Shown: one piece after another, positions 1 to 64,000 of the stretch
Position numbering within the stretch: position 1 is the first letter of the stretch
How the letters are laid out: each line of letters opens with the position of its first letter
Virus record (IMG/VR): IMGVR_UViG_3300022602_004810
Location: 23,068 to 87,067 of that record
Length of the DNA stretch: 64,000 nt
Reading direction: 5' to 3' (one strand)
Source: a virus
Made by a program: the position numbers and the translations under genes
Notes under the pieces: model-generated
Seen by the model: the letters and a program-made list of their open reading frames with translations, nothing else
Databases searched by the model: none
Told to the model about the DNA's origin: nothing

Positions 1-2
1 AC

Positions 3-143
3 GAAGTTGATGCTTGGTTAGAGGCCCATGAGATCAATACTCTTTACGAAGATATGGATTATATCGTCAATGGTAAGTATGAATACCATTTCCTCTGTTT
101 AAAAGAAGAACATGCTACTTTAGCAAAATTGAGGTGGTCATGA
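3..143 (+). CDS. Partial (5'-truncated) small protein of the 'LRW-tail' paralog family
   Basis: Open frame from the window edge, EVDAWLEAHE...EEHATLAKLRWS*, with an ATGA overlap into the next ORF. Confidence 0.7.
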   Translation, partial: EVDAWLEAHEINTLYEDMDYIVNGKYEYHFLCLKEEHATLAKLRWS

Positions 144-343
144 ATCTAAGGAAAATATCTGGCAGTGATCGTGCTGGCATCTATGTAATAAGCCCTCACG
201 AAGATGTCTACGCAGATGACTATAAAAAATTTATCAATTGGTTAGAAGAGCATTGTCCAAATGAATATGAACTAGACCATACCTATTTAACCATCACCGC
301 ACATGCCGAGGTACTGTTGGCATTGACTTTTAACTTTGTTTAG
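140..343 (+). CDS. Small hypothetical protein
   Basis: ATG overlaps the upstream TGA; ends in TAG. Confidence 0.65.
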   Translation: MNLRKISGSDRAGIYVISPHEDVYADDYKKFINWLEEHCPNEYELDHTYLTITAHAEVLLALTFNFV

Positions 344-351
344 TGTATAAT
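323..351 (+). promoter_or_regulatory. Sigma70-type promoter
   Basis: TTGACT-N17-TATAAT, ending 7 nt before the ATG at 359. Confidence 0.7.
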
Positions 352-358
352 ACAAATT

Positions 359-1252
359 ATGAAAATAGCACTGGGTAGTGACCTACACTTAGAATTTGGT
401 GGAATAGAACTTAAAAACACAGAATCAGCTGACGTACTTGTACTTGCTGGTGATATCTGTGTGGCCCGTGACATTGAATTAGCTAGTGCTAATATGTATG
501 CTCAACGCAAACGTGCTGAACGTTACTTGGCATTCTTTGAACAAGTATCAAAGGAGTTTCCTAAGGTTGTCTACATCATGGGCAATCACGAACACTATCA
601 CGGTGACTTCAAATATACCTACGATATACTTAAAACAGCTTTAGGGCATTTGGAAAACGTCCACGTGTTAGAAAAAGAAACCCTAGTCATTAATGATGTT
701 ACTATCATTGGTGCTACTGTCTGGACTGACATGAATGGTAGTGATCCTACTACCTTGCGTGAAATGCCGCACATGATGAATGACTTCCATGGTGTAGATA
801 ATAGTAATAATATGATACAACGCAAAGTTCCGTTATATCATTATGATGACGAAACTAAGGTTCAAACAGTTACTTCACACAAGTATAAAGACTATCCAAG
901 CAAGTTTAGTCCTAAAGACGCTGTAGAAGATCATGATAAGGCCTTGGATTATATTAGCCATGTGGTTGCCGAACGTGCCGAAGAAAAGTTTGTGGTTGTA
1001 TCACATCACTGTCCAAGTGAGCAGAGTGTACATGACAAATACCGGGCAGATACCATTATGAATGGTGGCTTCCGTAGCGACCTAGATGATTTTATTAGTT
1101 ATCGTCCACAGATTAAACTTTGGTGTCATGGTCATACTCATGAAGAATTTGACTATGTTCTAGGTGAAACACGGGTGGTATGTAACCCACGTGGCTATGT
1201 AGGACATGAGCCTCGTGCTGGTTATTTCCAACTAAAATATCTAGAGGTATAA
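359..1252 (+). CDS. Calcineurin-like metallophosphoesterase
   Basis: Motifs SDLH, AGD, GNHE, HH and GHTH. Confidence 0.9.
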   Translation: MKIALGSDLHLEFGGIELKNTESADVLVLAGDICVARDIELASANMYAQRKRAERYLAFFEQVSKEFPKVVYIMGNHEHYHGDFKYTYDILKTALGHLENVHVLEKETLVINDVTIIGATVWTDMNGSDPTTLREMPHMMNDFHGVDNSNNMIQRKVPLYHYDDETKVQTVTSHKYKDYPSKFSPKDAVEDHDKALDYISHVVAERAEEKFVVVSHHCPSEQSVHDKYRADTIMNGGFRSDLDDFISYRPQIKLWCHGHTHEEFDYVLGETRVVCNPRGYVGHEPRAGYFQLKYLEV

Positions 1253-1515
1253 TGAAACACACTCTTACCTTGTCAGTTCGTAGTTGGCAAATTCTCCAAG
1301 AGCGGATCCTTGTGGACTATGGTCGCGCTACCTTGCTGATCAGTTGGCGATTAAAGGCTAATCTAGGATTCACTGTGCGCAAGCATACGGACTATGACCA
1401 AGATGGTTGGCAAATTACCACCATTCGACTAGACTTTTACGATGAACAACTACAGACCTTGTTCTTGTTACGCTACGGCGAGTTTGTTAGCAATTATGAA
1501 AATACCCAAGAATAA
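1252..1515 (+). CDS. Small protein, LRW-tail family
   Basis: C-terminal FYDEQLQTLFLLRYG; TAATG coupling to the upstream gene. Confidence 0.7.
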   Translation: MKHTLTLSVRSWQILQERILVDYGRATLLISWRLKANLGFTVRKHTDYDQDGWQITTIRLDFYDEQLQTLFLLRYGEFVSNYENTQE

Positions 1516-1810
1516 AGCCCTAGAACAATTACACGAAGAAGACATTTGGAGTGATGAGTGGGAAGAATGTGTTTACCGCAGTCAGCAAAATGATTGGAGT
1601 GATTATGACGAACACCCATGGGTTTGGTATATGGAAAAAAGTATACGCATAGGCGAAGGTTGGCATTTAGTTAAGATTAGTCCCGATCACAAAGACGTCA
1701 CAGTTATCTACTATCTTAAATCAATAGATGCTAAATTCAAACATAGTAAAAATGAGTTTTTAATAGAAGATCATCAACACGCAATGATGGTAACATTAAA
1801 GTATGCGTAG
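1496..1810 (+). CDS. Small protein, LRW-tail family
   Basis: Probable start MKIPKNK; ends HAMMVTLKYA. Confidence 0.65.
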   Translation: MKIPKNKALEQLHEEDIWSDEWEECVYRSQQNDWSDYDEHPWVWYMEKSIRIGEGWHLVKISPDHKDVTVIYYLKSIDAKFKHSKNEFLIEDHQHAMMVTLKYA

Positions 1811-2141
1811 AGTCATGGCCAGGGGAAGACAAGTGGGTAAATCAACATTAAGTTTAGCAGATCAGATGCTACAACATCAATCACAGTTGATGCAGCGTAG
1901 TATTGATCGTATGGTCATGGATGAGATTTGGTCTTTATACAAATACCGTGTAAGCAAATCATGGACTGATCGTAGGGGCCGCAAGATGCATCGTATAGCT
2001 GCCAATGATGAAGTACGCAAATGGTTAGACACAGAACACAGTCAATACGGTGTAAGTAACCCTGAGTGGTGGAAGTTTGAGAAACAAATTAACATCACTG
2101 ACAAATTATTCACACTATTGGTCTTAAGGTTTGCTGAATGA
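1803..2141 (+). CDS. Small protein, LRW-tail family
   Basis: Ends KLFTLLVLRFAE. Confidence 0.7.
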   Translation: MRRVMARGRQVGKSTLSLADQMLQHQSQLMQRSIDRMVMDEIWSLYKYRVSKSWTDRRGRKMHRIAANDEVRKWLDTEHSQYGVSNPEWWKFEKQINITDKLFTLLVLRFAE

Positions 2142-2347
2142 CTCCGTGGTTATATTTAAATGGTCTAATTAGTTCAGATCGCGCACCAGAGCACAATGAA
2201 GTATGGATGACTGCTAAGTTACAGGCTAAGTGGCCCGGTGATTATACTGTAGTTAAAGATATAGACTACCAATGGCATTATGTTGAATATAAAATGGTAT
2301 TCGACAATCCCGCAGACGAAACAATGTTTAGGTTAAAATACGCATGA
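2138..2347 (+). CDS. Small protein, LRW-tail family
   Basis: Ends FDNPADETMFRLKYA; ATGA overlap. Confidence 0.7.
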   Translation: MTPWLYLNGLISSDRAPEHNEVWMTAKLQAKWPGDYTVVKDIDYQWHYVEYKMVFDNPADETMFRLKYA

Positions 2348-2622
2348 GAGCGGCACCAGTAGAGCGACAACAAGTAGAACAACGGTTACTCAACGAAGGG
2401 TGGCAGGCTGTTCGCATACCCAAAGTGGAAGGTGATAACACGTGGAGCATTTACAATATGACGACGTGGTGCGAGCATACTCTTGGGCTAGGCAGACCAG
2501 AACCAGGCATTATTGGGCTCGGTTTGGGGGATGTTTGGTATGCGTTTAATTGGTTTGGATATTATAATTTTTACTTTAAACATGCCAAAGATGCCACAGC
2601 ATTCGCCCTGAGGTGGGCATGA
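2344..2622 (+). CDS. Small protein, LRW-tail family
   Basis: Ends FKHAKDATAFALRWA; ATGA overlap. Confidence 0.7.
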   Translation: MRAAPVERQQVEQRLLNEGWQAVRIPKVEGDNTWSIYNMTTWCEHTLGLGRPEPGIIGLGLGDVWYAFNWFGYYNFYFKHAKDATAFALRWA

Positions 2623-2855
2623 GTATATTAGATGGCGCTAATGGACGTAAGTTTATAGCATCAGGACCGTTTGATCACGAGATGCCCTATTACTATATAG
2701 TAATAGCCGACATTAGTCATTGGATGAAGAATGAAAAGGCCATATATGCGTGGATGGATGAGAATTTACCCAGAGGTAGACTTCATCAAGAAGGTATGAC
2801 TCTGGCATTAGAAACAGAAGAACAACTAACAGCATTTTTATTAAGGTGGGCATAA
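2619..2855 (+). CDS. Small protein, LRW-tail family
   Basis: Ends ETEEQLTAFLLRWA; ATGA overlap. Confidence 0.7.
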   Translation: MSILDGANGRKFIASGPFDHEMPYYYIVIADISHWMKNEKAIYAWMDENLPRGRLHQEGMTLALETEEQLTAFLLRWA

Positions 2856-3346
2856 TGAAGACAATATTTTTAGACATGGATGGAGTAGTAAGTGACTTTG
2901 ATGCTTACGCTGAACCACTAGTGGGATTTAGAACACCAGGCGGTGTTAGGTATGATCAGGAAGGTTGGGAAAAGATTTCTGCAGAACCTAGATTATATAG
3001 TAAGCTAGAAACATGTCCTGGTGCTGATCGATTGGTAACTACTGTTCAAGATCTAGCAGAAGAATTTGGCTACGATGTTAAGTTTTTAACTGCTATCCCT
3101 AGACAAAATGATGTGCCTTGGGCATTTCATGATAAAACAGAATGGATCAAAGCACGCTGGCCTAATATCCCTGTATGGTTTGGTCCTTACAGCAATGACA
3201 AGCAACAACACTGTCGCCCAGGTGATATTTTAATTGACGACCGTCCTAGTAACATCGATGAATGGAATGCCGCAGGTGGTATTGGAATATTACACGTTAA
3301 TTATAACGTAGATGAAACGCTAGTTAAACTATCTAGTGTAGTGTAG
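2855..3346 (+). CDS. 5'(3')-deoxyribonucleotidase (NT5C-like HAD hydrolase)
   Basis: HAD motif I DMDGV and motif IV LIDD; start at a TAATG overlap. Confidence 0.85.
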   Translation: MKTIFLDMDGVVSDFDAYAEPLVGFRTPGGVRYDQEGWEKISAEPRLYSKLETCPGADRLVTTVQDLAEEFGYDVKFLTAIPRQNDVPWAFHDKTEWIKARWPNIPVWFGPYSNDKQQHCRPGDILIDDRPSNIDEWNAAGGIGILHVNYNVDETLVKLSSVV

Positions 3347-3575
3347 CGTTTGCTGGACGAATATTTTCAGCGGATAGTTTAACTAAGAAGTTGATAATAT
3401 CTTCTATGTTAGGATTAACTTCATCATCGTCTCCTAGAGTTTCTGGAAAACTAATGCCTTTAAGTTGACCTTCAGAGTTTATAACAAAAACAAAATCTTC
3501 TGGCTGTATATCATTAAGAACATCGTATTCATCTAGTTCTACTTCTATATCTAGTTCTTCTGTAGTTTTTGCCAT
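3333..3575 (-). CDS. Acidic hypothetical protein
   Basis: SD AAGGAG before ATG 3575; convergent overlap with the NT5C gene. Confidence 0.7.
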   Translation of the reverse strand: MAKTTEELDIEVELDEYDVLNDIQPEDFVFVINSEGQLKGISFPETLGDDDEVNPNIEDIINFLVKLSAENIRPANATLH

Positions 3576-3585
3576 TACAATCTCC

Positions 3586-5841
3586 TTATCCCAATCCTTG
3601 TGGGCTCTTGCCACTCATTTGTGAATCTAATTCTGCTTTCATTTGAGGTAAAGCCTGTAATATTGTATACGCTGACTGTGTAGGATCGGACGAATTCGGA
3701 TTAGCCTTAACTGTAGCATAAACAACATCGTAGGTGCCTGTAAACATTACCGCATAAGGTCCCCATCCATGGGATGAAGCTTCGCTACCATTTATTATTC
3801 GCCACAGATTATCAGTAGATGAATTAGCTATAGCTTCTATGGTTACTGTACCACCACTGGTACGTTGGAAATCTCTAGAAACTGTAATTGGATATGCCAC
3901 ATTTGTTGCGCCTGGTTCGGGTGGTGGCGGAGTAGTCTGTACTGGAGGAATACCGTTATCAGCAAGTAGTTTATTATTCTTACCTTCTGCTAGACTGGCT
4001 TTAATTGCTTCTCCACCAGGAGTTGCTGTATTAGCTAAATTATGCAGTATATCAGAAACGCCGCTACCGCTGGTGTCTGCCCCAAATTTATGCAGACTTT
4101 TAGCAAAGCTCATCGAAGTTCCGAGCGTATTTGGTGGCGGGCTAGTTAAATCAACACCTGCAACATTCGTTATCAGGTTTACCGCTCCTGCAATCGATGT
4201 AGATAGCAATGCTATAGCACTTGCTGCATCAGTTGTAACAGTTTTTAAAAAACTAGTAATACTAGGACCACCTGCTAGATGCTGAGTAAAGTCAGTCATA
4301 TTAGGTAATCCCAATGGACCACTACCAGAGCCTGTCATTACATTTAGTGTAGGTTGATTTTTTGTTATTAAACTGTTTAAACTAGGAAAGGCCGCTGTGT
4401 GTAATGGTGTCTGAACTGACTGGATTTGATTAAATAATGACCCAGCGGCACCTGCATCTTTTAATGTTCCTGCACCTATATCTGTTAGATGTGATGTTAA
4501 CCCACTAACACCTCCCGTTAATCCAGCAATTGCAGATGGATCAGCTAGTTTAGTCGGATCACCTAAATCTTTAAGATTTTGAATGCCGCCTGTTAATGAA
4601 GGTAAACTTTGTCCAGGCGATAGTGATGCTCCCATGGCTGTACTAGGTGTACTAAAACCAGTAGTAGTAAGACTATCTGCCGCAGATGTACTATTGCCTA
4701 GAACCAGTGTGCCTGCTTGCGAAGCAAACAAGTTCTTTTGTGTTTTACCAGCATTGGTTAAATCAGTACTAGCAGCATTTGCAGAATTTAATGCTGATTC
4801 AACGTCATTATTTCTAAAATTAACTAACTGTAGTTTAACAGCATCATCAGGTAACGGTGATATTTCATTTTTAGAAATGTTATTTGCATCTGTAAAACAT
4901 TGTTGGAAATCTTGATATTCGGGTCCTAATATTGTAGGTTTAATTGCTGTATATTCTGCAAGACTTGTAGTACTTTGTATGAGAGGAATAGCCGTACCGT
5001 GTACCCAATCTACCCAGTTGTTTGCTCTAGTAATAATATCCTGTAGTTCAGCTAGAATAGCATCAGCATTACTATCCCCTGTAGATTCAGTAGCGGCTAT
5101 CTCGGGTGCTACATCAAATTGGTCAGCTACAACACTTAAAGCACTAGGGTCAGTAATGCCGCTCATTACTTGATTAATCTTGTCTGCGTATATAGGATTA
5201 TCTAGATCATCTATAGGCACACCTGCATCAGCTAATCTTCTATTAACACCTGTGGCATTGGCTAGTTTATTATCAGTTAACGATTTAACTAATCCAAGAC
5301 TACTACCAAAATCCTTAACATCGCCACCATTGTACATAGTGCCTGTGGCCTGCATAAGTGCGCCAGCCGCTGGCAAACTACCTAAAGCATTTGACATGCC
5401 ACGATCTGCAGCACTGCCCATGTCAGTAATACCTGGGCCAAGATCACTATAGTTCATGTTAGCCATAAAGTCAGATGCTTTACGTAGCTCTTGCGAATCT
5501 TGTATATGACCATGAAGTTGACTAAAGAAACTACCAAAAGCCGCATGATTTGGCGAACTACCAAATCCCATGCTAGTATGAAATGAAGTTAAACTAGACA
5601 GTGTAGCTGTTGCAGCCGCACTATTTGCATCAGCTACGTTTGCTGATATTGTCTGTAACTGTGCTACTACATTGGCCACAGACGGTGCTAAACAAAGTGC
5701 TGAACCTTGATTAATTCCAATCATTGCGGTTAATGTAGCAGGCGTTAGGGCCGATGCAGCTTGCCCTAACGTAGTTTTTTGATTTTCAGCTATTACAGTG
5801 CTAGCTTGCCCTGTAACAAGGCTTATATCGTGTTCAGACAT
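3586..5841 (-). CDS. Large Ala/Ser/Gly/Thr-rich protein, probably virion structural
   Basis: 751-aa ORF with low-charge composition; no catalytic motif recognised. Confidence 0.55.
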   Translation of the reverse strand: MSEHDISLVTGQASTVIAENQKTTLGQAASALTPATLTAMIGINQGSALCLAPSVANVVAQLQTISANVADANSAAATATLSSLTSFHTSMGFGSSPNHAAFGSFFSQLHGHIQDSQELRKASDFMANMNYSDLGPGITDMGSAADRGMSNALGSLPAAGALMQATGTMYNGGDVKDFGSSLGLVKSLTDNKLANATGVNRRLADAGVPIDDLDNPIYADKINQVMSGITDPSALSVVADQFDVAPEIAATESTGDSNADAILAELQDIITRANNWVDWVHGTAIPLIQSTTSLAEYTAIKPTILGPEYQDFQQCFTDANNISKNEISPLPDDAVKLQLVNFRNNDVESALNSANAASTDLTNAGKTQKNLFASQAGTLVLGNSTSAADSLTTTGFSTPSTAMGASLSPGQSLPSLTGGIQNLKDLGDPTKLADPSAIAGLTGGVSGLTSHLTDIGAGTLKDAGAAGSLFNQIQSVQTPLHTAAFPSLNSLITKNQPTLNVMTGSGSGPLGLPNMTDFTQHLAGGPSITSFLKTVTTDAASAIALLSTSIAGAVNLITNVAGVDLTSPPPNTLGTSMSFAKSLHKFGADTSGSGVSDILHNLANTATPGGEAIKASLAEGKNNKLLADNGIPPVQTTPPPPEPGATNVAYPITVSRDFQRTSGGTVTIEAIANSSTDNLWRIINGSEASSHGWGPYAVMFTGTYDVVYATVKANPNSSDPTQSAYTILQALPQMKAELDSQMSGKSPQGLG

Positions 5842-5850
5842 TGTTTATTC

Positions 5851-6162
5851 CTAGGTAATAATGCCACTAGCTGCCGCAGGTTTAATGCCTGTTGTAGTTT
5901 GGATGTAGTGATTTTCTACATCTTTAATTGTTGGCGAGTGTAACATCACATGACCTTTGTCAACGGTCATACTCTTATTTAAGTCACTTGTGAATAGGCT
6001 TTGAATCAAACCAATGCCATTGGCACTTGGAATTACAGTGCATGGTCTGCTGACTGTAAAACTAGTTGGTGTATCTTCTACAATTTTAGCGACGATTTCG
6101 TCACCGTTTACTAATTTGAAACTTACTATTGTATCTTTATCATATGGTTTATTTGTTAACAT
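5851..6162 (-). CDS. Conserved phage protein, possible Sm-like fold
   Basis: VSFKLVNGDEIVAK pattern typical of small Sm-like proteins in T4-like phages. Confidence 0.5.
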   Translation of the reverse strand: MLTNKPYDKDTIVSFKLVNGDEIVAKIVEDTPTSFTVSRPCTVIPSANGIGLIQSLFTSDLNKSMTVDKGHVMLHSPTIKDVENHYIQTTTGIKPAAASGIIT

Positions 6163-6412
6163 CAGTCGCTCCTATGCGTTCTTGAATTTGATCAGCGTTT
6201 AATCGCGCCAATCCTTGATATCCACCTTCCACTAACAATTTACCATTGTTGTAGATCTGTGGGGCTGTGCGGTGACCTTCATTGATCAACCATTCACGTG
6301 CTTCTGGATTCTCATCGATTTTAATTTCTTCGAATTCAAATCCGTTAGTCTTTAGATAATGCTTGGCTTTGTCACAAAACGGACAATTGTTTTTTGAATA
6401 TACTGTTAACAT
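6149..6412 (-). CDS. Glutaredoxin (NrdC/NrdH-like)
   Basis: CPFC active site, TAPQI and GG motifs; adjacent to nrdAB. Confidence 0.92.
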   Translation of the reverse strand: MLTVYSKNNCPFCDKAKHYLKTNGFEFEEIKIDENPEAREWLINEGHRTAPQIYNNGKLLVEGGYQGLARLNADQIQERIGATDVNK

Positions 6413-6422
6413 CTTTTCTCTC

Positions 6423-7523
6423 TTATAAACTTGGTAATGCGTCATAGTCAATACTATCGCCCATTACACCAATGACGTAGTTAGTTGACTCTGATTCTTG
6501 TAGGGCTGTTTGTTTTTTGCTGGTATCGCTGTGCTTGTTAAACCAAGGAATAGGTGTAGTCTTTGGCGCTGGGCTTTGATATTTAATGCCTACAGCTTTT
6601 AAGGCATCTACGGCTGTATAATCAACAAAATCCTTTAAAATATTGGCATTTAACCCAATAACTGGACCTTTTTGGAACAGATAATCGGCCCAATCTTTTT
6701 CTTCCTTGATAACGCTCAAATACATCTGATATACTTCTGCTTCACATTCTACTTTAACAGCAGCAAAACGTGGATCTTCTTTGACCACTTGATTGATCAA
6801 GAACGCTGTCCACTCTTTGTGTAGTAACTCGTCTTGTAGAATCAAGCTGATAATGTTACCGTTACCAATAAAGATCTTGTTTTCAACCATGGCCAAACTG
6901 GTAGCAAATGATACCATAAAGCGGAATGCTTCTAGGCCGTAGCTGGCATGTAGGGCTAACCAAATAGCTTTGATGTGATCACGTTCTGCCACAGTTTCGC
7001 CCATTTCTTTGCGACAGTTAATAACATGTAAGGCATCATAATAATCACCAATATTACTAGCCATACCCACAATTTCTTCAGTATCGTGTATAGTATTAAA
7101 CACATCTTTAGGCACATTATAGATATTACGAATAATATGACTATAGCTCTTACTGTGAATGTTAGTTTCGAAGAAACTCCAGTTACTGATCAGTGCTTCT
7201 AGTTCCGGAATACTTACTACAGGGCCAAATACTTGATTAGGTGCGCGACCTTGTAGGCTGTCTAGAGCTGTTTGACGTAATAAGTTACTGGTAAAGATAT
7301 GTCGCACTGCTTCACTAGCATCTTTAAAATCGTTAGCATCTTTAGTTAGACTAACTTCTTCTGGTTGCCAAAAGAATCCTCTGGCTGTGGTTTCAAAGTT
7401 AGCAATCTTATTATACTTAACTTCTTCAAAGCGTTGGATAGTTACAGGACCTGCTGGGTCAAGGAACATCTTACGTTGTAAATAGTTTGTTTTAGTACTT
7501 AAATTATATTGTTCTTTACTCAT
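6423..7523 (-). CDS. nrdB: Ribonucleotide reductase class Ia beta subunit
   Basis: FFWQPEEV, ETNIHSKSY, EAFRF, DELLH iron ligands and C-terminal QESE..NY. Confidence 0.97.
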   Translation of the reverse strand: MSKEQYNLSTKTNYLQRKMFLDPAGPVTIQRFEEVKYNKIANFETTARGFFWQPEEVSLTKDANDFKDASEAVRHIFTSNLLRQTALDSLQGRAPNQVFGPVVSIPELEALISNWSFFETNIHSKSYSHIIRNIYNVPKDVFNTIHDTEEIVGMASNIGDYYDALHVINCRKEMGETVAERDHIKAIWLALHASYGLEAFRFMVSFATSLAMVENKIFIGNGNIISLILQDELLHKEWTAFLINQVVKEDPRFAAVKVECEAEVYQMYLSVIKEEKDWADYLFQKGPVIGLNANILKDFVDYTAVDALKAVGIKYQSPAPKTTPIPWFNKHSDTSKKQTALQESESTNYVIGVMGDSIDYDALPSL

Positions 7524-9838
7524 AGTTTACAGCTCTCGCAATCTTCTTCGATATATTCTTCTACTTGCACAGTTTGTGCTGGTGTTTCTTCTGCTACCGC
7601 TTTACTACCTTGTTTGTTAATCAAGCTATAATAAAATGTTTTAATACCCCATAATTGTGCCTGCATTAAATTTTTAGCAATTAGCGTAGTTGGTACTTTA
7701 CGATCAGCCCAATGTGCTGGATTATAGAATGTATTAGTACTAATACTTTGGTCAACGTAAGCTGCAATAACAGCCGCTGTCTTTAAATATGCGTCACAAT
7801 CTTTTTGTTCCCACATCAATTGATATTTGTTTTTTAGTTTATTATATTCTGGAACAACTTGAATAAACGATCCTGCTTTTGATTCTTTAACACTGATTAG
7901 GCTCATTGGCATTTCAATACCGTTAGTTGAGTTAATAACAACACTTGAGCTTTCAACTGGTGCTACTGCCATTAGGGTAGCGTTACGTACACCATATTGC
8001 TTCATATCAGTACGTAGAGTTTCCCAATCTAACTCTGGTGTAAAGTCTGCTAGTTCATTAGCACCCTTGGCACGTAATTCCCAAGGAAACACACCTTGTC
8101 CATAACGTGTTTTTGCTGAATCTTTACAAGCACCGCGTTCTCGAGCTAACTCAACTGTGGCTTCTGTTAGGTAAAATGCCTGATGCTCCATCCATGATTT
8201 AACTTCTTGTAGGGCATCCTTTTCACCATACTTAAAACTACGTTTTGCGTGCCAATAAGCAAGGTTAGTAATACCAATGCCCAAAGGTTGTATTTCATCG
8301 TTAGACAATTTACTTTGAATACTTAAGAAATCCTGGTAGTCAAGTATATTACACAAACTGCGCTGAAGAATGCGACAAGCTCTGCGCATATCTTCGGGGT
8401 TTCTGAACGCTCCCCAATTGATAGACCCAAGCGTACACAAAGCGATACGACCATTATCATCATCCAAACGCTTGAATGGCTTAGTAGGTAATAGAATTTC
8501 ACAGCATAAATTTGACTGATAAATTGTGTGGTATTCTGGATCAAATGGTCCTTGGTTCATTACGTTGTCAATAAACACAAGATAGATACGTCCAGTATCA
8601 GTTCTCTCCTTGAGTATGCCACCTTTGAATACTTCTTCTGCACTCATTACTTTTTTACGTAGATCTCGACGACGTTCATACTTAACATAAAGCTCTTCGA
8701 ATAGTTCTGCATTGCTATAGAATGCTTCATATAATTCTGGTACTTCGTTAGGATCAAAGAATGTAATGTTTTCTTTGTTCTTAAATCTACGCCAGAAGAA
8801 GCTAGATAACACTACGCCATAGTCCATATGACGAACACGGGTTTCTTCTGTTCCTTGATTGTTTTTCAACACAATTAAATCATCAAACTGATGATGCCAG
8901 ATAGGGTAAAACACAGTAGCTGATGCATTACGTATGCCGCCTTGACTGCATGAACGTAAATCACCAAACCACTTCTTAAGGAAAGGAATCATACCCGTGT
9001 GCATGATCTCTCCGCCTCGTATAGGACTCCCTAAGGGGCGCAAACGACCTATTTCTAAACCAATACCAGCACGCTTACTTGCGTACTTGGCCATCATTTC
9101 TCCAGAAGCGAAGATGCTATCCAAGTCGTCATCACTGCGAATAAGCACGCAGCTACTGAATTGTTTAGTCGGAGTGCCAAGTCCAGCAAGTACAGGAGTA
9201 GCAAGAGTAAAAAGACCATCGCTAGCCGCATTATAATATTCCTTGATAAATTTTAAACGTTGACTAGGGTTTTCACTGTGGAAAACTGTAGCGGCAGCTA
9301 CTATATAACGTATTTGTGGTGTTTCGTAAATTTCTTTGGTGGCACGGTTACGTACTAGATATTTTTCAATTAGTTGTTCAATAGCTGCGTATGAATATTG
9401 CTCATCTTTTTCATGCTCGAGCATATCATTCATTTTGTTCCATTCTTCTTCTGTATACCAAGTAAGCAACTCTGGTGTATACAAGCCAACGTCAACATTT
9501 TTCTTAACAATATCTAATAGATGTGGCACTTGATAGTCACCGTATACATCCTTACGTAGCATTGATAGGCGTTGTTTGCCTGCTACATACTGATAATTAG
9601 TATGGCCAACATCAGGATCGTGTTCTATATCAATTAGGTCTACGGTAGCACGTAGGGTTAATTCATCAATTTCTCTAGTACTGATCCCATCGTAGAAGTG
9701 TGGCTGTGCTTTGATCTCGATCATCGATTGACTTACGTCTGCAATTCCTGCACATACTTTACTTACTTGGGCTTGCCATTTACTTACGTCTAACGGGACG
9801 ATGGCTCCGCTGCGTTTTTTGACTTGAATGTTGCTCAC
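7520..9838 (-). CDS. nrdA: Ribonucleotide reductase class Ia alpha subunit with ATP cone
   Basis: N-terminal VKKRSG cone, QFSSCVL, SNLCCEI, KTFYY and C-terminal CESCKL. Confidence 0.97.
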   Translation of the reverse strand: MSNIQVKKRSGAIVPLDVSKWQAQVSKVCAGIADVSQSMIEIKAQPHFYDGISTREIDELTLRATVDLIDIEHDPDVGHTNYQYVAGKQRLSMLRKDVYGDYQVPHLLDIVKKNVDVGLYTPELLTWYTEEEWNKMNDMLEHEKDEQYSYAAIEQLIEKYLVRNRATKEIYETPQIRYIVAAATVFHSENPSQRLKFIKEYYNAASDGLFTLATPVLAGLGTPTKQFSSCVLIRSDDDLDSIFASGEMMAKYASKRAGIGLEIGRLRPLGSPIRGGEIMHTGMIPFLKKWFGDLRSCSQGGIRNASATVFYPIWHHQFDDLIVLKNNQGTEETRVRHMDYGVVLSSFFWRRFKNKENITFFDPNEVPELYEAFYSNAELFEELYVKYERRRDLRKKVMSAEEVFKGGILKERTDTGRIYLVFIDNVMNQGPFDPEYHTIYQSNLCCEILLPTKPFKRLDDDNGRIALCTLGSINWGAFRNPEDMRRACRILQRSLCNILDYQDFLSIQSKLSNDEIQPLGIGITNLAYWHAKRSFKYGEKDALQEVKSWMEHQAFYLTEATVELARERGACKDSAKTRYGQGVFPWELRAKGANELADFTPELDWETLRTDMKQYGVRNATLMAVAPVESSSVVINSTNGIEMPMSLISVKESKAGSFIQVVPEYNKLKNKYQLMWEQKDCDAYLKTAAVIAAYVDQSISTNTFYNPAHWADRKVPTTLIAKNLMQAQLWGIKTFYYSLINKQGSKAVAEETPAQTVQVEEYIEEDCESCKL

Positions 9839-9852
9839 TTGATTGCCTCTTT

Positions 9853-10314
9853 TTAATACTTGTCTAATTGTAAATCTTTACTTGAATATTGATACAACAA
9901 ATCTAACTTTGACTCTTCAATCTGTTTTGTATTTACTATCTCAAACGGATAGTAATTAAGAATATATTTCCCACCATCGATCCATGCTAAATTGTATCTA
10001 TTCTTTTCTTTGTAATCATAATAGGTGCGGAACTCTACATCAACTGATTTATGACCAGTAAAATATATAGTATATATGATTCCTAATGCTTTAGCAATGT
10101 CGCAATAGTAGTTTTCGGCTAATAAAGTCCAAGGATCCGGCCAGATAGAAGGATTACTAGGATCTAAGTAGTAAGTAACAAATGGAGCTGTACTCCACAT
10201 TTGGTTTAATTCAAGAATAGCTGTGGGTAGTGGTAGATCGCTTAAATGGTGGCGAATGTCTTTCCACTGCGCCAGTCTATCATTAACTCGCAGATTCCAA
10301 AAATTTGTCCACAT
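9853..10314 (-). CDS. Conserved hypothetical protein
   Basis: 153-aa ORF tightly packed in an operon. Confidence 0.7.
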   Translation of the reverse strand: MWTNFWNLRVNDRLAQWKDIRHHLSDLPLPTAILELNQMWSTAPFVTYYLDPSNPSIWPDPWTLLAENYYCDIAKALGIIYTIYFTGHKSVDVEFRTYYDYKEKNRYNLAWIDGGKYILNYYPFEIVNTKQIEESKLDLLYQYSSKDLQLDKY

Positions 10315-10316
10315 AA

Positions 10317-10907
10317 TTAAAGGGCTGTATAACTGTAAGTAAAATTACCAGTAAACCCAGTGCTGGTTGTTGTATATCCTAATACAGCAACATTAGTCAC
10401 TGTATTTCCTGTGAAGTATAAAGAAACACCAGTAGCTGATGTTTCAGAATAATTATCTTCGTATTGAATGGTAGTACCTAAATAATTTGAAACTTTAATT
10501 ACACCGGTACGTACAGCGGTATTTCTTGATATATTATAGTTAATAATTTGGCCAGTTAATGAAGCTATAGAAACATTGCCAATATTAGCAATACTAGATT
10601 GGTTATCTAATAGCGATACAGTAGCTGGTTCTAAGTTACCAACAATAGAAGCTATATTAGATACAAATGAATTTAAGTTAGCAATGTTGGCACTTAGAGC
10701 TGCAATACTAACACCAATAGCACCTGCACTATATTCAGTTAAAATTTCAGTAACACCAGTAATTGGGGCTCCTTCTTGTAGAGTGCCTTTACCAATGAAT
10801 AAACGTTGACTATCAACACACCAACCAAATTCACCTGTGTCTAGAGCTGGTAGGTCTTCGGTAAGACCACTGCGTACTTGTATTTTGCTAACGGTTATAA
10901 CTGCCAT
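10317..10907 (-). CDS. Virion structural protein with Mtd-N/hyaluronidase-like N-terminal domain
   Basis: IQVRSG..LP.L..GEFGW..D..RLFIG motif; late promoter upstream. Confidence 0.65.
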   Translation of the reverse strand: MAVITVSKIQVRSGLTEDLPALDTGEFGWCVDSQRLFIGKGTLQEGAPITGVTEILTEYSAGAIGVSIAALSANIANLNSFVSNIASIVGNLEPATVSLLDNQSSIANIGNVSIASLTGQIINYNISRNTAVRTGVIKVSNYLGTTIQYEDNYSETSATGVSLYFTGNTVTNVAVLGYTTTSTGFTGNFTYSYTAL

Positions 10908-10934
10908 AACTTTACCTTAGATATATTCTTATAT

Positions 10935-11633
10935 TTATACTAATTTATAATACTGTTCAACTCTTTCTAACCACTTATTAGTCCAATGTTCCCAATCTGC
11001 ACCTTCTACAGTCCATGTTTGATATTGTACATCCTCGTTGGGTTTAGGGGCCACTGCCATTAGGATAACACCTTGTTGTATATCAGTTCCGTAGGTTTCA
11101 TTGTGTGCTAGACCGTATGCCGCTAACTGGAGAAAATAGTCTTCAATCCATTCGGTTTTCTTAGGTTTATTGGTCTGTTTGTAGTCTAAAATGGCAGGTT
11201 TTGACTTGTAAACTCCGCAGGCGTCAGTAGTACCAGCGTAGAGACCGCTAACGTATAAAGGAACCTCAATACCCCAAATTTCGTCAACATGTACCAGACC
11301 TTCGTTAATAACAGCTTTGGCCATGCGATGTGCCTGTTGACTGTAGGGATTGGTTCCTGGATCATTTAATATTCGATTGTTCTGTACATAATCCTCTAAA
11401 AACTTGTGCATACGTGTGCCACGACCGGCGGCTTCGGTGGTAATTTCCTGTGCTTTCTTTTCGCCAACTGACTTACGCCAATTGTTAAGTGCTTCACGTT
11501 TTTCTTGGGGTTTAGTACGGTCTAGAATAGTAGTAACGCTTGGAACCTTACTACCGTCTGGTAAGCAATAGTGACGTTTGCCATCTACTGTTTCTCTGTT
11601 TATGGGGGTGTAGTCGTATCGTTTAATTAGCAT
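10935..11633 (-). CDS. PD-(D/E)XK exonuclease (MGME1/Cas4-like phage exonuclease)
   Basis: PSVTTIL, RGTRMH, AGTTD, DYKQT and QLAAY motifs. Confidence 0.88.
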   Translation of the reverse strand: MLIKRYDYTPINRETVDGKRHYCLPDGSKVPSVTTILDRTKPQEKREALNNWRKSVGEKKAQEITTEAAGRGTRMHKFLEDYVQNNRILNDPGTNPYSQQAHRMAKAVINEGLVHVDEIWGIEVPLYVSGLYAGTTDACGVYKSKPAILDYKQTNKPKKTEWIEDYFLQLAAYGLAHNETYGTDIQQGVILMAVAPKPNEDVQYQTWTVEGADWEHWTNKWLERVEQYYKLV

Positions 11634-11639
11634 ATTATT

Positions 11640-11668
11640 AGTATATATGCTAGTTAAACATTAGTCAA
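11640..11668 (-). promoter_or_regulatory. Sigma70-type promoter
   Basis: TTGACT-N17-TATACT, ending 6 nt before ATG 11633. Confidence 0.65.
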
Positions 11669-11671
11669 CTT

Positions 11672-11998
11672 TTATACAGCAAATGATGATCCGCAACCGC
11701 ATGTACTTTGAGCATTTGGATTTTTAATACTAAAGTTACTACCAGCCAGGGTTTCAACATAGTCAATCTCAGCGCCTTGTAGATATTGACTGCTCATGCT
11801 ATCCACTAACACAGCGATATCTTCAATTTGAATTTCAAAATCTTCTTCGTTTTTTTGATCATCAATAGTAAAGCCATAGCTGAATCCACTACAGCCACCA
11901 CCTTGTACAAATACTCGTAAGCGACTTGTACTAGGTTCGTCACTCATAATTTCTTTAATTTTCTTAACTGCGTTTGGTTGTATATTAATTAGTTCCAT
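11672..11998 (-). CDS. erpA: A-type Fe-S carrier (ErpA/IscA family)
   Basis: [15 protein letters not shown] and [14 protein letters not shown]. Confidence 0.93.
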
Positions 11999-12371
11999 TT
12001 TGTTTTTTCCTATAATCTTCTATTGCTGATTTAATTGCATCTTCTGCTAATACACTACAGTGTATCTTTACCGGCGGTAACGCAAGTTCTTCAGCAATCT
12101 CACTATTCTTAATCGCTTGAGCTTGGTCAAGCGTGCGGCCCTTAAGCCATTCAGTGACGAGGCTCGAACTAGCAATCGCACTTCCGCATCCGTAAGTTTT
12201 AAACTTTGCATCAGTGATAATGCCATCATCTACCTCTATTTGTAATTTCATAACATCACCACAAGCTGGCGCACCTACCATACCAGTGCCCACTTTGGGT
12301 GAATTTTTGTCTAAGCTACCTACATTTCTAGGATTTTCGTAATGTTCTAATACCTGCGCTGAATAGGCCAT
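11985..12371 (-). CDS. iscU: Fe-S cluster scaffold IscU
   Basis: [23 protein letters not shown] and LPPVKIHCS. Confidence 0.97.
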
Positions 12372-12404
12372 ACTAAATCTCCAATAGTTGACTAATATAC
12401 TACA

Positions 12405-13256
12405 CTATTTATTATTCGTTGTCAACCAGTGTGCAGGAAATCGTACTTGATCTAACTCTTCTTCTTTAATTTCTTTAATTTCAAATACAGGTTTGGACAT
12501 TTCTTTATATTCACCTATTGCAGAATGCCATGTTAAATCTTGTGGGCAGAACTCACACTGTAGAATGTTTTCATCTTTGGTTGCAACAAAATCTTGCAGG
12601 TCCTCTTCAGAACAATCTGCTGTTAAAGGTCTGTAACTATATAGTAATTCACGTTGTCTATCATCCAATCTAAGGTCAAATTGTTTATCAAATTCAGGAA
12701 GGCCGCTCATGGCAGGGCATTTATACAATTTACCATTATACATAGTATGATCATGTTTCATATCACAGGCATTAAATGCGTTTATAGCATTACTATTGTG
12801 CAGGATCCAATGATCATCTTGTTTAATCACGGTACTTTGATGGAAAGTAAATGCTTCTATCGGTCCTGCTAGGGATTTCCATTGTTCTTTTAAAGCATCT
12901 GCTGTTTCTGGATTATGCAGACTTAGCCCAAATCCAACAGCATATTCATCCCATAATTTTTTATATTGAGGTTTGAAGTACGTACCGTTTGTTTGTATCA
13001 TAATCACAGCATTAGGCCATAGTCTGCGCAGATTAGCACACCATTTTTCTAAGTCAGGATTAAGGGTAGGTTCACCACCTATAATAGTAATACGTGGTAA
13101 ATCTAATCGTTTACTCCATGCTTCGTATTCAGCTGCATGATCATCCCAATATTGATGGCCCTTAAAGTGCAAATCATTGAAACGATTGCATCCACGACAG
13201 GCGAGATTACATACATTGGTTATATAGAATTCTACTACAGGAAATATCTTGATCAT
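12405..13256 (-). CDS. Radical SAM protein
   Basis: CNLACRGC (CX3CX2C), GGEP, TNG and C-terminal Cys residues. Confidence 0.9.
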   Translation of the reverse strand: MIKIFPVVEFYITNVCNLACRGCNRFNDLHFKGHQYWDDHAAEYEAWSKRLDLPRITIIGGEPTLNPDLEKWCANLRRLWPNAVIMIQTNGTYFKPQYKKLWDEYAVGFGLSLHNPETADALKEQWKSLAGPIEAFTFHQSTVIKQDDHWILHNSNAINAFNACDMKHDHTMYNGKLYKCPAMSGLPEFDKQFDLRLDDRQRELLYSYRPLTADCSEEDLQDFVATKDENILQCEFCPQDLTWHSAIGEYKEMSKPVFEIKEIKEEELDQVRFPAHWLTTNNK

Positions 13257-13269
13257 CTAGTATTTAATA

Positions 13270-13659
13270 CTAGAATATACTCGAGTCGCGTTTTTTACCA
13301 GCACGCTTAGCCATATCACTTACAGTGTCTACTGGTGCTTGGGTAGGATCACCTTCATTAGGTGGAATTGTTGTAGTTGCTTCGTCGTCTTCTTGGTCTG
13401 CGTCAGGACGAAGCTCTACATAGTCTTTATTATAACTCTTAATTAGATTTTTTACCGCTGGATTGTCTTCGCTAGCAGCTACTAGCGCATCATAGTTAAA
13501 AGTCTTATCAGTGTTTAGAACCATGTTAATAAGACTTTGTGTACTAATCTTTGCTAGTTTGCTTTGATCTTTATAACGATTACGAATTAACTCCAGAGCT
13601 GTTGTTAAGTTAGCTTCTGGAGTGTTTACTGGACTATGTAATAATTCGTTAATTTTCAC
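13270..13659 (-). CDS. Hypothetical protein, probable head/internal protein
   Basis: MKINELL N-terminus; lies in a late operon. Confidence 0.6.
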   Translation of the reverse strand: MKINELLHSPVNTPEANLTTALELIRNRYKDQSKLAKISTQSLINMVLNTDKTFNYDALVAASEDNPAVKNLIKSYNKDYVELRPDADQEDDEATTTIPPNEGDPTQAPVDTVSDMAKRAGKKRDSSIF

Positions 13660-13661
13660 GA

Positions 13662-14348
13662 TTAGCGACGTTCACGACCAAGTTCTTCTGCGCCGCCTAC
13701 AGCAGCATCAGTTGCAGCAAAGCCGTCTGACTCAGGTTCTTCTTGATCGAAGTCGCTTGGTGGAGGCAATTCTCCGCCCATTTCTCCGCCCATATCTGGT
13801 TCGCCACCTAAATCCATTGGCTGCGGAGCTTGACCTGTTAAAATACCTACGCCACTATCAACACCTTCGCGTGCAGCTTGTAGATTTTGCATTAATTGAT
13901 CTAGCGTACTACCGACCGCTTGTTTAAAGCTATCAGCTTGCTCATTGCCAATTTGGTCACGGATGCTGTCAAGCAATTGTGGAAGTTGTTCATTTTGCAT
14001 TTTACCAACTTTCTCAATTGTATCTTGAATACTGTCAACCATATCTTTAGCAGCTAGTAATACTTCAGCATTACCAACTTCACCTTCGTTTAATTGGCGG
14101 CGACTTTGTTCTAACCATGCTGAAAGTCCCTCACGAACAGTTAGTAATTCCATATAACGTGGATTACGTTCTGCTGTGTGTAGGTTTGAGCTATGACGAA
14201 TCTTGTTTAAGTTAGCTTCAATCGTTTCACTTAAACGTTCTGCTTTTTCAACAGTCAATTTATCAAAATTAATAGAAAAACCAAAACGGCTTTCCATTAG
14301 TTTGTTAATCTTTTTAGGCGATTTAGATGCCATTTCTGATAGTTTCAT
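13662..14348 (-). CDS. Helical protein with acidic tail, probable head assembly/internal protein
   Basis: MKLSEM start, QLNEGE putative protease site, acidic Gly/Pro tail. Confidence 0.6.
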   Translation of the reverse strand: MKLSEMASKSPKKINKLMESRFGFSINFDKLTVEKAERLSETIEANLNKIRHSSNLHTAERNPRYMELLTVREGLSAWLEQSRRQLNEGEVGNAEVLLAAKDMVDSIQDTIEKVGKMQNEQLPQLLDSIRDQIGNEQADSFKQAVGSTLDQLMQNLQAAREGVDSGVGILTGQAPQPMDLGGEPDMGGEMGGELPPPSDFDQEEPESDGFAATDAAVGGAEELGRERR

Positions 14349-14364
14349 GGGTAATAGGTCCTAA

Positions 14365-14862
14365 TTACAGTTTTATATATTTAGCCAGATTTAGATTTTT
14401 CTTGATTTCTTTCTTTGCCTGGGCAACTCTATTCATTGTTTCTTGGTAACGAGTACTATAAAATTCCTCGCCCCATTGATCTTCATTTTGCTGTGCTTTT
14501 TTATAGCGAATACGATATAAGGCCGCATCAAACTCTAATCTATTTAGTAGACTATCTGCCTCTTTAATATTATGTGCTAGTTGGTATTGTTGCTTATGTA
14601 GTGCTATGCAATAGAATATAGCATCTTTGCGATTAAAGAAATTAAATAATTGCGAACTACCATCCATAACTTGCCAGGTTTGTTCGTTGATTTTTACCAC
14701 ACGATAACGACCCACCAGGACATCTGTGCCAATCTGATAGCATAAAGGTAAGTCACTAGATACTGTTGTGATCTTTTCAAGTTCTTGTTGGGTAAAGCGT
14801 TTGATTTTTTCTACATCAAACGTTTCATTAGCGGATTCGTTTTTTGTAGTAGATTTTGCCAT
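14365..14862 (-). CDS. Hypothetical protein
   Basis: Probable start MAKSTTK. Confidence 0.65.
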   Translation of the reverse strand: MAKSTTKNESANETFDVEKIKRFTQQELEKITTVSSDLPLCYQIGTDVLVGRYRVVKINEQTWQVMDGSSQLFNFFNRKDAIFYCIALHKQQYQLAHNIKEADSLLNRLEFDAALYRIRYKKAQQNEDQWGEEFYSTRYQETMNRVAQAKKEIKKNLNLAKYIKL

Positions 14863-15037
14863 TTTCGTTGGTGCGTAGTAGAACATCTTTATTTGTTAAT
14901 TGATTAGCCAGCACCTGCTCACGTTCATCTAAGTGAGATTTGGCAATAGGGGTATCACCAACAAAACGTTCAAGCAATGTTGCTTCTTCGTTATTGATGG
15001 GTAATTGTATGTTGTTGATCAGTTCTACTATCTTCAT
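14828..15037 (-). CDS. Small hypothetical protein
   Basis: MKIVELINN start 5 nt after a TAAATA promoter motif. Confidence 0.65.
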   Translation of the reverse strand: MKIVELINNIQLPINNEEATLLERFVGDTPIAKSHLDEREQVLANQLTNKDVLLRTNENGKIYYKKRIR

Positions 15038-15048
15038 AGTAGTATTTA

Positions 15049-15312
15049 TTACTTGAGAAACTCGTGGCCAAGATAACCAAGGAGTGCTGAAAGGAGTACG
15101 CCAAGAATAGTAACTGTCCAACCCATAACATTTGTGCTACGGTTTTCTAGTTTAGTTTCAAGACTGTCTTTAATATTGATAAGATACATTTCCATCTTAT
15201 CCATACGTTGTTCAAGGTTGTTTAGTTTCGTATCCAAAGCGCCGTACCTCACAGCACATATTTCAACGTGGGCTTCTAAACTCTTCTTCTCAATATTTGT
15301 AGGTGTGGTCAC
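15049..15312 (-). CDS. Coiled-coil protein with C-terminal transmembrane helix (holin/XhlA-like architecture)
   Basis: SD GAGGAG 7 nt before GTG 15312; heptad region followed by WTVTILGVLLSALLGYLG. Confidence 0.55.
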   Translation of the reverse strand: MTTPTNIEKKSLEAHVEICAVRYGALDTKLNNLEQRMDKMEMYLINIKDSLETKLENRSTNVMGWTVTILGVLLSALLGYLGHEFLK

Positions 15313-15329
15313 CGCTCGTCTCCTCAACG

Positions 15330-15385
15330 ATGCCGTCTACTATGCCTTGATATTATGCCTTAATATGTGCCTTAATGAATGCCTG
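15330..15385 (-). repeat. Five spaced GGCA motifs in a 5' leader
   Basis: Plus-strand tgcc at 15331, 15343, 15356, 15368 and 15380 (12-13 nt period). Confidence 0.8.
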
Positions 15386-15408
15386 TAGCATCAAGTAATA
15401 TTTATTAA

Positions 15409-15831
15409 TTACAGCAAAGTTTTAAAGTATATGTTATTCCAAGGACCTTTGGGATAGAAAAAAGGGCGTTCTGGTTTGGCTGTTTCTGTTAGACCCAGGA
15501 TAATAGGAGTAATGTTAAAATCATATTTAACAAGTCCAAACTTATCAGGCCCTTCTTGATAGATATCAGAATATTCTACTGAGAATTTAAATGTCCAAAT
15601 ACTGTGCTGTCCGCTATAATTAATTCCAAAATTATAGCCATTAGTAACATCATCTTTAAGTTGCCATGTGCTGATAATTGTAGGTTGAGTGCGTAGGCTT
15701 AGAATCTGTTGTACAGTTTCCCAATTGCGCTGTTGATTGCGCTCTAGCGCACGTTCAGCGGTATGATTAGTTACCCCTGTTGGAGTAACGTCAATTAACG
15801 TAAAACCTTGATATAGATATTGATTAGTCAC
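15409..15831 (-). CDS. Hypothetical protein
   Basis: GTG start just after TATAAATA; the upstream extension in the ORF track runs through a terminator. Confidence 0.65.
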   Translation of the reverse strand: MTNQYLYQGFTLIDVTPTGVTNHTAERALERNQQRNWETVQQILSLRTQPTIISTWQLKDDVTNGYNFGINYSGQHSIWTFKFSVEYSDIYQEGPDKFGLVKYDFNITPIILGLTETAKPERPFFYPKGPWNNIYFKTLL

Positions 15832-15850
15832 TAGGTATTTATAGACAATA

Positions 15851-15877
15851 AAAAAGCCCTTATAAAAAGGGCTTTTT
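15851..15877 (-). terminator. Rho-independent terminator (bidirectional form)
   Basis: AAAAAGCCCT-loop-AGGGCTTTTT. Confidence 0.85.
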
Positions 15878-15901
15878 CTATTCAATAACTAATTGTTTAG
15901 A

Positions 15902-16285
15902 TTAGTATGTGAATGCTGTTATAGTTGCACCTGCTACACCAGAACCATTGATTACAGTGTTAGCGTATGCTTGTAAGCTGTAAGCACCTGTTGAAGCTGC
16001 TGGAGCTGCACCAGATAACGCTACGTGGAATAAGTTACCTGATTGCGGAGCACCTAAAAGCTCAATAGAACCAACTTGCTCAATAGCTAAAACTAATTTT
16101 TCATAGTCTGAACCAGCTGCTAAGTAGTTTAAGTTTGTACCGTTACCATATGTGTATAATGAAGCTGATGTAACTGTGTAGTGTGTAAGTTGACGACCTG
16201 TGATCTGAGCATTACCTGCTGAAGAACCGTCTGCTGGACGTGAACCACCGTTTACACGGCTAATTGTTGTTGCTGAAGCTACCAT
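15902..16285 (-). CDS. Small Ala/Gly/Thr-rich protein, probable abundant virion protein
   Basis: Own late promoter, strong SD AGGAG and own terminator. Confidence 0.55.
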   Translation of the reverse strand: MVASATTISRVNGGSRPADGSSAGNAQITGRQLTHYTVTSASLYTYGNGTNLNYLAAGSDYEKLVLAIEQVGSIELLGAPQSGNLFHVALSGAAPAASTGAYSLQAYANTVINGSGVAGATITAFTY

Positions 16286-16331
16286 AATATTTCTCCTAAA
16301 ATAATTTTACGCTTATTGCGCTTAATATTAT

Positions 16332-17573
16332 TTAGCCTTTTGATAAAAAATTAGTTCTAGAGAAGGTTAAACGATCAACTAATTTAACAGCGCCACCATT
16401 GTGACCTATAGCCACAAATCCCTCTGGCGCTGTTACTCGATAACCGTCTGTGGTCTTTTGGAATGTACCAATACCTTCAACTTGATTTAGTTTGTGTATT
16501 AGCATGAGTTTTAATTCAATGATGCGTTTGTATGTAGCAATAACACCTAATAGGTTATTACTGTTGTCTGCGATCCAATCTTCACGTGCTTTGATCTTAG
16601 CTACACGAGCCTGTGCCGCACGACCTTCTAAACCGCCACTTAATTGTTCGATACCTTTCATCATTTCTAATTCATAATGCTTAATAAAGTTCTTTAAGAA
16701 CTGCAAAGGTTCACCTACATGACTGCCACTGCGTATCTGCTGATTAATGAAAGGTTTAATCATACGACTAAATTCTTTATCTTGTAGAACAATATCAAAA
16801 CGTTGTTGGCCTAATTTGTTCATTGTGTCAAGTGTAGCATCTAGATTGCGTTGTATCTTAGTATTTTCACTAGGAGTTAGACTTGCTACACCTGTGTAGT
16901 CTTTGTAGGTAGCATCATCAAACCATACGTTTTTAGTTTGTGTAAATCCGCCGACATTAACTCCAAACTCTGCAGTCATTGTGTCAATTGATTCACCTGT
17001 ATAGCTAGTATGGAATATAATACCAATCTGTGCGGCAGCAATGCGCTGCCCTAGATGGCTTTTAACTGGCACCGCATAGGTAATTGTATTTGGAGTAAAC
17101 ACATAGCAATCTTCTTCGTTAACATTAACTACTGTAAGATCTCCCGGAGTGAACATTAGGTCACCTTGCACAACTCCGCCAATACGTAATTCGCGTAGAT
17201 ATTTTAATGCGGCTTCCAACATTGCTGATAGTGTAGGTTCGTGGCCATACCATTGTTCAATATCTTTGGTTGATTTACAGCGTTTAGGTTGTGCTTTGGA
17301 AAATACTGACTTAGTGCCAACAAAGAAACGACCATCTTCTGGATCTGTGCCACAGATAATTGCTGGGCTACCGTCCCATTTAACCGTTAGCTGTGTTGTT
17401 GTACCTGTGCCTTCTGCTAGCATCTGACGTAGACTGTCGATATAATTTAGTGCTTCTTGTGCGCCTGCCCATCCCTTGTTAAAGATAAGATCTTCAAGAT
17501 GCTCAAGGTGTGTGTTCTTACTTTCTGTAAGTAACCATTGTGGGGTTTGTTTCTTAATTTCGTATAGTTGCAT
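16332..17573 (-). CDS. Conserved T4-like phage protein (DUF6267-like) with KxDG nucleotidyltransferase-type motif
   Basis: KNTHLEHLEDL, TVKWDGSPAI, FFVGTKSVF, EGFVA and VKLVDR. Confidence 0.7.
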   Translation of the reverse strand: MQLYEIKKQTPQWLLTESKNTHLEHLEDLIFNKGWAGAQEALNYIDSLRQMLAEGTGTTTQLTVKWDGSPAIICGTDPEDGRFFVGTKSVFSKAQPKRCKSTKDIEQWYGHEPTLSAMLEAALKYLRELRIGGVVQGDLMFTPGDLTVVNVNEEDCYVFTPNTITYAVPVKSHLGQRIAAAQIGIIFHTSYTGESIDTMTAEFGVNVGGFTQTKNVWFDDATYKDYTGVASLTPSENTKIQRNLDATLDTMNKLGQQRFDIVLQDKEFSRMIKPFINQQIRSGSHVGEPLQFLKNFIKHYELEMMKGIEQLSGGLEGRAAQARVAKIKAREDWIADNSNNLLGVIATYKRIIELKLMLIHKLNQVEGIGTFQKTTDGYRVTAPEGFVAIGHNGGAVKLVDRLTFSRTNFLSKG

Positions 17574-18442
17574 TATTTTGTTGCTTGTTGTTGTTGCTGT
17601 AATAGTGCTTCGAGATGCGGTACGTCTGCATCTACTACAAATCCATCGCTACCTTGTTCGTCGGGTGTAGTCCATTGCCCGTCACTCCATTTGTCTGCTT
17701 TAATACCTCGTGGAGTAGTTACTGTTGCGATTTTAGTAGCATCAGTTGGTATATTTTGATTTGTTTTTTTAATTTGCGTAGGTTGATTAAAAGATGTGCC
17801 TGTTAATGCGCCTGCTTGTTGGTCTAAGAATGCTGATGTTGACTGTGGTGGCATTTTACCAGTTTTTTGACTTACCCACTCACCTCGATCATTTAAACCG
17901 TAGTCTTTACCTTGATATTTAAGAATGATAGGTTCTTGACTAACTAGAGTAACACCGGGTGCCGCATTAGCTTGTGGCTGTTGTTGGTTATTTTGGGCGG
18001 CTTGTTGTGTTGGATTTGCTTGTCTTTTTGCAATTTCTGCACCAAGCTCTTTTTGTCCATAAGTCCCGCCACTCTTTGCGGCTAATTTAGCAGCATTGGA
18101 TAATTCGTCATCTGACATTTTACTAAAATCCGGCTTACGTCTGGTTGCCATAAAATTTAGTTGTTGTTGTACAGATTTTGGAGCAGGAACAGTTTTACCA
18201 GTGGCCGGATTAACTAGGCCCCATTGTTGACCTAACCATTGATACTCATTGCCTTTATATTTAATATTACCAGCTTTGCTTGGCTTAAGATTGTTGGCTT
18301 GCTTAAATGATTTTTTGATGTCATCTACTGCACCAGGAGCAACAAAGTCTGCAGCACCCTTAAATACACCTTGGCCTACACCCTTGGCCATATTACCAAC
18401 GTTTTTCCAAAAACCTTCAATGATTACTTCTTTAATCTTCAT
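17573..18442 (-). CDS. Gln-rich hypothetical protein, probable internal head protein
   Basis: MKIKEVIIEG start. Confidence 0.6.
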   Translation of the reverse strand: MKIKEVIIEGFWKNVGNMAKGVGQGVFKGAADFVAPGAVDDIKKSFKQANNLKPSKAGNIKYKGNEYQWLGQQWGLVNPATGKTVPAPKSVQQQLNFMATRRKPDFSKMSDDELSNAAKLAAKSGGTYGQKELGAEIAKRQANPTQQAAQNNQQQPQANAAPGVTLVSQEPIILKYQGKDYGLNDRGEWVSQKTGKMPPQSTSAFLDQQAGALTGTSFNQPTQIKKTNQNIPTDATKIATVTTPRGIKADKWSDGQWTTPDEQGSDGFVVDADVPHLEALLQQQQQATK

Positions 18443-18680
18443 CTCTTAATTTCCTAACGCCGCGAGCAAATTTACTAGGATCTTGTCCTTTGATAGCATT
18501 AAGAAGACGGCGTTCTAATTCGCCAGCTGTATCTGCTTCGTAATTTTCGCGAATATACTTAATTAAGTTAATTGCGCCATTGATAATATTGTTAGCACGA
18601 CTTTCTAGGAGATTATCCTTGTCCTTATGTGTTAACAATTCATCCAGTTCTGAAAGAATGCTACGAGTGCGCTTTTGCAC
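18432..18680 (-). CDS. Conserved hypothetical protein
   Basis: SD GGAG plus GTG; late promoter at 18702-18707. Confidence 0.7.
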   Translation of the reverse strand: MQKRTRSILSELDELLTHKDKDNLLESRANNIINGAINLIKYIRENYEADTAGELERRLLNAIKGQDPSKFARGVRKLRDED

Positions 18681-18704
18681 AATAATTACTCCAATTTAGT
18701 ATAT

Positions 18705-19703
18705 TTATTCAAAACCGCAGTTGTCATCGCAGACAACCAATCTGCCAGATTCGAAATCATTTATGGACCATGAACTTTCGATTTGTGTGAACCATTCAAT
18801 ACAATTTTCTAAAGAATAATCTAAAGCATTATTACTGCTAATAAGTGGAGATATTTGAGCATTAACTGCCTGAAGATATTCACCGTGACCATATGTTTTA
18901 GGACTGAAACCAGTATAACAACAAGGGTAAACATCACCTGTTGCACTTATATAAATCGACTTTCTTTTCTTAGTCTCGCAACTAATTTTAGATTTGCGTA
19001 CTAGTGTTATATCTTCTAATAATACTAAGTCTGTTTTCTTTTTATTAAAGAGAATATCAAAATTAGTTTCACCTCGATAATATCCCAACACATGCGTTAA
19101 TTTTCCATGTTTATCAAATACAGGTCCTGCGTTCCTTCCATAGTCTACCAGATCAAACCTCATACCCATTTCTTCTGCCATAGCACGACATTGTTCTATT
19201 TGGTGTTCATTGAAATTAAATTTAATCATTTTCCACACAGCATACCCGCCAGCATCAATGAAAATCCGAGCATTATTTACAATGGTAGACCAACTAGTGT
19301 TTTGTCTGTATAAATGATGTGTGTCTTCTAATCCATCTAAACAAAATGAAACCATAACTCCAGCTTTTGCTATTCGTTGCCAAAATTGAGCATCTCTAGC
19401 AGATCCGTTGGTGCTTATTTCTAACGTCAGTTCGGAATTACAAGATCTGAAATATTCAACAATGTCTGGAGTTTCTGGATTCATAACAGCATCACCAAAA
19501 TTGCCATTAATCCATAATCGATTTAATTGTTTAAGAAAATCTGGTTTAAAAATTGTCTTACATTGTTCCAAGGTTAAATTTGTTTCAGTATATCCGTCAT
19601 TATATGGATAACCTCGAAAGTTTCTAGGGCACAAAGGACATCTAGCATTACACAGTGAAGAGATTTCTAGATGTACATCTCTAATTTCACTATAACCTAT
19701 CAT
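18705..19703 (-). CDS. Radical SAM protein with SPASM/twitch-type C-terminus
   Basis: CNARCPLC, GNFGD, STNG, C..YISATGDVYPCC and CDDNC. Confidence 0.9.
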   Translation of the reverse strand: MIGYSEIRDVHLEISSLCNARCPLCPRNFRGYPYNDGYTETNLTLEQCKTIFKPDFLKQLNRLWINGNFGDAVMNPETPDIVEYFRSCNSELTLEISTNGSARDAQFWQRIAKAGVMVSFCLDGLEDTHHLYRQNTSWSTIVNNARIFIDAGGYAVWKMIKFNFNEHQIEQCRAMAEEMGMRFDLVDYGRNAGPVFDKHGKLTHVLGYYRGETNFDILFNKKKTDLVLLEDITLVRKSKISCETKKRKSIYISATGDVYPCCYTGFSPKTYGHGEYLQAVNAQISPLISSNNALDYSLENCIEWFTQIESSWSINDFESGRLVVCDDNCGFE

Positions 19704-21082
19704 TCTGACTTCTTCAAGCCGGCTAACATACTCTTGAGTTTACTACTGTCAACAGTGGCATTCACTTTTGGAGCATCTGTAGATTCCTTAACTGTACTAC
19801 CTGTCTTAATTTGGCTTAGGATGTTTGCAACTCCACCATTCCCGGCATCATCACTGGCACCACTGTCCGTAATGCGCATAGTATCGATATCATAATCTAA
19901 GTCAATTTTCTGACCCACACCAGTTGAACTACGTGACTTCATACACTGAATTTGATAACGTCCACGTTCACGCATTGCACGTGACGTAAAGATACCGAAC
20001 ACATTATCTGCTGTATTAATTTTACTTAGACCACCAGCAATATGACTGTGATCAAATTCAATTTCTTCCACAGCACCGCGATTAAGTTGTGATGCGGTTA
20101 CAAATAACACATTAAGTTCTTTTGCTAGATTACGCAATTCTTCACTTACATATTTGTCCTTAACAAACAAGTCATTTGGACTAACTTTAGCACTTACAGG
20201 CATGACCAAATCCAAGTAGTCTACCATAACAAAATCAACTCGTTTACCAGTTTGAATCTGATATTCTTTCAAATATGCTCTAATGTCGTTGACGTTTGAC
20301 TGTGCTGGGAACCCTTTAATTTGATAGTTACCCGCTTTCTTACTTACTAGGCGCACTTTCATTGTAGTTGTGTCAATATCTTTACGGATATCTTTTGTGC
20401 CCATGCCTGTAAGCATAGCATCTGTTCTAAGTGCGCAAAGTTCTTCACTCAACTCTAAACTTACATACACTCCACTCAAACCCTGTTGTAACCAGCTAAG
20501 TGCAATGTTCATCATAACTAATGACTTACCAGAACCAGAGCCACCAGCAAAGATGTTTAGTTCACCGCGACTAAATCCACCATATAATAGCTTATCAAGT
20601 TGTGGCCAACCTGTTGATACCTGGCCACCGCTGTTGTAATACTTTTCAATACGTAGTTTAGGATCAGCAAAGTAATCTGTACCCATGTCTTTGGTCAAGC
20701 TAATTTGTACAGCATCTTTGATTAATTTTTCTACAGGATTGTAATCACCCTTTTCCAACATGTCTGCGGCTTTAAGAATAGCACGTTCAAGTTCTTGACG
20801 TTTAGTAAATCCCTCAAACTCATTCATAAACCATTCATAATGGCTTTCATTTAAATCTGGTACATGTTTTAGATCAGTGCCAGTAACTGCCTTGACCTGT
20901 TCAATAGTAGGCATGGCTCTGTGCTGATCTGTATGTTCTTTGATAAATTTAGCCACTTCACGTAGACTGCGATCAAAGTTTTCTGGATTGTAGATGTTCT
21001 GTACACGCACATAGCTCTGTGCGTCTTGTAGCATCATTTCAATAAAAAGTTTTTGTAAATCTAGTGAATAGTCTTTGCTCAT
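19700..21082 (-). CDS. Replicative DnaB-like helicase (T4 gp41-like)
   Basis: Walker A GGSGSGKS, SLEL, VDYLDL, TASQLNR and KSR. Confidence 0.93.
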   Translation of the reverse strand: MSKDYSLDLQKLFIEMMLQDAQSYVRVQNIYNPENFDRSLREVAKFIKEHTDQHRAMPTIEQVKAVTGTDLKHVPDLNESHYEWFMNEFEGFTKRQELERAILKAADMLEKGDYNPVEKLIKDAVQISLTKDMGTDYFADPKLRIEKYYNSGGQVSTGWPQLDKLLYGGFSRGELNIFAGGSGSGKSLVMMNIALSWLQQGLSGVYVSLELSEELCALRTDAMLTGMGTKDIRKDIDTTTMKVRLVSKKAGNYQIKGFPAQSNVNDIRAYLKEYQIQTGKRVDFVMVDYLDLVMPVSAKVSPNDLFVKDKYVSEELRNLAKELNVLFVTASQLNRGAVEEIEFDHSHIAGGLSKINTADNVFGIFTSRAMRERGRYQIQCMKSRSSTGVGQKIDLDYDIDTMRITDSGASDDAGNGGVANILSQIKTGSTVKESTDAPKVNATVDSSKLKSMLAGLKKSE

Positions 21083-22056
21083 ACTTTTCCGCAATTAAAC
21101 GTGCAATATACTGGTTTAGTTTCTTCTAATGTTTCAAAAAAGTTAACGGTTTTTGGTTCAGTTAAAATTTTTGATAGTGTAGTTTTACTTATATCATACA
21201 AATCTTTATTTTTATAAAAATCACTTTTATAATAAAAACGGTAATCTCCTGCCCAACAACAGGGAGAATAAAACCCTCTAGCAGATACAAAATGCATCGA
21301 ATTTGATACTTTACATATCGGACGAATATCTAATGTTGAACCACTTAGCCAATTTTTTTTAGATTCATTTCTGTTTCCGACATGAGCTCCATTATACAAC
21401 ACCTCGGTAACTGAATTATTTAACAACTTGATCTCAGAATCATTATGAAATTCAACAAAAGATGATGGTTTAAGCCAATCATCTTTTACCCATCTATCAC
21501 TATTAATTAACATAAAATCATCCATGCCCAATTGAATGCTTAGTTCTTTGGCTTCATTGATTGTACTTTCATTATAACTGAAAAGAATACATTTCCAAAC
21601 AACTTTGGCTGAACCGTTAACTAATACATTTATGCCATTTTTAATACTATCCCAATTTGCATTTATTCGATAGTTTGTAAAGTTATCTGGAGTTCCATCA
21701 ATTGAAAAAGAAACTATATCGTTACAATCTAATAACTCATTGAGCTGTTCCCACCAATCAACAGTTTTATGGCTGCCATTGGTATGTATATTAACTATTG
21801 CCCCCGATGTTTTTAAAAATTTTATTAATTCGATTAGTTGTGGGTAATATATAGGATCACCGTCATTGCCAATTAAACTTACCAAAACCCCAGTAAGATC
21901 TATATCTAAGAATTTTTTTAATTGCTCTAAATCTAAATTTTGATTAGTCCATTTATTTGGAAATTGATTAATAAACTCAGTACGACTGCATCGTGGACAC
22001 TTTAAGGTACACATGTTTGTAGTCTCGATATGTATCCCCCGCAATTTATCAAGCAT
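21079..22056 (-). CDS. Radical SAM protein with SPASM/twitch-type C-terminus (AT-rich)
   Basis: CTLKCPRC, GNDGDP, TNGS, GFYSPCC and CTFNC; paralog of 18705-19703. Confidence 0.9.
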   Translation of the reverse strand: MLDKLRGIHIETTNMCTLKCPRCSRTEFINQFPNKWTNQNLDLEQLKKFLDIDLTGVLVSLIGNDGDPIYYPQLIELIKFLKTSGAIVNIHTNGSHKTVDWWEQLNELLDCNDIVSFSIDGTPDNFTNYRINANWDSIKNGINVLVNGSAKVVWKCILFSYNESTINEAKELSIQLGMDDFMLINSDRWVKDDWLKPSSFVEFHNDSEIKLLNNSVTEVLYNGAHVGNRNESKKNWLSGSTLDIRPICKVSNSMHFVSARGFYSPCCWAGDYRFYYKSDFYKNKDLYDISKTTLSKILTEPKTVNFFETLEETKPVYCTFNCGKV

Positions 22057-23083
22057 GTAACTTTTTCCTCATTAGTTCAATTTTTAACTTACTTGATTCT
22101 CTAGCATCTAAAATGCTCTTAAGCACAAATAGTTTACCATATTTAACCACAGCTTCATTAATATCTTTACAGGTCTCTTGCCATACAGGAAAGCTAGCCG
22201 ACCAGCCATATTCCATTGCGTTTTGTAGTAATTTTGCACCCGCCTTATCACGATCTGCCACTACAATAACTTCTTTGCCTAAGCTCTCAATGATTTCAGC
22301 TTGAGTTTCACTACACTCATTGCTCATGACTGCAACACCATCTACTGACATCGCATCAAATGGGCCTTCACAGACTATGACAAACTTACTATCAGGTAGT
22401 TGATTGTTTATGTTGAACACAAAGTTAGGTTCATAGTTGCTATAGTATTTAGGCTTAACGCCATCTACAAACGCACGGCTAGTGTAGCCAATGGTCCGAC
22501 CTTCCCAAATCATAGGAATGATCACACGTTGATGCAGGCTGTGTTCTGTGCTATCAGTCCAATAAAAGTCATACTTATCGTAGTTCATTTTACGACTGTT
22601 TGTGTAGTCAACAGCTGAGTTTAGTAGTGGGGGTACATTTTTAAAATCACTCAATGTGTAAAATGATATGAATTGCTGAAAGCTAAGTGCATCTTTGGGC
22701 AGTTCTCTGACCTTAAACTCAATCTTTTCTTCAGCTTCAGCTTTAACTTCTTCTGGGTTAACTAGTTCACGGATACGAATAGCTTCAATAACTAGGCGTT
22801 TAATGTCGTTTTCATCAGCACCTAACCAACGTAAGAGTTTACGGAATTTGAATGTTAAGTGACGACCTGGTTGATAACTAGCTTTGAAGTTACAATTGAA
22901 ACACGAATATGAGATACTCCCGTCAGCATTAGCCGTAAGTCCGCCTCTGCCTCTAGTGTCGGCTGTTTCGCCGTTGTGTACGCAACATGGAGCATTTCCT
23001 GAAATCCAGCCAGATGGACTAGACTTTGTTTTGCGTCCAGTTTTCCATAAGGCTACAGTAAAATCTGATATTATTTTAATCAA
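22049..23083 (-). CDS. DNA primase (T4 gp61-like; Zn finger plus TOPRIM)
   Basis: CC..CFNC zinc ligands, CEGPFDA, DRD and KDINEA; TTG start overlaps the endonuclease stop. Confidence 0.9.
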   Translation of the reverse strand: MIKIISDFTVALWKTGRKTKSSPSGWISGNAPCCVHNGETADTRGRGGLTANADGSISYSCFNCNFKASYQPGRHLTFKFRKLLRWLGADENDIKRLVIEAIRIRELVNPEEVKAEAEEKIEFKVRELPKDALSFQQFISFYTLSDFKNVPPLLNSAVDYTNSRKMNYDKYDFYWTDSTEHSLHQRVIIPMIWEGRTIGYTSRAFVDGVKPKYYSNYEPNFVFNINNQLPDSKFVIVCEGPFDAMSVDGVAVMSNECSETQAEIIESLGKEVIVVADRDKAGAKLLQNAMEYGWSASFPVWQETCKDINEAVVKYGKLFVLKSILDARESSKLKIELMRKKLHA

Positions 23084-23735
23084 TGCGTTTTACTTTCCAG
23101 TGATTATTATCTTTACGGGTACGAGTAGTAACAGTATTATTATAACACTTTCTGTATGCACCGAACAACTGCCAATAGCCTATTTTTAATTCGTTTTCGT
23201 GTAATTTGGCAAAATCTTTTAACCCCAAGTCAGTCTCCCAAATTCTACCGTCTGGGGATTCTATTAAATATTTGCCTTTGTGAGCATCACTTTTTCGTTT
23301 CTTTGTCTCTTCTGAATCCGGTGTTGTAGCATAGCGTTGTTTTTGTCCCACACTACAATTAGCACTTCGTTGTGCTTTTTTCTCTGGGCTCATAGTTCTG
23401 TGATGCTTTGTGGCTAAATCTCTAGCAAGAGCAGAGTCTACACCATCACCACCTATAGTCATATTATAACCTTCATTAATAGAATTGTAGTGTTGTATCC
23501 AATGTATTTCTCTCTCGTTTAATTGTTCTTTTGTCCAAGCATCATCTTGTTCAATAATTTCAAATTTCATATTTTGCCAACCATACTTTTTAATAGCATT
23601 GGCTACTTTTCTATCTGTTTTATCGTATTTTTCTAATCTGAGGTACCATCTTTCTTTTTCTTCAACCGATACTGTAGATTGTCCTACATAGACTTTAGAT
23701 GAGGGTGATGTAATAAGGTAAATGAATTTTGACAT
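23076..23735 (-). CDS. Free-standing GIY-YIG homing endonuclease with NUMOD3 motif
   Basis: FIYLIT..KVYVGQS, LNEREIHWI, GYNMTIGG and SEETKKRKSDAHKG. Confidence 0.9.
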   Translation of the reverse strand: MSKFIYLITSPSSKVYVGQSTVSVEEKERWYLRLEKYDKTDRKVANAIKKYGWQNMKFEIIEQDDAWTKEQLNEREIHWIQHYNSINEGYNMTIGGDGVDSALARDLATKHHRTMSPEKKAQRSANCSVGQKQRYATTPDSEETKKRKSDAHKGKYLIESPDGRIWETDLGLKDFAKLHENELKIGYWQLFGAYRKCYNNTVTTRTRKDNNHWKVKRID

Positions 23736-23777
23736 ATAAGTATTTATGTCAATTAGCAATTAAAGCAAATGATTTGA

Positions 23778-24116
23778 TTAGAACGAAGTGGTTATGCTAC
23801 TGCGAACCCAAGTATTAGCCGCTGTACATACGTACATATAGCTACTATCTACAGCAACTTGTCCAATTACTCCAGAACTATTGCTGTGCGTTGGTGGAAT
23901 ATTAACTAAACTTAATCCTTGAAATCCGATAATGTCGTTAACAGTTAGAATAATATTACCAGTGCGACCAGCTACACTAGTTACACTATTTGACAGGGCA
24001 TTTACGTTGTTTTTAACAATTTGAAAGTTATTATTAATTATACTAAATGCTGAGCGTAATGGATCCCCATCGCCTGCGCTAGGGCCTGAACCAATGTTAA
24101 CGTTTGCTAATATCAT
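23778..24116 (-). CDS. Tail/baseplate-associated structural protein
   Basis: NIGS.P..GDGDPLRSAF..IN.NF, VTSVAGRTG and YMYVCTAANTW fibre motifs. Confidence 0.7.
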   Translation of the reverse strand: MILANVNIGSGPSAGDGDPLRSAFSIINNNFQIVKNNVNALSNSVTSVAGRTGNIILTVNDIIGFQGLSLVNIPPTHSNSSGVIGQVAVDSSYMYVCTAANTWVRSSITTSF

Positions 24117-24139
24117 ATTTGTTCTCTGTTATTGTATAT

Positions 24140-25297
24140 TTATAGTTTTACGATACTAATATAACCTGCGGTGTTATTATAAAATCCTAGGTTGGTAATG
24201 CTTGCACCATTAAATGTGCCGCTTAGATCAAACTGTCCGTCGCTGGTTGCCACTGATGTAGCATTAGCATCAATATAACTACCGCCACCGCCGCCTGAGT
24301 CAATGGTTGGAGCAATTCCGCCATATGCACCACCACCACCTGAGTAGCCACCACCACCGCCCCCAGTGATAGGACCAGATCCACCACCGCCACCAAATCC
24401 ACCAAAACTTGTGCTAGGTGGTACATAACTAGTAGAATATATAGCACCGTTTGCGCCAAATTGGAAACTATTACCGCCGCCACCATATGAGCCACCAACA
24501 GCCACCTGAGTATTATTTGACCAAGTGGTAGTTGCTGTTATAAATGAGCCATTGCCTGACCATCCGCCGCCACCACCACCATCGTAGGTGTTGGTACTAG
24601 TTGTACCTATGACGTTGACGTGTGTGTTACCGCCTTGCCCAGCAACACCACCAGGAGCACCAAAGCGTAGAGTGGTTGTAGTAGCACCAAGGTTACCAGC
24701 ACTGTTACCACCACGACGAGTGGTCACACCATAGCCACCTGGTAATATATTTGTGTTACTTGTCCAGGCGCCAGGTCCGCCGCCGCCACCTGCTATGATC
24801 AGCGGACTAACATTAGCAAAACCTTGAGCTATATTGCCTAAGGCGACAAAACTACCACCACCACCACCAGGACTAGAATAGGTACTAGGCTGTGTAGTAT
24901 TAGCACTAGGTTGTCCTACTACCAGAGTAATTTTTTGTCCGCGTCGTAGATTAAACACGCCTTGTATTACAGCGCCGCGACCGTGTGCATTACCGTAGGT
25001 AGTGTTTCCAGCAAAAGTACTAATCACTCCACTGCGACTGCCAGCCGCTGTAATACGATACGGACCTGTATGCGGTACTGTCCATACTTGATATCCTTGC
25101 CAAGCGCCTGGTACTGTAAAGAAGTTTGTATTAGTTAACCAAGTATTACCTGCGTTACTGTATGTATTGTATAAATTACCTAGTGTAGGTCCGTATTGTC
25201 CTACAATATTTGAGGTAAAGTTAAACATAGAGAATGCGTATAGATCAGTTAGATCGTATACAGTACCACCTATAATTGTTCCACCTAATATTATCAT
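24140..25297 (-). CDS. Glycine-rich virion protein (ALK/LTK-type glycine-rich domain)
   Basis: QVWTVP.TG.Y.I.A.G, GGGGGSFV, LIIAGGGGG and GGGGGYSGGGG. Confidence 0.75.
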   Translation of the reverse strand: MIILGGTIIGGTVYDLTDLYAFSMFNFTSNIVGQYGPTLGNLYNTYSNAGNTWLTNTNFFTVPGAWQGYQVWTVPHTGPYRITAAGSRSGVISTFAGNTTYGNAHGRGAVIQGVFNLRRGQKITLVVGQPSANTTQPSTYSSPGGGGGSFVALGNIAQGFANVSPLIIAGGGGGPGAWTSNTNILPGGYGVTTRRGGNSAGNLGATTTTLRFGAPGGVAGQGGNTHVNVIGTTSTNTYDGGGGGGWSGNGSFITATTTWSNNTQVAVGGSYGGGGNSFQFGANGAIYSTSYVPPSTSFGGFGGGGGSGPITGGGGGGYSGGGGAYGGIAPTIDSGGGGGSYIDANATSVATSDGQFDLSGTFNGASITNLGFYNNTAGYISIVKL

Positions 25298-26019
25298 TAT
25301 ATTCCAAACCTTGAACGAACTGCTTGATAGTTTTGATTGATCTGTGTATTACCAAAGGCAGTGTTGTAAATGCGGACAACACCTAGTCCACCACCCCAAT
25401 AATCACCAAGGTCCCAACGACGCATCAACACTATACCACTTTGTGAACTGGTAGATGAACCCGTGTAGGCAAGTGTGCTGACCTGCGTATTATTTACAAA
25501 CAGTTTAATTGTCGTGCCATCATAGGTACCCACAATGTGATTCCAAGTATTAGTAGTCAATGAATAAGCTGGAGTAGCATGCCAACTACCGTCCCAGAAT
25601 CCGTTTTGTAAGCCACCAGAAACATCAACGCCAAGGCTAAAGTTAATCCTACTAGTAACCCCAGGATACTGTTCTGTGACGATACAAGGATCTGCCCCTG
25701 TGTTAGTACCAGTGTAGTAGTGCCATGTTTCCACAGTCCAGCTTGGTAAATTACCAAAACTTTGATTTGGACTATAAGCGTATTGACTGCTAGCTGGTAC
25801 GAAATTAATATATCCACCGTTGTTGGTACTGAATGTAGGACTGCCGCTTAGAGTAAATGATAAGCCGTTGACCGTATCACGCCAAGTGGTGTTACCAGAG
25901 AAACTACTGGTCAGGCCAGCATCTAAGTTCATCACAAGGTTAGCTGTGATATAGCCAATGGTGCTAACAATGTTTATCCCACCACCTATAGTAATTCCTG
26001 ATCCTATTGTTAATGCCAT
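25297..26019 (-). CDS. LamG/concanavalin-A-like lectin domain virion protein
   Basis: LVMNLDAG..S, WNHIVGTYDG..IKLFVN, RIYN.A...QI.QNY...R.RFG. Confidence 0.8.
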   Translation of the reverse strand: MALTIGSGITIGGGINIVSTIGYITANLVMNLDAGLTSSFSGNTTWRDTVNGLSFTLSGSPTFSTNNGGYINFVPASSQYAYSPNQSFGNLPSWTVETWHYYTGTNTGADPCIVTEQYPGVTSRINFSLGVDVSGGLQNGFWDGSWHATPAYSLTTNTWNHIVGTYDGTTIKLFVNNTQVSTLAYTGSSTSSQSGIVLMRRWDLGDYWGGGLGVVRIYNTAFGNTQINQNYQAVRSRFGI

Positions 26020-26020
26020 A

Positions 26021-26761
26021 TTATACACTATACCTAAATCGTAATGCGCTGAAATTTTGATTGACTTCTAAAGCTGACAAGGCGCGATTGTAGATCTTCC
26101 AAGCACCAATGTAACCATTGAAGTATGGAAAGCCATTGATACCTATGTAGTCATTACCAGGGAAGCCCATGCTTAAAAACGTACTACCAGGATTGCCTTT
26201 TGCGCCATCTGTTGATCCTGCGAATGCCCCATTGACATAGGTTTTAAGTGTTGGACTAACTGTGACATCATAGGACATCACAATGTGATACCAATTGGTT
26301 GATGTCCAACCAGGACCTGTGACATATCCAGTATTGTATAGGCCCATATTGATCGTACCGTTGGTAAAGCCCATTTGGTTATCAGTCCAGCCACCGTAAT
26401 TGTATCCAGGATCCCATTGACCCCATTCTGCTATCAGTGTACCTGGTGAGCCCGCACTTAAATTTCGTGCCCATACATCAAATGTAAATGCTGAGTCTAA
26501 ATCTGCGCCATAACCAACACCACCAACATAGCCAAAGTATTGACTACTGGCGCTGGCTAATTGTAACACTGTAAATCCGTTGACTTTGGCTGTACTAGGA
26601 CTATTAAACAAGGTAGCATCATAACCATTACCACTGCTGTCAGCAAGAGTACTACCACTGATGCCCGTGGCGGCATCGTAGTTGGCATATAGTCCCGCAG
26701 TGACGATATTAAAATGGTCTACTATGTAAGTGCCTGTGAGTGTTACCCCTTGTATGATCAT
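26021..26761 (-). CDS. LamG/concanavalin-A-like lectin domain virion protein
   Basis: DSSGNG, WYHIVMSYD..KTYVNG, FNGYIG..KIYNRALS..EV.QNF. Confidence 0.8.
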   Translation of the reverse strand: MIIQGVTLTGTYIVDHFNIVTAGLYANYDAATGISGSTLADSSGNGYDATLFNSPSTAKVNGFTVLQLASASSQYFGYVGGVGYGADLDSAFTFDVWARNLSAGSPGTLIAEWGQWDPGYNYGGWTDNQMGFTNGTINMGLYNTGYVTGPGWTSTNWYHIVMSYDVTVSPTLKTYVNGAFAGSTDGAKGNPGSTFLSMGFPGNDYIGINGFPYFNGYIGAWKIYNRALSALEVNQNFSALRFRYSV

Positions 26762-26764
26762 AAT

Positions 26765-29700
26765 TTACCAGTCAATTCTCAATTGACGCACCCACATTTG
26801 AGCAGTGCTGCCGCCTGTGTAGGCCGCTACTCCATAGTAGTTACCTGACGGAGTCCAAGTGCCAATATTCACAGCGCCTTGGTATGCTTCATTTAGATAT
26901 ACTTCCAACATACGAGCACCGTTTTGTATTTTACGTATTTTCAATGTCAAGTTATAGAAACTTGTATAAGATGCGTTCCAAACAGTGATACCGCTTGGAT
27001 TATATGAACTAGATCCTTCTAATATAAATGGAATGTTAGTCTGTGTGCCGTTAACGTAAACTTCAAATTGATTTGCTCCAGAATAGAAGTGGTTAAAAAC
27101 TGCTATGCCGCCAAAACTATTAGTATTACCTGGATTACCTGAGACCACAGCATTGGCACCAAAATAAATCCATTGTCCGTCAGCACCAGTACCACCACTG
27201 GCACCAATACTTGCCGTAATGGTCATGTCATAGATATAGTTAACTGTGCTACTGTTCCAGCTGATATAACCGCTTTGTGAAGTAGTAGTGGTAGTTAGTT
27301 TCAACCCGTATGCTTGAGTGCTATCCCATGTAGCATTACCGCCAATGGTACCACTTGGTGTAAATGCTGACAATGCTGAGGTGGTGTTGGCCTGCCAAGT
27401 GTCCCACAAGAAACGTGTCTGCGGTCCACTGCTGCCACCAGCCGTGATGTTACCTGTGTATGAGGCTGTGGTACCATAACTGTTACCATATTGTGTAGCA
27501 ACTATGCCACCGGCTGTGACGTTACCAGTGTAGGTAGCTGTTGTACCAACAGTATTGCCAATGAAGTATCCAGTGCCTGAGGTTGATACACTGTTGTTCA
27601 CAGTCATATTCAAGTTGCCAGCTACAGTCAGCTGCATCTGAGCACTGCCATTGTTGTAGAAGCTCAATGGCAAGTATGTGCCTGCGCCGTTGATGCCTGA
27701 TACTAGTTGGACATCTGTTGTACCATTGGTAGCAATCAAGATCTTACTTGCGGCTGTTAGGTTACCACTGTTGGCCGCTTGCCAACTTGCTGATGTGGCT
27801 GTACCACTTGGAACTGCATAGATACCTGGACTGGCATTGGCCGCTGTAGGAGCAAATATCGTTCTGCTGTTTACAGTAGCATTACTAAAGTCACCCAAGA
27901 TATAAGAATTAGAAGGGAATATTACATTGCCTGCCAATGTTAGATTACCGTCGATGCCAAACGTATAGAGGGCTGTACCTGTAAAGGTACCAACCCTGTT
28001 AGGACTGTAATTTTGTAGAACAAATGAATTACCGGCTATGCCTCCTGGCACAGATATAACATCACCATTCTTATATCCAGTACCAGAATTATATATAGTC
28101 AAGGTAGAGATGTAACCACCTGTGGCACTATAGTTTGCTGTCATGCCTGTTCCACTACCACCTATCACTGGTTGGTTAGCGTAAGGAGGGCTGTTGAATC
28201 CGCCATTGCTGGTTATACTAGTAGCAATGTTATATTGTCCATTGGCACGTAATGTTAAATTGTAGGTATTAGATCCGATCTGACCGCCAAAGAATACGTT
28301 ACCAGTGGCAGTAGCAGTAGTTCCTATAGTTACAGTAGTTGCGACACCGCCCATGTTGATAGTTGTACCAACACCGTTAAATACAGCTATTGTAGATTGG
28401 TTGGTAACCAATCCTGAAGCACTTTGTATAGTTACAGGACCACTACTGACAAGCCCAGCATTGTTGTATAGACTCATACCAGCTGTGCTCAATGACATGT
28501 ATAGACTAGTAGCACCTGTGTATCCTGTAGCGACATTGGCAGTTACAGCACCTCCAGTGGCATACCAGTTCAGACTAGTAGGGCCATTTATCAAATCTGC
28601 CGCACCAGTTTGTGTATTACGGAAACGCATCACACCATTGGCATCAAAGTAAATGTTATTTCCAATGTGTGTTGCATAACCAAAGGTCGGAACAGCGCCA
28701 GAATTGACAATGGCAGTGTTGGCACCTAAGAACAATGAAGTTGCGCTGGCTTGTAGATTGGATATAGTGCCAATGTTACTATTAATAAAGGTTGCTGAGC
28801 TGTTAGCTAAGAACGTAGCAACTTGTACATTACTGTAACTACTGCCACTTGCTGTAGTCTGTGTTGTACCGTCTGGGAATGTTAGTACTCCGCTTACACC
28901 AAGTCTAATATTAGCGATATTACCTGAGTAAGTTGGCAAGTATGTTGCTACTTGAACGTTACTATAACTACCGCCACTGGCTACAATACCAGTTAAGAAC
29001 GCACCATTACCGTAGAAGTAGCCTGCGGTTTGTATGTTACCAGCTGTGAATAATTGTGGAACATTTACATTGCCTAGATTGTCAAAGACTGAAGTGTATA
29101 CGCCAGCTTGTAAGGTCACATTAGGTTGTAGACCTGTTACATTACCTATAACATTAATATTACCAGTTACATAAGTTGCTGTAATATTACCTGTGGTGTT
29201 GATTGTAGCTGTGTTCAAATATGTTTGAACAGCGGTATTACTATAAGCAGTGGTTTGTTGTGAACTATCTGGGAATACTACACCACCTGGTAGACCAAGA
29301 TAACCACTGTTGCCAAATGTATACTGTACGCTACCACCATTGGTATTAATAGCAAACTGATATGGTACTAAGATTTCGCTGTTTAAGCTGTTAACTTCAA
29401 AGAACTGTGTGCCGTACGGAAATGCTATACTGCTAGCGCCAAGTGTTACGTTGCCAATATTGCCAAAGTAAGTAGGCAAGTATGCGGCTACCTGTACATT
29501 GCTGTAGTTACTGCTGCTAGCAATACCAGTTAGTAGCGCACCGTTACCTATGAAGTAACGTGCTGTGACGTTGCCTGCTACTGATACGTTGGCAATATTG
29601 CCATACTGTAGATATTGTGCTACATTAGCGTTGCCATACGCACTACCTGTAGCTGCCGTAGTCATTGTAGTACCATCAGCAAAGGTTAATACTCCACTGG

Positions 29701-32700
29701 CACCTAAACGAACGTTAGCAATGTTACCACTGTATGTTGGCAAATAGCTGGCCACGTTACTGTTACCATAACTGCTACCACCGCCACCACCTGATGCTAC
29801 AATACCTGTTAAGAACGCACCGTTACCAAATAGATAACCGCCTGTGCTGATATTGCCAAAAGCTGTGATCTGTACTGGATAAGCTGTGTTACCAAATGCC
29901 ACGTTACCTGTGATGTCGTAGGTAGTTGAGTAGCTGTTGCTTACTAAAACTACGTTAGGGCTTGTACCGATGATGTTGTTTACCCCAACGTTACCTGTGT
30001 GTGTTGGCAAGTAACTAGTTACGTTAGCATTGGCATAGGCACTGTTAGTGTTTACATAACCGTTGGTAATTAAATATGAAGCTACGTTACTGTTAGCATA
30101 GGCACTGTTTGTATTAACATAACCATTTGTAATCAGGTAGCTAGCTACGTTACCATTGCCATAACTGCTACCGCCACTGCCAAATGTTGCTAGGTAAGCG
30201 GCTACGTTTACGTTTGAATAGTTAGTGTAGCCCATAGTCTGTGTATAGGCCGCAGTGTTAACGTTGCTGTAGTTAGTATAACTTGTGCCTGCTAGATACG
30301 CGGCTACGTTTACGTTTGAATATAAGTTATAACCTTGTGTGTTTAAATAAGCGGCTACGTTTACATTACCATAGTTACTGCCGCTACCTGTTGCAGCAGT
30401 GGTCATTGTTGTGCCGTCAGCAAATGTCAGTTGACCACTAACCCCTAAACGAATGTTAGCAATATTACCAGTATATGTTGGTAAGTATGTGGCCACTTGT
30501 ACGTTGCTATATCCAGCTGGTAAACCTGTAAGTTGGCTACCATTACCAACAAAGTAGTTAGCTGTGATATAGTTAGCACCACTGATGTTACCGCTAGAAC
30601 CTGTTGTGGTAATATTAGCTACATAGAATGCACCACTGGTAAACACATTACCAGCTGTAATATTACCAGTTGTGGTAATAGTAGCCGTAGTCAAGTAGAC
30701 TGCTACGTTGACGTTTGAATATAAGTTATAACCTTGTGTGTTTAAGTAAGCGGCTACGTTAACGTTTGAGTAGTTAGTGCCACCACTGCTAGCCACAATA
30801 CCAGTTAAGAAATAACCATTGCCTACAAAGTAAGTGGCATTAACGTTGCCCGCAATGTTTACATTGGCACCAGTGATATAAGCACCAGTGTTACCGATTG
30901 TTGGCGCATATACCGCACCAGTTGACACATAGTTAGTTGCGTAAATATAGTTGGCATTGATGTTGCCTGCGCCAACATTACCTGTGTATGTTGGTAAGTA
31001 TGTGGCCACTTGGACGTTGCTGTAATTACTGCTAGCGGCTATACCAGTTAAGAGAGCGCCGTTACCAATGAAATACGTAGCTGTTACGTTACCTGCTACT
31101 GAGATGTTGGCAATGTTGCCCACTTGTAGATAAGTTGCTACACGAGCATTACTGTAGAATGTTTGGCTGTTAACGTAGCCTAGCATGCCAACGTTGGCTG
31201 AGGTAACGTTAGCTGACCAAGCATAGTTAGCCAAGTTAGCTGTGGCTGTAGTTAGATAATTGTTAGTCGACAAGTAAGCCGCTACGTTAACGTTTGAATA
31301 TAAGTTATAACCTTGTGTGTTTAAGTAAGCCGCTACGTTTACATTGCTGTATTGTGTAGGTAATCCCGTTAGGAACTGTCCACTACCAACAAAATTAACG
31401 GCTGTGACGTTACCTGTGGATGTGATGTTACCAGTTACTTGGAATGCGTTAGCTGATTGATTAAAGCGACCAATTTGATTAGCTGAACCTTGCCCGTTTA
31501 CTGAGAACACTATGTCTTTGTTTAGAGCTGTTGATAGTAATAGGTTACCGCCACCTGTTGTAGGGTTGCCATAGACATACAAGTAGCCATCGCCAGGGTA
31601 GTTTAATTCGTTGCCTGCGCCACTTGAGAATTGGCTGCTGTTGATCCCCATGTCAACGTAACCAACAGTAGCATTACCATTGTCCATGGTAACCACTATG
31701 TCACCACTGGCACTAGCACCTGAGTTGATATTTTGTAGATTTAGTTGGCTGTATCCATTAAAGTTGCTGGCTAGTTCTAATATAGTCTGTGCTTGTATTG
31801 AATATCCAGAAGCTATACCACCATATAGTGCACCAAAGCCAGCAGAGCCTCCAAAGAACTGTCCAGTGTTACCTGTAACTGTGGTCAACACCTGTGTGAC
31901 ATTACCAATGGCAGTGATGTTACCATAGACTGTCAAGTTACCACCAATGATAACATTACCGCTGGCACTAATGTTTGAGAAGTAGGCCGCTCCGTGATAA
32001 GTTGGCAAGTAACTGGCCACTTGAATGTTGCTGTATCCCACAGGTAAGCCAGTTAATAAACTACCATTACCTTGGAAATATTGTGCTGTTACGAAACTAT
32101 TACTGGTGATATTACCAGCAACTATTTCATTGTGTTGAACTATTTCTGAATTAACTGTGGTAATGTTACCCTGCACTGTTAGGTTACCAATGGTAACCGT
32201 GCCTGCTAGATAGTTAGCTAGTGCAACATTACTAAATGCTGTGGTTTGTATGGTGTTATCTGGGAATGTAAAATTGCCAGCAGTGTCAAATGCCCAATAG
32301 GCATCGTGGCCAGGGGTAATAGCTTCAACGTGGAATCCACCATTGTCAACATAGACCCAGGTGGTTGATCCCGTCCAATCACTATTAGGATCAACTGTGT
32401 TAGAATTTGCCGACCATTGCATCTGTACAAAAGTATTCGATGCTAGATTGATTGCGCCTGCTCCGTTGTCTGGAGCACGTATTAAACCAACATTAGCTAG
32501 GTTTAATGCACCATAGGCATCAAGGCTTACTATATTAGTGCCATTAATTAAACTATTAGATGATATATTTGCTACATTAGCATTGATTAGGTTAATTTCG
32601 TCTTGTAGAGCTGTGATATTACCTGTAATTGCTGCAACATTAATAGTAGTAGCGTGACCACCAATGGTAGATCCATCATGAACATATAATGTCCAATCAT

Positions 32701-32800
32701 CAGTGTTAATAATAAGTTCACCAGGAAAACCGACATAGGATCCAATCGCTGCGGTATTGCCTCTTCTAAACTGTAAATGTCTTGGGACTGGATATGCCAT
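26765..32800 (-). CDS. Long tail fibre / receptor-binding protein (2011 aa)
   Basis: Mtd-N-like start LQFRRGNT..GEL..HDG.T.GG; many YSN(V/A)(N/Q)VA.YL and GN(I/V)TA repeats; C-terminal lectin-like domain (GADG). Confidence 0.85.
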   Translation of the reverse strand: MAYPVPRHLQFRRGNTAAIGSYVGFPGELIINTDDWTLYVHDGSTIGGHATTINVAAITGNITALQDEINLINANVANISSNSLINGTNIVSLDAYGALNLANVGLIRAPDNGAGAINLASNTFVQMQWSANSNTVDPNSDWTGSTTWVYVDNGGFHVEAITPGHDAYWAFDTAGNFTFPDNTIQTTAFSNVALANYLAGTVTIGNLTVQGNITTVNSEIVQHNEIVAGNITSNSFVTAQYFQGNGSLLTGLPVGYSNIQVASYLPTYHGAAYFSNISASGNVIIGGNLTVYGNITAIGNVTQVLTTVTGNTGQFFGGSAGFGALYGGIASGYSIQAQTILELASNFNGYSQLNLQNINSGASASGDIVVTMDNGNATVGYVDMGINSSQFSSGAGNELNYPGDGYLYVYGNPTTGGGNLLLSTALNKDIVFSVNGQGSANQIGRFNQSANAFQVTGNITSTGNVTAVNFVGSGQFLTGLPTQYSNVNVAAYLNTQGYNLYSNVNVAAYLSTNNYLTTATANLANYAWSANVTSANVGMLGYVNSQTFYSNARVATYLQVGNIANISVAGNVTATYFIGNGALLTGIAASSNYSNVQVATYLPTYTGNVGAGNINANYIYATNYVSTGAVYAPTIGNTGAYITGANVNIAGNVNATYFVGNGYFLTGIVASSGGTNYSNVNVAAYLNTQGYNLYSNVNVAVYLTTATITTTGNITAGNVFTSGAFYVANITTTGSSGNISGANYITANYFVGNGSQLTGLPAGYSNVQVATYLPTYTGNIANIRLGVSGQLTFADGTTMTTAATGSGSNYGNVNVAAYLNTQGYNLYSNVNVAAYLAGTSYTNYSNVNTAAYTQTMGYTNYSNVNVAAYLATFGSGGSSYGNGNVASYLITNGYVNTNSAYANSNVASYLITNGYVNTNSAYANANVTSYLPTHTGNVGVNNIIGTSPNVVLVSNSYSTTYDITGNVAFGNTAYPVQITAFGNISTGGYLFGNGAFLTGIVASGGGGGSSYGNSNVASYLPTYSGNIANVRLGASGVLTFADGTTMTTAATGSAYGNANVAQYLQYGNIANVSVAGNVTARYFIGNGALLTGIASSSNYSNVQVAAYLPTYFGNIGNVTLGASSIAFPYGTQFFEVNSLNSEILVPYQFAINTNGGSVQYTFGNSGYLGLPGGVVFPDSSQQTTAYSNTAVQTYLNTATINTTGNITATYVTGNINVIGNVTGLQPNVTLQAGVYTSVFDNLGNVNVPQLFTAGNIQTAGYFYGNGAFLTGIVASGGSYSNVQVATYLPTYSGNIANIRLGVSGVLTFPDGTTQTTASGSSYSNVQVATFLANSSATFINSNIGTISNLQASATSLFLGANTAIVNSGAVPTFGYATHIGNNIYFDANGVMRFRNTQTGAADLINGPTSLNWYATGGAVTANVATGYTGATSLYMSLSTAGMSLYNNAGLVSSGPVTIQSASGLVTNQSTIAVFNGVGTTINMGGVATTVTIGTTATATGNVFFGGQIGSNTYNLTLRANGQYNIATSITSNGGFNSPPYANQPVIGGSGTGMTANYSATGGYISTLTIYNSGTGYKNGDVISVPGGIAGNSFVLQNYSPNRVGTFTGTALYTFGIDGNLTLAGNVIFPSNSYILGDFSNATVNSRTIFAPTAANASPGIYAVPSGTATSASWQAANSGNLTAASKILIATNGTTDVQLVSGINGAGTYLPLSFYNNGSAQMQLTVAGNLNMTVNNSVSTSGTGYFIGNTVGTTATYTGNVTAGGIVATQYGNSYGTTASYTGNITAGGSSGPQTRFLWDTWQANTTSALSAFTPSGTIGGNATWDSTQAYGLKLTTTTTSQSGYISWNSSTVNYIYDMTITASIGASGGTGADGQWIYFGANAVVSGNPGNTNSFGGIAVFNHFYSGANQFEVYVNGTQTNIPFILEGSSSYNPSGITVWNASYTSFYNLTLKIRKIQNGARMLEVYLNEAYQGAVNIGTWTPSGNYYGVAAYTGGSTAQMWVRQLRIDW
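30303..31339 (-). repeat. Three near-identical ~59-nt direct repeats inside the fibre gene
   Basis: Copies at 30303-30361, 30702-30760 and 31281-31339 share the identical core acgtttgaatataagttataaccttgtgtgtttaa. Confidence 0.9.
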
Positions 32801-32801
32801 T

Positions 32802-33302
32802 CTATAAGGTACCTAAATCAACATCACCACTGTAGTCTGTGGTGCTAGTAGTAAACATGTCTGTGTTGTATGCTGGATTAATATTAAGTTCAGCATAGAC
32901 TTTAAAATTATCATCACTATAAACAGGAGTATTAAATGTGCCATCATTGGCTAGGAACGCTAGCTTATATTTGTTTTGTGGAAGTGTATTTAAGAATTCA
33001 TCTCTGAGCATAATATTAGCCGTTGCCGTAGTAACATTGCTGACTGTTACACTTACGTTAGCTACTACATTTCCCTTTAAATAGTCAATAATATAACCTT
33101 CAAAGCTCAGGCCTGCAATGTTAGCAGCTTTTTGATCTTGGTTTTTGAACTTGATAGTTACTGGATTGTCTGCTCCGCGATAGATTTCAATTGGTCTCTG
33201 ATACACGACACGGTTCCTTATATTTTGTATGTCAGGGTTCTCATAGTCCAGAAGTTGAACAGTGAAAATATTTTGATATAAATAACTTGTGATTAGTGGC
33301 AC
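32802..33302 (-). CDS. Structural protein, possible BppU-N/Ig-like adaptor
   Basis: IYRGADNPVTIKFKNQDQK pattern; first gene of the fibre operon. Confidence 0.55.
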   Translation of the reverse strand: MPLITSYLYQNIFTVQLLDYENPDIQNIRNRVVYQRPIEIYRGADNPVTIKFKNQDQKAANIAGLSFEGYIIDYLKGNVVANVSVTVSNVTTATANIMLRDEFLNTLPQNKYKLAFLANDGTFNTPVYSDDNFKVYAELNINPAYNTDMFTTSTTDYSGDVDLGTL

Positions 33303-33340
33303 TTTTCGTTAATCCCTTTAGTATATTTATCGCGGTACGT

Positions 33341-33715
33341 ATGGAAGACAATATCAAGCATCTATTAGATCAATACCCATTTTTAAGCTTCGTAACCTAC
33401 GGCGGAAACGACTATATTGGCATCATTCAGAATTCGGACGAATTAATTACAACTATCTATGACTATGCCCTACTTAAAGGCATGGATCAGAAAGAAAAGT
33501 TCTTAGATCTAGCTGATCAGTGGTGGTGGGAGAGTAATAGACTAGTGCCTATTAATGTGTTTTTAAAGCAAGACTGGGTAGAATTCAGGATCTGTTTGAA
33601 AACATTCAACAGTAAGGACGTTATAATACAGCACGGTCCTTATGTAAGTTTAAAAGAAATAGCCAGTAAACGTAGTAAACGTCGTAGTATTACACTTGTT
33701 CGTCGAGTAAATTAA
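33341..33715 (+). CDS. Conserved hypothetical protein (isolated plus-strand gene)
   Basis: ATG 33341 downstream of TATAAATA at 33277-33284; WWWESNRLVPINVFL. Confidence 0.75.
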   Translation: MEDNIKHLLDQYPFLSFVTYGGNDYIGIIQNSDELITTIYDYALLKGMDQKEKFLDLADQWWWESNRLVPINVFLKQDWVEFRICLKTFNSKDVIIQHGPYVSLKEIASKRSKRRSITLVRRVN

Positions 33716-34262
33716 GATTTACCACAACCAATTGAGCATAAGCAATCGCATGTGCTTTTTTGAAACTGTACTCGCCTTCAACCTTATCCCAAACAGTTTC
33801 ACTAACTTCCTTCCAAGTCTTACCTATCAAATGTCGTTTACCCGGACGTATGACAGCCAGGAACATAGCTAGTCTAGGAATAGTATCCACAGCTTCTGGC
33901 ATCTTAATCAAGGTATCGTAGTGATTGTTGATGTGAATTAACTGTGAACATATTGCAGGATCATAAAGTTTAGCCCAATCAGGTTCCTTCATTAAGTCAA
34001 GCAAGTGATCTTCACTCTTAACCTGCTTGTATAGATTAACATTAAGAAAGTCTAGTTTAACATATCCGCGACGTTCTGCGTTATTATATTCGATACTGGC
34101 TATACCTGAGAATGGATCCACAGGTATCTCTGTGGCATATACGCCTGTGTTGTGTTTGATCAAATTACCATCACGCATGATACTAGCAGGAGTAACATCA
34201 AGTAATGATAATATCTCTTCGCGGTCTGCAAAATCGATGTCAATATCACTGGTAAATTTCAT
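33690..34262 (-). CDS. Miniature DNA polymerase III alpha (DnaE)-like protein
   Basis: DIDIDF, KHNTGVY, GYVKLDFLNV, LAVIRPG and YSFKKAHAIAYA within 190 aa. Confidence 0.85.
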   Translation of the reverse strand: MKFTSDIDIDFADREEILSLLDVTPASIMRDGNLIKHNTGVYATEIPVDPFSGIASIEYNNAERRGYVKLDFLNVNLYKQVKSEDHLLDLMKEPDWAKLYDPAICSQLIHINNHYDTLIKMPEAVDTIPRLAMFLAVIRPGKRHLIGKTWKEVSETVWDKVEGEYSFKKAHAIAYAQLVVVNLNLLDEQV

Positions 34263-35005
34263 AGTCTAGCCTCTTTAAGTATCATTTTAACCCATTCAGT
34301 ATCTGCTACATAGTCAACAAATTTACGTTGCCAATAATCTGGATCTATCCACGGTAAGATCATAGCAATTTGTTCTTCAGTGAGAGACTCAAGAAACCCT
34401 ACTCCTGAATCACAGTTAAATACAATCCAAGGACTAATCCTACCATTAGTAATATGGTGGCAGATACGGTTACTACTACCATATCTAAAATAATCAACAA
34501 ATCCGTTTTTAAATTCAGGATGTTCATCTGCATAGTCCTGCATTTCTGTTAATGCTCGTTCCAATGCGTCCTGTACAGCTTCCTTCTTTAGGTAAGCATG
34601 TAGATATTCTAGATAAACTTGTTCATGAGTCCAATGATCAAGTTTTTTGTTTTCTTTGATTACATAGTCAATAAACATACGTGGGTTAACAGCACGTATA
34701 GCAACCATATGGCGACCAAACTTAACAAAAGCACTGTAGTAAGGACTATCTACAAAATCACCATAACTTTTAAGTTTAGCACTACCTTGTGTTAGTTCAA
34801 AGAAACGTAAGTATGCCTGTAGGGCAAACTGTACACCTATTTCTTTTTCCTGTTGCCAACGTCGCTTGCTTTCACACAGATGCGCCGCAAGTGTTGATTC
34901 TTTGCGGAACTCTTTGGCACAATAACGACACTTAAAGCTCTGATTTGATGCGCTTGTCATCCCAGCCGAGTTTTCGTGCCATGTCTGTAAGATCTCGTTT
35001 ATCAT
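34259..35005 (-). CDS. C2H2-type zinc-finger protein
   Basis: FKCRYCAKEFRKESTLAAHLC. Confidence 0.7.
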   Translation of the reverse strand: MINEILQTWHENSAGMTSASNQSFKCRYCAKEFRKESTLAAHLCESKRRWQQEKEIGVQFALQAYLRFFELTQGSAKLKSYGDFVDSPYYSAFVKFGRHMVAIRAVNPRMFIDYVIKENKKLDHWTHEQVYLEYLHAYLKKEAVQDALERALTEMQDYADEHPEFKNGFVDYFRYGSSNRICHHITNGRISPWIVFNCDSGVGFLESLTEEQIAMILPWIDPDYWQRKFVDYVADTEWVKMILKEARL

Positions 35006-35405
35006 TAATAGCCGCTAGTAGTTTGATTTCATCGTCTTTAAGTTCTGGATGTAGTGCTGTTAAAAATTTAACAGCCTTGTTGTTAGTTTCTTTCTTCTTG
35101 CTGCCTTGCCAATAGTGATGTTGTTTGCCCATACCAGGACTAACTGAAGTACACATTAGCCATTGTAGTTTAGGATGTTTATTTAGATCAAAAAAGTACT
35201 TGTTTACATTTTCATTTGTTGCTAACAAATAATAAGCCTGCAGGTCTGCATTACCTTGTACACTAGCACCATATCTCAGCATTAGATATGTACTAAACTG
35301 TTTGCGTTCTTCATCAGTGAATTTGTCATAATAGGCACGATCTTTGCGATCAAACGCTAACATTTCATTGCCAATATATAAGGGACTGTTAAAGTCTGTG
35401 GCCAT
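34932..35405 (-). CDS. Putative clamp-loader small subunit (T4 gp62-like)
   Basis: FSTYLMLRY..S, N..VN..FF.L.KH..LQW and H.W pattern; replication context. Confidence 0.5.
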   Translation of the reverse strand: MATDFNSPLYIGNEMLAFDRKDRAYYDKFTDEERKQFSTYLMLRYGASVQGNADLQAYYLLATNENVNKYFFDLNKHPKLQWLMCTSVSPGMGKQHHYWQGSKKKETNNKAVKFLTALHPELKDDEIKLLAAINDKRDLTDMARKLGWDDKRIKSEL

Positions 35406-35644
35406 TATCTACCTCTACGTAATACGCCAATGATTTGTTCTACACTCTGTTGTATGTCACGATATTTACTTTTCATTAGAGAAACTTCCTCTGATAGAAA
35501 TCTTACCTTTTCTTCAAGAGCCATAATCACATCTTTTTGCTCGCGGATAACCTTATCATGCGACATCAGGTTAGGTCTAGGAGGTGCATTTGGATCTACT
35601 GCACGTTTTTTCTTTTGTTTAAATTGTCTAGGATCAAATGCCAT
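35405..35644 (-). CDS. Small coiled-coil protein
   Basis: Heptad pattern; coupled to neighbouring genes. Confidence 0.65.
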   Translation of the reverse strand: MAFDPRQFKQKKKRAVDPNAPPRPNLMSHDKVIREQKDVIMALEEKVRFLSEEVSLMKSKYRDIQQSVEQIIGVLRRGR

Positions 35645-35882
35645 CTTTATATTCCTTGCTTAACTTATATATCATTATAACATGATCTAGTGCTTCTTGT
35701 AAAGTGGAATTGGTCTCGGCGGCATTGCGTATTTCTCTCCACAGCAATTCTTCTTCTATACCTCTATTTAATTTGTAGTCTCGGCCAATTTCAAATCTAT
35801 CAGTAGATCCTGCTTTACGAGCGTATATTACATCATCAACTCGCTCATATATGTAGGTTGCGCCAGGTTCCAGTGTGCCCAT
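35634..35882 (-). CDS. Hypothetical protein
   Basis: PGATYIYER..IYAR motif. Confidence 0.7.
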   Translation of the reverse strand: MGTLEPGATYIYERVDDVIYARKAGSTDRFEIGRDYKLNRGIEEELLWREIRNAAETNSTLQEALDHVIMIYKLSKEYKDGI

Positions 35883-36747
35883 ATATTTCTACCCATTTTT
35901 TGTATAATTTTTCTGCCCATAATCTATGACTTTGTACCCCGTAATGTGTATTATCTTCAGCAACGTCTACTACAGTACCCACATGGCTACAGAATTCGTT
36001 ATATTGATGCAAATATTCTAAACATTTTAAATCATAATCATTTTCGTAATTGCAGGTAAACGTAATTAAAAATTTACTACCGTTCTCTCGTAACCTATTT
36101 AAGGTTCTTAGCACAATTTGTTGAAAATTAAAAAATAAATTTTCTTCACTTAATAAAAAATTATATTTTGATTCTCTATCTATTAATCTATGTATCGCGT
36201 CTGATTTAATATTATTACTATTATCAGAATATCTAATTCTATACATATCAGTAAATTGAACAACCACAGTAGCACGCTCTAGATTATAACAATTCATCAA
36301 ATCTTCAATATCATAATTACTTTTTCCTGGCATACCCAGATTTATATAGTCAGTATTTAATAATTTAGATAAAACGCTAGGATATACAGTTGATTTATCA
36401 CTGTGGCCGTCACCATATGTATGACTACATCCAAAGTATAACATTTGAGATTCTTGTTTTCTATTGTTGTTAACCACCTCTGTTAAATTATGTTCTAATT
36501 CAGCTTGACGAATTCGAACTATATAATTATCATGATCTTTTAAAAAAACAATTTCATCAAATTGCTCAAACAATGATTGTGTAAATGCAAAGCCTGCTTG
36601 TACCGGACAAATGGCATAACTTATTCCAGGTAAAATAGTCGAGCCTGGTCCGGCAATCCACCCTCCGAGATTAACCTTTTTTTGTCTAGCTACAGGTCGC
36701 GCATCTTCAAATCCGCTAATCATATTTACTACAAAAAGTATTACCAT
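35845..36747 (-). CDS. SGNH/GDSL-like hydrolase domain protein (AT-rich)
   Basis: FGCSHTYG, NLGMPGKSN and D..HYG. Confidence 0.7.
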   Translation of the reverse strand: MVILFVVNMISGFEDARPVARQKKVNLGGWIAGPGSTILPGISYAICPVQAGFAFTQSLFEQFDEIVFLKDHDNYIVRIRQAELEHNLTEVVNNNRKQESQMLYFGCSHTYGDGHSDKSTVYPSVLSKLLNTDYINLGMPGKSNYDIEDLMNCYNLERATVVVQFTDMYRIRYSDNSNNIKSDAIHRLIDRESKYNFLLSEENLFFNFQQIVLRTLNRLRENGSKFLITFTCNYENDYDLKCLEYLHQYNEFCSHVGTVVDVAEDNTHYGVQSHRLWAEKLYKKWVEIYGHTGTWRNLHI

Positions 36748-37241
36748 ATTTTACCGTAGTCTACTACTTCGCTCTGGCGACTAATATCTTTAACAAAGTA
36801 AGCACATAGTGGACGCTCACCTTCCGCGATAGGCACCGCTAGCATCTGTCCAGGTTTAAGTTTAGGAAAATACCATTTAACATCTTGATAAATGTCAATA
36901 ATTTCTACAGGATGAAATTCTGGTTTGAAACTTTCCAGTGGATTAAATGTATAAGCACTAAATCCTCGGTCGTTAATTGATGTTAGAGGGATAACTTCTA
37001 GGTCACCAAAGTCTGGTTCACCAATTAAGATCTGCCAATCTGCGGGCATCTTAACTATATTGCCGCCGATGCTTAAGACCAATGCCGGACTGTTAAAACT
37101 TTCTAAAAAGATCAAAGGAATAAAGAAATAATCTGGATTCTTTGGATCACTGTTGTCTAATATCGCAAAACGTAGATCCTCTACTTCATCGGGGATTTCG
37201 TTCATTTCATATGCGGTATTTTCTAAAGTTAAGATGTACAT
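36741..37241 (-). CDS. Conserved hypothetical protein (beta-rich)
   Basis: 166-aa ORF downstream of the UvsW-like helicase. Confidence 0.7.
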   Translation of the reverse strand: MYILTLENTAYEMNEIPDEVEDLRFAILDNSDPKNPDYFFIPLIFLESFNSPALVLSIGGNIVKMPADWQILIGEPDFGDLEVIPLTSINDRGFSAYTFNPLESFKPEFHPVEIIDIYQDVKWYFPKLKPGQMLAVPIAEGERPLCAYFVKDISRQSEVVDYGKIW

Positions 37242-37849
37242 TAATTTCCTTTATTTTGATTTTGTAGAATAATGCCTTGGCCAGGAATTATATCTAAAAT
37301 TTTATATTGATTAGCCAATAAATAGGTCACAATTGGGCCACCTTTACCAGTAAAAACATTATCTTCTCTCTGATATGTATCATCTAATACTACTATCCCA
37401 TCTGAAGACATATAAGGCATTATTCCGATCATTTGTTTCATATGTTCTACTTGACAATCCATATTATTCATATTGATATTATATTTTCGCTTGTACCAAT
37501 CAATTTGATTGTATATATGATCAATTTTTTCACTTGGATTCCAATTCCAATCGTAGTTATCTAAATACACACATTTGATTTTTACTCCAAGGGTCGGCAA
37601 AACTTCTTTAACAAATTGACTTCCCATCATATGATAAAATTCAATAGCACTAGATTCTATTTGTTTATACTGTTGATTAAACATAGTATCATCTATATCA
37701 ACAGTTATTAATTTGGTTTTAAATTTTTCAGCGCGATAAAGGAAATATTCTGTTGATTTTTCTCCTTTGTCAGTGCCTATTTCTAATATTATTTCATTTT
37801 CAGAAACGTTTATTAAATGATTATCTAGTAAATTAAAAGGTGATCCCAC
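37241..37849 (-). CDS. Class I SAM-dependent methyltransferase-like protein (AT-rich)
   Basis: ILEIGT, TVDID, YLD, VLDDT and GKG. Confidence 0.7.
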   Translation of the reverse strand: MGSPFNLLDNHLINVSENEIILEIGTDKGEKSTEYFLYRAEKFKTKLITVDIDDTMFNQQYKQIESSAIEFYHMMGSQFVKEVLPTLGVKIKCVYLDNYDWNWNPSEKIDHIYNQIDWYKRKYNINMNNMDCQVEHMKQMIGIMPYMSSDGIVVLDDTYQREDNVFTGKGGPIVTYLLANQYKILDIIPGQGIILQNQNKGN

Positions 37850-39307
37850 TTAGCGCCACTCCACTTTTTCTACCACAAACGGGTAATTTGCTTCTGTATA
37901 AAATTTCTTACGAGTTGTTATATGCCGTTTGGCAAACTTACAATTTGATGTTACGTCCCAGATCTGTACGAAGTCTTTGTCTTCCGCTTTACGAATGCCA
38001 CGCCCGATACTTTGGATGACCCTGACAAACGATTTGCCAGGCTCGATAAGCACAAGATTAAAAATACGAGGAATGTTAATACCAACAGCCGCAACGCCAT
38101 AAGTGGCAATAGCAACCACGTCATCATTCGAAGCAAATTCATCATAACTTTCTTTGCGATCATCTGCTTTGGTTCCTCCGGATACAAACACTGCTCCTGG
38201 GATCTTTTCTAATAGGGCTTTACCCGGAGCAATGCGATCAATTAAGATTAAGGTATTACCTGATTTACGTATGTTGTCAATTAAACTAGCAATGTAGTCT
38301 AGTCTAGCATCTGTTTCTAACAGATATCTTAGCTCACTTTGGTAGTCTTTGTATTCTACATGATCTATTAGCTGTAAGATATTTACATGACAATTGGCCA
38401 AGACACCTTGGTCTTGAAGTTCACTGGCACTTAGTTTACCAACTACAGGTCCTAGACTACACAGTAGACTAACCTGCTCATATGCTTCTTTTGGTATAGT
38501 TCCTGTTAGTCCCCAACGTATCGGCACTTGGCTCATTACACCTGTTAACAAGGTCTTTAGCGCATCTGCTTTAGCCATGTGTACTTCGTCAACCATAACA
38601 CATACAACATCTTCTAAGAATTCCATGATAGTGATGTCTGCTTCGCCACCTTTGGTATTCTTTAATAGAATGTTAAGACTTTGCCACGTACAGATAGTAT
38701 GTGTACGACCAAACTCTTTGCGATCACCAAAGTACACACCCACATCTAAGCCCAAATTGATGTAGTCTGCTTCTGTTTGTGTTACTAATGATTTGTTTGG
38801 AACAATAACAATAGTTCTGCCATACTGTTCACAGCAATAACTAAGACCTGCTGTCATCAGAGTCTTACCAGCACCTGTGGCAATCTCTTGGATACACTGT
38901 GGGTTTTCTAGGAACTTGTTGATAATTTCAATTTGATAGTCACGCAGGACCACAGGCTGTCCTGCCATTGGGTGTTTCTCTGGCCAAGTCTTATGAGCAA
39001 ACGTCGCTTCACTGACCTGAGAAAACTCAAACTGTGTGCGATAATCTCTAACATCCTCTAATTCAAGATTATATCCTTGTTTTTCTAAGTAAGGAATAAT
39101 CTCTGGTAGTAGATTAATATAAGTGCTACCACCCATTTGAAAGTATGCTACCTTGCCATCCCAACGGCCTAGGCGAACAGCAGGCAAGTAGCGAGCACCT
39201 GGGATTTCATATTTGAACTTATTACTAAGTTCTTTTCGTTCACGTAGATCAAGTCCTTCTATCTTTACGTTAACTTCATCTTTAATCAGTAATCTAGCTG
39301 TTGCCAT
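37850..39307 (-). CDS. uvsW: SF2 DNA helicase, UvsW-like
   Basis: LRDYQ, ATGAGKT, DEVH, GLTGT and QSIGRGIR. Confidence 0.88.
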   Translation of the reverse strand: MATARLLIKDEVNVKIEGLDLRERKELSNKFKYEIPGARYLPAVRLGRWDGKVAYFQMGGSTYINLLPEIIPYLEKQGYNLELEDVRDYRTQFEFSQVSEATFAHKTWPEKHPMAGQPVVLRDYQIEIINKFLENPQCIQEIATGAGKTLMTAGLSYCCEQYGRTIVIVPNKSLVTQTEADYINLGLDVGVYFGDRKEFGRTHTICTWQSLNILLKNTKGGEADITIMEFLEDVVCVMVDEVHMAKADALKTLLTGVMSQVPIRWGLTGTIPKEAYEQVSLLCSLGPVVGKLSASELQDQGVLANCHVNILQLIDHVEYKDYQSELRYLLETDARLDYIASLIDNIRKSGNTLILIDRIAPGKALLEKIPGAVFVSGGTKADDRKESYDEFASNDDVVAIATYGVAAVGINIPRIFNLVLIEPGKSFVRVIQSIGRGIRKAEDKDFVQIWDVTSNCKFAKRHITTRKKFYTEANYPFVVEKVEWR

Positions 39308-40440
39308 TAATTTTCTCTTATTATTGTCGCTGTCCAATAGACAATCTTTTCAGCGCGGTTCAACCAATCTAGTTTACGTCCACCAAACATCATGTTGTGT
39401 GTGCTGACTAGTAGTGGCACAGGAAATTCCCAATTCTGCGGAAGTTTCTTAGCATATACTACTTTAACATTATATGGATCATAATCGCTAGTGTTAGTCT
39501 TGCCGTTTTGATCAAAGCGTACTATATCAGACTCACTGAACCGTGATAGATCTAAGTCATAGGTCAAGCCTGGATCATATATACAAATAGGATAACGATT
39601 AGTTAATTCGGCGTAGTCTAGCAACCAATCCCACAGATTAGGTTCTGTGGGTGACAAGTGGGCAACATGCCTGGTACCCAAATATTCTAAAGACTGTCCA
39701 TAATCATTACTAGCTTCATGTAGTATGTCAGCATCTACACTATATCCTAAGATGCCTGCGTGATCAATTAGTTTAACAATGTCATTATTGCCAATGTGTT
39801 CGGCTATATATTCTTTAAGGCTGTCTGCGGCATTAGTTACTTCATAGCCTAGATCGGTTTTGACCAATTTGATTTCATATGGTTGACTTTCACATACTAA
39901 TATCTGCTCAAACAGGTCAATGATTTTGGAATCAATGTTAAATTCTCTACTATCGCCCCACGTGACAATAAAGTTAACATTATATTCACTGACGCCCAAA
40001 ACCCAAACTTTAGTTTCGTTATCCCATTGACTACGTCCTTGCCCTGTTTCTTTAAGCTGACGCATTTCCTCAATCCAAGTTTGATTATAAGGGAACTTAA
40101 CTAGAATATTATCGCCTTCCAACCAAATGCGCCGTTCACGATCAATTTTACGTAGAGGTTTACGCCACTGTGGTGTTTCAACTGGGCTAACGTCTATGTC
40201 AAATTTGGCAAATTGACGTTTATATTTCAGTGCTAGTTTTATAGCCAACTCACCTTGACGGTCAGTAAGTGCTTCGACACCCCACAAGGTAGTATTGGCC
40301 ATGCTTTCTACAATTTGAACATCGTATCGAGCCAAGCTGAACTTATACTTGCTGTTATTAAACAGTATGTTATTAGAATTAGCCGGATCGTAGCCAGCCA
40401 GTAGTTCTATATAGTCTTCGACGTATTGAAATTGTAACAT
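39307..40440 (-). CDS. Hypothetical protein with possible HARP-like segment
   Basis: VKFPYN..I...R....R.QWDNETKVW. Confidence 0.6.
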   Translation of the reverse strand: MLQFQYVEDYIELLAGYDPANSNNILFNNSKYKFSLARYDVQIVESMANTTLWGVEALTDRQGELAIKLALKYKRQFAKFDIDVSPVETPQWRKPLRKIDRERRIWLEGDNILVKFPYNQTWIEEMRQLKETGQGRSQWDNETKVWVLGVSEYNVNFIVTWGDSREFNIDSKIIDLFEQILVCESQPYEIKLVKTDLGYEVTNAADSLKEYIAEHIGNNDIVKLIDHAGILGYSVDADILHEASNDYGQSLEYLGTRHVAHLSPTEPNLWDWLLDYAELTNRYPICIYDPGLTYDLDLSRFSESDIVRFDQNGKTNTSDYDPYNVKVVYAKKLPQNWEFPVPLLVSTHNMMFGGRKLDWLNRAEKIVYWTATIIREN

Positions 40441-40446
40441 ATAATT

Positions 40447-40475
40447 AGTATATGATATTTAATCCTGAATAGCAA
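40447..40475 (-). promoter_or_regulatory. Sigma70-type promoter
   Basis: TTGCTA-N17-TATACT, ending 6 nt before ATG 40440. Confidence 0.55.
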
Positions 40476-40477
40476 GA

Positions 40478-40510
40478 GAAAAAGAAGCCCAAATGTTTCC
40501 ACTTGGGCTT
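40478..40510 (-). terminator. Rho-independent terminator
   Basis: AAGCCCAA/TTGGGCTT stem followed by a U-rich tract on the minus strand. Confidence 0.75.
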
Positions 40511-40558
40511 TAAGGCTATCACACTAGGAGCTAGACAATAGAAAGTGTGATAGAATGA

Positions 40559-40759
40559 CTATTTAAGTTGATCTTTTTGATCTAACAGTTGATTAATTTC
40601 TTCAATACCTTCATCGAACTTGGTACTGCGTTCGTTTATTGCAGATTCAATGTCACCCAATGATTTCTTTAGTGCCCTTAAGGCTAGTAAAGCAATAGCA
40701 ATTACCGGTACAATGCCTATGACCATAACTGCGGCCATTACAATTAGTGTTTCTGTCAT
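40559..40759 (-). CDS. Small membrane-anchored coiled-coil protein
   Basis: N-terminal hydrophobic helix. Confidence 0.65.
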   Translation of the reverse strand: MTETLIVMAAVMVIGIVPVIAIALLALRALKKSLGDIESAINERSTKFDEGIEEINQLLDQKDQLK

Positions 40760-42378
40760 TAGTCTAATCCTTCAATACGACCTTGCTTGTCAATACCAAT
40801 ACGTTCAGCGTTTGGTGTTTCTGGTAGGCCTGGCATGGTCATGATGTTGCCACATACTGCTACAATAAATTCAGCACCTGTACATAATCTTAATTCACGC
40901 ACTGTTAGCACATGACGTTCTGTTGCGGCTAGTTTGTTAGCAGGATCATCACTGAAACTACTCTGTGTTTTAGCAATACAAATTGGATAATGTCCGTGGT
41001 CTTTCTGTAGTTCTTCTAAGCGACGTGCTACTTTAGCATCCATTTGTACTTCATAGGCATTGTAAATTCTCGTGGCTACAGCATTAAGTTTCCAGTACAA
41101 TGTTTCATTATCTTCGTAGGTAAATTCCATAGTTTTATTGCTTTCATCTATGGCCATAACAACTTCGTGTGCTAGTTCTTGTGCGCCAATGCCACCGTCT
41201 GCCCAAGAGTGATTTACCACTGCTTCAATTTTGAATGTGTCCCAGACGTGCTGTTGTAAATCTTTGATATCTTGTTCTGTGTCGCCTTTAAACTTGTTAA
41301 TAGCAACTACACAAGGCAAGTTGTACCATGTTGTAATGTTGGCAATATGCTTGTCTAGGTTATCGTAGTTACCCCAATGTTTAATTGCTCTGACCGTAGC
41401 AACTAATACCACTACGTCAGGCTTTAATCCACTCTTACGACACTTAATGTTAATAAATTTCTCAGCACCTAGGTCAGCACCAAAGCCTGCTTCTGTTACT
41501 ACATAGTCAGCTAGTTTCATGCCTAGCTTAGTAGCTATAACACTGTTACAGCCATGTGCTATGTTAGCAAAGGGACCGCCGTGTATCAGCGCAGGAGTAC
41601 CTTCTAGGGTCTGTACTAGGTTAGGTTTAACAGCATCTTTTAGTAATGCGGCCATAGCACCATGTGCCTTTAATTGTTTAGCTGTAATAGGCTTACCGTC
41701 TCTAGTATAGCCCACAGTAATCTTACCTAGACGTTTCTTAAGGTCTTTAAAGTCATCAGCTAGACATAGAATGGCCATTACTTCACTTGCTACTACAATG
41801 TCAAATCCTGTCTGACGGGTAACACTATTATGTGCGCCCAGACCTACACAAACGTCGCGTAACGCACGATCGTTCATGTCACTAACTCTACGCCATGTGA
41901 TGTTATTAGTGTCTAAATTGAGCTTGTTACCCCAGTGTAGATGGTTGTCAATTAAACTAGCTAATAAGTTATGTGCCGAAGCAACTGCGTGGAAGTCACC
42001 TGTGAAGTGTAGGTTAATATCTTCCATGGGATATACCTGAGCATACCCGCCCCCAGTGGCGCCACCTTTCATACCAAATACAGGACCTAATGCGGGTTCA
42101 CGTAGGCATACAATGGCATTGTAGTCTAGTTTACGTAGGCCGTCTGCGAGTCCAATGGTTGTTGTGGTCTTACCTTCACCTGAGGGCGTTGGGGTTATGG
42201 CTGTTACTAAGATTAGTTTACTATCACGTTTTGGACGGTCAGCAAGTTGGTCAATATTAATTTTAGCTTTGTTTCGACCGTATAGGTCAATCTGATCGTC
42301 GAATAAGTTGATAGTACCAGCAACGACGCTGATAGGTAATACTTCCGCCGACTGATTTATTTTGATGTCTGATTTCAT
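40759..42378 (-). CDS. fhs: Formate-tetrahydrofolate ligase
   Basis: [53 protein letters not shown] and TMPGLP. Confidence 0.96.
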
Positions 42379-42566
42379 TTGTATTCTTTACGTAGTTGCC
42401 ACCAGATAAAGTCCTCATCTGACAGCACAGCTTTATATTCAACTAACTCGTTTTCTGACTCTTTGTAGCATTTCCAATAATATGTTAACCAAATGTATTC
42501 TCGCCGATCTTTTCTGGAACTTTTAACAGGCCACCAAGCAAATCGTTTTGTATTTTGCCATTCCAT
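42375..42566 (-). CDS. Small hypothetical protein
   Basis: [12 protein letters not shown] motif; TAAATA upstream. Confidence 0.65.
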
Positions 42567-42588
42567 ATACAGTTATTTACTGATGGAC

Positions 42589-42864
42589 TTATGGGGTAGT
42601 GTAGAACACATAATATTTGCCAAGACGCAAGTGCCATTCTTTACGGGCAACTACTTGTTCAATTAACCCCACAGGAACAGCATCGCCCTCAACATGACTT
42701 GGATTCCATACGGAATTAATTGAGCTGTCTACGACCACAAAACCAAACTGAAAAATATTAAAACGGATTTTTTCAGCATCGTCAGGTCCTGAGAATATCT
42801 TAAAGACAATTTTGTTCCCTATTACCACTGCTAATATGATTTCTAAAAATGTTAATAATGACAT
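42589..42864 (-). CDS. Hypothetical membrane-associated protein
   Basis: N-terminal hydrophobic segment. Confidence 0.55.
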   Translation of the reverse strand: MSLLTFLEIILAVVIGNKIVFKIFSGPDDAEKIRFNIFQFGFVVVDSSINSVWNPSHVEGDAVPVGLIEQVVARKEWHLRLGKYYVFYTTP

Positions 42865-42880
42865 TATATGCCCCTTTTAG

Positions 42881-43030
42881 TTATTTACAGATTGCGGCAA
42901 TGTCGGTAGAATTTTTACCTGCTTGTAATGCGGCAATACGGCATTCGGTCTTGTTGTGTTCTTCTAAGGCTAACTCCGCATACATACCTAATATTGTTAC
43001 TATCACAACAATTGATAACGATTTCTCCAT
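42881..43030 (-). CDS. 49-aa membrane-anchored protein (not in ORF track)
   Basis: MEKSLSIVVIVTILGMYA...CRIAALQAGK..DIAAICK. Confidence 0.6.
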   Translation of the reverse strand: MEKSLSIVVIVTILGMYAELALEEHNKTECRIAALQAGKNSTDIAAICK

Positions 43031-43031
43031 G

Positions 43032-43151
43032 TTACTCTCCATCTATTAATGGAACTGTTTGCCACTCTGACCAAACTTTTTTAATCAGAGTTCGATACTG
43101 TAGGGTTTTAGCACCACTCTGCCAAACCCAACGAAGTTCAATATTTTCCAT
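43032..43151 (-). CDS. 39-aa hypothetical protein (not in ORF track)
   Basis: MENIELRW..TLQYR..WSEWQTVP; TAATG coupling. Confidence 0.6.
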   Translation of the reverse strand: MENIELRWVWQSGAKTLQYRTLIKKVWSEWQTVPLIDGE

Positions 43152-43312
43152 TATTTCTTCTCTGGAAATACATCACGTGCGATGTCTGCCAGCATCCACC
43201 CAAAAGCCAGCATGCCTAATAGACGTTGAGCTGTTGGATTCCAAATGCCTACTACACCCACGACAACGATGCCTGCTGCAATGAATAAAATTTGTTTTGT
43301 AAGTTGTGACAT
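43151..43312 (-). CDS. 53-aa two-helix membrane protein (not in ORF track)
   Basis: SD AAGGAG; two hydrophobic segments. Confidence 0.6.
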   Translation of the reverse strand: MSQLTKQILFIAAGIVVVGVVGIWNPTAQRLLGMLAFGWMLADIARDVFPEKK

Positions 43313-43322
43313 ATATTACTCC

Positions 43323-43454
43323 TTAATCTCGACCGCTTGCTAAAAAGAACACAGTGAATAGAAACCACCATGCACTCCAACCTTGCCATCCTACTAGCCA
43401 AGCGGTGCCACCTAGTAGAATTAAATTATAAATCATTGCTAATAGTAATTTCAT
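43323..43454 (-). CDS. 43-aa membrane protein (not in ORF track)
   Basis: YNLILLGGTAWLV...GWSAWWF; ATGA overlap. Confidence 0.6.
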   Translation of the reverse strand: MKLLLAMIYNLILLGGTAWLVGWQGWSAWWFLFTVFFLASGRD

Positions 43455-43705
43455 TGTATGCCTTCGGTGCTTAAAGTAGCCCACATAAAATCTTTTTCTT
43501 CCTGTATAACTCTACGCCATTGACGGTATTGATGTACAGCACACACAGCATTAATAGTGCCAAAGAATGTGCTTAATGCCATACCCCACCATTCGTGTTT
43601 GGACCAATGACCCCAAGCAAATACTAATTGTAGCACAACAATCAAGACATTCGCAATAGTAAAGAATAAAAATAATCTACTCCACTTCTGATAAAATGCG
43701 CCCAT
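43451..43705 (-). CDS. Two-TM membrane protein
   Basis: Hydrophobic helices. Confidence 0.6.
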   Translation of the reverse strand: MGAFYQKWSRLFLFFTIANVLIVVLQLVFAWGHWSKHEWWGMALSTFFGTINAVCAVHQYRQWRRVIQEEKDFMWATLSTEGIQ

Positions 43706-43706
43706 G

Positions 43707-43973
43707 CTATGCTCCAAACTTTAATATTGCCATGGTTAATAATTGCTCTGCTGTTTCACGATTATTATACTTCCACTTAGTACCATATCGTAGGCCACGA
43801 TTACCACCAGGGTCAAAGTGCTTGCGCATATCTTCTAAGGTGTAGTTAGTCATGCCACTTAGTCTATGAGCATTAATACTAATTTCATAGTGCTTACGAC
43901 CTGTAGTAGGGCTCGTAATGCTGTTTAAATTAAACCAGCGACCTTCTAGTACTCTACGCTTGCGATGTCTCAT
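43707..43973 (-). CDS. Small protein, LRW-tail family-like
   Basis: Ends AEQLLTMAILKFGA. Confidence 0.65.
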   Translation of the reverse strand: MRHRKRRVLEGRWFNLNSITSPTTGRKHYEISINAHRLSGMTNYTLEDMRKHFDPGGNRGLRYGTKWKYNNRETAEQLLTMAILKFGA

Positions 43974-44212
43974 TACGGCCACCTTAACACTAACATTGTA
44001 TAGTTTTTTTCAGCAAGGTCTTGATCTGTAAATCTATACTGAAATCTTACTTTTTTAATAAACAAATTCCTGTCAGGGTCTAACATATCTCGAATTTCTT
44101 CCAATTGATCATGAAGATTTACAGATTTATATGTTATTCTGTAATAGGTTTTATTCTTTTGAACTTCTTGCGCAAGCGTAAAATTTCTACTGCTAGCTAA
44201 TAGTGTTTTCAT
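43973..44212 (-). CDS. Small protein, LRW-tail family-like
   Basis: Ends AEKNYTMLVLRWP; similar to its neighbour. Confidence 0.65.
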   Translation of the reverse strand: MKTLLASSRNFTLAQEVQKNKTYYRITYKSVNLHDQLEEIRDMLDPDRNLFIKKVRFQYRFTDQDLAEKNYTMLVLRWP

Positions 44213-44435
44213 TTCGAGCAATCGCTTCTTTGGCTTGATCTAGGTTAATTTCCAACTCACGATCTAGACTGTTGTAACCTAATAGGTACAAGGTCCAAAT
44301 TAAGCCAACCCCCCATAGATTACCCCAATCATAGTGTCCATTTTCCCAACCGAGAAGTATTTGAGAAAATACCAGTAAGTAAAAGATTACATTCCATTGG
44401 TTTACATATTTGAAATACTGTTTAATTGCGTTCAT
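44193..44435 (-). CDS. Small membrane protein
   Basis: Two hydrophobic segments. Confidence 0.6.
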   Translation of the reverse strand: MNAIKQYFKYVNQWNVIFYLLVFSQILLGWENGHYDWGNLWGVGLIWTLYLLGYNSLDRELEINLDQAKEAIARNENTIS

Positions 44436-44439
44436 TTGT

Positions 44440-44616
44440 CTACTCCTTAGGTCGTGCTACAAAATAGTTGCCGCGTCGTTCAATGCGTTGCTGTGTTAAT
44501 TGTTCATTAAGATGTTCTAAGTCGTTATTCAACTTTTTGTTAAGTTGGTAGATTAGCAACCCTGGGGCTGCTAATGCTACTGCTAACAATACAACTAAGC
44601 CAATTAAGATAATCAT
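44440..44616 (-). CDS. Small membrane-anchored protein
   Basis: SD AGGAG; N-terminal TM plus coiled coil. Confidence 0.6.
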   Translation of the reverse strand: MIILIGLVVLLAVALAAPGLLIYQLNKKLNNDLEHLNEQLTQQRIERRGNYFVARPKE

Positions 44617-44627
44617 TTGCCTACTCC

Positions 44628-44810
44628 TTATTCGGTAATTAATGTGCATGCTTCAAGCACATATTCTTCAGTTTCTGGATACGGTGGGTTTACCTTAGCC
44701 GTTGCCAACGCTGTTTTAGCCAGAGCAAGACTAGCATAATAACCCACGATACGGTGATGCCCGTAACCTGTCCAGTCTAATCCTTTTACAATATAAACTT
44801 TAGTTGTCAT
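44628..44810 (-). CDS. Small hypothetical protein
   Basis: KVYIV..IVGYYAS...A pattern; SD AGGAG. Confidence 0.65.
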   Translation of the reverse strand: MTTKVYIVKGLDWTGYGHHRIVGYYASLALAKTALATAKVNPPYPETEEYVLEACTLITE

Positions 44811-44843
44811 ACTGCCTGCTCCTTTCTTTAGTTTATGTTAGTA

Positions 44844-45863
44844 TTAACTACCTGACTTCATACAAGTTGTCTTAGCCATAGCTTCCCAGTTATTAGGAAA
44901 GCTCTTATACAACTGGCCTATTTTGATGGCCATTCTGAGCGACAGTTCGCGAAGTTTGTTCTTGTTAGCATCCATAAAATCAATAATAATCTCTTGTCCG
45001 ATGCTGCCAATACCCAAGTCCTCAAACAGTGCTCCATCTTTAGCAATCTGTTTAATGCGTAAGATCTTATCGCGTTGTGTGTCTAAAGTTAAATCTAGAT
45101 AGTGACAACGACTTTGTAGTGCTTCTAAGTGATCTTTAAGTTTTGAGCTTTTAACTTGATCAAACTTCAAATTTGTTAGGAAAATTACAGCACCCTTAAA
45201 GTTAAAACTATTAGGAATATCTTCGTTCTTTAAGATACGACTTTCAAGTAACCAGTTAATCTTACGATTTTTGCCGCTGTCTAGAGCACCTTTAAGCAAG
45301 TTCAACGACACTTCGTCAAACAAAATACTGTCTACGTCATCTAGAACTAACACAGAACCCTCGTCACTGTATTCGTATAATTTCTTATACAAGCCAATAG
45401 CACTCGCACTACCTTTAACTACTTCGTGTTTAGGTTTAACATTAGCAACCTGCTGAAATAAGTTTGCTCGTTCAATTTGATGTTCTACAGTAAAGCTCTT
45501 ACCAACACCAGGCGGCCCTGAAACTATCAGTGCCCTAATATCCCCATTTAGTGCAGCCTTAGTCATTGTATCTAGCATTTCAAATCGCATTGCGATATCT
45601 GCTATTCTTTCCTCATCGCTCTGCTCATTATGCTCGTTTTGTGTAGCCACTTCACCTGTGTATTCTGTTGCGTCTACCAGTTCATACTCTGTAGGACTAG
45701 CAATAGTAACACGTATTTTATCTTTACCAAAACGACCAGTGCCGTCTACTGTGATAAAACCACCTTTACTGCCTAATTGAAATTGTTTTACTAGAGGAAA
45801 TACTTCGTTAGTAATTGTTTGATTACGATAACTACCATTTTTAATTTTTACAAAACCAGTCAT
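44844..45863 (-). CDS. AAA-family P-loop ATPase
   Basis: Walker A GPPGVGKS, Walker B VLVLDDVD, FLTN and ALQSRC. Confidence 0.85.
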   Translation of the reverse strand: MTGFVKIKNGSYRNQTITNEVFPLVKQFQLGSKGGFITVDGTGRFGKDKIRVTIASPTEYELVDATEYTGEVATQNEHNEQSDEERIADIAMRFEMLDTMTKAALNGDIRALIVSGPPGVGKSFTVEHQIERANLFQQVANVKPKHEVVKGSASAIGLYKKLYEYSDEGSVLVLDDVDSILFDEVSLNLLKGALDSGKNRKINWLLESRILKNEDIPNSFNFKGAVIFLTNLKFDQVKSSKLKDHLEALQSRCHYLDLTLDTQRDKILRIKQIAKDGALFEDLGIGSIGQEIIIDFMDANKNKLRELSLRMAIKIGQLYKSFPNNWEAMAKTTCMKSGS

Positions 45864-45893
45864 TGTCTAATGCTCCTTTGTTATTGTTTCGTA

Positions 45894-45922
45894 ATTATAG
45901 CACCTCTGCCTGTGCTTGTCAA
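45894..45922 (-). promoter_or_regulatory. Consensus sigma70 early promoter
   Basis: TTGACA-N17-TATAAT. Confidence 0.9.
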
Positions 45923-45929
45923 CCTCTTT

Positions 45930-46136
45930 TTAAATAAAATCGTAAGCGTATTCGCCAGTGTCGCCAATTGCGTTCATCTCCACGGCGCCTACTTTTTCAA
46001 TTAAAACGTGTAGAACTGCTGTGGCTTCTTGCTCTGTAATAGTGCGAACAAACAAGGTGCCTGAGAAGAATTCTGTTTTAACTCTGATGCTGTTTAATGT
46101 AATTAAAACATACTGTTTTACGCAAGTTTCAAACAT
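45930..46136 (-). CDS. Small early protein
   Basis: Follows its own promoter; ends EYAYDFI. Confidence 0.7.
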   Translation of the reverse strand: MFETCVKQYVLITLNSIRVKTEFFSGTLFVRTITEQEATAVLHVLIEKVGAVEMNAIGDTGEYAYDFI

Positions 46137-46170
46137 ATTATTCTTCCCGTGTTGTTAGTGTATGTGTAGC

Positions 46171-46199
46171 ATTATACACTCATTTTGATAAAATGTCAA
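46171..46199 (-). promoter_or_regulatory. Consensus sigma70 early promoter
   Basis: TTGACA-N17-TATAAT. Confidence 0.9.
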
Positions 46200-46501
46200 T
46201 GACTAAATGGGTTAGTTGATCCATAACACCACCAAGCATCAACTTGGTATTTCTCTGCTAATTTATCGCAAGCAGCTACTACACCCATGTCATGGTACAA
46301 ACAAACTACGTTTGTGTAATGTGCTTGTGCTTGGATAGGATCAGCAAAAGCATCTCGCATTGTGTCATGAAGTTTTGCTAATTCTGCTAATAGATTCAGA
46401 TCTTTTCTACGTTCTGAGATCTTAGCAAATTCTGTAGGATCTTCTATTAGCCTGCTTAGTGCTTTAGATTCTTTATTAGTTTGTGGTGCCCAGAAACTCA
46501 T
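46196..46501 (-). CDS. Small early protein
   Basis: SD AAGGAG; own promoter. Confidence 0.7.
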   Translation of the reverse strand: MSFWAPQTNKESKALSRLIEDPTEFAKISERRKDLNLLAELAKLHDTMRDAFADPIQAQAHYTNVVCLYHDMGVVAACDKLAEKYQVDAWWCYGSTNPFSH

Positions 46502-46526
46502 AATTGCTCCTTAACTGTTAAACGCT

Positions 46527-46555
46527 AGTATACTGTCATTTAACCAAAATGTCAA
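46527..46555 (-). promoter_or_regulatory. Sigma70 early promoter
   Basis: TTGACA-N17-TATACT. Confidence 0.85.
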
Positions 46556-46763
46556 CCTCTTTAAATGGACTTTCTTTCATAGGAACTTTGACAAACTTGC
46601 GGCCACGCTTGTCTAGTTTTTGTTTTGTAGTGTAGTAGATAGGAGCACCTTCGCCCCATTTTTGATATCCTACAGCTCGTTCACCCTTCATTAGGTATGT
46701 GTGGTTTGGCTGGCGATAGTCTACCTCCCAAACCGTTACTTCTCGAATAACTTCTAGGGCCAT
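46536..46763 (-). CDS. Small early protein
   Basis: EVT.W..PNHTYL and DKRGRKF motifs. Confidence 0.7.
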   Translation of the reverse strand: MALEVIREVTVWEVDYRQPNHTYLMKGERAVGYQKWGEGAPIYYTTKQKLDKRGRKFVKVPMKESPFKEVDILVK

Positions 46764-46764
46764 G

Positions 46765-46965
46765 TTAGTTCCTAATTAGATTTAAGATTGATTGTTGGAG
46801 TTCTGCTACTTCATCATTAGGTACATAGAAGTCTGTAGTTGGATCCCAATATTCGCCGGCCTTGGCATCGTAGTATAGGACACGACCGTTTGGATAATGA
46901 AATGGGCCTTCTAAGCCTTTGCGACTACCGTATTCTTTACCGTGTTGGAAAACTGCATAGCCCAT
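46765..46965 (-). CDS. Small conserved early protein
   Basis: SD AAGGAG before ATG 46965; RKGLEGPF..NGRVLYYD.K.GEYWDP. Confidence 0.72.
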   Translation of the reverse strand: MGYAVFQHGKEYGSRKGLEGPFHYPNGRVLYYDAKAGEYWDPTTDFYVPNDEVAELQQSILNLIRN

Positions 46966-46997
46966 AACTTGCACTCCTTATTAACTAAACAAGTGCC

Positions 46998-47026
46998 ATT
47001 ATAGACTATTTTGAGCTAGTTGTCAA
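46998..47026 (-). promoter_or_regulatory. Consensus sigma70 early promoter
   Basis: TTGACA-N17-TATAAT. Confidence 0.9.
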
Positions 47027-48123
47027 CCGTTTTTTGCTAAAAAGTGGTTGGAAAACCACTCAATTGGATGACATTCAGTACCAAACTCATGGCCATGTGC
47101 TCGCATTGGTATTCTAGCCATAGCCACAAAAGCCGCATCACGTGCTTGTTGTAGTAGATAAATGTCTTGATCTGGATTTACATCTAGTTCGCTGATATGC
47201 CCTTTCCAGAATAAGGGAATATCTTCTACACACCAGCGTGCTTCTACCCCATTGGGGTCTATGCTGTATAATCGCTCAGCGGCAGCATACAAGTTAGTCC
47301 AACCTTCCTTGCGTTCTGGATAACCAATACGCACCTTCATGGTCTTGTCAAAGAAACCTGGAGGTACACAAAGTGGAGGAGCAATAGGGTTTAGCATTTT
47401 ACCTACATGACTGTAACCATCATAGTGGCGTGTTAGTTCACGTGTAGGACTATAAACTGTACCTGGTATCTTGTATCCGTATTGCCAACCCAGAGGGTCT
47501 GAGCGATACATGTTATCTTCACCACAGTCTGTTTCAAACCAGTAACGTTTAAATCTGCTGGCCTTCATCATGATTAGTGAGTCTACTGTGTCCCAGGTGA
47601 ACTTGATAAAATTCTTATCCTCAGTTAGTTCGCCATTCTGCGCTATAGTCATGCGCATCTGCTCGGGCCAATGACTGTAATACATAACAGCGTTAGGATC
47701 CGGGTCTGCATTTACAAGTTTAATACCAGCTGAAATTACTTCCAGGTCAGTGTCAATAAAGATATGGTCATCGTTGCCTTCATACCAAACTAGCTCATTG
47801 TCATCAGTAAAACGTTCTGTACACATTTCACGCCAAGTTCTGGTACGATCAATTCTATGCCAATTGACTTCTAGTTTATCTTCTGGGAAGATGCTTAACA
47901 TGTAAGCATATAGTTCTTCTTGACGTGGCGCAAACTCTGCTAGGTCAATGTAGAATACAAACTTGTCTACCACGGGTGCCATAACTGCACGACTAGCAAG
48001 ACAGTATTTGAATATGTCAAATCTGTTGCTTACTGGTAGCCAACTAGCGCGATCATAGACTGTGCCAGCATATGGCCAAGTCATTTTAATGTCTGTGATT
48101 TTTACGTTAAAGAAAACTATCAT
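47023..48123 (-). CDS. Putative glycosyltransferase-like protein (paralog B)
   Basis: GNDDHIFID DxD-like motif; clear paralog of 48130-49206; sugar-operon context. Confidence 0.5.
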   Translation of the reverse strand: MIVFFNVKITDIKMTWPYAGTVYDRASWLPVSNRFDIFKYCLASRAVMAPVVDKFVFYIDLAEFAPRQEELYAYMLSIFPEDKLEVNWHRIDRTRTWREMCTERFTDDNELVWYEGNDDHIFIDTDLEVISAGIKLVNADPDPNAVMYYSHWPEQMRMTIAQNGELTEDKNFIKFTWDTVDSLIMMKASRFKRYWFETDCGEDNMYRSDPLGWQYGYKIPGTVYSPTRELTRHYDGYSHVGKMLNPIAPPLCVPPGFFDKTMKVRIGYPERKEGWTNLYAAAERLYSIDPNGVEARWCVEDIPLFWKGHISELDVNPDQDIYLLQQARDAAFVAMARIPMRAHGHEFGTECHPIEWFSNHFLAKNG

Positions 48124-48129
48124 GTTATT

Positions 48130-49206
48130 CTACTCTTTGTATATAAAGTGTTTTTGGAACCAAGTTTCTGGATGACCTTCATCGCTGGTAAATTGGTGTC
48201 CATATGGATTCATTGGCACACGGGTCATGGCTATCATAGCACGATCACGTGCTTGGTGTAGTTCTTCTTGGGTAACTTCTGAGTTAGTCGCAATAGCCTT
48301 GATGCGACCTTGCCAGAATAGGGGAATGTCTTCTTCTACCCAACGATAGTCTGTGCCATTCTTGTCAGCATTGTATAACCATTCAGCCACGGGGTTAAAG
48401 TTAGTCCAACCTTCTTTGCGATCACTAAAGCCAATGCGTATCTGCATCTCACCTTCAAAGAAGCCAGGTGGAATATACAAGGGTGGTGCTACGTTTACAC
48501 AGCCAAGTCCCACATGACTATATCCGTCATAGTGACGTACTAGTTCTTTAGTTGGAGAATATACATTATGCTGTATCTTAAGCCCATATTGATTAAGGAA
48601 GTCTGATCTGTAGACTACATCACTGCCGCAGTCTGTGTCAAACCAATACTTCTTAAATCTACCAGCTTTCATTAGGTGGATAGCATCAAAGTTCTCCCAA
48701 TGGAACTTGATAAAATTACCATCTTCAGTTAGCTCGCCGCCCCAACGTAGACTGTTACGCATCTGTTCAGGCCAATGACTATAGTACATGATAGCATTGG
48801 GATCAGGATCCGCATTAAGTGTGGCTATGGCCGCACGTATCATATCTAAGTTACTGTCTATAAAGATATGATCGTCATTACCTGAATACCAAATTAGCTC
48901 ATTGTCGTCAGCGAACTTAGCAGCAGCTTCGCGCCATTCATTAGTGTGATTAAGACGATGCCACGTGACTTCTAATTTTTCTTCAGGAAAGATTGACAGC
49001 ATGTAAGCATATAGTTCTTCACGACGAGGATCTAATTCTGCCAGGTCAATATAAAATACAAATTTGTCTACTAAGGGTTCTAGTACAGCGTGACTAGCAA
49101 GACAATACTTAAAGATATCAAACCTGCCAGAGTCTGGATACCACTCGCCACGGTGATAAGTACCAAGGCGATGATCAGTGACTTTTACACTTTTGAGGAC
49201 TATCAT
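48130..49206 (-). CDS. Putative glycosyltransferase-like protein (paralog A)
   Basis: Shares RFDIFKYCLAS, GNDDHIFID, YYSHWPEQ and RHYDGYSHVG with paralog B. Confidence 0.5.
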   Translation of the reverse strand: MIVLKSVKVTDHRLGTYHRGEWYPDSGRFDIFKYCLASHAVLEPLVDKFVFYIDLAELDPRREELYAYMLSIFPEEKLEVTWHRLNHTNEWREAAAKFADDNELIWYSGNDDHIFIDSNLDMIRAAIATLNADPDPNAIMYYSHWPEQMRNSLRWGGELTEDGNFIKFHWENFDAIHLMKAGRFKKYWFDTDCGSDVVYRSDFLNQYGLKIQHNVYSPTKELVRHYDGYSHVGLGCVNVAPPLYIPPGFFEGEMQIRIGFSDRKEGWTNFNPVAEWLYNADKNGTDYRWVEEDIPLFWQGRIKAIATNSEVTQEELHQARDRAMIAMTRVPMNPYGHQFTSDEGHPETWFQKHFIYKE

Positions 49207-50192
49207 TAGAACTGTAGATTAGTGGTATATGTGTCAAAAACTTGCCATAGTGCTTTTTGTACTTCATCATCCCAATCAGCGTGTTGACTTAGTTTAGATA
49301 AAATATCGCGATACTCTGGACTATTGAAACAGTAGTGTCCAGCAACGATGACCTTTTGATCATCTTCTTCGCTGTCAGTCCATTTAGTCCAACGATTACT
49401 TGCTAATACTATTTTACTAAACGCTGTCCATTCTGTTTGACCTACACGACCTAGGCAAAGTTCTTTTAATAGTTTAGTCTGTACTACACCTAATTGTGGA
49501 GCAATGTTCATAGCATGAACCCCTGCTGCACGACGTAGTTGTACCTGATTTGGTGTTAGATAATCAGCATTATGTTCTTTCAATTTAACACCATTGTCGT
49601 TGGCCACTTTAACTAAGTCACGCACTGTGTCTATTTCAAATGTACCAGCTTGGTGATCTTCATGGCATAGGCTACCTGTTTGAGCTACAACAAATTCCAA
49701 GTTTGGCATGTTCTTAGCAAAGGCTACATCTTCTTTGTATTTGATTGCGCCTGCGGCTACACCTACGTTTTCTTCTGTGCCAAATTCAAAGCGCACGTTA
49801 AGATTCAAGTCGTGTGCAAATTTAAATAACTCTTCAGCAATACCATAGGTATCATCTACACGACTAGTGTCAATGTGTATTAGGTCAAAGCCCTGTTCAA
49901 TGTCGTAGGCAATGGTTTTCTTAGTTGCTTCTACAGCTTTCTTTAGGTCAAGTCCTTTTTCACTGTCTAAGAAGTAGGGACCACAATGATCACGGCACAT
50001 CCACACATAACTAGTTGGTAATGTATCCAATAATTTACGTAGTTCTGGTGTAGTCATTACATAGCCACTGTCTGCATCAACTTGATTGCGACTAGCAATG
50101 ATCATCAAAGGACGTTTAGTGTCTTGTGTATAATTACAAATTGCCTTAATTGCTTCTGGACTCATTGGTCCAAATCCTAATCTAAAATCCAT
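49206..50192 (-). CDS. GatZ/KbaZ-like (class II aldolase-associated / sugar-phosphate epimerase) protein
   Basis: ASRNQV, DHCGP, GFDLIHIDTS, EFGTEE, KEHNADY and NIAPQLG. Confidence 0.72.
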   Translation of the reverse strand: MDFRLGFGPMSPEAIKAICNYTQDTKRPLMIIASRNQVDADSGYVMTTPELRKLLDTLPTSYVWMCRDHCGPYFLDSEKGLDLKKAVEATKKTIAYDIEQGFDLIHIDTSRVDDTYGIAEELFKFAHDLNLNVRFEFGTEENVGVAAGAIKYKEDVAFAKNMPNLEFVVAQTGSLCHEDHQAGTFEIDTVRDLVKVANDNGVKLKEHNADYLTPNQVQLRRAAGVHAMNIAPQLGVVQTKLLKELCLGRVGQTEWTAFSKIVLASNRWTKWTDSEEDDQKVIVAGHYCFNSPEYRDILSKLSQHADWDDEVQKALWQVFDTYTTNLQF

Positions 50193-50652
50193 GTTTAATT
50201 CCCATCCTATCCATAATATATACACAGGCATCCATTACAGCGCCTTGTCCGCCTTCTCGTCTTGTTACAATTGTAGCTGCATTGATAGCTGTGCGCCATG
50301 CCTGCGCTGGTGCAATACTTAATCCTACATGTGGGAAAATCTTAGCATCATATGGACCATCCCCCATGAAGATTGTTTCTTTGGGATCACCTTTGGCCAG
50401 TATCCAATCTAATCGGTCCGCTTCTTTAACCAAGGTCAAAGGAAACTTCATATGATCAACAATGCGACTATGAGTTACAGGCCATCCTGCACCATCTGCT
50501 GAGATAAACTCAATACTAATATGGTCACGTAGCATACGTAGTCCATCGTGGTCATAGTTGCCAAAGGCCTTGAATGCTTTACCATCCTTGTCCCAATAGA
50601 GCTTGCCATCATTTAGTACACCATCTACATCTAATATAAATCTCTTGTACAT
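50182..50652 (-). CDS. KdsC/YrbI-like HAD sugar-phosphate phosphatase
   Basis: LDVDGVLNDG..Y...G...KAF...D..G, MGD..YD and GGQGAV. Confidence 0.85.
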   Translation of the reverse strand: MYKRFILDVDGVLNDGKLYWDKDGKAFKAFGNYDHDGLRMLRDHISIEFISADGAGWPVTHSRIVDHMKFPLTLVKEADRLDWILAKGDPKETIFMGDGPYDAKIFPHVGLSIAPAQAWRTAINAATIVTRREGGQGAVMDACVYIMDRMGIKHGF

Positions 50653-52202
50653 TATAATACCTTGCTGAAATGTAATTGAGCAAGTGATACAAGGAACTTA
50701 TCAAATGGTGCTTCGTGTAGGGGACTCATGTTCAAGTAGATAATTGGCATGATCAATTTAACTTTCTTCCAATCTAGGCCATTTGCATCTACCCAGTCTT
50801 TTAGCACTGACTCATATAGTTTAGCATCATTGACACTAGGAATGTCAAGTGTCGCATAGTCATTAGATTCTTTGTAACCATAATTTTCACTCTTGATGTC
50901 TTTGTAGCTTAACCATAGACCGCCTAGCATTTTTGCCAGGTCATAATATTGGTCACCGTATAGTTCGCCACCAAAGTCAGTACGCCAATCAATGGCAGTA
51001 AACTTACCTGTTTTTGGATCATAAATGGTGTTGTCGAAGTGTAGGTCACCGTGGATATATTTCCAAGATACTTCTGTACATAAGTAACCCCAATCAACTT
51101 GATCTAAATAATGATCAATTGTATCTACTTCAACTCCGTTGACTACACATGCTTCACTCCACGATGGATATTTGGCACGGAACATGTTCACACGTTCTAG
51201 GGTTTTTTCATAGTAGAATTTCTTACAGATATTAAGCTGAACAATATCAGCATTTTCTTCTGGTGGTGCATCTATCCATAGAGTACTTTGACACCAGTCT
51301 AGCATCTTATGGAATAGATCTAAATTGTATTGATCGTAGACAATGTCACCTTCGGCATAGTCATGAATTAGGAACGGGCCGCTACGGCGAACATTACTTG
51401 GCATAGCCTTAGGATTACATAGGGCACGCTGTACACGTTTTTCTGCTGATTTAGGATTTGGCCAAAACTTAATAATTTGATGATTATCACTATAGAATAG
51501 TTCATTTGGTTTAGGGAAACTTACGTCAACTAATTCTGCACTTAGTTCTTCCCACTTACTATAAGTACCAAAGTCTTTCCAACCTCTGACAGTATGTGCT
51601 TTGAGATCTAAGCCTGCAAAGCCTTCTGGAGTTTCTTTTGCGTTGACTGAAAATAAGTTATCTAGGTAGTCGTCATTGTGCGCATACATTAGGCCAATGA
51701 ACGCATCAACAGCGTGCTTACTGGCTACTTTGTTGTATACTTGTGTAATAGCTTCGCCATCACGTTCTACCCAGCAATAGTCTTGACTAATAGTGCTGTC
51801 AACAGGATGTACTCCAATCCAGCTGTGGTCTAGTTTATCTGTAATATCAAAATCAAATAAGGTATCACAGGTAATCCAAAGGAAGCCGCCACGAATATGA
51901 TCAGCACAGGTTTGGATAGTAGTAGCAGGCCCTGTGTTACCTTCTGCGTAATTTTCAATGTCAACAAATACTATGTTCTTTTCCTTGTGTACTTCTGTTA
52001 CATAGTCTTTGATCAACTGTCCCATGTGTCCACAGGCAATAACAAACTTAGTGGTTGTAGCATCAAACTTAGCCATGATATGACTGATTAGGGGTTTATT
52101 GTCATAGGGTACAAGTGCTTTAGGTACCATACGGCTGAATGTGCCCATACGGCGTCCATAGCCTGCGGCTAAGATTAATACTGTTAAATTAGTGTTGGTC
52201 AT
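50652..52202 (-). CDS. Sugar nucleotidyltransferase fused to APH/choline-kinase-like domain
   Basis: N-terminal LAAGYGRRM..PKAL; C-terminal IHGDLHFDN, AIDWR and YYDLAK. Confidence 0.85.
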   Translation of the reverse strand: MTNTNLTVLILAAGYGRRMGTFSRMVPKALVPYDNKPLISHIMAKFDATTTKFVIACGHMGQLIKDYVTEVHKEKNIVFVDIENYAEGNTGPATTIQTCADHIRGGFLWITCDTLFDFDITDKLDHSWIGVHPVDSTISQDYCWVERDGEAITQVYNKVASKHAVDAFIGLMYAHNDDYLDNLFSVNAKETPEGFAGLDLKAHTVRGWKDFGTYSKWEELSAELVDVSFPKPNELFYSDNHQIIKFWPNPKSAEKRVQRALCNPKAMPSNVRRSGPFLIHDYAEGDIVYDQYNLDLFHKMLDWCQSTLWIDAPPEENADIVQLNICKKFYYEKTLERVNMFRAKYPSWSEACVVNGVEVDTIDHYLDQVDWGYLCTEVSWKYIHGDLHFDNTIYDPKTGKFTAIDWRTDFGGELYGDQYYDLAKMLGGLWLSYKDIKSENYGYKESNDYATLDIPSVNDAKLYESVLKDWVDANGLDWKKVKLIMPIIYLNMSPLHEAPFDKFLVSLAQLHFSKVL

Positions 52203-52665
52203 GTTCTGCGTCGATCCTTCCATGTCCACGGTTAGCTGAATCTTCTAAGCGGATCACGTCATCTAGTTGTGTAGTGCTGGCTTCTGTGTAGTGTAAGTCA
52301 TCATAGGCAATCATACGATGTATTGTGCATGGCGGAGTATGGAATACTGCACCCGGTGCTAGTTCCTGTGTGATCAATTGACTTTTAATATGTTCAATAT
52401 CTTCAGGTGTATAACCACCTGCTAGGTAACGTTCACAGTCAAAAGGACGAGGATGGTAAATTAATGCTCCGTTACCTTGATGTAAATGAATACTTTCTGA
52501 TTTAAATTGGTGTACTTGTAGGCTAGTAACAAAACCAGCTTTGAGGACGAGTTCTTTTAGTGCGAATGGGTAAACATCGCTACCCCCTTGTAACCAAGTT
52601 TCTTGACCCCAAGGTTTGTGAACAACATGACATTGTTCAAGTGTTTGAAAATCTACAGTCATCAT
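52189..52665 (-). CDS. Cupin-fold sugar isomerase-like protein
   Basis: KPWGQE, SLQVH..K.E, PP..IHR and EAST..LDD.IRLED. Confidence 0.82.
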   Translation of the reverse strand: MMTVDFQTLEQCHVVHKPWGQETWLQGGSDVYPFALKELVLKAGFVTSLQVHQFKSESIHLHQGNGALIYHPRPFDCERYLAGGYTPEDIEHIKSQLITQELAPGAVFHTPPCTIHRMIAYDDLHYTEASTTQLDDVIRLEDSANRGHGRIDAEHDQH

Positions 52666-52685
52666 TGACCCCTAATTGATAATAC

Positions 52686-52714
52686 ATTCTACAATATTTA
52701 TCAGGTGGTGTCAA
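52686..52714 (-). promoter_or_regulatory. Sigma70 promoter with an embedded TAAATA late motif
   Basis: TTGACA-N17-TAGAAT; TAAATA at 52695-52700. Confidence 0.7.
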
Positions 52715-52734
52715 TGGTAAAGTTTAATTATGGT

Positions 52735-52872
52735 TTAATCGCAGTCTGAAAATGCCTGTACCAAACGTTGTATACACTCTTTATCTTCTGGTTTACAAAC
52801 AAATGGTTTTTCTTGAGTTTCTTGATAAGGATGTTGCGGAACTACTTGTTCTACTAATAAGTCTTCTGACAT
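52735..52872 (-). CDS. 45-aa hypothetical protein (not in ORF track)
   Basis: MSEDLLVEQ...CKPEDKECIQRLVQAFSDCD, downstream of the promoter at 52935-52963. Confidence 0.55.
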   Translation of the reverse strand: MSEDLLVEQVVPQHPYQETQEKPFVCKPEDKECIQRLVQAFSDCD

Positions 52873-52934
52873 TTTGTGTCGCCTTTGTATAAAATAAATG
52901 TGCAAAGAATTTTGTCCTTCGCACGATTATTTAT

Positions 52935-52963
52935 ACTATACAGCCTTTTTAGCGACTTGTCAA
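52935..52963 (-). promoter_or_regulatory. Sigma70-type promoter followed by TAAATA
   Basis: TTGACA-N17-TATAGT; TAAATA at 52928-52933. Confidence 0.7.
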
Positions 52964-53470
52964 GACCTGACGGTCAGTGTAGAACACGTGATTACCTATA
53001 CGGGCAATTTTTAGTAGTCGCCAATTTGGATTTACACTGGTATTATGGAAATATAAGGCCTGTGCCATGACATCATTGTCTAAGCGTAGACCATTATACA
53101 TAACTTCGGTGGCTATGGCTAGACTTTCGTTCCATCGATCACTTACATAACGAATACCGGCAGGTGGGTTACATACCCACGCAAACTGACATACTGTTTT
53201 GGTCACAGGTTTGGCCTGTTGAACTACAACTACCTGTGTTTTTTGATTAACTACTCCGCAAACGGTTCCCGGAAAGTTTCCTGTACCAGCACGGTTAATA
53301 GTAACTTGTGCTACTGCTATCATTCCATCGCGGGTTTCTAACCCAGCTTCGTAGTAGATATTTTTGGCCAAGCATAGTAGTTGATTGTCTACCTGTGGTT
53401 GTTTTGCTAGTGCTACATTGCACTGTAGAATTGCCAAGGACATTATTGCCCAGGTAACTAGTATTCTCAT
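52949..53470 (-). CDS. Cell wall hydrolase (SleB/Hydrolase_2 family)
   Basis: Signal-like N-terminus, CLAKNIYYEA, AVAQVTINR, FPGTVCGVV.Q, CQFAW and IGNHVFY. Confidence 0.92.
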   Translation of the reverse strand: MRILVTWAIMSLAILQCNVALAKQPQVDNQLLCLAKNIYYEAGLETRDGMIAVAQVTINRAGTGNFPGTVCGVVNQKTQVVVVQQAKPVTKTVCQFAWVCNPPAGIRYVSDRWNESLAIATEVMYNGLRLDNDVMAQALYFHNTSVNPNWRLLKIARIGNHVFYTDRQVLTSR

Positions 53471-53506
53471 ACTTTTCCTCCTGTTAGTGTTGTCTTGCTC
53501 GTTGAT

Positions 53507-53710
53507 TTATTTTGCTGGTGCTAGACCTGTTGCTTGATTGCGGTCTATAAAAAATTGACAGGGCTTTGGTAATTCTCTAACCATTACTAGATCGTAATCG
53601 TTAAAGTCTGCGTTATTCACCGACATGCTGCTAGTGTGTCTATGGCATGTATCTCGTTTATCGCATGCTCGCCCCGCACAGTAATACTTCTCCTGTGTAG
53701 TTTGTGTCAT
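53507..53710 (-). CDS. Small Cys-containing protein
   Basis: CAGRAC..RDTCHRH..C; SD GGAGG. Confidence 0.65.
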   Translation of the reverse strand: MTQTTQEKYYCAGRACDKRDTCHRHTSSMSVNNADFNDYDLVMVRELPKPCQFFIDRNQATGLAPAK

Positions 53711-53791
53711 TCTGATTCCTCCGAACGTTAAGTATGTATGCTAGGAATTTCTCCTTTTAGTGCATACTTAACTGTGAGTTATTTGGGATAA

Positions 53792-54625
53792 CTACTCCAA
53801 GTTTAAAATTCCCGGATTTCGTTGTATAAACGATTGTCTTAACTGATTCCAAACATTAAAAAGATCGTCTCTTCCGTAGTCATTTATGATCATTTTCAGG
53901 TCTGAAAATGCCTGAATCTCAGCAATATATGGTCTATATTTGGCCGGTAATGTCATTGGTGTATGTTCAAATGGTAATACGTCCAATAAATTCAAATCCA
54001 TATATGTACTAACTAATCGTTCATTTAAAAACGGAAACATTGGCAAGGTTTTATTTAGATTGTAGTTACTTAATCCTTCACCAAATACCTTATGTTTAAA
54101 TATAGCATCTTTTTCAGCTATTGTAAAGATCTGACGTGTTAGGGCCATATAACCATCCCAGAATTTTCTGTTAGCTACAAAGTATGTGGCAAATCCCATG
54201 CGTTCTCGGTCTAATAATAGTTCCTTAACATCATAATCTTCAATGCCTGTGCGTGCTAGGAAATCATTGGCAATATCACTTAGTCCAGGATGCCAATGAT
54301 CTCCTTGCTCCCATCCGTTGGCCCATACTGCTTCGTTTAAGATAGCAGGATTAAACAGATAAACATCATGTCCTGGATTAGCATTAACGTAGTCTAACAT
54401 AGTCTGGCCAGAGATGCCCATTTTGTCATGAAACTTCCAACTGACAAATCCCCACTGATCAATGCCTTGATCCACGCACTGTTGATACATTTTATCCCAT
54501 ATCAACCATTCTTGAATAGCCGGATCTGGATTACTTGTATTATCGTAGGGTGTGAATGCTGGATCTAAATGATCACGTTGTTCACTTTTGTAGTAGATTT
54601 GAAAAACTTTCGTGTTTGTTGACAT
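53792..54625 (-). CDS. Putative glycosyltransferase-like protein
   Basis: FQIYY, GFVSWKF..K, DVYLFNP, YFVA...FW and FLNERL. Confidence 0.55.
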   Translation of the reverse strand: MSTNTKVFQIYYKSEQRDHLDPAFTPYDNTSNPDPAIQEWLIWDKMYQQCVDQGIDQWGFVSWKFHDKMGISGQTMLDYVNANPGHDVYLFNPAILNEAVWANGWEQGDHWHPGLSDIANDFLARTGIEDYDVKELLLDRERMGFATYFVANRKFWDGYMALTRQIFTIAEKDAIFKHKVFGEGLSNYNLNKTLPMFPFLNERLVSTYMDLNLLDVLPFEHTPMTLPAKYRPYIAEIQAFSDLKMIINDYGRDDLFNVWNQLRQSFIQRNPGILNLE

Positions 54626-55370
54626 AGTATTCTGTTTCTTCCTTTAGGCTTCTTGAACGAGGCATAAATTCTTTTGTTAAACGCCATTCGAGTGTTTCTT
54701 TGTTAGTGATATGATGGAATCCCCAATTGCGTTGACGATCAACCCAGGGTATTTGTGTTTGTACCTGTAGCTTACGAGCCAAGCCACCTTCATCCATTGG
54801 ACACCAACCATAGTAGAATATAACTAGTTCTTTAGTAGTATAACTTTCATAATGACGACCAGGTACAGGATACTGCACATTCATATTGTGTAGACTGCGT
54901 GCTCGACGTTCGCGGAAGTTTTCTGTATATCTGCCGTTGAAAGTATATCCGCCCTCAAAGCTAAAGCCATCTGTCTTTTGTTTGTATAGAGGAATACCAG
55001 GGTCTACTAGGCGCTCTCTATCACAGTCAACATAAAACATAGTAGGCAATAGTAGTTGCTGGTTAGCCACATCATTCATTAGGCTGTAGTCACCTATCAT
55101 TAGCTCTGTTACGTTAAGACAAATGCGCCAACCTTCAATGCCACGCTCAATGTCCATAACTTCATAGTCAATATTGTCTGCCTGGAAGTCAGGATTGCGG
55201 CTAGTTACAATATCCCAAGTTGGGCATAGTTCTTTGACGATTTCTGTACTGCGATCAGTACTATGGTAGTCAATGATAATACCGTGATCAAATATCTGCT
55301 TGTGATGGTTAAGGAACCACGGTAATAGATATTCTTCATTGTAGATATGACAGATAATAGTTTTCTTCAA
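54582..55370 (-). CDS. GT2-like glycosyltransferase (paralog 3)
   Basis: YNEEYLLPWFLNHH..FDHGIIIDYHSTD. Confidence 0.8.
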   Translation of the reverse strand: MKKTIICHIYNEEYLLPWFLNHHKQIFDHGIIIDYHSTDRSTEIVKELCPTWDIVTSRNPDFQADNIDYEVMDIERGIEGWRICLNVTELMIGDYSLMNDVANQQLLLPTMFYVDCDRERLVDPGIPLYKQKTDGFSFEGGYTFNGRYTENFRERRARSLHNMNVQYPVPGRHYESYTTKELVIFYYGWCPMDEGGLARKLQVQTQIPWVDRQRNWGFHHITNKETLEWRLTKEFMPRSRSLKEETEYYVNKHESFSNLLQK

Positions 55371-56173
55371 AATTCTTGTCCTGTAATGCGTCTGTTGTGT
55401 TCTAAGATATGTGCAATTTCCTGTCTAAGATCTTTGCTTTTTGGTTGATGGTGATCTCTTTGTAGTCTTAAGTGTAGCTCTGCATCAGAAAAATGCGGAT
55501 TGATTCCACCCTTTTCCGCAGCAATCTGTGTTTTTCTTTTAATGCCTTCTTCTGATGTGCTGTACCATCCATAGTAGAATAAGACTAGATCATCAAAGGA
55601 TTTAGCACGGCCTCCGCCAAAGTGACGGCCAATTTCATATTCTACCGGATAATTGTGTACGCTGCGATTCATCCTGCCCATGATAGTACCATGTGAACTG
55701 CCCCAGTTTTCAAATTCATCATAACCCCAATAACGTTGTTCGTGTAAGGGTATGTCATGTGATAAGGATACTGGCCCTTTACCTGGATCTTCCATGTCAA
55801 CAAATACATAGTTGCCTATTAGGTATTGTGTATGCTCAGGTCTATCATCAAGATGATCTGTGTTGCCATACAAGAATTCAGTGATGTTCAAGGTCATGCG
55901 CCAGCCATCAAGGCCGTGCTCAATTGACATAACTTCTTGATCTATCCAATGCGAATCTAAAAAATCTTGATTGTGTGTATCAACTGAAGCATCGCGAGGA
56001 ACATGTGTACGTATTTCCCATGTAGGGCATAGTTCTTTAATTATTTCAACACTGCGATCAGTGCTATGATAGTCAATCATAATGCCATGATCAAACACGG
56101 CTCTATGATGTTTTAACCACCACGGTAGTAGATATTCTTCGTTATAGAAATGAGAAACAACGGTCTTTTTCAC
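55367..56173 (-). CDS. GT2-like glycosyltransferase (paralog 2)
   Basis: Same motif; GTG start directly after the upstream TAG. Confidence 0.8.
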   Translation of the reverse strand: MKKTVVSHFYNEEYLLPWWLKHHRAVFDHGIMIDYHSTDRSVEIIKELCPTWEIRTHVPRDASVDTHNQDFLDSHWIDQEVMSIEHGLDGWRMTLNITEFLYGNTDHLDDRPEHTQYLIGNYVFVDMEDPGKGPVSLSHDIPLHEQRYWGYDEFENWGSSHGTIMGRMNRSVHNYPVEYEIGRHFGGGRAKSFDDLVLFYYGWYSTSEEGIKRKTQIAAEKGGINPHFSDAELHLRLQRDHHQPKSKDLRQEIAHILEHNRRITGQEF

Positions 56174-57337
56174 CTACCACTCCTGCCCTGTACATCTATG
56201 ATGATGTGCTAGTATGCTGGCAATTTGTGGACGTAGGTCAGTGCTTACAGGCTGTTGGTGATGTCTATACATGTTTATATACTCATCTCGTTCGTGTGTA
56301 TGAATTCCAGTCATACCATCGTGAATTCTAGCACGTATCTGTGTTTTTCTTGCTAGTCCACGCTCGCCAATATCTGCCCAACCATAGTAGAATAAGACTA
56401 GATCATCAAAGGTATAGTCTGTTCTTGGATAGTGTCGTCCACCTGTGTACTGCACTGGATGGTTATGTAGACTACGGTTTAAACGACTCCACTCACCTTT
56501 GCCGGGGCCATAAGCAATACCAGGATCTCTATTAGTATCGTAGTCATGGAATCCCCAATAACGTTGTTCGTGTAAGGGGCGATCATATGTTAACTCTGGA
56601 CATTTAGCTGGATCTTCCATATCAACAAACACATAATTTGTGATCATGTACTGTGTTGGGTTTGTAGTATTTGTTAGATGATCGAGATTGCCGTATAACA
56701 TTTCGGTAATGTTCATTGCCATGCGCCAGCCATCTAGGCCACGTTCAATATCCATGATTTCTTCATCAACTGCGTTGCCATTAAAGTGTTCGTTACGACT
56801 AGGAACTATTTCCCAAGTAGGGCAAATCTCACGGATAATATCTCTAGTGCGATCAGTACTAGCATAGTCTACAATAATACCATGATCATAGACATGTTTG
56901 TGATGTTTTAACCACCATGGCAATAAGAACTCTTCGTTGTAACACTGTGCTACCACTGTTCTTTTAGCTCTGCCCTGTGATATGTATGCGTCTGGTATAG
57001 GTTCTGGTATAGGCAGTGCTGGTTCAATTGGTTGTGGTAGACTATCAATGTCTTGTTGAGCTACCCCAAATGTATTTTTTAATTCTATTAATTCGCTATT
57101 TAGATGATCAACTTGATTCATCAAGTCAATGACGCCTTGTGCTTTTCTAACAACATCTTCAAGAGCGGCAATGCGCTGTGCTAGGTCAGTTTGTATGGCT
57201 TTTACTGATTCAAGTGTAGTCTGAGTAGGTTGCGTAGAGTCTATTAGACTAGCATGATCATTTAAATGTTGTGCAAGTGCAGCTAATAGCTCTGCATTAC
57301 GTCTTAGTTCTGCTGGATCTTGTATTGGTGCTGACAT
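56174..57337 (-). CDS. Coiled-coil plus GT2-like glycosyltransferase (paralog 1)
   Basis: ~100-aa heptad region, Pro-rich linker, then YNEEFLLPWWLKHH. Confidence 0.8.
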   Translation of the reverse strand: MSAPIQDPAELRRNAELLAALAQHLNDHASLIDSTQPTQTTLESVKAIQTDLAQRIAALEDVVRKAQGVIDLMNQVDHLNSELIELKNTFGVAQQDIDSLPQPIEPALPIPEPIPDAYISQGRAKRTVVAQCYNEEFLLPWWLKHHKHVYDHGIIVDYASTDRTRDIIREICPTWEIVPSRNEHFNGNAVDEEIMDIERGLDGWRMAMNITEMLYGNLDHLTNTTNPTQYMITNYVFVDMEDPAKCPELTYDRPLHEQRYWGFHDYDTNRDPGIAYGPGKGEWSRLNRSLHNHPVQYTGGRHYPRTDYTFDDLVLFYYGWADIGERGLARKTQIRARIHDGMTGIHTHERDEYINMYRHHQQPVSTDLRPQIASILAHHHRCTGQEW

Positions 57338-57353
57338 TATATACCCTTATATA

Positions 57354-58574
57354 TTATTCAATATTTATAGTAGGGAAATAGCGTACAAATACATCCTCTG
57401 GATTATCACGTCTGGCCTTGATGTTACGTTTAATTTCATCAAAGAAGTTCCAGGCTAACGGAACAAATGCAATAGTTTCATCTTGCAGACTATCTAATGC
57501 ATCAATTGATGTAATAGGTGTGTGCATACCTGGAGTATACAGGCCGTGTTTTAAGGGATTGTCGTCAATGATAAAGTCTAGGTTAAACTTGCCAAAGTTC
57601 AATAAAGTATTACCTTTAGCAGCTGCACCATAACCCACAACTTTAAATCCTAGTGTACGATAAGCTACAATTGCTTGGTCTAGATCTTTAACTACCTGTA
57701 GGCAACGACGTGTGTATTCTTCGTAGGTTGCAGTGTTCTGTAGGCCAAATGCACGTTCTTCAGCAAGCACCTGTTGAACAGTAGTATCATTGCCTGGTAC
57801 TTTGCTAAACATAAACACATAGCTGTTACCATGGATAGGTGTCTTGCGTACATCTAACAAGTGCAGGCCAGCACGACGAGCTAGTTCGTTCATGCTGTTG
57901 ACATTAAAGAAACTAATATGCTCATGATATACAGTGTCAAATTGGTTTTCTTTAACCATATCAGCTTGGCTAGTTTGAATAAACAGTACACTATCATCAC
58001 GCATGATGTCACGACACTGTTCTAAGAACTCCAATGGATAGCTGTTATGTGCTAGAACGTTCTGTGCTGAGATAATATCTACCTTACCTTTGAACAATTC
58101 AACATGTTCCTGTTTAAAGTAATCACATACTACTTCATGTTCTACTGAACTTAGTTTATGTAGGTTCTCAGCTGGGTCTACACCATAGGTCTTCAAACCC
58201 ATGTCCTTGTAGACGTTTAACTGTGTGCCGTCGTTACAGGCAATCTCTAGTACGTTCTCTGGCCTGCGACTGTTACGCTGTTCAAACTCTGAGATATTGT
58301 ATTCAGCAAACCATTTAAAGTACTCTAGTAGAGTACGACTCGTCCCACTTACATACAAATAGTTTTTAAACAACAGGTCTGGATTTACAGCATGACTTAA
58401 CTGTAAGTGACTGCAAGATTTACAACGATTTAAGGCCAATGGGAATGTTGGTTCAACTTCGTTGAGATCTTTAAGATAACTGTTAGCCAGTGGCTGTTCA
58501 TTTAGGTCTAGGGTTAAGGCCAAGTCTGTGCTGCCACAGCATAGGCATTCTTTTAATTCTTTAGCGTCTGTCAT
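57354..58574 (-). CDS. NDP-sugar C-methyltransferase
   Basis: Zn ligands CLCC..CKSC, LEIACNDG, FDTVYHEH, GYGAAAKG and LAWNF. Confidence 0.9.
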   Translation of the reverse strand: MTDAKELKECLCCGSTDLALTLDLNEQPLANSYLKDLNEVEPTFPLALNRCKSCSHLQLSHAVNPDLLFKNYLYVSGTSRTLLEYFKWFAEYNISEFEQRNSRRPENVLEIACNDGTQLNVYKDMGLKTYGVDPAENLHKLSSVEHEVVCDYFKQEHVELFKGKVDIISAQNVLAHNSYPLEFLEQCRDIMRDDSVLFIQTSQADMVKENQFDTVYHEHISFFNVNSMNELARRAGLHLLDVRKTPIHGNSYVFMFSKVPGNDTTVQQVLAEERAFGLQNTATYEEYTRRCLQVVKDLDQAIVAYRTLGFKVVGYGAAAKGNTLLNFGKFNLDFIIDDNPLKHGLYTPGMHTPITSIDALDSLQDETIAFVPLAWNFFDEIKRNIKARRDNPEDVFVRYFPTINIE

Positions 58575-59484
58575 GTTTTTCCCATTGATATGTCATGTAA
58601 TTATCGCGGCGTTCAATGTGTGACTCCGCGTATCTTTCTTTAAGGCTATTAACTATTGTACTAGGTGTTTCTTGGAATGTAAAGTTAAAGGTTTCTTGGA
58701 ATAAGGTAGTATCAATGCCAAAGTCGTAGGCATTAGCTGTGGTACCTTGATCTTCAATTGGTACATTTAATTGCTCTGATACAGCCTTGGCAATTTCTTC
58801 TACAGTTGTGTTAAAACTTGCTAGATTGTAAATACCAGGCACTGGTTGTTCAATACAAGTAATCATAGCACGGCATAGATCTTCAATACCTAGTAGGGCA
58901 CGACCAATATGTTTATTAGACACTACAATTTTATTACTCTGTAGGGCAGTATGATACATGCTGTTGATCATTACATCAACTCTAAGGTTGGGACTCCAAC
59001 CATTTACTGTGCCAAAGCGTAGCCCAATAATATTACGCCCCTGTGCCATAGCAATCTCTGCTTGTAGATCACCTACGTATTTTGTGATATCATAGTTATT
59101 AACAGGATTAAACTGTACAATCTCTTCTGTGTGATACTTGCCTGGTAAGCTATTACCATACACGCTAGCACTACTAGCATAGATTACCAAGGTCTCTTTA
59201 GGTAATTTACCCAATAGATCAATAAAGTTAGTAATGTTGTTCAACCAAGGTGATTTAATATCGCCGTCACAGGGTCTAACACCTGCATGTGCTGCCAGCA
59301 CAATTACCACTTGATATTTAGATACATCATCCTCTGAGAGATTATGATAGTCTGTTCTACGACTAGTTTCATCGTGGTTATACCAACAGCAATCAACACT
59401 ATCTACATCATATTGCTGAGCAAGTACTTGACGCAGTCTTGATCCTACGTAGCCGTTACCACCAATAACAAGTACATTTTTCAT
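58561..59484 (-). CDS. NAD-dependent epimerase/dehydratase (extended SDR)
   Basis: GGNGYVG, YASSASVYG, YDITK and LRFGTV. Confidence 0.9.
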   Translation of the reverse strand: MKNVLVIGGNGYVGSRLRQVLAQQYDVDSVDCCWYNHDETSRRTDYHNLSEDDVSKYQVVIVLAAHAGVRPCDGDIKSPWLNNITNFIDLLGKLPKETLVIYASSASVYGNSLPGKYHTEEIVQFNPVNNYDITKYVGDLQAEIAMAQGRNIIGLRFGTVNGWSPNLRVDVMINSMYHTALQSNKIVVSNKHIGRALLGIEDLCRAMITCIEQPVPGIYNLASFNTTVEEIAKAVSEQLNVPIEDQGTTANAYDFGIDTTLFQETFNFTFQETPSTIVNSLKERYAESHIERRDNYMTYQWEKHDRR

Positions 59485-60224
59485 TAATCAATTACCATCA
59501 TTCCATTTGGTGCAATATTACCCATTAGGCCAACTACTTCTAACTCCACAAGTTGATCTTTAGGAATAAACTTGCTCATTGAATGTTCGTTGTCAATGTA
59601 TTTTTGACTATTAAATAAGTTGATCATGTTTTCAATAATCTTTTGATACACAGCAATTGTTTCTTCAAGCATGTCTGGACCAAATGACCATAGACGTGTT
59701 TGTAGTAAGGTAGTTACACCGGTGTCAGCTGATGGAATCCAAGCAGGCTGTGCCTTTTTAAACACATACTTGCCTTTGGTATCTGCATTGTCAAATTTCT
59801 TAATGTCGAACTTGTCTGTAACTTGGTAACGTCCGCTTAGTTTGAACACACGATCAGCTGACTCTAACTCTGCTTTCATTTCAGGTTCACTGTAGATATA
59901 AGTCAGTGCTTTGTGTAGGCCCATAGCTTCCATAGCATTTTTACCAATGTCATAGTTACTTACATTGTTGTGGAAGTATTGAACGTCAGCATCATCGCTG
60001 TTGTCAATGTAGTAGTCTACTAGATCAATTAACTCATTGATTTCATCGCTGTCATCATTTTGTACATCAACTTTACTGTTGTCTACTAGAACAACCACAG
60101 CACCGGGGATATATTTCTTAGCACTTTTAGCTGTTTCTAAGGTCTGTTGAATACGTTGCTTAGGATCATAGATACCATAGTTGGTATATAGCGCACTTGT
60201 TAGTAATACAATATTTTTAGCCAT
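59484..60224 (-). CDS. Putative glycosyltransferase-like protein
   Basis: R..QT..T..S, VDNS, FKLSGRY, TRLWSF and D.EH. Confidence 0.5.
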   Translation of the reverse strand: MAKNIVLLTSALYTNYGIYDPKQRIQQTLETAKSAKKYIPGAVVVLVDNSKVDVQNDDSDEINELIDLVDYYIDNSDDADVQYFHNNVSNYDIGKNAMEAMGLHKALTYIYSEPEMKAELESADRVFKLSGRYQVTDKFDIKKFDNADTKGKYVFKKAQPAWIPSADTGVTTLLQTRLWSFGPDMLEETIAVYQKIIENMINLFNSQKYIDNEHSMSKFIPKDQLVELEVVGLMGNIAPNGMMVID

Positions 60225-60232
60225 GTTAGTCC

Positions 60233-61264
60233 TTATACTCTCAACCAGCGTTCATTAGCCAGTGTCCATTCAACTACCTGTGTGATACGCTCGCTTAGAG
60301 CAATTTTAGGCTCCCAGCCTAGACTACGCATATAATCACCACTTAGGCTATAACGTAGATCATGCCCTGGGCGCGAGCTATGGAAGTCTACCATTTCATA
60401 GTTAAGTGGTTTACCCTGTGCGCGAGCAATAATGTTAGCTAGGTCTAAGTTGTTGATTTCTTCTTTACCAACTAAGTTAAATTTAGGACATTTAGCATCG
60501 CCGTAGTCACGAGCAAACTTAGTAGTTGGATCTAGGTTCAATAAGAACAACATAGCATCAGCTACGTCTGCGGCATGGATATAATGTCTACTACCTGGAA
60601 TAGTTTTACTTGCATCACTGTGGATAGTAATAGTGTCACCGTCGTTGATCTTACGAATACACATAGGAATGAACTTCTCTGGGTGTTGACGTTGACCAAA
60701 CACATTCATAGTGTGTGTTACAAAGATCGGCATGTTGTAGGTATTTTCAAACGCTACAGCTAGTTCTTCGCCGCCGGCTTTGGTAGCTGAATATGGATTA
60801 CCGCTATTGTAACGAGCACGTTCTTCATAGTTTACACCAACTGGTGCTGGGCCAAATACTTCATCTGTTGAAAAGTAAATGAAACGTTCCAAGTTAGGTA
60901 GTTTGCGAGCAAACTCTAAGATGTGGCCTGTACCAACAACGTTGTCCCAAACGAATTCCATCGGATATTCAATACTACGATCAACGTGTGATCCTGCCGC
61001 TAGATGTAGAACATAGTTTACATCGCCACATTCACGTTGTACTAAAGGATTTAGTTCTGCACGTAGATCGTGGAATACCACACGTAGGCGTTTACGTACA
61101 TCAGGACCTAAATCCTGTGCCATATCATGTAAACGGTTTAGGTTACCTGAGAAGTCTAATCGGTCTAGGCTTACTACATTCCAATCAGTTTCACGCAGGA
61201 TTTTTTCAATAACGTGGTGTGCTACAAAGCCAGCACCACCTGTCACTAGGACGGTCTTTGACAT
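60233..61264 (-). CDS. rmlB: dTDP-glucose 4,6-dehydratase
   Basis: TGGAGF, HLAA.SHVDRSI, STDEVFG, PYSATKA, QHPEKFIP and RPGHDLRY. Confidence 0.92.
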   Translation of the reverse strand: MSKTVLVTGGAGFVAHHVIEKILRETDWNVVSLDRLDFSGNLNRLHDMAQDLGPDVRKRLRVVFHDLRAELNPLVQRECGDVNYVLHLAAGSHVDRSIEYPMEFVWDNVVGTGHILEFARKLPNLERFIYFSTDEVFGPAPVGVNYEERARYNSGNPYSATKAGGEELAVAFENTYNMPIFVTHTMNVFGQRQHPEKFIPMCIRKINDGDTITIHSDASKTIPGSRHYIHAADVADAMLFLLNLDPTTKFARDYGDAKCPKFNLVGKEEINNLDLANIIARAQGKPLNYEMVDFHSSRPGHDLRYSLSGDYMRSLGWEPKIALSERITQVVEWTLANERWLRV

Positions 61265-61331
61265 CGAAATCTCCAATTTTTGTTGAATTTACTGCTATAA
61301 CGTATTTATTTTTGCAAAAACCAGACAAAAA

Positions 61332-61487
61332 TTATGCTGTTTGTGTTGCTTTAGCGTCTACGTATTCTTTAATGAATTTAATAGCTTTACGTGGAGTGTC
61401 AAATACATACTCTAGATTATCTTCTTCTGTGTTTAGTACAACAACAAAGCCATTGGCTACTTTACGAATTTCAATTGAATCAAACAT
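61332..61487 (-). CDS. 51-aa hypothetical protein (not in ORF track)
   Basis: SD AAGGA; MFDSIEIRKVANGFVV..EYVFD. Confidence 0.65.
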   Translation of the reverse strand: MFDSIEIRKVANGFVVVLNTEEDNLEYVFDTPRKAIKFIKEYVDAKATQTA

Positions 61488-61534
61488 TGTTTGTATTTCC
61501 TTATATAAGTTATGATACGAGTGTTAACTGTATT

Positions 61535-61563
61535 ACTTTAACAGAAACACTCATATCTGTCAA
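61535..61563 (-). promoter_or_regulatory. Sigma70-type promoter
   Basis: TTGACA-N17-TAAAGT. Confidence 0.55.
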
Positions 61564-61565
61564 CC

Positions 61566-61763
61566 TCAATTGGATAAATCTGCATACTTTAGTCTAAAGT
61601 AAGTTTCAGTTGGACCAGATTCTAAAATATCTATAGTGTAACCTATATTACCACCATTCTGATAGCTACGACTTTTGCGAAACGGCCCATGCTTGATGTT
61701 ATTATCTTTGATGATCTGCTGAAACTCACGTAGTTCGTCGAACTTAATAAAGATCGTCAGCAT
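61566..61763 (-). CDS. Small protein, LRW-tail family-like
   Basis: Ends ETYFRLKYADLSN. Confidence 0.6.
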   Translation of the reverse strand: MLTIFIKFDELREFQQIIKDNNIKHGPFRKSRSYQNGGNIGYTIDILESGPTETYFRLKYADLSN

Positions 61764-62322
61764 CGTCTAGATCCTCGTCTTCATACTCCCAAATTTCTTG
61801 ACCGCTGGCATAGTCAAAGTAATATTTTTCGTTAGGTACTAACAAGCGGAATTGACCAGCATACTTAAGAGCCGCAATAAGTGCTTCATTTTTATCTGTT
61901 AGGTCACAGATAATAAAACTACTACCACAGCCACCGTGGACATGTTTGATTTCACTGTGTTGAAATTCACCTGCTAGTAGGGCATTGTGAAAATTTCCAC
62001 GATTGCCGGCAATGATACGATTGGCAATGAAGGGATGCGGTAAACGACGATCTAATAGACCTAACTTGCTGAGTGTGGCATTGTTATCGCGGTCAATACT
62101 TAGCTTACAGTCTTTGAATTTTAGGGAGCCTTTTGTATGCGGATTGTCACTCGTTTCCTTTGTGCTCCAAGGAATAGCAGCATCCACATGGTTGACATAT
62201 AGAGTTACCCCGTGTGCTTTTAACACCCACATAGGCACAGATGGATCCTCTAAATGTTTTTTGTTGAAGTGAAAAACAACGGTGTCGCATTTATACTCTA
62301 ATACATTATCAATCTATTTCAT
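61744..62322 (-). CDS. Hypothetical protein with in-frame amber codon at position 3 (ORF track calls only 61744-62238)
   Basis: AAGGA-N8-ATG AAA TAG ATT GAT..., then open in frame through VVFHFNKKHLEDPSVPMW to the stop at 61744. Confidence 0.6.
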
Positions 62323-62387
62323 TTTATTTTTCCTTTTAGTTTCGCTAATTCTGCGTTTAGTTTCTTCAAACATAGGTCCTTTGTATT

Positions 62388-62463
62388 TGGAGGGCATGGG
62401 GTGAATCTAACAACCCCTCTTACCGTTTGCCGCGGTACGCATGTGACACTCTGCTACATGCCC
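62388..62463 (-). tRNA. tRNA-Cys(GCA), atypical
   Basis: Acceptor GGGCATG/CATGCCC, U73, encoded CCA, anticodon stem TACCG/CGGTA, loop CG-GCA-AA; G33, T-loop TTAGATT and a bulged T-stem are non-canonical. Confidence 0.75.
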
Positions 62464-62466
62464 ATT

Positions 62467-62540
62467 TGGTGCGATTACTGAGAATTGAACTCAGGAACGG
62501 AGGTTTAGAATCTCCTGTTTTACCACTAAACTATAATCGC
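62467..62540 (-). tRNA. Amber suppressor tRNA (anticodon CUA)
   Basis: GCGATTA TA GTTT AGTGGTA AAAC A GGAGA TTCTAAA CCTCC GTTC CTGAG TTCAATT CTCAG TAATCGC A CCA: full cloverleaf with one A31-C39 mismatch. Confidence 0.9.
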
Positions 62541-63257
62541 CTGTTTGGCTAATACATCTTTAGCCCATATATAATATCCACCACCACCAACAAATCCCAT
62601 AAGTTTTAATGATTTGTTGATACTTTTGTGAATATTGTATAATTCTATAAATTCAGTTTCTTTTCCGTACAAGACTGTATTTTCTACTTTGTAGTGATTG
62701 GCGTTTTTATATGCTATTTTACATTCATCACTACAATATGAAACACTGTTTCTTTTAACTGATATCTTTTTTAATATTACTGTGCCGCAATATTTACATT
62801 TACGGTTAGTTTTAAGTAGTCTACCTTTTTCCCACCCTTTAGGTATAGCATCTGTTATTTTTATTTTTTTATTAGTATTTTCTAATCTATTACAAATCCA
62901 CATAGTATTATGTTGTGAAGTTTTTTCTCCCACTAAAGTTTTTAAGTAATCTGCTCTAACAACTTTCAGTGTTTCGTATTTTTTTGATGTTATATATCTA
63001 TTTTGGTTATTAGATTTGGTTAACATCATTAAAAATGCAAATATCATTTTATGATATTCATTGCTATTTTTTTCGTAAATCTTTGTTAATAATAAGTGAC
63101 ATATAAAATGTTCTTTAGCAGAAAGATTTACTAAATTTTCAAGAGCATCACTACCACCTAACGATTTAGGAATAATATGATGCCGTTCTGTATATCCATT
63201 ATACCTATTATTTTTTCTATTTGCTACAATATTATCGTAGATTCTTTTGTAATTCAT
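62526..63257 (-). CDS. Free-standing HNH homing endonuclease
   Basis: MNY.RIY, ERHHIIPKSLGGSD..NLV.L...EHF.CH.LL; C-terminal CKYC..YCS..C; very AT-rich. Confidence 0.9.
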   Translation of the reverse strand: MNYKRIYDNIVANRKNNRYNGYTERHHIIPKSLGGSDALENLVNLSAKEHFICHLLLTKIYEKNSNEYHKMIFAFLMMLTKSNNQNRYITSKKYETLKVVRADYLKTLVGEKTSQHNTMWICNRLENTNKKIKITDAIPKGWEKGRLLKTNRKCKYCGTVILKKISVKRNSVSYCSDECKIAYKNANHYKVENTVLYGKETEFIELYNIHKSINKSLKLMGFVGGGGYYIWAKDVLAKQAIIV

Positions 63258-63295
63258 TTCTAAACTCTCTAACTATAATAGTATTTAGTTAGAAT

Positions 63296-63348
63296 ACCCG
63301 TTACCAGGAGTTTTAGAAGCTCTTGCTATGTCGATCAGCTTCAAGCGC
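63296..63348 (-). pseudogene. Truncated, degenerate tRNA (CUA-like anticodon loop)
   Basis: GCGCTTG AA GCTG ATCGACA TAGC A AGAGC TTCTAAA ACTCC TGGTA ACGGG; lacks T-loop and 3' acceptor strand. Confidence 0.55.
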
Positions 63349-63357
63349 ATAACATAT

Positions 63358-63387
63358 ATTATATGGTCAAACAAAAAGGCCTGTCAA
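63358..63387 (-). promoter_or_regulatory. Sigma70 promoter for the tRNA cluster
   Basis: TTGACA-N18-TATAAT; the -35 overlaps the terminator hairpin. Confidence 0.65.
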
Positions 63388-63396
63388 GGCCTTTTT
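63373..63396 (-). terminator. Rho-independent terminator (bidirectional form)
   Basis: AAAAAGGCCT-GTCA-AGGCCTTTTT. Confidence 0.85.
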
Positions 63397-63415
63397 GGAC
63401 AAATTCAAATAATAA

Positions 63416-64000
63416 TTATTTGAATGAGTATGTGTAGTTAACACCAACTGTATCGTATGTGCTATCACCACGTTCCATAGCATACTTAATACCTACAGCA
63501 TGCTCTGGAGTAATTGCGTATTTCGCACCAATTGAAGTTTCCCAAGTTTTGTAACCATAACCTGTATGGCCATCTAGGTTTTCATTGAATGGTGTACGTA
63601 GACGTTCTTGAACAAACGCAGTTAAGCCAGGCATAACTGTGTATTTTGCGCCTACATCAGCACGGTAGTAGATAAAGTTTGTAGTTGATTTATCTTTCTC
63701 ACCAACTGCTAGACCTGCGTATGGAGTAACACCATACCATGTACCGATATCTTTAACTGCGCCAATCTGTACTAGACCTTCATGTGCGCCGCCGTTAACA
63801 GTTTCATCTTCCATACGTCCTTCAACTTTTAAACCGTTACCAAAATCATGGCCTAAAGTAATACCATAAACTGTATGGTTGTTTGTTGAATTAACTTTGT
63901 CTTTGAAGTCAATTGATGGTGAAGCATAGTTATATGCTCCGTCAGCAAATGCTGTTGCTGATGCTACTGTTAATAATAAAGCTACTAAAAATTTACTCAT
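63416..64000 (-). CDS. Outer-membrane beta-barrel protein
   Basis: Sec signal peptide ending ATAFA, alternating amphipathic beta strands, C-terminal VNYTYSFK beta-signal. Confidence 0.8.
   Translation of the reverse strand: MSKFLVALLLTVASATAFADGAYNYASPSIDFKDKVNSTNNHTVYGITLGHDFGNGLKVEGRMEDETVNGGAHEGLVQIGAVKDIGTWYGVTPYAGLAVGEKDKSTTNFIYYRADVGAKYTVMPGLTAFVQERLRTPFNENLDGHTGYGYKTWETSIGAKYAITPEHAVGIKYAMERGDSTYDTVGVNYTYSFK

Follow-up and report, generated by a model that had tools for sequence, protein, structure and literature searches.

Can a phage that still ends genes with TAG keep one gene closed behind an early in-frame TAG, to be read only by its own amber-suppressor tRNA? The question is raised by a locus in IMG/VR record IMGVR_UViG_3300022602_004810, from which the 64,000 nt at positions 23,068 to 87,067, here called the window, were analysed; coordinates of the locus are those of the window. 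A first-pass annotation of this stretch had noticed a tRNA with a CUA anticodon next to a gene with TAG as its third codon and had proposed that the full-length protein is made only by read-through. By our analysis, production of this protein by the giant lake phage seems to depend on a working suppressor tRNA of its own. Our best reading, at a probability of about 0.7, is a conserved, cis-linked amber gate that would tie protein output to suppressor activity; it was reached by comparing related sequences, and there is no experimental proof.

The tRNA, the gate and the promoter

The intact amber-suppressor-type tRNA with the anticodon CUA that had been claimed for positions 62467-62540 is indeed there, on the (-) strand like all features of the locus given below. 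It was called by ARAGORN and matched by the Rfam tRNA model RF00005 (63.6 bits; gathering score, 29) and by the family model R1 (73 bits), and it has G1-C72, C2-G71, A73 and an encoded CCA. A73 and the encoded CCA are invariant across the tRNA(CUA) family, as is U33-C-U-A-A37 in the 7-nt loop (47/47 sequences). In the alignment of these 47 sequences, 12 of the 15 predicted pairs keep pairing through double changes on both sides; the D stem was not predicted by RNAalifold. Judged by these features the family is functional-looking, and decoding of UAG and aminoacylation in vivo are inferred. As in pyrrolysine decoding, a CUA anticodon would read UAG, and ARAGORN labels the tRNA "tRNA-Pyl". This label reflects the anticodon only; the tRNA scores as an ordinary cloverleaf, and pyrrolysyl-tRNA synthetase (PylS, TIGR02367) had no match in the genome studied (G000, 25% complete) or in a complete relative (G019, 100% complete).

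The nearest isoacceptor among the phages' other tRNAs was inconsistent (Thr 3, Gly 2, Met 2 and others 1 each). The usual fate of CUA tRNAs without strong identity marks is Gln or Lys. Gln was considered as the inserted residue on the strength of a Q at the TAG position in the database proteins P0002, P0004 and P0033; this inference was dropped because L203, a relative 87% identical to P0002, has TAG there, and the Q is probably a code-15 gene call. A second in-frame TAG in one tRNA-anchored homologue, L145, was also rejected as a clue to the amino acid: it sits in the unconserved C-terminal tail and is probably the stop of that gene, which appears to end in TAG.

Downstream of the tRNA on the same strand, the sequence AAGGA-N8-ATG-AAA-TAG and the open frame behind it are as they had been described. 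The Shine-Dalgarno sequence AAGGA (62331-62335) lies 8 nt before the ATG of the gate ATG-AAA-TAG (62314-62322; ATG, 62320-62322; TAG, 62314-62316). The TAG is followed by 189 open codons (IDNVLEYKCDTVVFHFNKKHLEDPS-VPMW...) that end at TAA (61744-61746), and the read-through product is 192 aa long. A GTG at 62238 lies in frame, 25 codons past the TAG, and an ATG at 62373 lies in frame upstream of the gate. Contigs from two independent lake runs (X3 and X5) had 0 differences over 62146-62466 and confirm the TAG. Pond runs X16 and X19 held a variant in which 62118-62377 is swapped for 425 other letters. At the other end of the gene, the ATG of a 65-aa ORF (61566-61763) overlaps the gated gene's end; tblastn found this ORF in the same relative place in 7/81 related loci, and only the closest relatives keep it. 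Between tRNA(CUA) and the gene, ARAGORN alone called a tRNA-Cys(GCA) (62388-62463). This call is doubtful: the stretch had no Rfam match at E<=1 and no R1 match at E<=0.01, and its fold was no better than that of shuffles (z -0.61).

Upstream lies a sigma-70-type promoter (63358-63387) with TTGACA at 63382-63387, TATAAT at 63358-63363 and an 18-nt spacer between them. Its end lies 9 nt short of the 5' end of a tRNA fragment (63296-63348). Alignment with L005, the closest relative, whose tRNA(CUA) is intact, identified this fragment as the 5' part of an older tRNA(CUA), comprising the acceptor, D and anticodon arms and the start of the T arm and cut off where an HNH cassette begins. The HNH homing endonuclease gene (62526-63257, 243 aa) was recognized by Pfam HNH (21.9 bits; cut-off, 21.4) and PHROG 655 "homing endonuclease" (E 4.6e-37); its 3'-terminal codons run into the 5' end of the intact tRNA(CUA), and it is absent at the corresponding place in the closest relatives L005 and L006. 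The position of the promoter is established by comparison: with at most 2 mismatches to TTGACA-N16-18-TATAAT allowed, 28/48 related loci have a -10 box that stops about 8 nt short of the tRNA, versus 20/960 control windows. The distance from the 3' end of tRNA(CUA) to the TAG is only 22-54 nt in 17/48 related loci, and co-transcription of tRNA and gene is inferred because these 17 loci leave no room for a separate promoter. In the window, where the HNH cassette and the doubtful tRNA-like stretch separate promoter, tRNA(CUA) and gene, we are less sure of co-transcription than in the relatives.

Conservation of the early TAG and of the linked tRNA

If the early TAG were a nonsense mutation or a sequencing error, relatives should not share it. 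In fact, it is the first in-frame stop upstream of the homology in 82/82 gene-anchored sources, which together with the agreement of the two lake contigs excludes both, and in 81/82 an ATG stands 1-9 codons before it. The early TAG was likewise present in 39/43 homologues from tRNA-anchored loci and in 77/80 metagenome loci. Across a tree of N-domain sequences (a quick tree with many open forks), 88/93 distinct sequences have TAG at codon 2-10. Neither TAA nor TGA was found in the gate position in the gene-anchored, tRNA-anchored or metagenome set, though TAA is the commonest stop in these genomes, and 57/57 distinct complete homologues have TAA or TGA as the terminal stop. The remaining 5/93 sequences have no TAG; going by these sequences, the gate is dispensable in some lineages.

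The surroundings of the TAG are kept unequally. The codons from ATG to TAG vary in number and identity among homologues, and relatives have AAGGAG or AAGGAA at the same spacing from the ATG. Over the 20 codons after the TAG, entropy was 0.23 at positions 1 and 2 versus 0.90 at position 3 (52 distinct sequences); by this measure the codons directly after the TAG evolve as coding sequence. The first-pass annotation had proposed to align homologues and look for conservation of the FHFNKKHLED segment and of a sense codon in place of the TAG. The segment is conserved, upstream of the GTG and PMW starts; only a minority lacks the TAG, and it is the TAG itself that is kept at the gate position. No ATG, GTG or TTG is conserved among homologues between the TAG and Met28, the Met of PMW. 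At +4, directly after the TAG, 57/58 distinct contexts have A, the exception being L014 with an ATG at this place; a base other than U there fits weak termination, according to the part of PMC5289835 available to us.

If the phage's own tRNA reads the TAG, the two should occur together. Indeed, an R1 tRNA(CUA) of at least 64 bits was found on the gene's strand in 68/82 gene-anchored sources, and 8 further sources carry tRNA(CUA) elsewhere on the contig on the same strand, so that the expected co-occurrence holds in 76/82; of the 6 others, 5 have a contig end <210 nt upstream of the gene. ARAGORN alone gave an undercount (57/82 sources), Rfam and R1 adding 11 in the same loci, and a tRNA DNA pattern misses T-loops with GTTTGA or GTTAGA, so its zero matches were not counted as absence. 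TAG, nearby ATG and same-strand tRNA(CUA) are conserved among homologues down to about 40% identity. Taken over three samples of related loci, the conservation of the TAG and its linked tRNA(CUA) is, at the sequence level, far beyond chance. In G019 (364 kb), which has a 28-tRNA array at 232-238 kb, tRNA(CUA) is solitary, away from the array and 4.7 kb upstream of the gated gene. TAG-less homologues also follow tRNA(CUA), in 4/4 cases in the tRNA-anchored set (biased by the anchor) and in 2/2 evaluable cases in the metagenome set, and protein and tRNA therefore look functionally tied. With the TAG-less protein P0013 as the query, no related loci were found in viral contigs. Conversely, the tRNA family occurs without the gene in the stretch examined in 50/90 ARAGORN-confirmed loci, 25 of them with room and few tRNAs; therefore, tRNA(CUA) may have other jobs.

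Cultured relatives are few. No cultured phage was matched when 61500-63300 was searched by megablast, and tblastn found the protein family in only three cultured phages (4 records), RHph_I1_18, Atu_ph07 and Phosso, which have the N-terminal domain in common. The module is present in one of them, Rhizobium phage RHph_I1_18, which has ATG-AGT-GAG-TTC-ATG-TAG, AAC directly after the TAG, an unannotated homologue and then tRNA(CUA). In Atu_ph07 and Phosso the conserved stretch is internal to a longer protein; a tRNA at the level of family R1 occurs in Phosso (CUA) and Atu_ph07 (UCA), with no gated gene after either. Bacterial genomes gave only 6 matches; as these were all short contigs of MAGs whose taxa disagree, they do not name a host. 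Among the RNA runs listed, none contained the stretch. In the literature, we found no paper linking a suppressor tRNA to an amber-initial gene (full texts; supplements with tRNA tables were not covered) and none on RHph_I1_18.

Standard code, gated protein and proposed mechanism

Comparison also establishes that the genome has not been recoded in general. A crude ORF call on the 87-kb record gave 125 stops (70 TAA, 28 TGA and 27 TAG), and the 66 ORFs of at least 150 aa end in TAA (44), TGA (10) or TAG (12); the earlier statement that there is no global recoding and that roughly fifteen genes end in TAG is thus about right for the window. TAG stops are depleted in G019 (7/252), yet not absent, and coding density with code 11 was 0.96 in the 87-kb record and 0.94 in G019. 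The phage is not TAG-recoded (code 15): there is one convincing gated gene per genome, and TAG is still a terminator. Nine TAG sites of the 87-kb record passed a loose filter, two with a Shine-Dalgarno match, and only 62316 has a Shine-Dalgarno sequence and a long ORF while lacking a start close by and any overlap with the frame of a further gene. Site 17651 was rejected as a second gate; it is out of frame within the gene before it and was taken as chance. Three sites passed the filter in G019, of which only 344302 looks genuine, 6604 and 313291 having looked like chance.

Four TAG-ended genes of the 87-kb record run in frame into the next gene. The pairs are radical SAM/NifU-like, glycosyltransferase/unknown, unknown/unknown and small ORF/phosphoesterase, and they look like separate genes. 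With these four genes, and with 12/66 long ORFs ending in TAG, an efficient suppressor would be costly. The suggestion of an early step toward TAG reassignment is not supported, since the gate is widespread across a diverged family and a complete relative has a single such gene; both points fit a stable arrangement and not a transition.

What the gate guards remains without a convincing known fold, as far as predicted models can tell. The N-terminal domain (residues 1-92 after the TAG, 62038-62313) is beta-rich in an AF2 model with a pLDDT of 93.3 (m8ffabb772cf6) and carries the motifs VFHFNKKHLED, PMW and STKET.DN.HTKGS. Its best VIA Z was a weak 3.5, to PriB (OB fold; rmsd 3.9 over 63 residues), and many OB proteins were among its weak VIA rows. 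The C-terminal domain (61795-62031), ferredoxin-like (ACT/RRM-like) in an AF2 model with a pLDDT of 83.5 (m3db153de07b5), is followed by an acidic tail that reaches to 61747. Its best VIA matches, to ACT and RRM domains, were at a generic level (Z 5.0-5.7), among them an AHAS regulatory subunit (Z 5.7, rmsd 3.5 over 73 residues), with RRM and ACT rows at a level called common (VIA Z 4.3-5.3). With Foldseek, no PDB entry reached E<=0.001, whether the query was the entire protein or just the N-domain, and no Pfam or PHROG family was found for the protein. Apart from a 160-aa homologue that is uncharacterised, a BFVD search gave only small proteins as weak matches, and an Atlas features search with the protein had a best score of 0.82.

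We propose that promoter, tRNA(CUA) and amber-gated gene form a compact three-part module. A host-type, sigma-70-like promoter would drive synthesis of an RNA whose 5' end is the first tRNA base or one beside it and which extends into the gene; processing would free the tRNA and leave an mRNA beginning a few bases before a strong ribosome-binding site. Ribosomes would initiate at the ATG and, after 1-9 codons (ATG AAA in this phage), reach UAG, where release factor 1 (RF1) would terminate after a two-residue peptide unless charged phage tRNA(CUA) decoded the codon and allowed the 192-aa protein to be made. Protein output would then follow the ratio of active suppressor to RF1. The comparison (TAG, ATG, linked tRNA and coding variation) supports the claim that no full-length protein is made unless the phage's own CUA tRNA reads through the TAG. 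Suppression of the gate TAG by the phage tRNA(CUA) is an inference, not an experimental result, and we hold it to be quite probable.

Other explanations, known systems and significance

Could the same gate serve a cargo that has nothing to do with translation? Synthesis would then merely be delayed or scaled until the stable tRNA accumulates, with gate mechanics identical to those just proposed. This would be a one-gene miniature of the model in which recoding times the late genes of recoded gut phages, a timing model set out in 10.1101/2021.08.26.457843, as far as the portion available to us goes. The lack of any translation-related family for the protein (nothing in Pfam or PHROGs, nothing convincing in fold searches) is in its favour. 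However, pure timing has no need of the TAG-less homologues that still sit right behind tRNA(CUA), nor does it fit with a tRNA(CUA) that G019 keeps near the gated gene and away from its array, or with the place of the domain in Atu_ph07 and Phosso, among genes annotated as RNA ligase, peptidyl-tRNA hydrolase and phosphatase. We consider this explanation possible and rather unlikely. A tRNA that is there by coincidence is harder to defend. It is assumed if ATG-X-TAG is a leader ORF of two to ten codons and ribosomes, having terminated at its TAG, resume on the following codon without a suppressor. That codon is indeed ATT in 50/58 and ATC in 6/58 distinct contexts, and AUU is a rare bacterial start codon, for example in infC. 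Yet re-initiation does not require the leader stop to be always TAG and never TAA or TGA, the Ile after the TAG belongs to a conserved, confidently modelled strand, and the near-universal linkage to a same-strand tRNA(CUA) is left unexplained. Initiation at the ATT, which the first-pass annotation had listed, is unlikely also in that the Shine-Dalgarno spacing fits the ATG, in some loci as many as about 40 nt intervene before the ATT, and in RHph_I1_18 the codon is AAC; we give restart at this codon little credit.

The TAG might also have arisen by drift in a tolerant N-terminus beside a suppressor and have persisted without any regulatory role. The TAG does lie at a poorly constrained N-terminus, and a few lineages keep the gene without it, but drift should often yield sense codons; the retention of TAG in nearly all distinct sequences, while the leader codons change freely, and of the A at +4 makes such neutral entrenchment very improbable. 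A conventional gene, with GTG 62238 or the Met of PMW as its start and the TAG as the stop of an upstream remnant ORF (MFEETKRRISETKRKNKMK), is what gene callers report: 24/150 listed database proteins begin exactly at this Met, as do the 160-aa BFVD entry and the Atlas record, and the in-frame ATG at 62373 supplies an upstream start in the window. Against this stand V13-D23 (VFHFNKKHLED), invariant, with codon-type variation and upstream of both candidate starts, the membership of residues 11-30 in the predicted fold (pLDDT 97) and the internal position of the same stretch in the longer proteins of Atu_ph07 and Phosso. Conservation and predicted fold begin 25 codons before GTG 62238, which rules out that start, and a TAG that is a mere remnant stop is contradicted by the conserved coding sequence behind it; an ordinary start is barely tenable.

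The preferred amber gate has parallels in known systems. The gene for RF2, prfB, carries an early in-frame UGA that is autoregulatory and senses RF2; it is bypassed by a +1 frameshift, and the product is the factor that reads that stop. The likeness lies in an early in-frame stop that makes output depend on recognition of that stop, so that the gene itself gauges termination capacity. The difference is that no frameshift intervenes in the phage gene, where ATG, TAG and the codons behind them are all in phase, and bypass would be by a dedicated tRNA. Suppressor tRNAs and stop-codon recoding are described for TAG-recoded crAss-like, Lak and other gut phages in the part of 10.1101/2021.08.26.457843 at our disposal; as is inferred here, a phage tRNA(CUA) reads in-frame TAG inside a standard-code host, and expression is thought to await the tRNA. 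In those phages TAG is scattered through dozens of genes, whereas here one gene per genome has it, at codon 2-10, and TAG still ends genes. Moreover, tRNA and target are adjacent here, apparently on one transcript from a sigma-70-type promoter, and the target is a small protein of unknown role instead of structural or lysis genes. Comparable in genome type are the jumbo phages XacN1 and RsoM2USA. According to the parts of PMC5852040 and PMC8504454 available, these large phages use the standard code and, like the phage studied here, carry one CUA suppressor tRNA. For XacN1, in silico read-through of 18 amber stops had pointed its authors to no target, in the part of their paper available (PMC5852040). 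Here, in contrast, a conserved target has been identified; tblastn did not find the protein family in those two phages.

The purpose of the cis-linked amber gate can only be inferred. By analogy, the protein may belong to the pathway that the suppressor itself serves, as a binding partner or regulator of the tRNA, of RF1 or of the ribosome, and the UAG near its start would be a feedback sensor; we think this possible, at somewhat less than even odds. A feedback purpose is guessed because homologues without the TAG are still directly behind tRNA(CUA), and the role rests solely on gene linkage and weak fold hints (Z 3.5-5.7). More tentative still is the idea of a self-contained feedback circuit, made up of tRNA(CUA) and the gated protein, by which the level of UAG read-through in the infected cell is set; the protein, produced only while UAG is read, would in turn affect the suppressor, RF1 or the ribosome. 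If it were true, damping would give homeostasis and reinforcement a bistable switch.

The gated frame is easily missed or truncated by annotation, being unannotated in RHph_I1_18 and, in database proteins, cut at Met28 or translated with the TAG as Q. Such modules are probably under-counted, because the frame is mis-annotated and ARAGORN missed 11/68 linked tRNAs. The targets of suppressor tRNAs in non-recoded large phages have been an open question, and here there is a specific, conserved one; hundreds of phage contigs from the environment have target and tRNA side by side, as does one Rhizobium phage in culture, which makes the question directly testable. If the gate works, it would be a minimal natural cassette of promoter, tRNA and amber gene, of interest for orthogonal translation and biocontainment circuits, and stop-codon decoding would be usable for control of a single gene without genome-wide recoding. 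If the feedback circuit is also true, standard-code jumbo phages would carry a natural, tunable genetic-code dial, which would explain their orphan suppressor tRNAs.

The tRNA(CUA) and the early TAG in the window

ARAGORN found a tRNA with the anticodon CUA on the minus strand at 62467-62540, and the Rfam tRNA model scored it with 63.6 bits (threshold, 29). Downstream on the same strand, a Shine-Dalgarno sequence, AAGGA (62331-62335), lies 8 nt before an ATG (62320-62322) that is followed by AAA and an in-frame TAG at codon 3 (62314-62316); from there, 189 codons are open up to a TAA (61744-61746). The ORF finder had chosen GTG 62238, 25 codons past the TAG, as the start. ARAGORN, Rfam and inspection of the sequence agree with what the first-pass annotation had described: the tRNA, the AAGGA-N8-ATG-AAA-TAG arrangement and the open frame. 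The TAG, for which a sequencing error had been considered, is real; contigs of two lake runs, neither of them the source sample, span 62146-62466 without a single difference. In the pond runs X16 and X19, 62118-62377 (258 bases, gene start plus leader) is swapped for 425 other letters. The window makes up the final 64 kb of its IMG/VR record, which has 87 kb and an estimated completeness of 25%.

Between the tRNA(CUA) and the gene, ARAGORN called a tRNA-Cys(GCA) with an encoded CCA (62388-62463, minus strand). This stretch gave no Rfam match at E ≤ 1 and none with a covariance model built from 47 linked tRNA(CUA) sequences (the family model), and it folded no better than shuffled sequence (z = -0.61); it is not a secure tRNA. 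An odd ARAGORN call was also seen directly after the tRNA(CUA) of phage RHph_I1_18.

Further upstream on the minus strand, a consensus promoter (TTGACA, 63382-63387; TATAAT, 63358-63363) precedes a 53-nt 5' fragment of a tRNA(CUA) (63348 to 63296). The fragment corresponds to the tRNA(CUA) of L005, the closest relative, as far as position 63296 in the T arm; there, an HNH cassette starts. After the HNH endonuclease gene (62526-63257, minus strand) comes the intact tRNA(CUA). It is of a different subtype from the fragment and resembles the tRNA of L010, not that of L005. Since fragment and promoter lie before the endonuclease gene and the intact L010-like tRNA after it, we infer that the cassette split an older tRNA gene and that the putative working copy lies behind the cassette.

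Other features lie nearby in related loci. A freshwater-2 RNA (RF02980; 68 to 78 bits in Rfam, threshold 49.9) was found in L007 (2570-2648), L049 (2481-2561) and L051 (2479-2559), in each case immediately upstream of the tRNA(CUA) and on the other strand, and L041 has a tmRNA of the beta/permuted type (3791-4259; 120 bits) directly downstream of the gated gene. The module has an outer-membrane beta-barrel gene (Pfam OMP_b-brl) no more than about 2.5 kb away in the window (63416-64000) and in 20 related loci; the gene is upstream of the module in the close relatives and downstream in the others.

Conservation of the TAG and linkage to the tRNA

Three cultured phages have a homologue of the protein (tblastn). 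The one in RHph_I1_18 (L002 3074-3322) lacks a GenBank annotation; on one side it has a CDS called 'putative methyltransferase', and on the other, 14 nt past its stop, a tRNA labelled 'tRNA-Pyl(cta)'. This homologue reads GAGGAAAGG-N9-ATG AGT GAG TTC ATG TAG AAC GAA... FHFNKAHLADPSIPMW... A gene-anchored sample of 82 sources comprised the window, RHph_I1_18 and 80 IMG/VR loci (49 to 92% identity) kept from the 243 relatives that a scan with the window's protein gave. In 82/82, the in-frame stop nearest upstream of the homology was TAG, and in 81 an ATG stood 1 to 9 codons before it, with an AAGGAG-like site at normal spacing upstream; the exception, L014, reads TAG CAT ATG, with an ordinary start just past the TAG. 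Among 58 distinct contexts, 13 different codons preceded the TAG; the codon following it was ATT (50), ATC (6), AAC (1) or CAC (1), so that the next base was A in 57. The TAG was also present in 39 of the 43 homologues among 118 loci collected with a degenerate tRNA pattern and in 77 of 80 loci kept from at least 526 metagenomic relatives, which had been found with a profile made from TAG-less proteins. Since the three samples surely overlap in part, their counts were not added up. The first two together held 93 distinct N-domain sequences, 88 with and 5 without the TAG, which is spread throughout a quick, poorly resolved tree of N-domains. This conservation of the arrangement, comparative as it is, is the decisive result.

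The stretch past the TAG is predicted to be translated in the frame of the ATG. Mean entropy over its first 20 codons was 0.23 at codon positions 1 and 2 versus 0.90 at position 3 (52 distinct sequences), and V13-D23 (VFHFNKKHLED) was invariant across 58 sequences. In the AlphaFold model, residues 5 to 17 form a strand of the N-terminal domain (pLDDT of about 97 for residues 11 to 30). Phages Atu_ph07 and Phosso carry the domain at the C-terminal end of proteins of about 175 aa, with the alignment to them beginning at VVFHFNK. GTG 62238, which had been put forward as an alternative start, and the Met of PMW are therefore excluded, because codon-type variation, invariant segment, modelled strand and alignment lie upstream of both. 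The PMW Met is exactly the first residue of 24 of the 150 representative proteins listed in databases and also of a BFVD entry (160 aa) and an Atlas record. Other entries read M-x-Q-I...; since an 87%-identity relative of one has TAG at the Q, this Q probably stems from gene calling with code 15 and is uninformative on the inserted amino acid.

Co-occurrence of the TAG with the tRNA held across the relatives. ARAGORN placed a CUA tRNA within 3 kb in 57/82 sources, invariably on the strand of the gene and usually without another tRNA there. This number is an undercount: in nine loci without an ARAGORN call, Rfam places a tRNA immediately before the gene, in all nine with a CUA loop. The tRNA(CUA) genes of L005, L006, L007, L008, L011, L013, L016, L020, L041, L049 and L051 were missed by ARAGORN and found by Rfam and the family model; several have T-loops GTTTGA or GTTAGA or D-loops without GG. 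Suppressor tRNAs of this CUA type are thus probably under-counted in surveys. In the family alignment (47 sequences), double changes preserve pairing in 12 of 15 predicted pairs, and G1-C72, C2-G71, A73, U33-CUA-A37 and the encoded CCA are invariant. The family model reached at least 64 bits in 68/82 sources, always on the gene's strand. In eight of the other 14, the tRNA pattern matches at another place on the contig (same strand, 3 to 8.5 kb away), in five the contig breaks off with fewer than 210 nt before the TAG, and the last, L030, is a short 11-kb fragment. A same-strand tRNA(CUA) is thus present in 76/82 sources, and the tRNA was found in 3/3 records of 93 to 100% completeness searched. 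In G019, a complete relative of about 364 kb, it is solitary, at 339,529, and precedes the gated gene by 4.7 kb, and a 28-tRNA array lies on the other strand at 232-238 kb. The metagenome sample gave a CUA tRNA in 51 of the 77 TAG loci (family model), most others having little upstream sequence.

TAG-less homologues keep the same-strand tRNA(CUA) as well, about 530 nt upstream in L107, L161 and L137 and 1.9 kb upstream in L143, all from the tRNA-anchored and thus biased set. In the protein-anchored metagenome set, it lies 133 nt upstream in L303 and L315, both of the evaluable loci among three. Yet 50 of 90 ARAGORN-confirmed tRNA(CUA) loci had no homologue in the stretch examined (13 with little room, 12 in large tRNA arrays, 25 neither). 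The gene is therefore more dependent on the tRNA than vice versa, and since the TAG-less homologues still stand behind the tRNA, we think that protein and tRNA(CUA) may work together. In Phosso (L225 1501-2872), the 1.3 kb behind an annotated tRNA(CUA) contain neither an annotated gene nor a long ORF; the best tRNA-model match in Atu_ph07 (L226 1501-1575) has the anticodon UCA (opal-suppressor type) and is absent from the record's feature table there.

A promoter-type match (TTGACA-N16-18-TATAAT, at most two mismatches) was detected within 60 nt upstream of the tRNA in 28/48 loci but in only 20/960 control windows. Its -10 box ends about 8 nt before the first base of the tRNA, so transcription should start at or next to that base. 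The primary transcript may begin at the mature 5' end of the tRNA, with little or no 5' processing needed. The distance from the tRNA 3' end to the TAG is 22 to 54 nt in 17/48 loci, which leaves room for a ribosome-binding site and none for a second promoter. Cotranscription of tRNA and gene, followed by processing, is inferred from this and not shown.

Stop codon usage and the protein behind the proposed gate

The genome is not globally recoded, as had been stated from the sequence alone. A crude ORF call of the 87-kb record gave 125 ORFs ending in TAA (70), TGA (28) or TAG (27); among the 66 of at least 150 aa, the numbers were 44, 10 and 12. Coding density with code 11 was 0.96, and 0.94 in G019 (363,943 bp), whose 252 ORFs of at least 150 aa end in TAA (164), TGA (81) or TAG (7). 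TAG as a stop is depleted in G019, not in the window's phage. A scan for ATG, up to 10 codons, a stop and at least 80 open codons passed nine TAG sites in the 87-kb record, two with a Shine-Dalgarno match (17651 and 62316); 17651 was rejected as a second gate because it sits within the preceding gene in another frame. In G019, one site convincingly fits the pattern, the homologue at 344,302. PylS was not found in the 87-kb record or in G019. In G019, the trinucleotide TAG is as frequent as TGA despite its rarity as a terminator, and the 28-tRNA array adjoins an open frame of 189 aa that has an RF-1 (GGQ) domain but not the length of a full release factor. Four TAG-ended genes of the window read in frame, without another stop, into the next gene (48130-49206 into 47023-48123, 56174-57337 into 55367-56173, 12405-13256 into 11985-12371, and 134-343 into 359-1252); an active suppressor would yield fusion proteins there, for example, of radical SAM and NifU-like proteins.

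Neither Pfam nor PHROG has a family for the gated protein. Only 171 of 1.84 billion representatives matched in a profile search at E ≤ 0.001, and the six loci found in a scan of 185,579 species genomes are all on MAG contigs whose taxa are inconsistent; the family seems to be confined to phages. The whole protein was modelled with a pLDDT of 83.5 and the N-domain alone with 93.3. No convincing structural match to the N-domain was found, the best being the OB-fold protein PriB (Z = 3.5). The C-domain was modelled with a ferredoxin-like fold, at Z scores of 5.0 to 5.7 to ACT and RRM domains, a generic level, and is followed by an acidic tail. The link to the tRNA lies with the N-domain: homologues consisting of it alone (RHph_I1_18, L104, L131, L147, L170 and others) have the TAG and adjoin a tRNA(CUA). 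In Atu_ph07 and Phosso, it is fused, ungated, behind a helical region, and the annotated neighbours are an RNA ligase, a peptidyl-tRNA hydrolase and a phosphatase.

Proposed readthrough of the TAG and its alternatives

The simplest account is an amber gate. Ribosomes would begin at the ATG and meet UAG at codon 3, where they would terminate, with two residues wasted, unless the phage tRNA(CUA) is charged and present, in which case translation would go on. Re-initiation at the ATT after the TAG, the TAG then closing a leader ORF, would need no suppressor, but it explains neither why the stop is always TAG nor the constant proximity of the tRNA, and in RHph_I1_18 the codon after the TAG is AAC. 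Neutral persistence of the TAG does not explain the data either, since the TAG and the A after it are retained and the remaining codons of the leader vary freely. Against efficient suppression stand the 12 of 66 long ORFs that end in TAG and the four TAG-ended genes in frame with the next gene. The gate, inferred in the first-pass annotation, is strongly supported by the conserved TAG, frame and linked tRNA, all comparative evidence without a bench test.

As to its purpose, we favour, by inference, a sensor or feedback in the suppressor's own pathway, by analogy to the early stop of prfB. The main alternative is a plain timer for a protein unrelated to that pathway.

In recoded phages, suppressor tRNAs have been linked to the timing of late genes, and a standard-code relative had acquired a suppressor tRNA (10.1101/2021.08.26.457843). 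CUA tRNAs are also described for the non-recoded jumbo phages XacN1 (PMC5852040) and RsoM2USA (PMC8504454); the authors of the former state that they could not identify the targets of the tRNA. Neither a jumbo-phage survey of 2026 nor the phage G paper contained anything on single-gene gates, and a full-text literature search, which did not cover supplements, gave no description of a module of tRNA(CUA) and amber gene. The observation is confirmed, and the function of the protein is not established. The module is a new form of suppressor-dependent expression in phages, with suppression itself still to be tested at the bench; it has a cultured representative, RHph_I1_18, and hence is testable.
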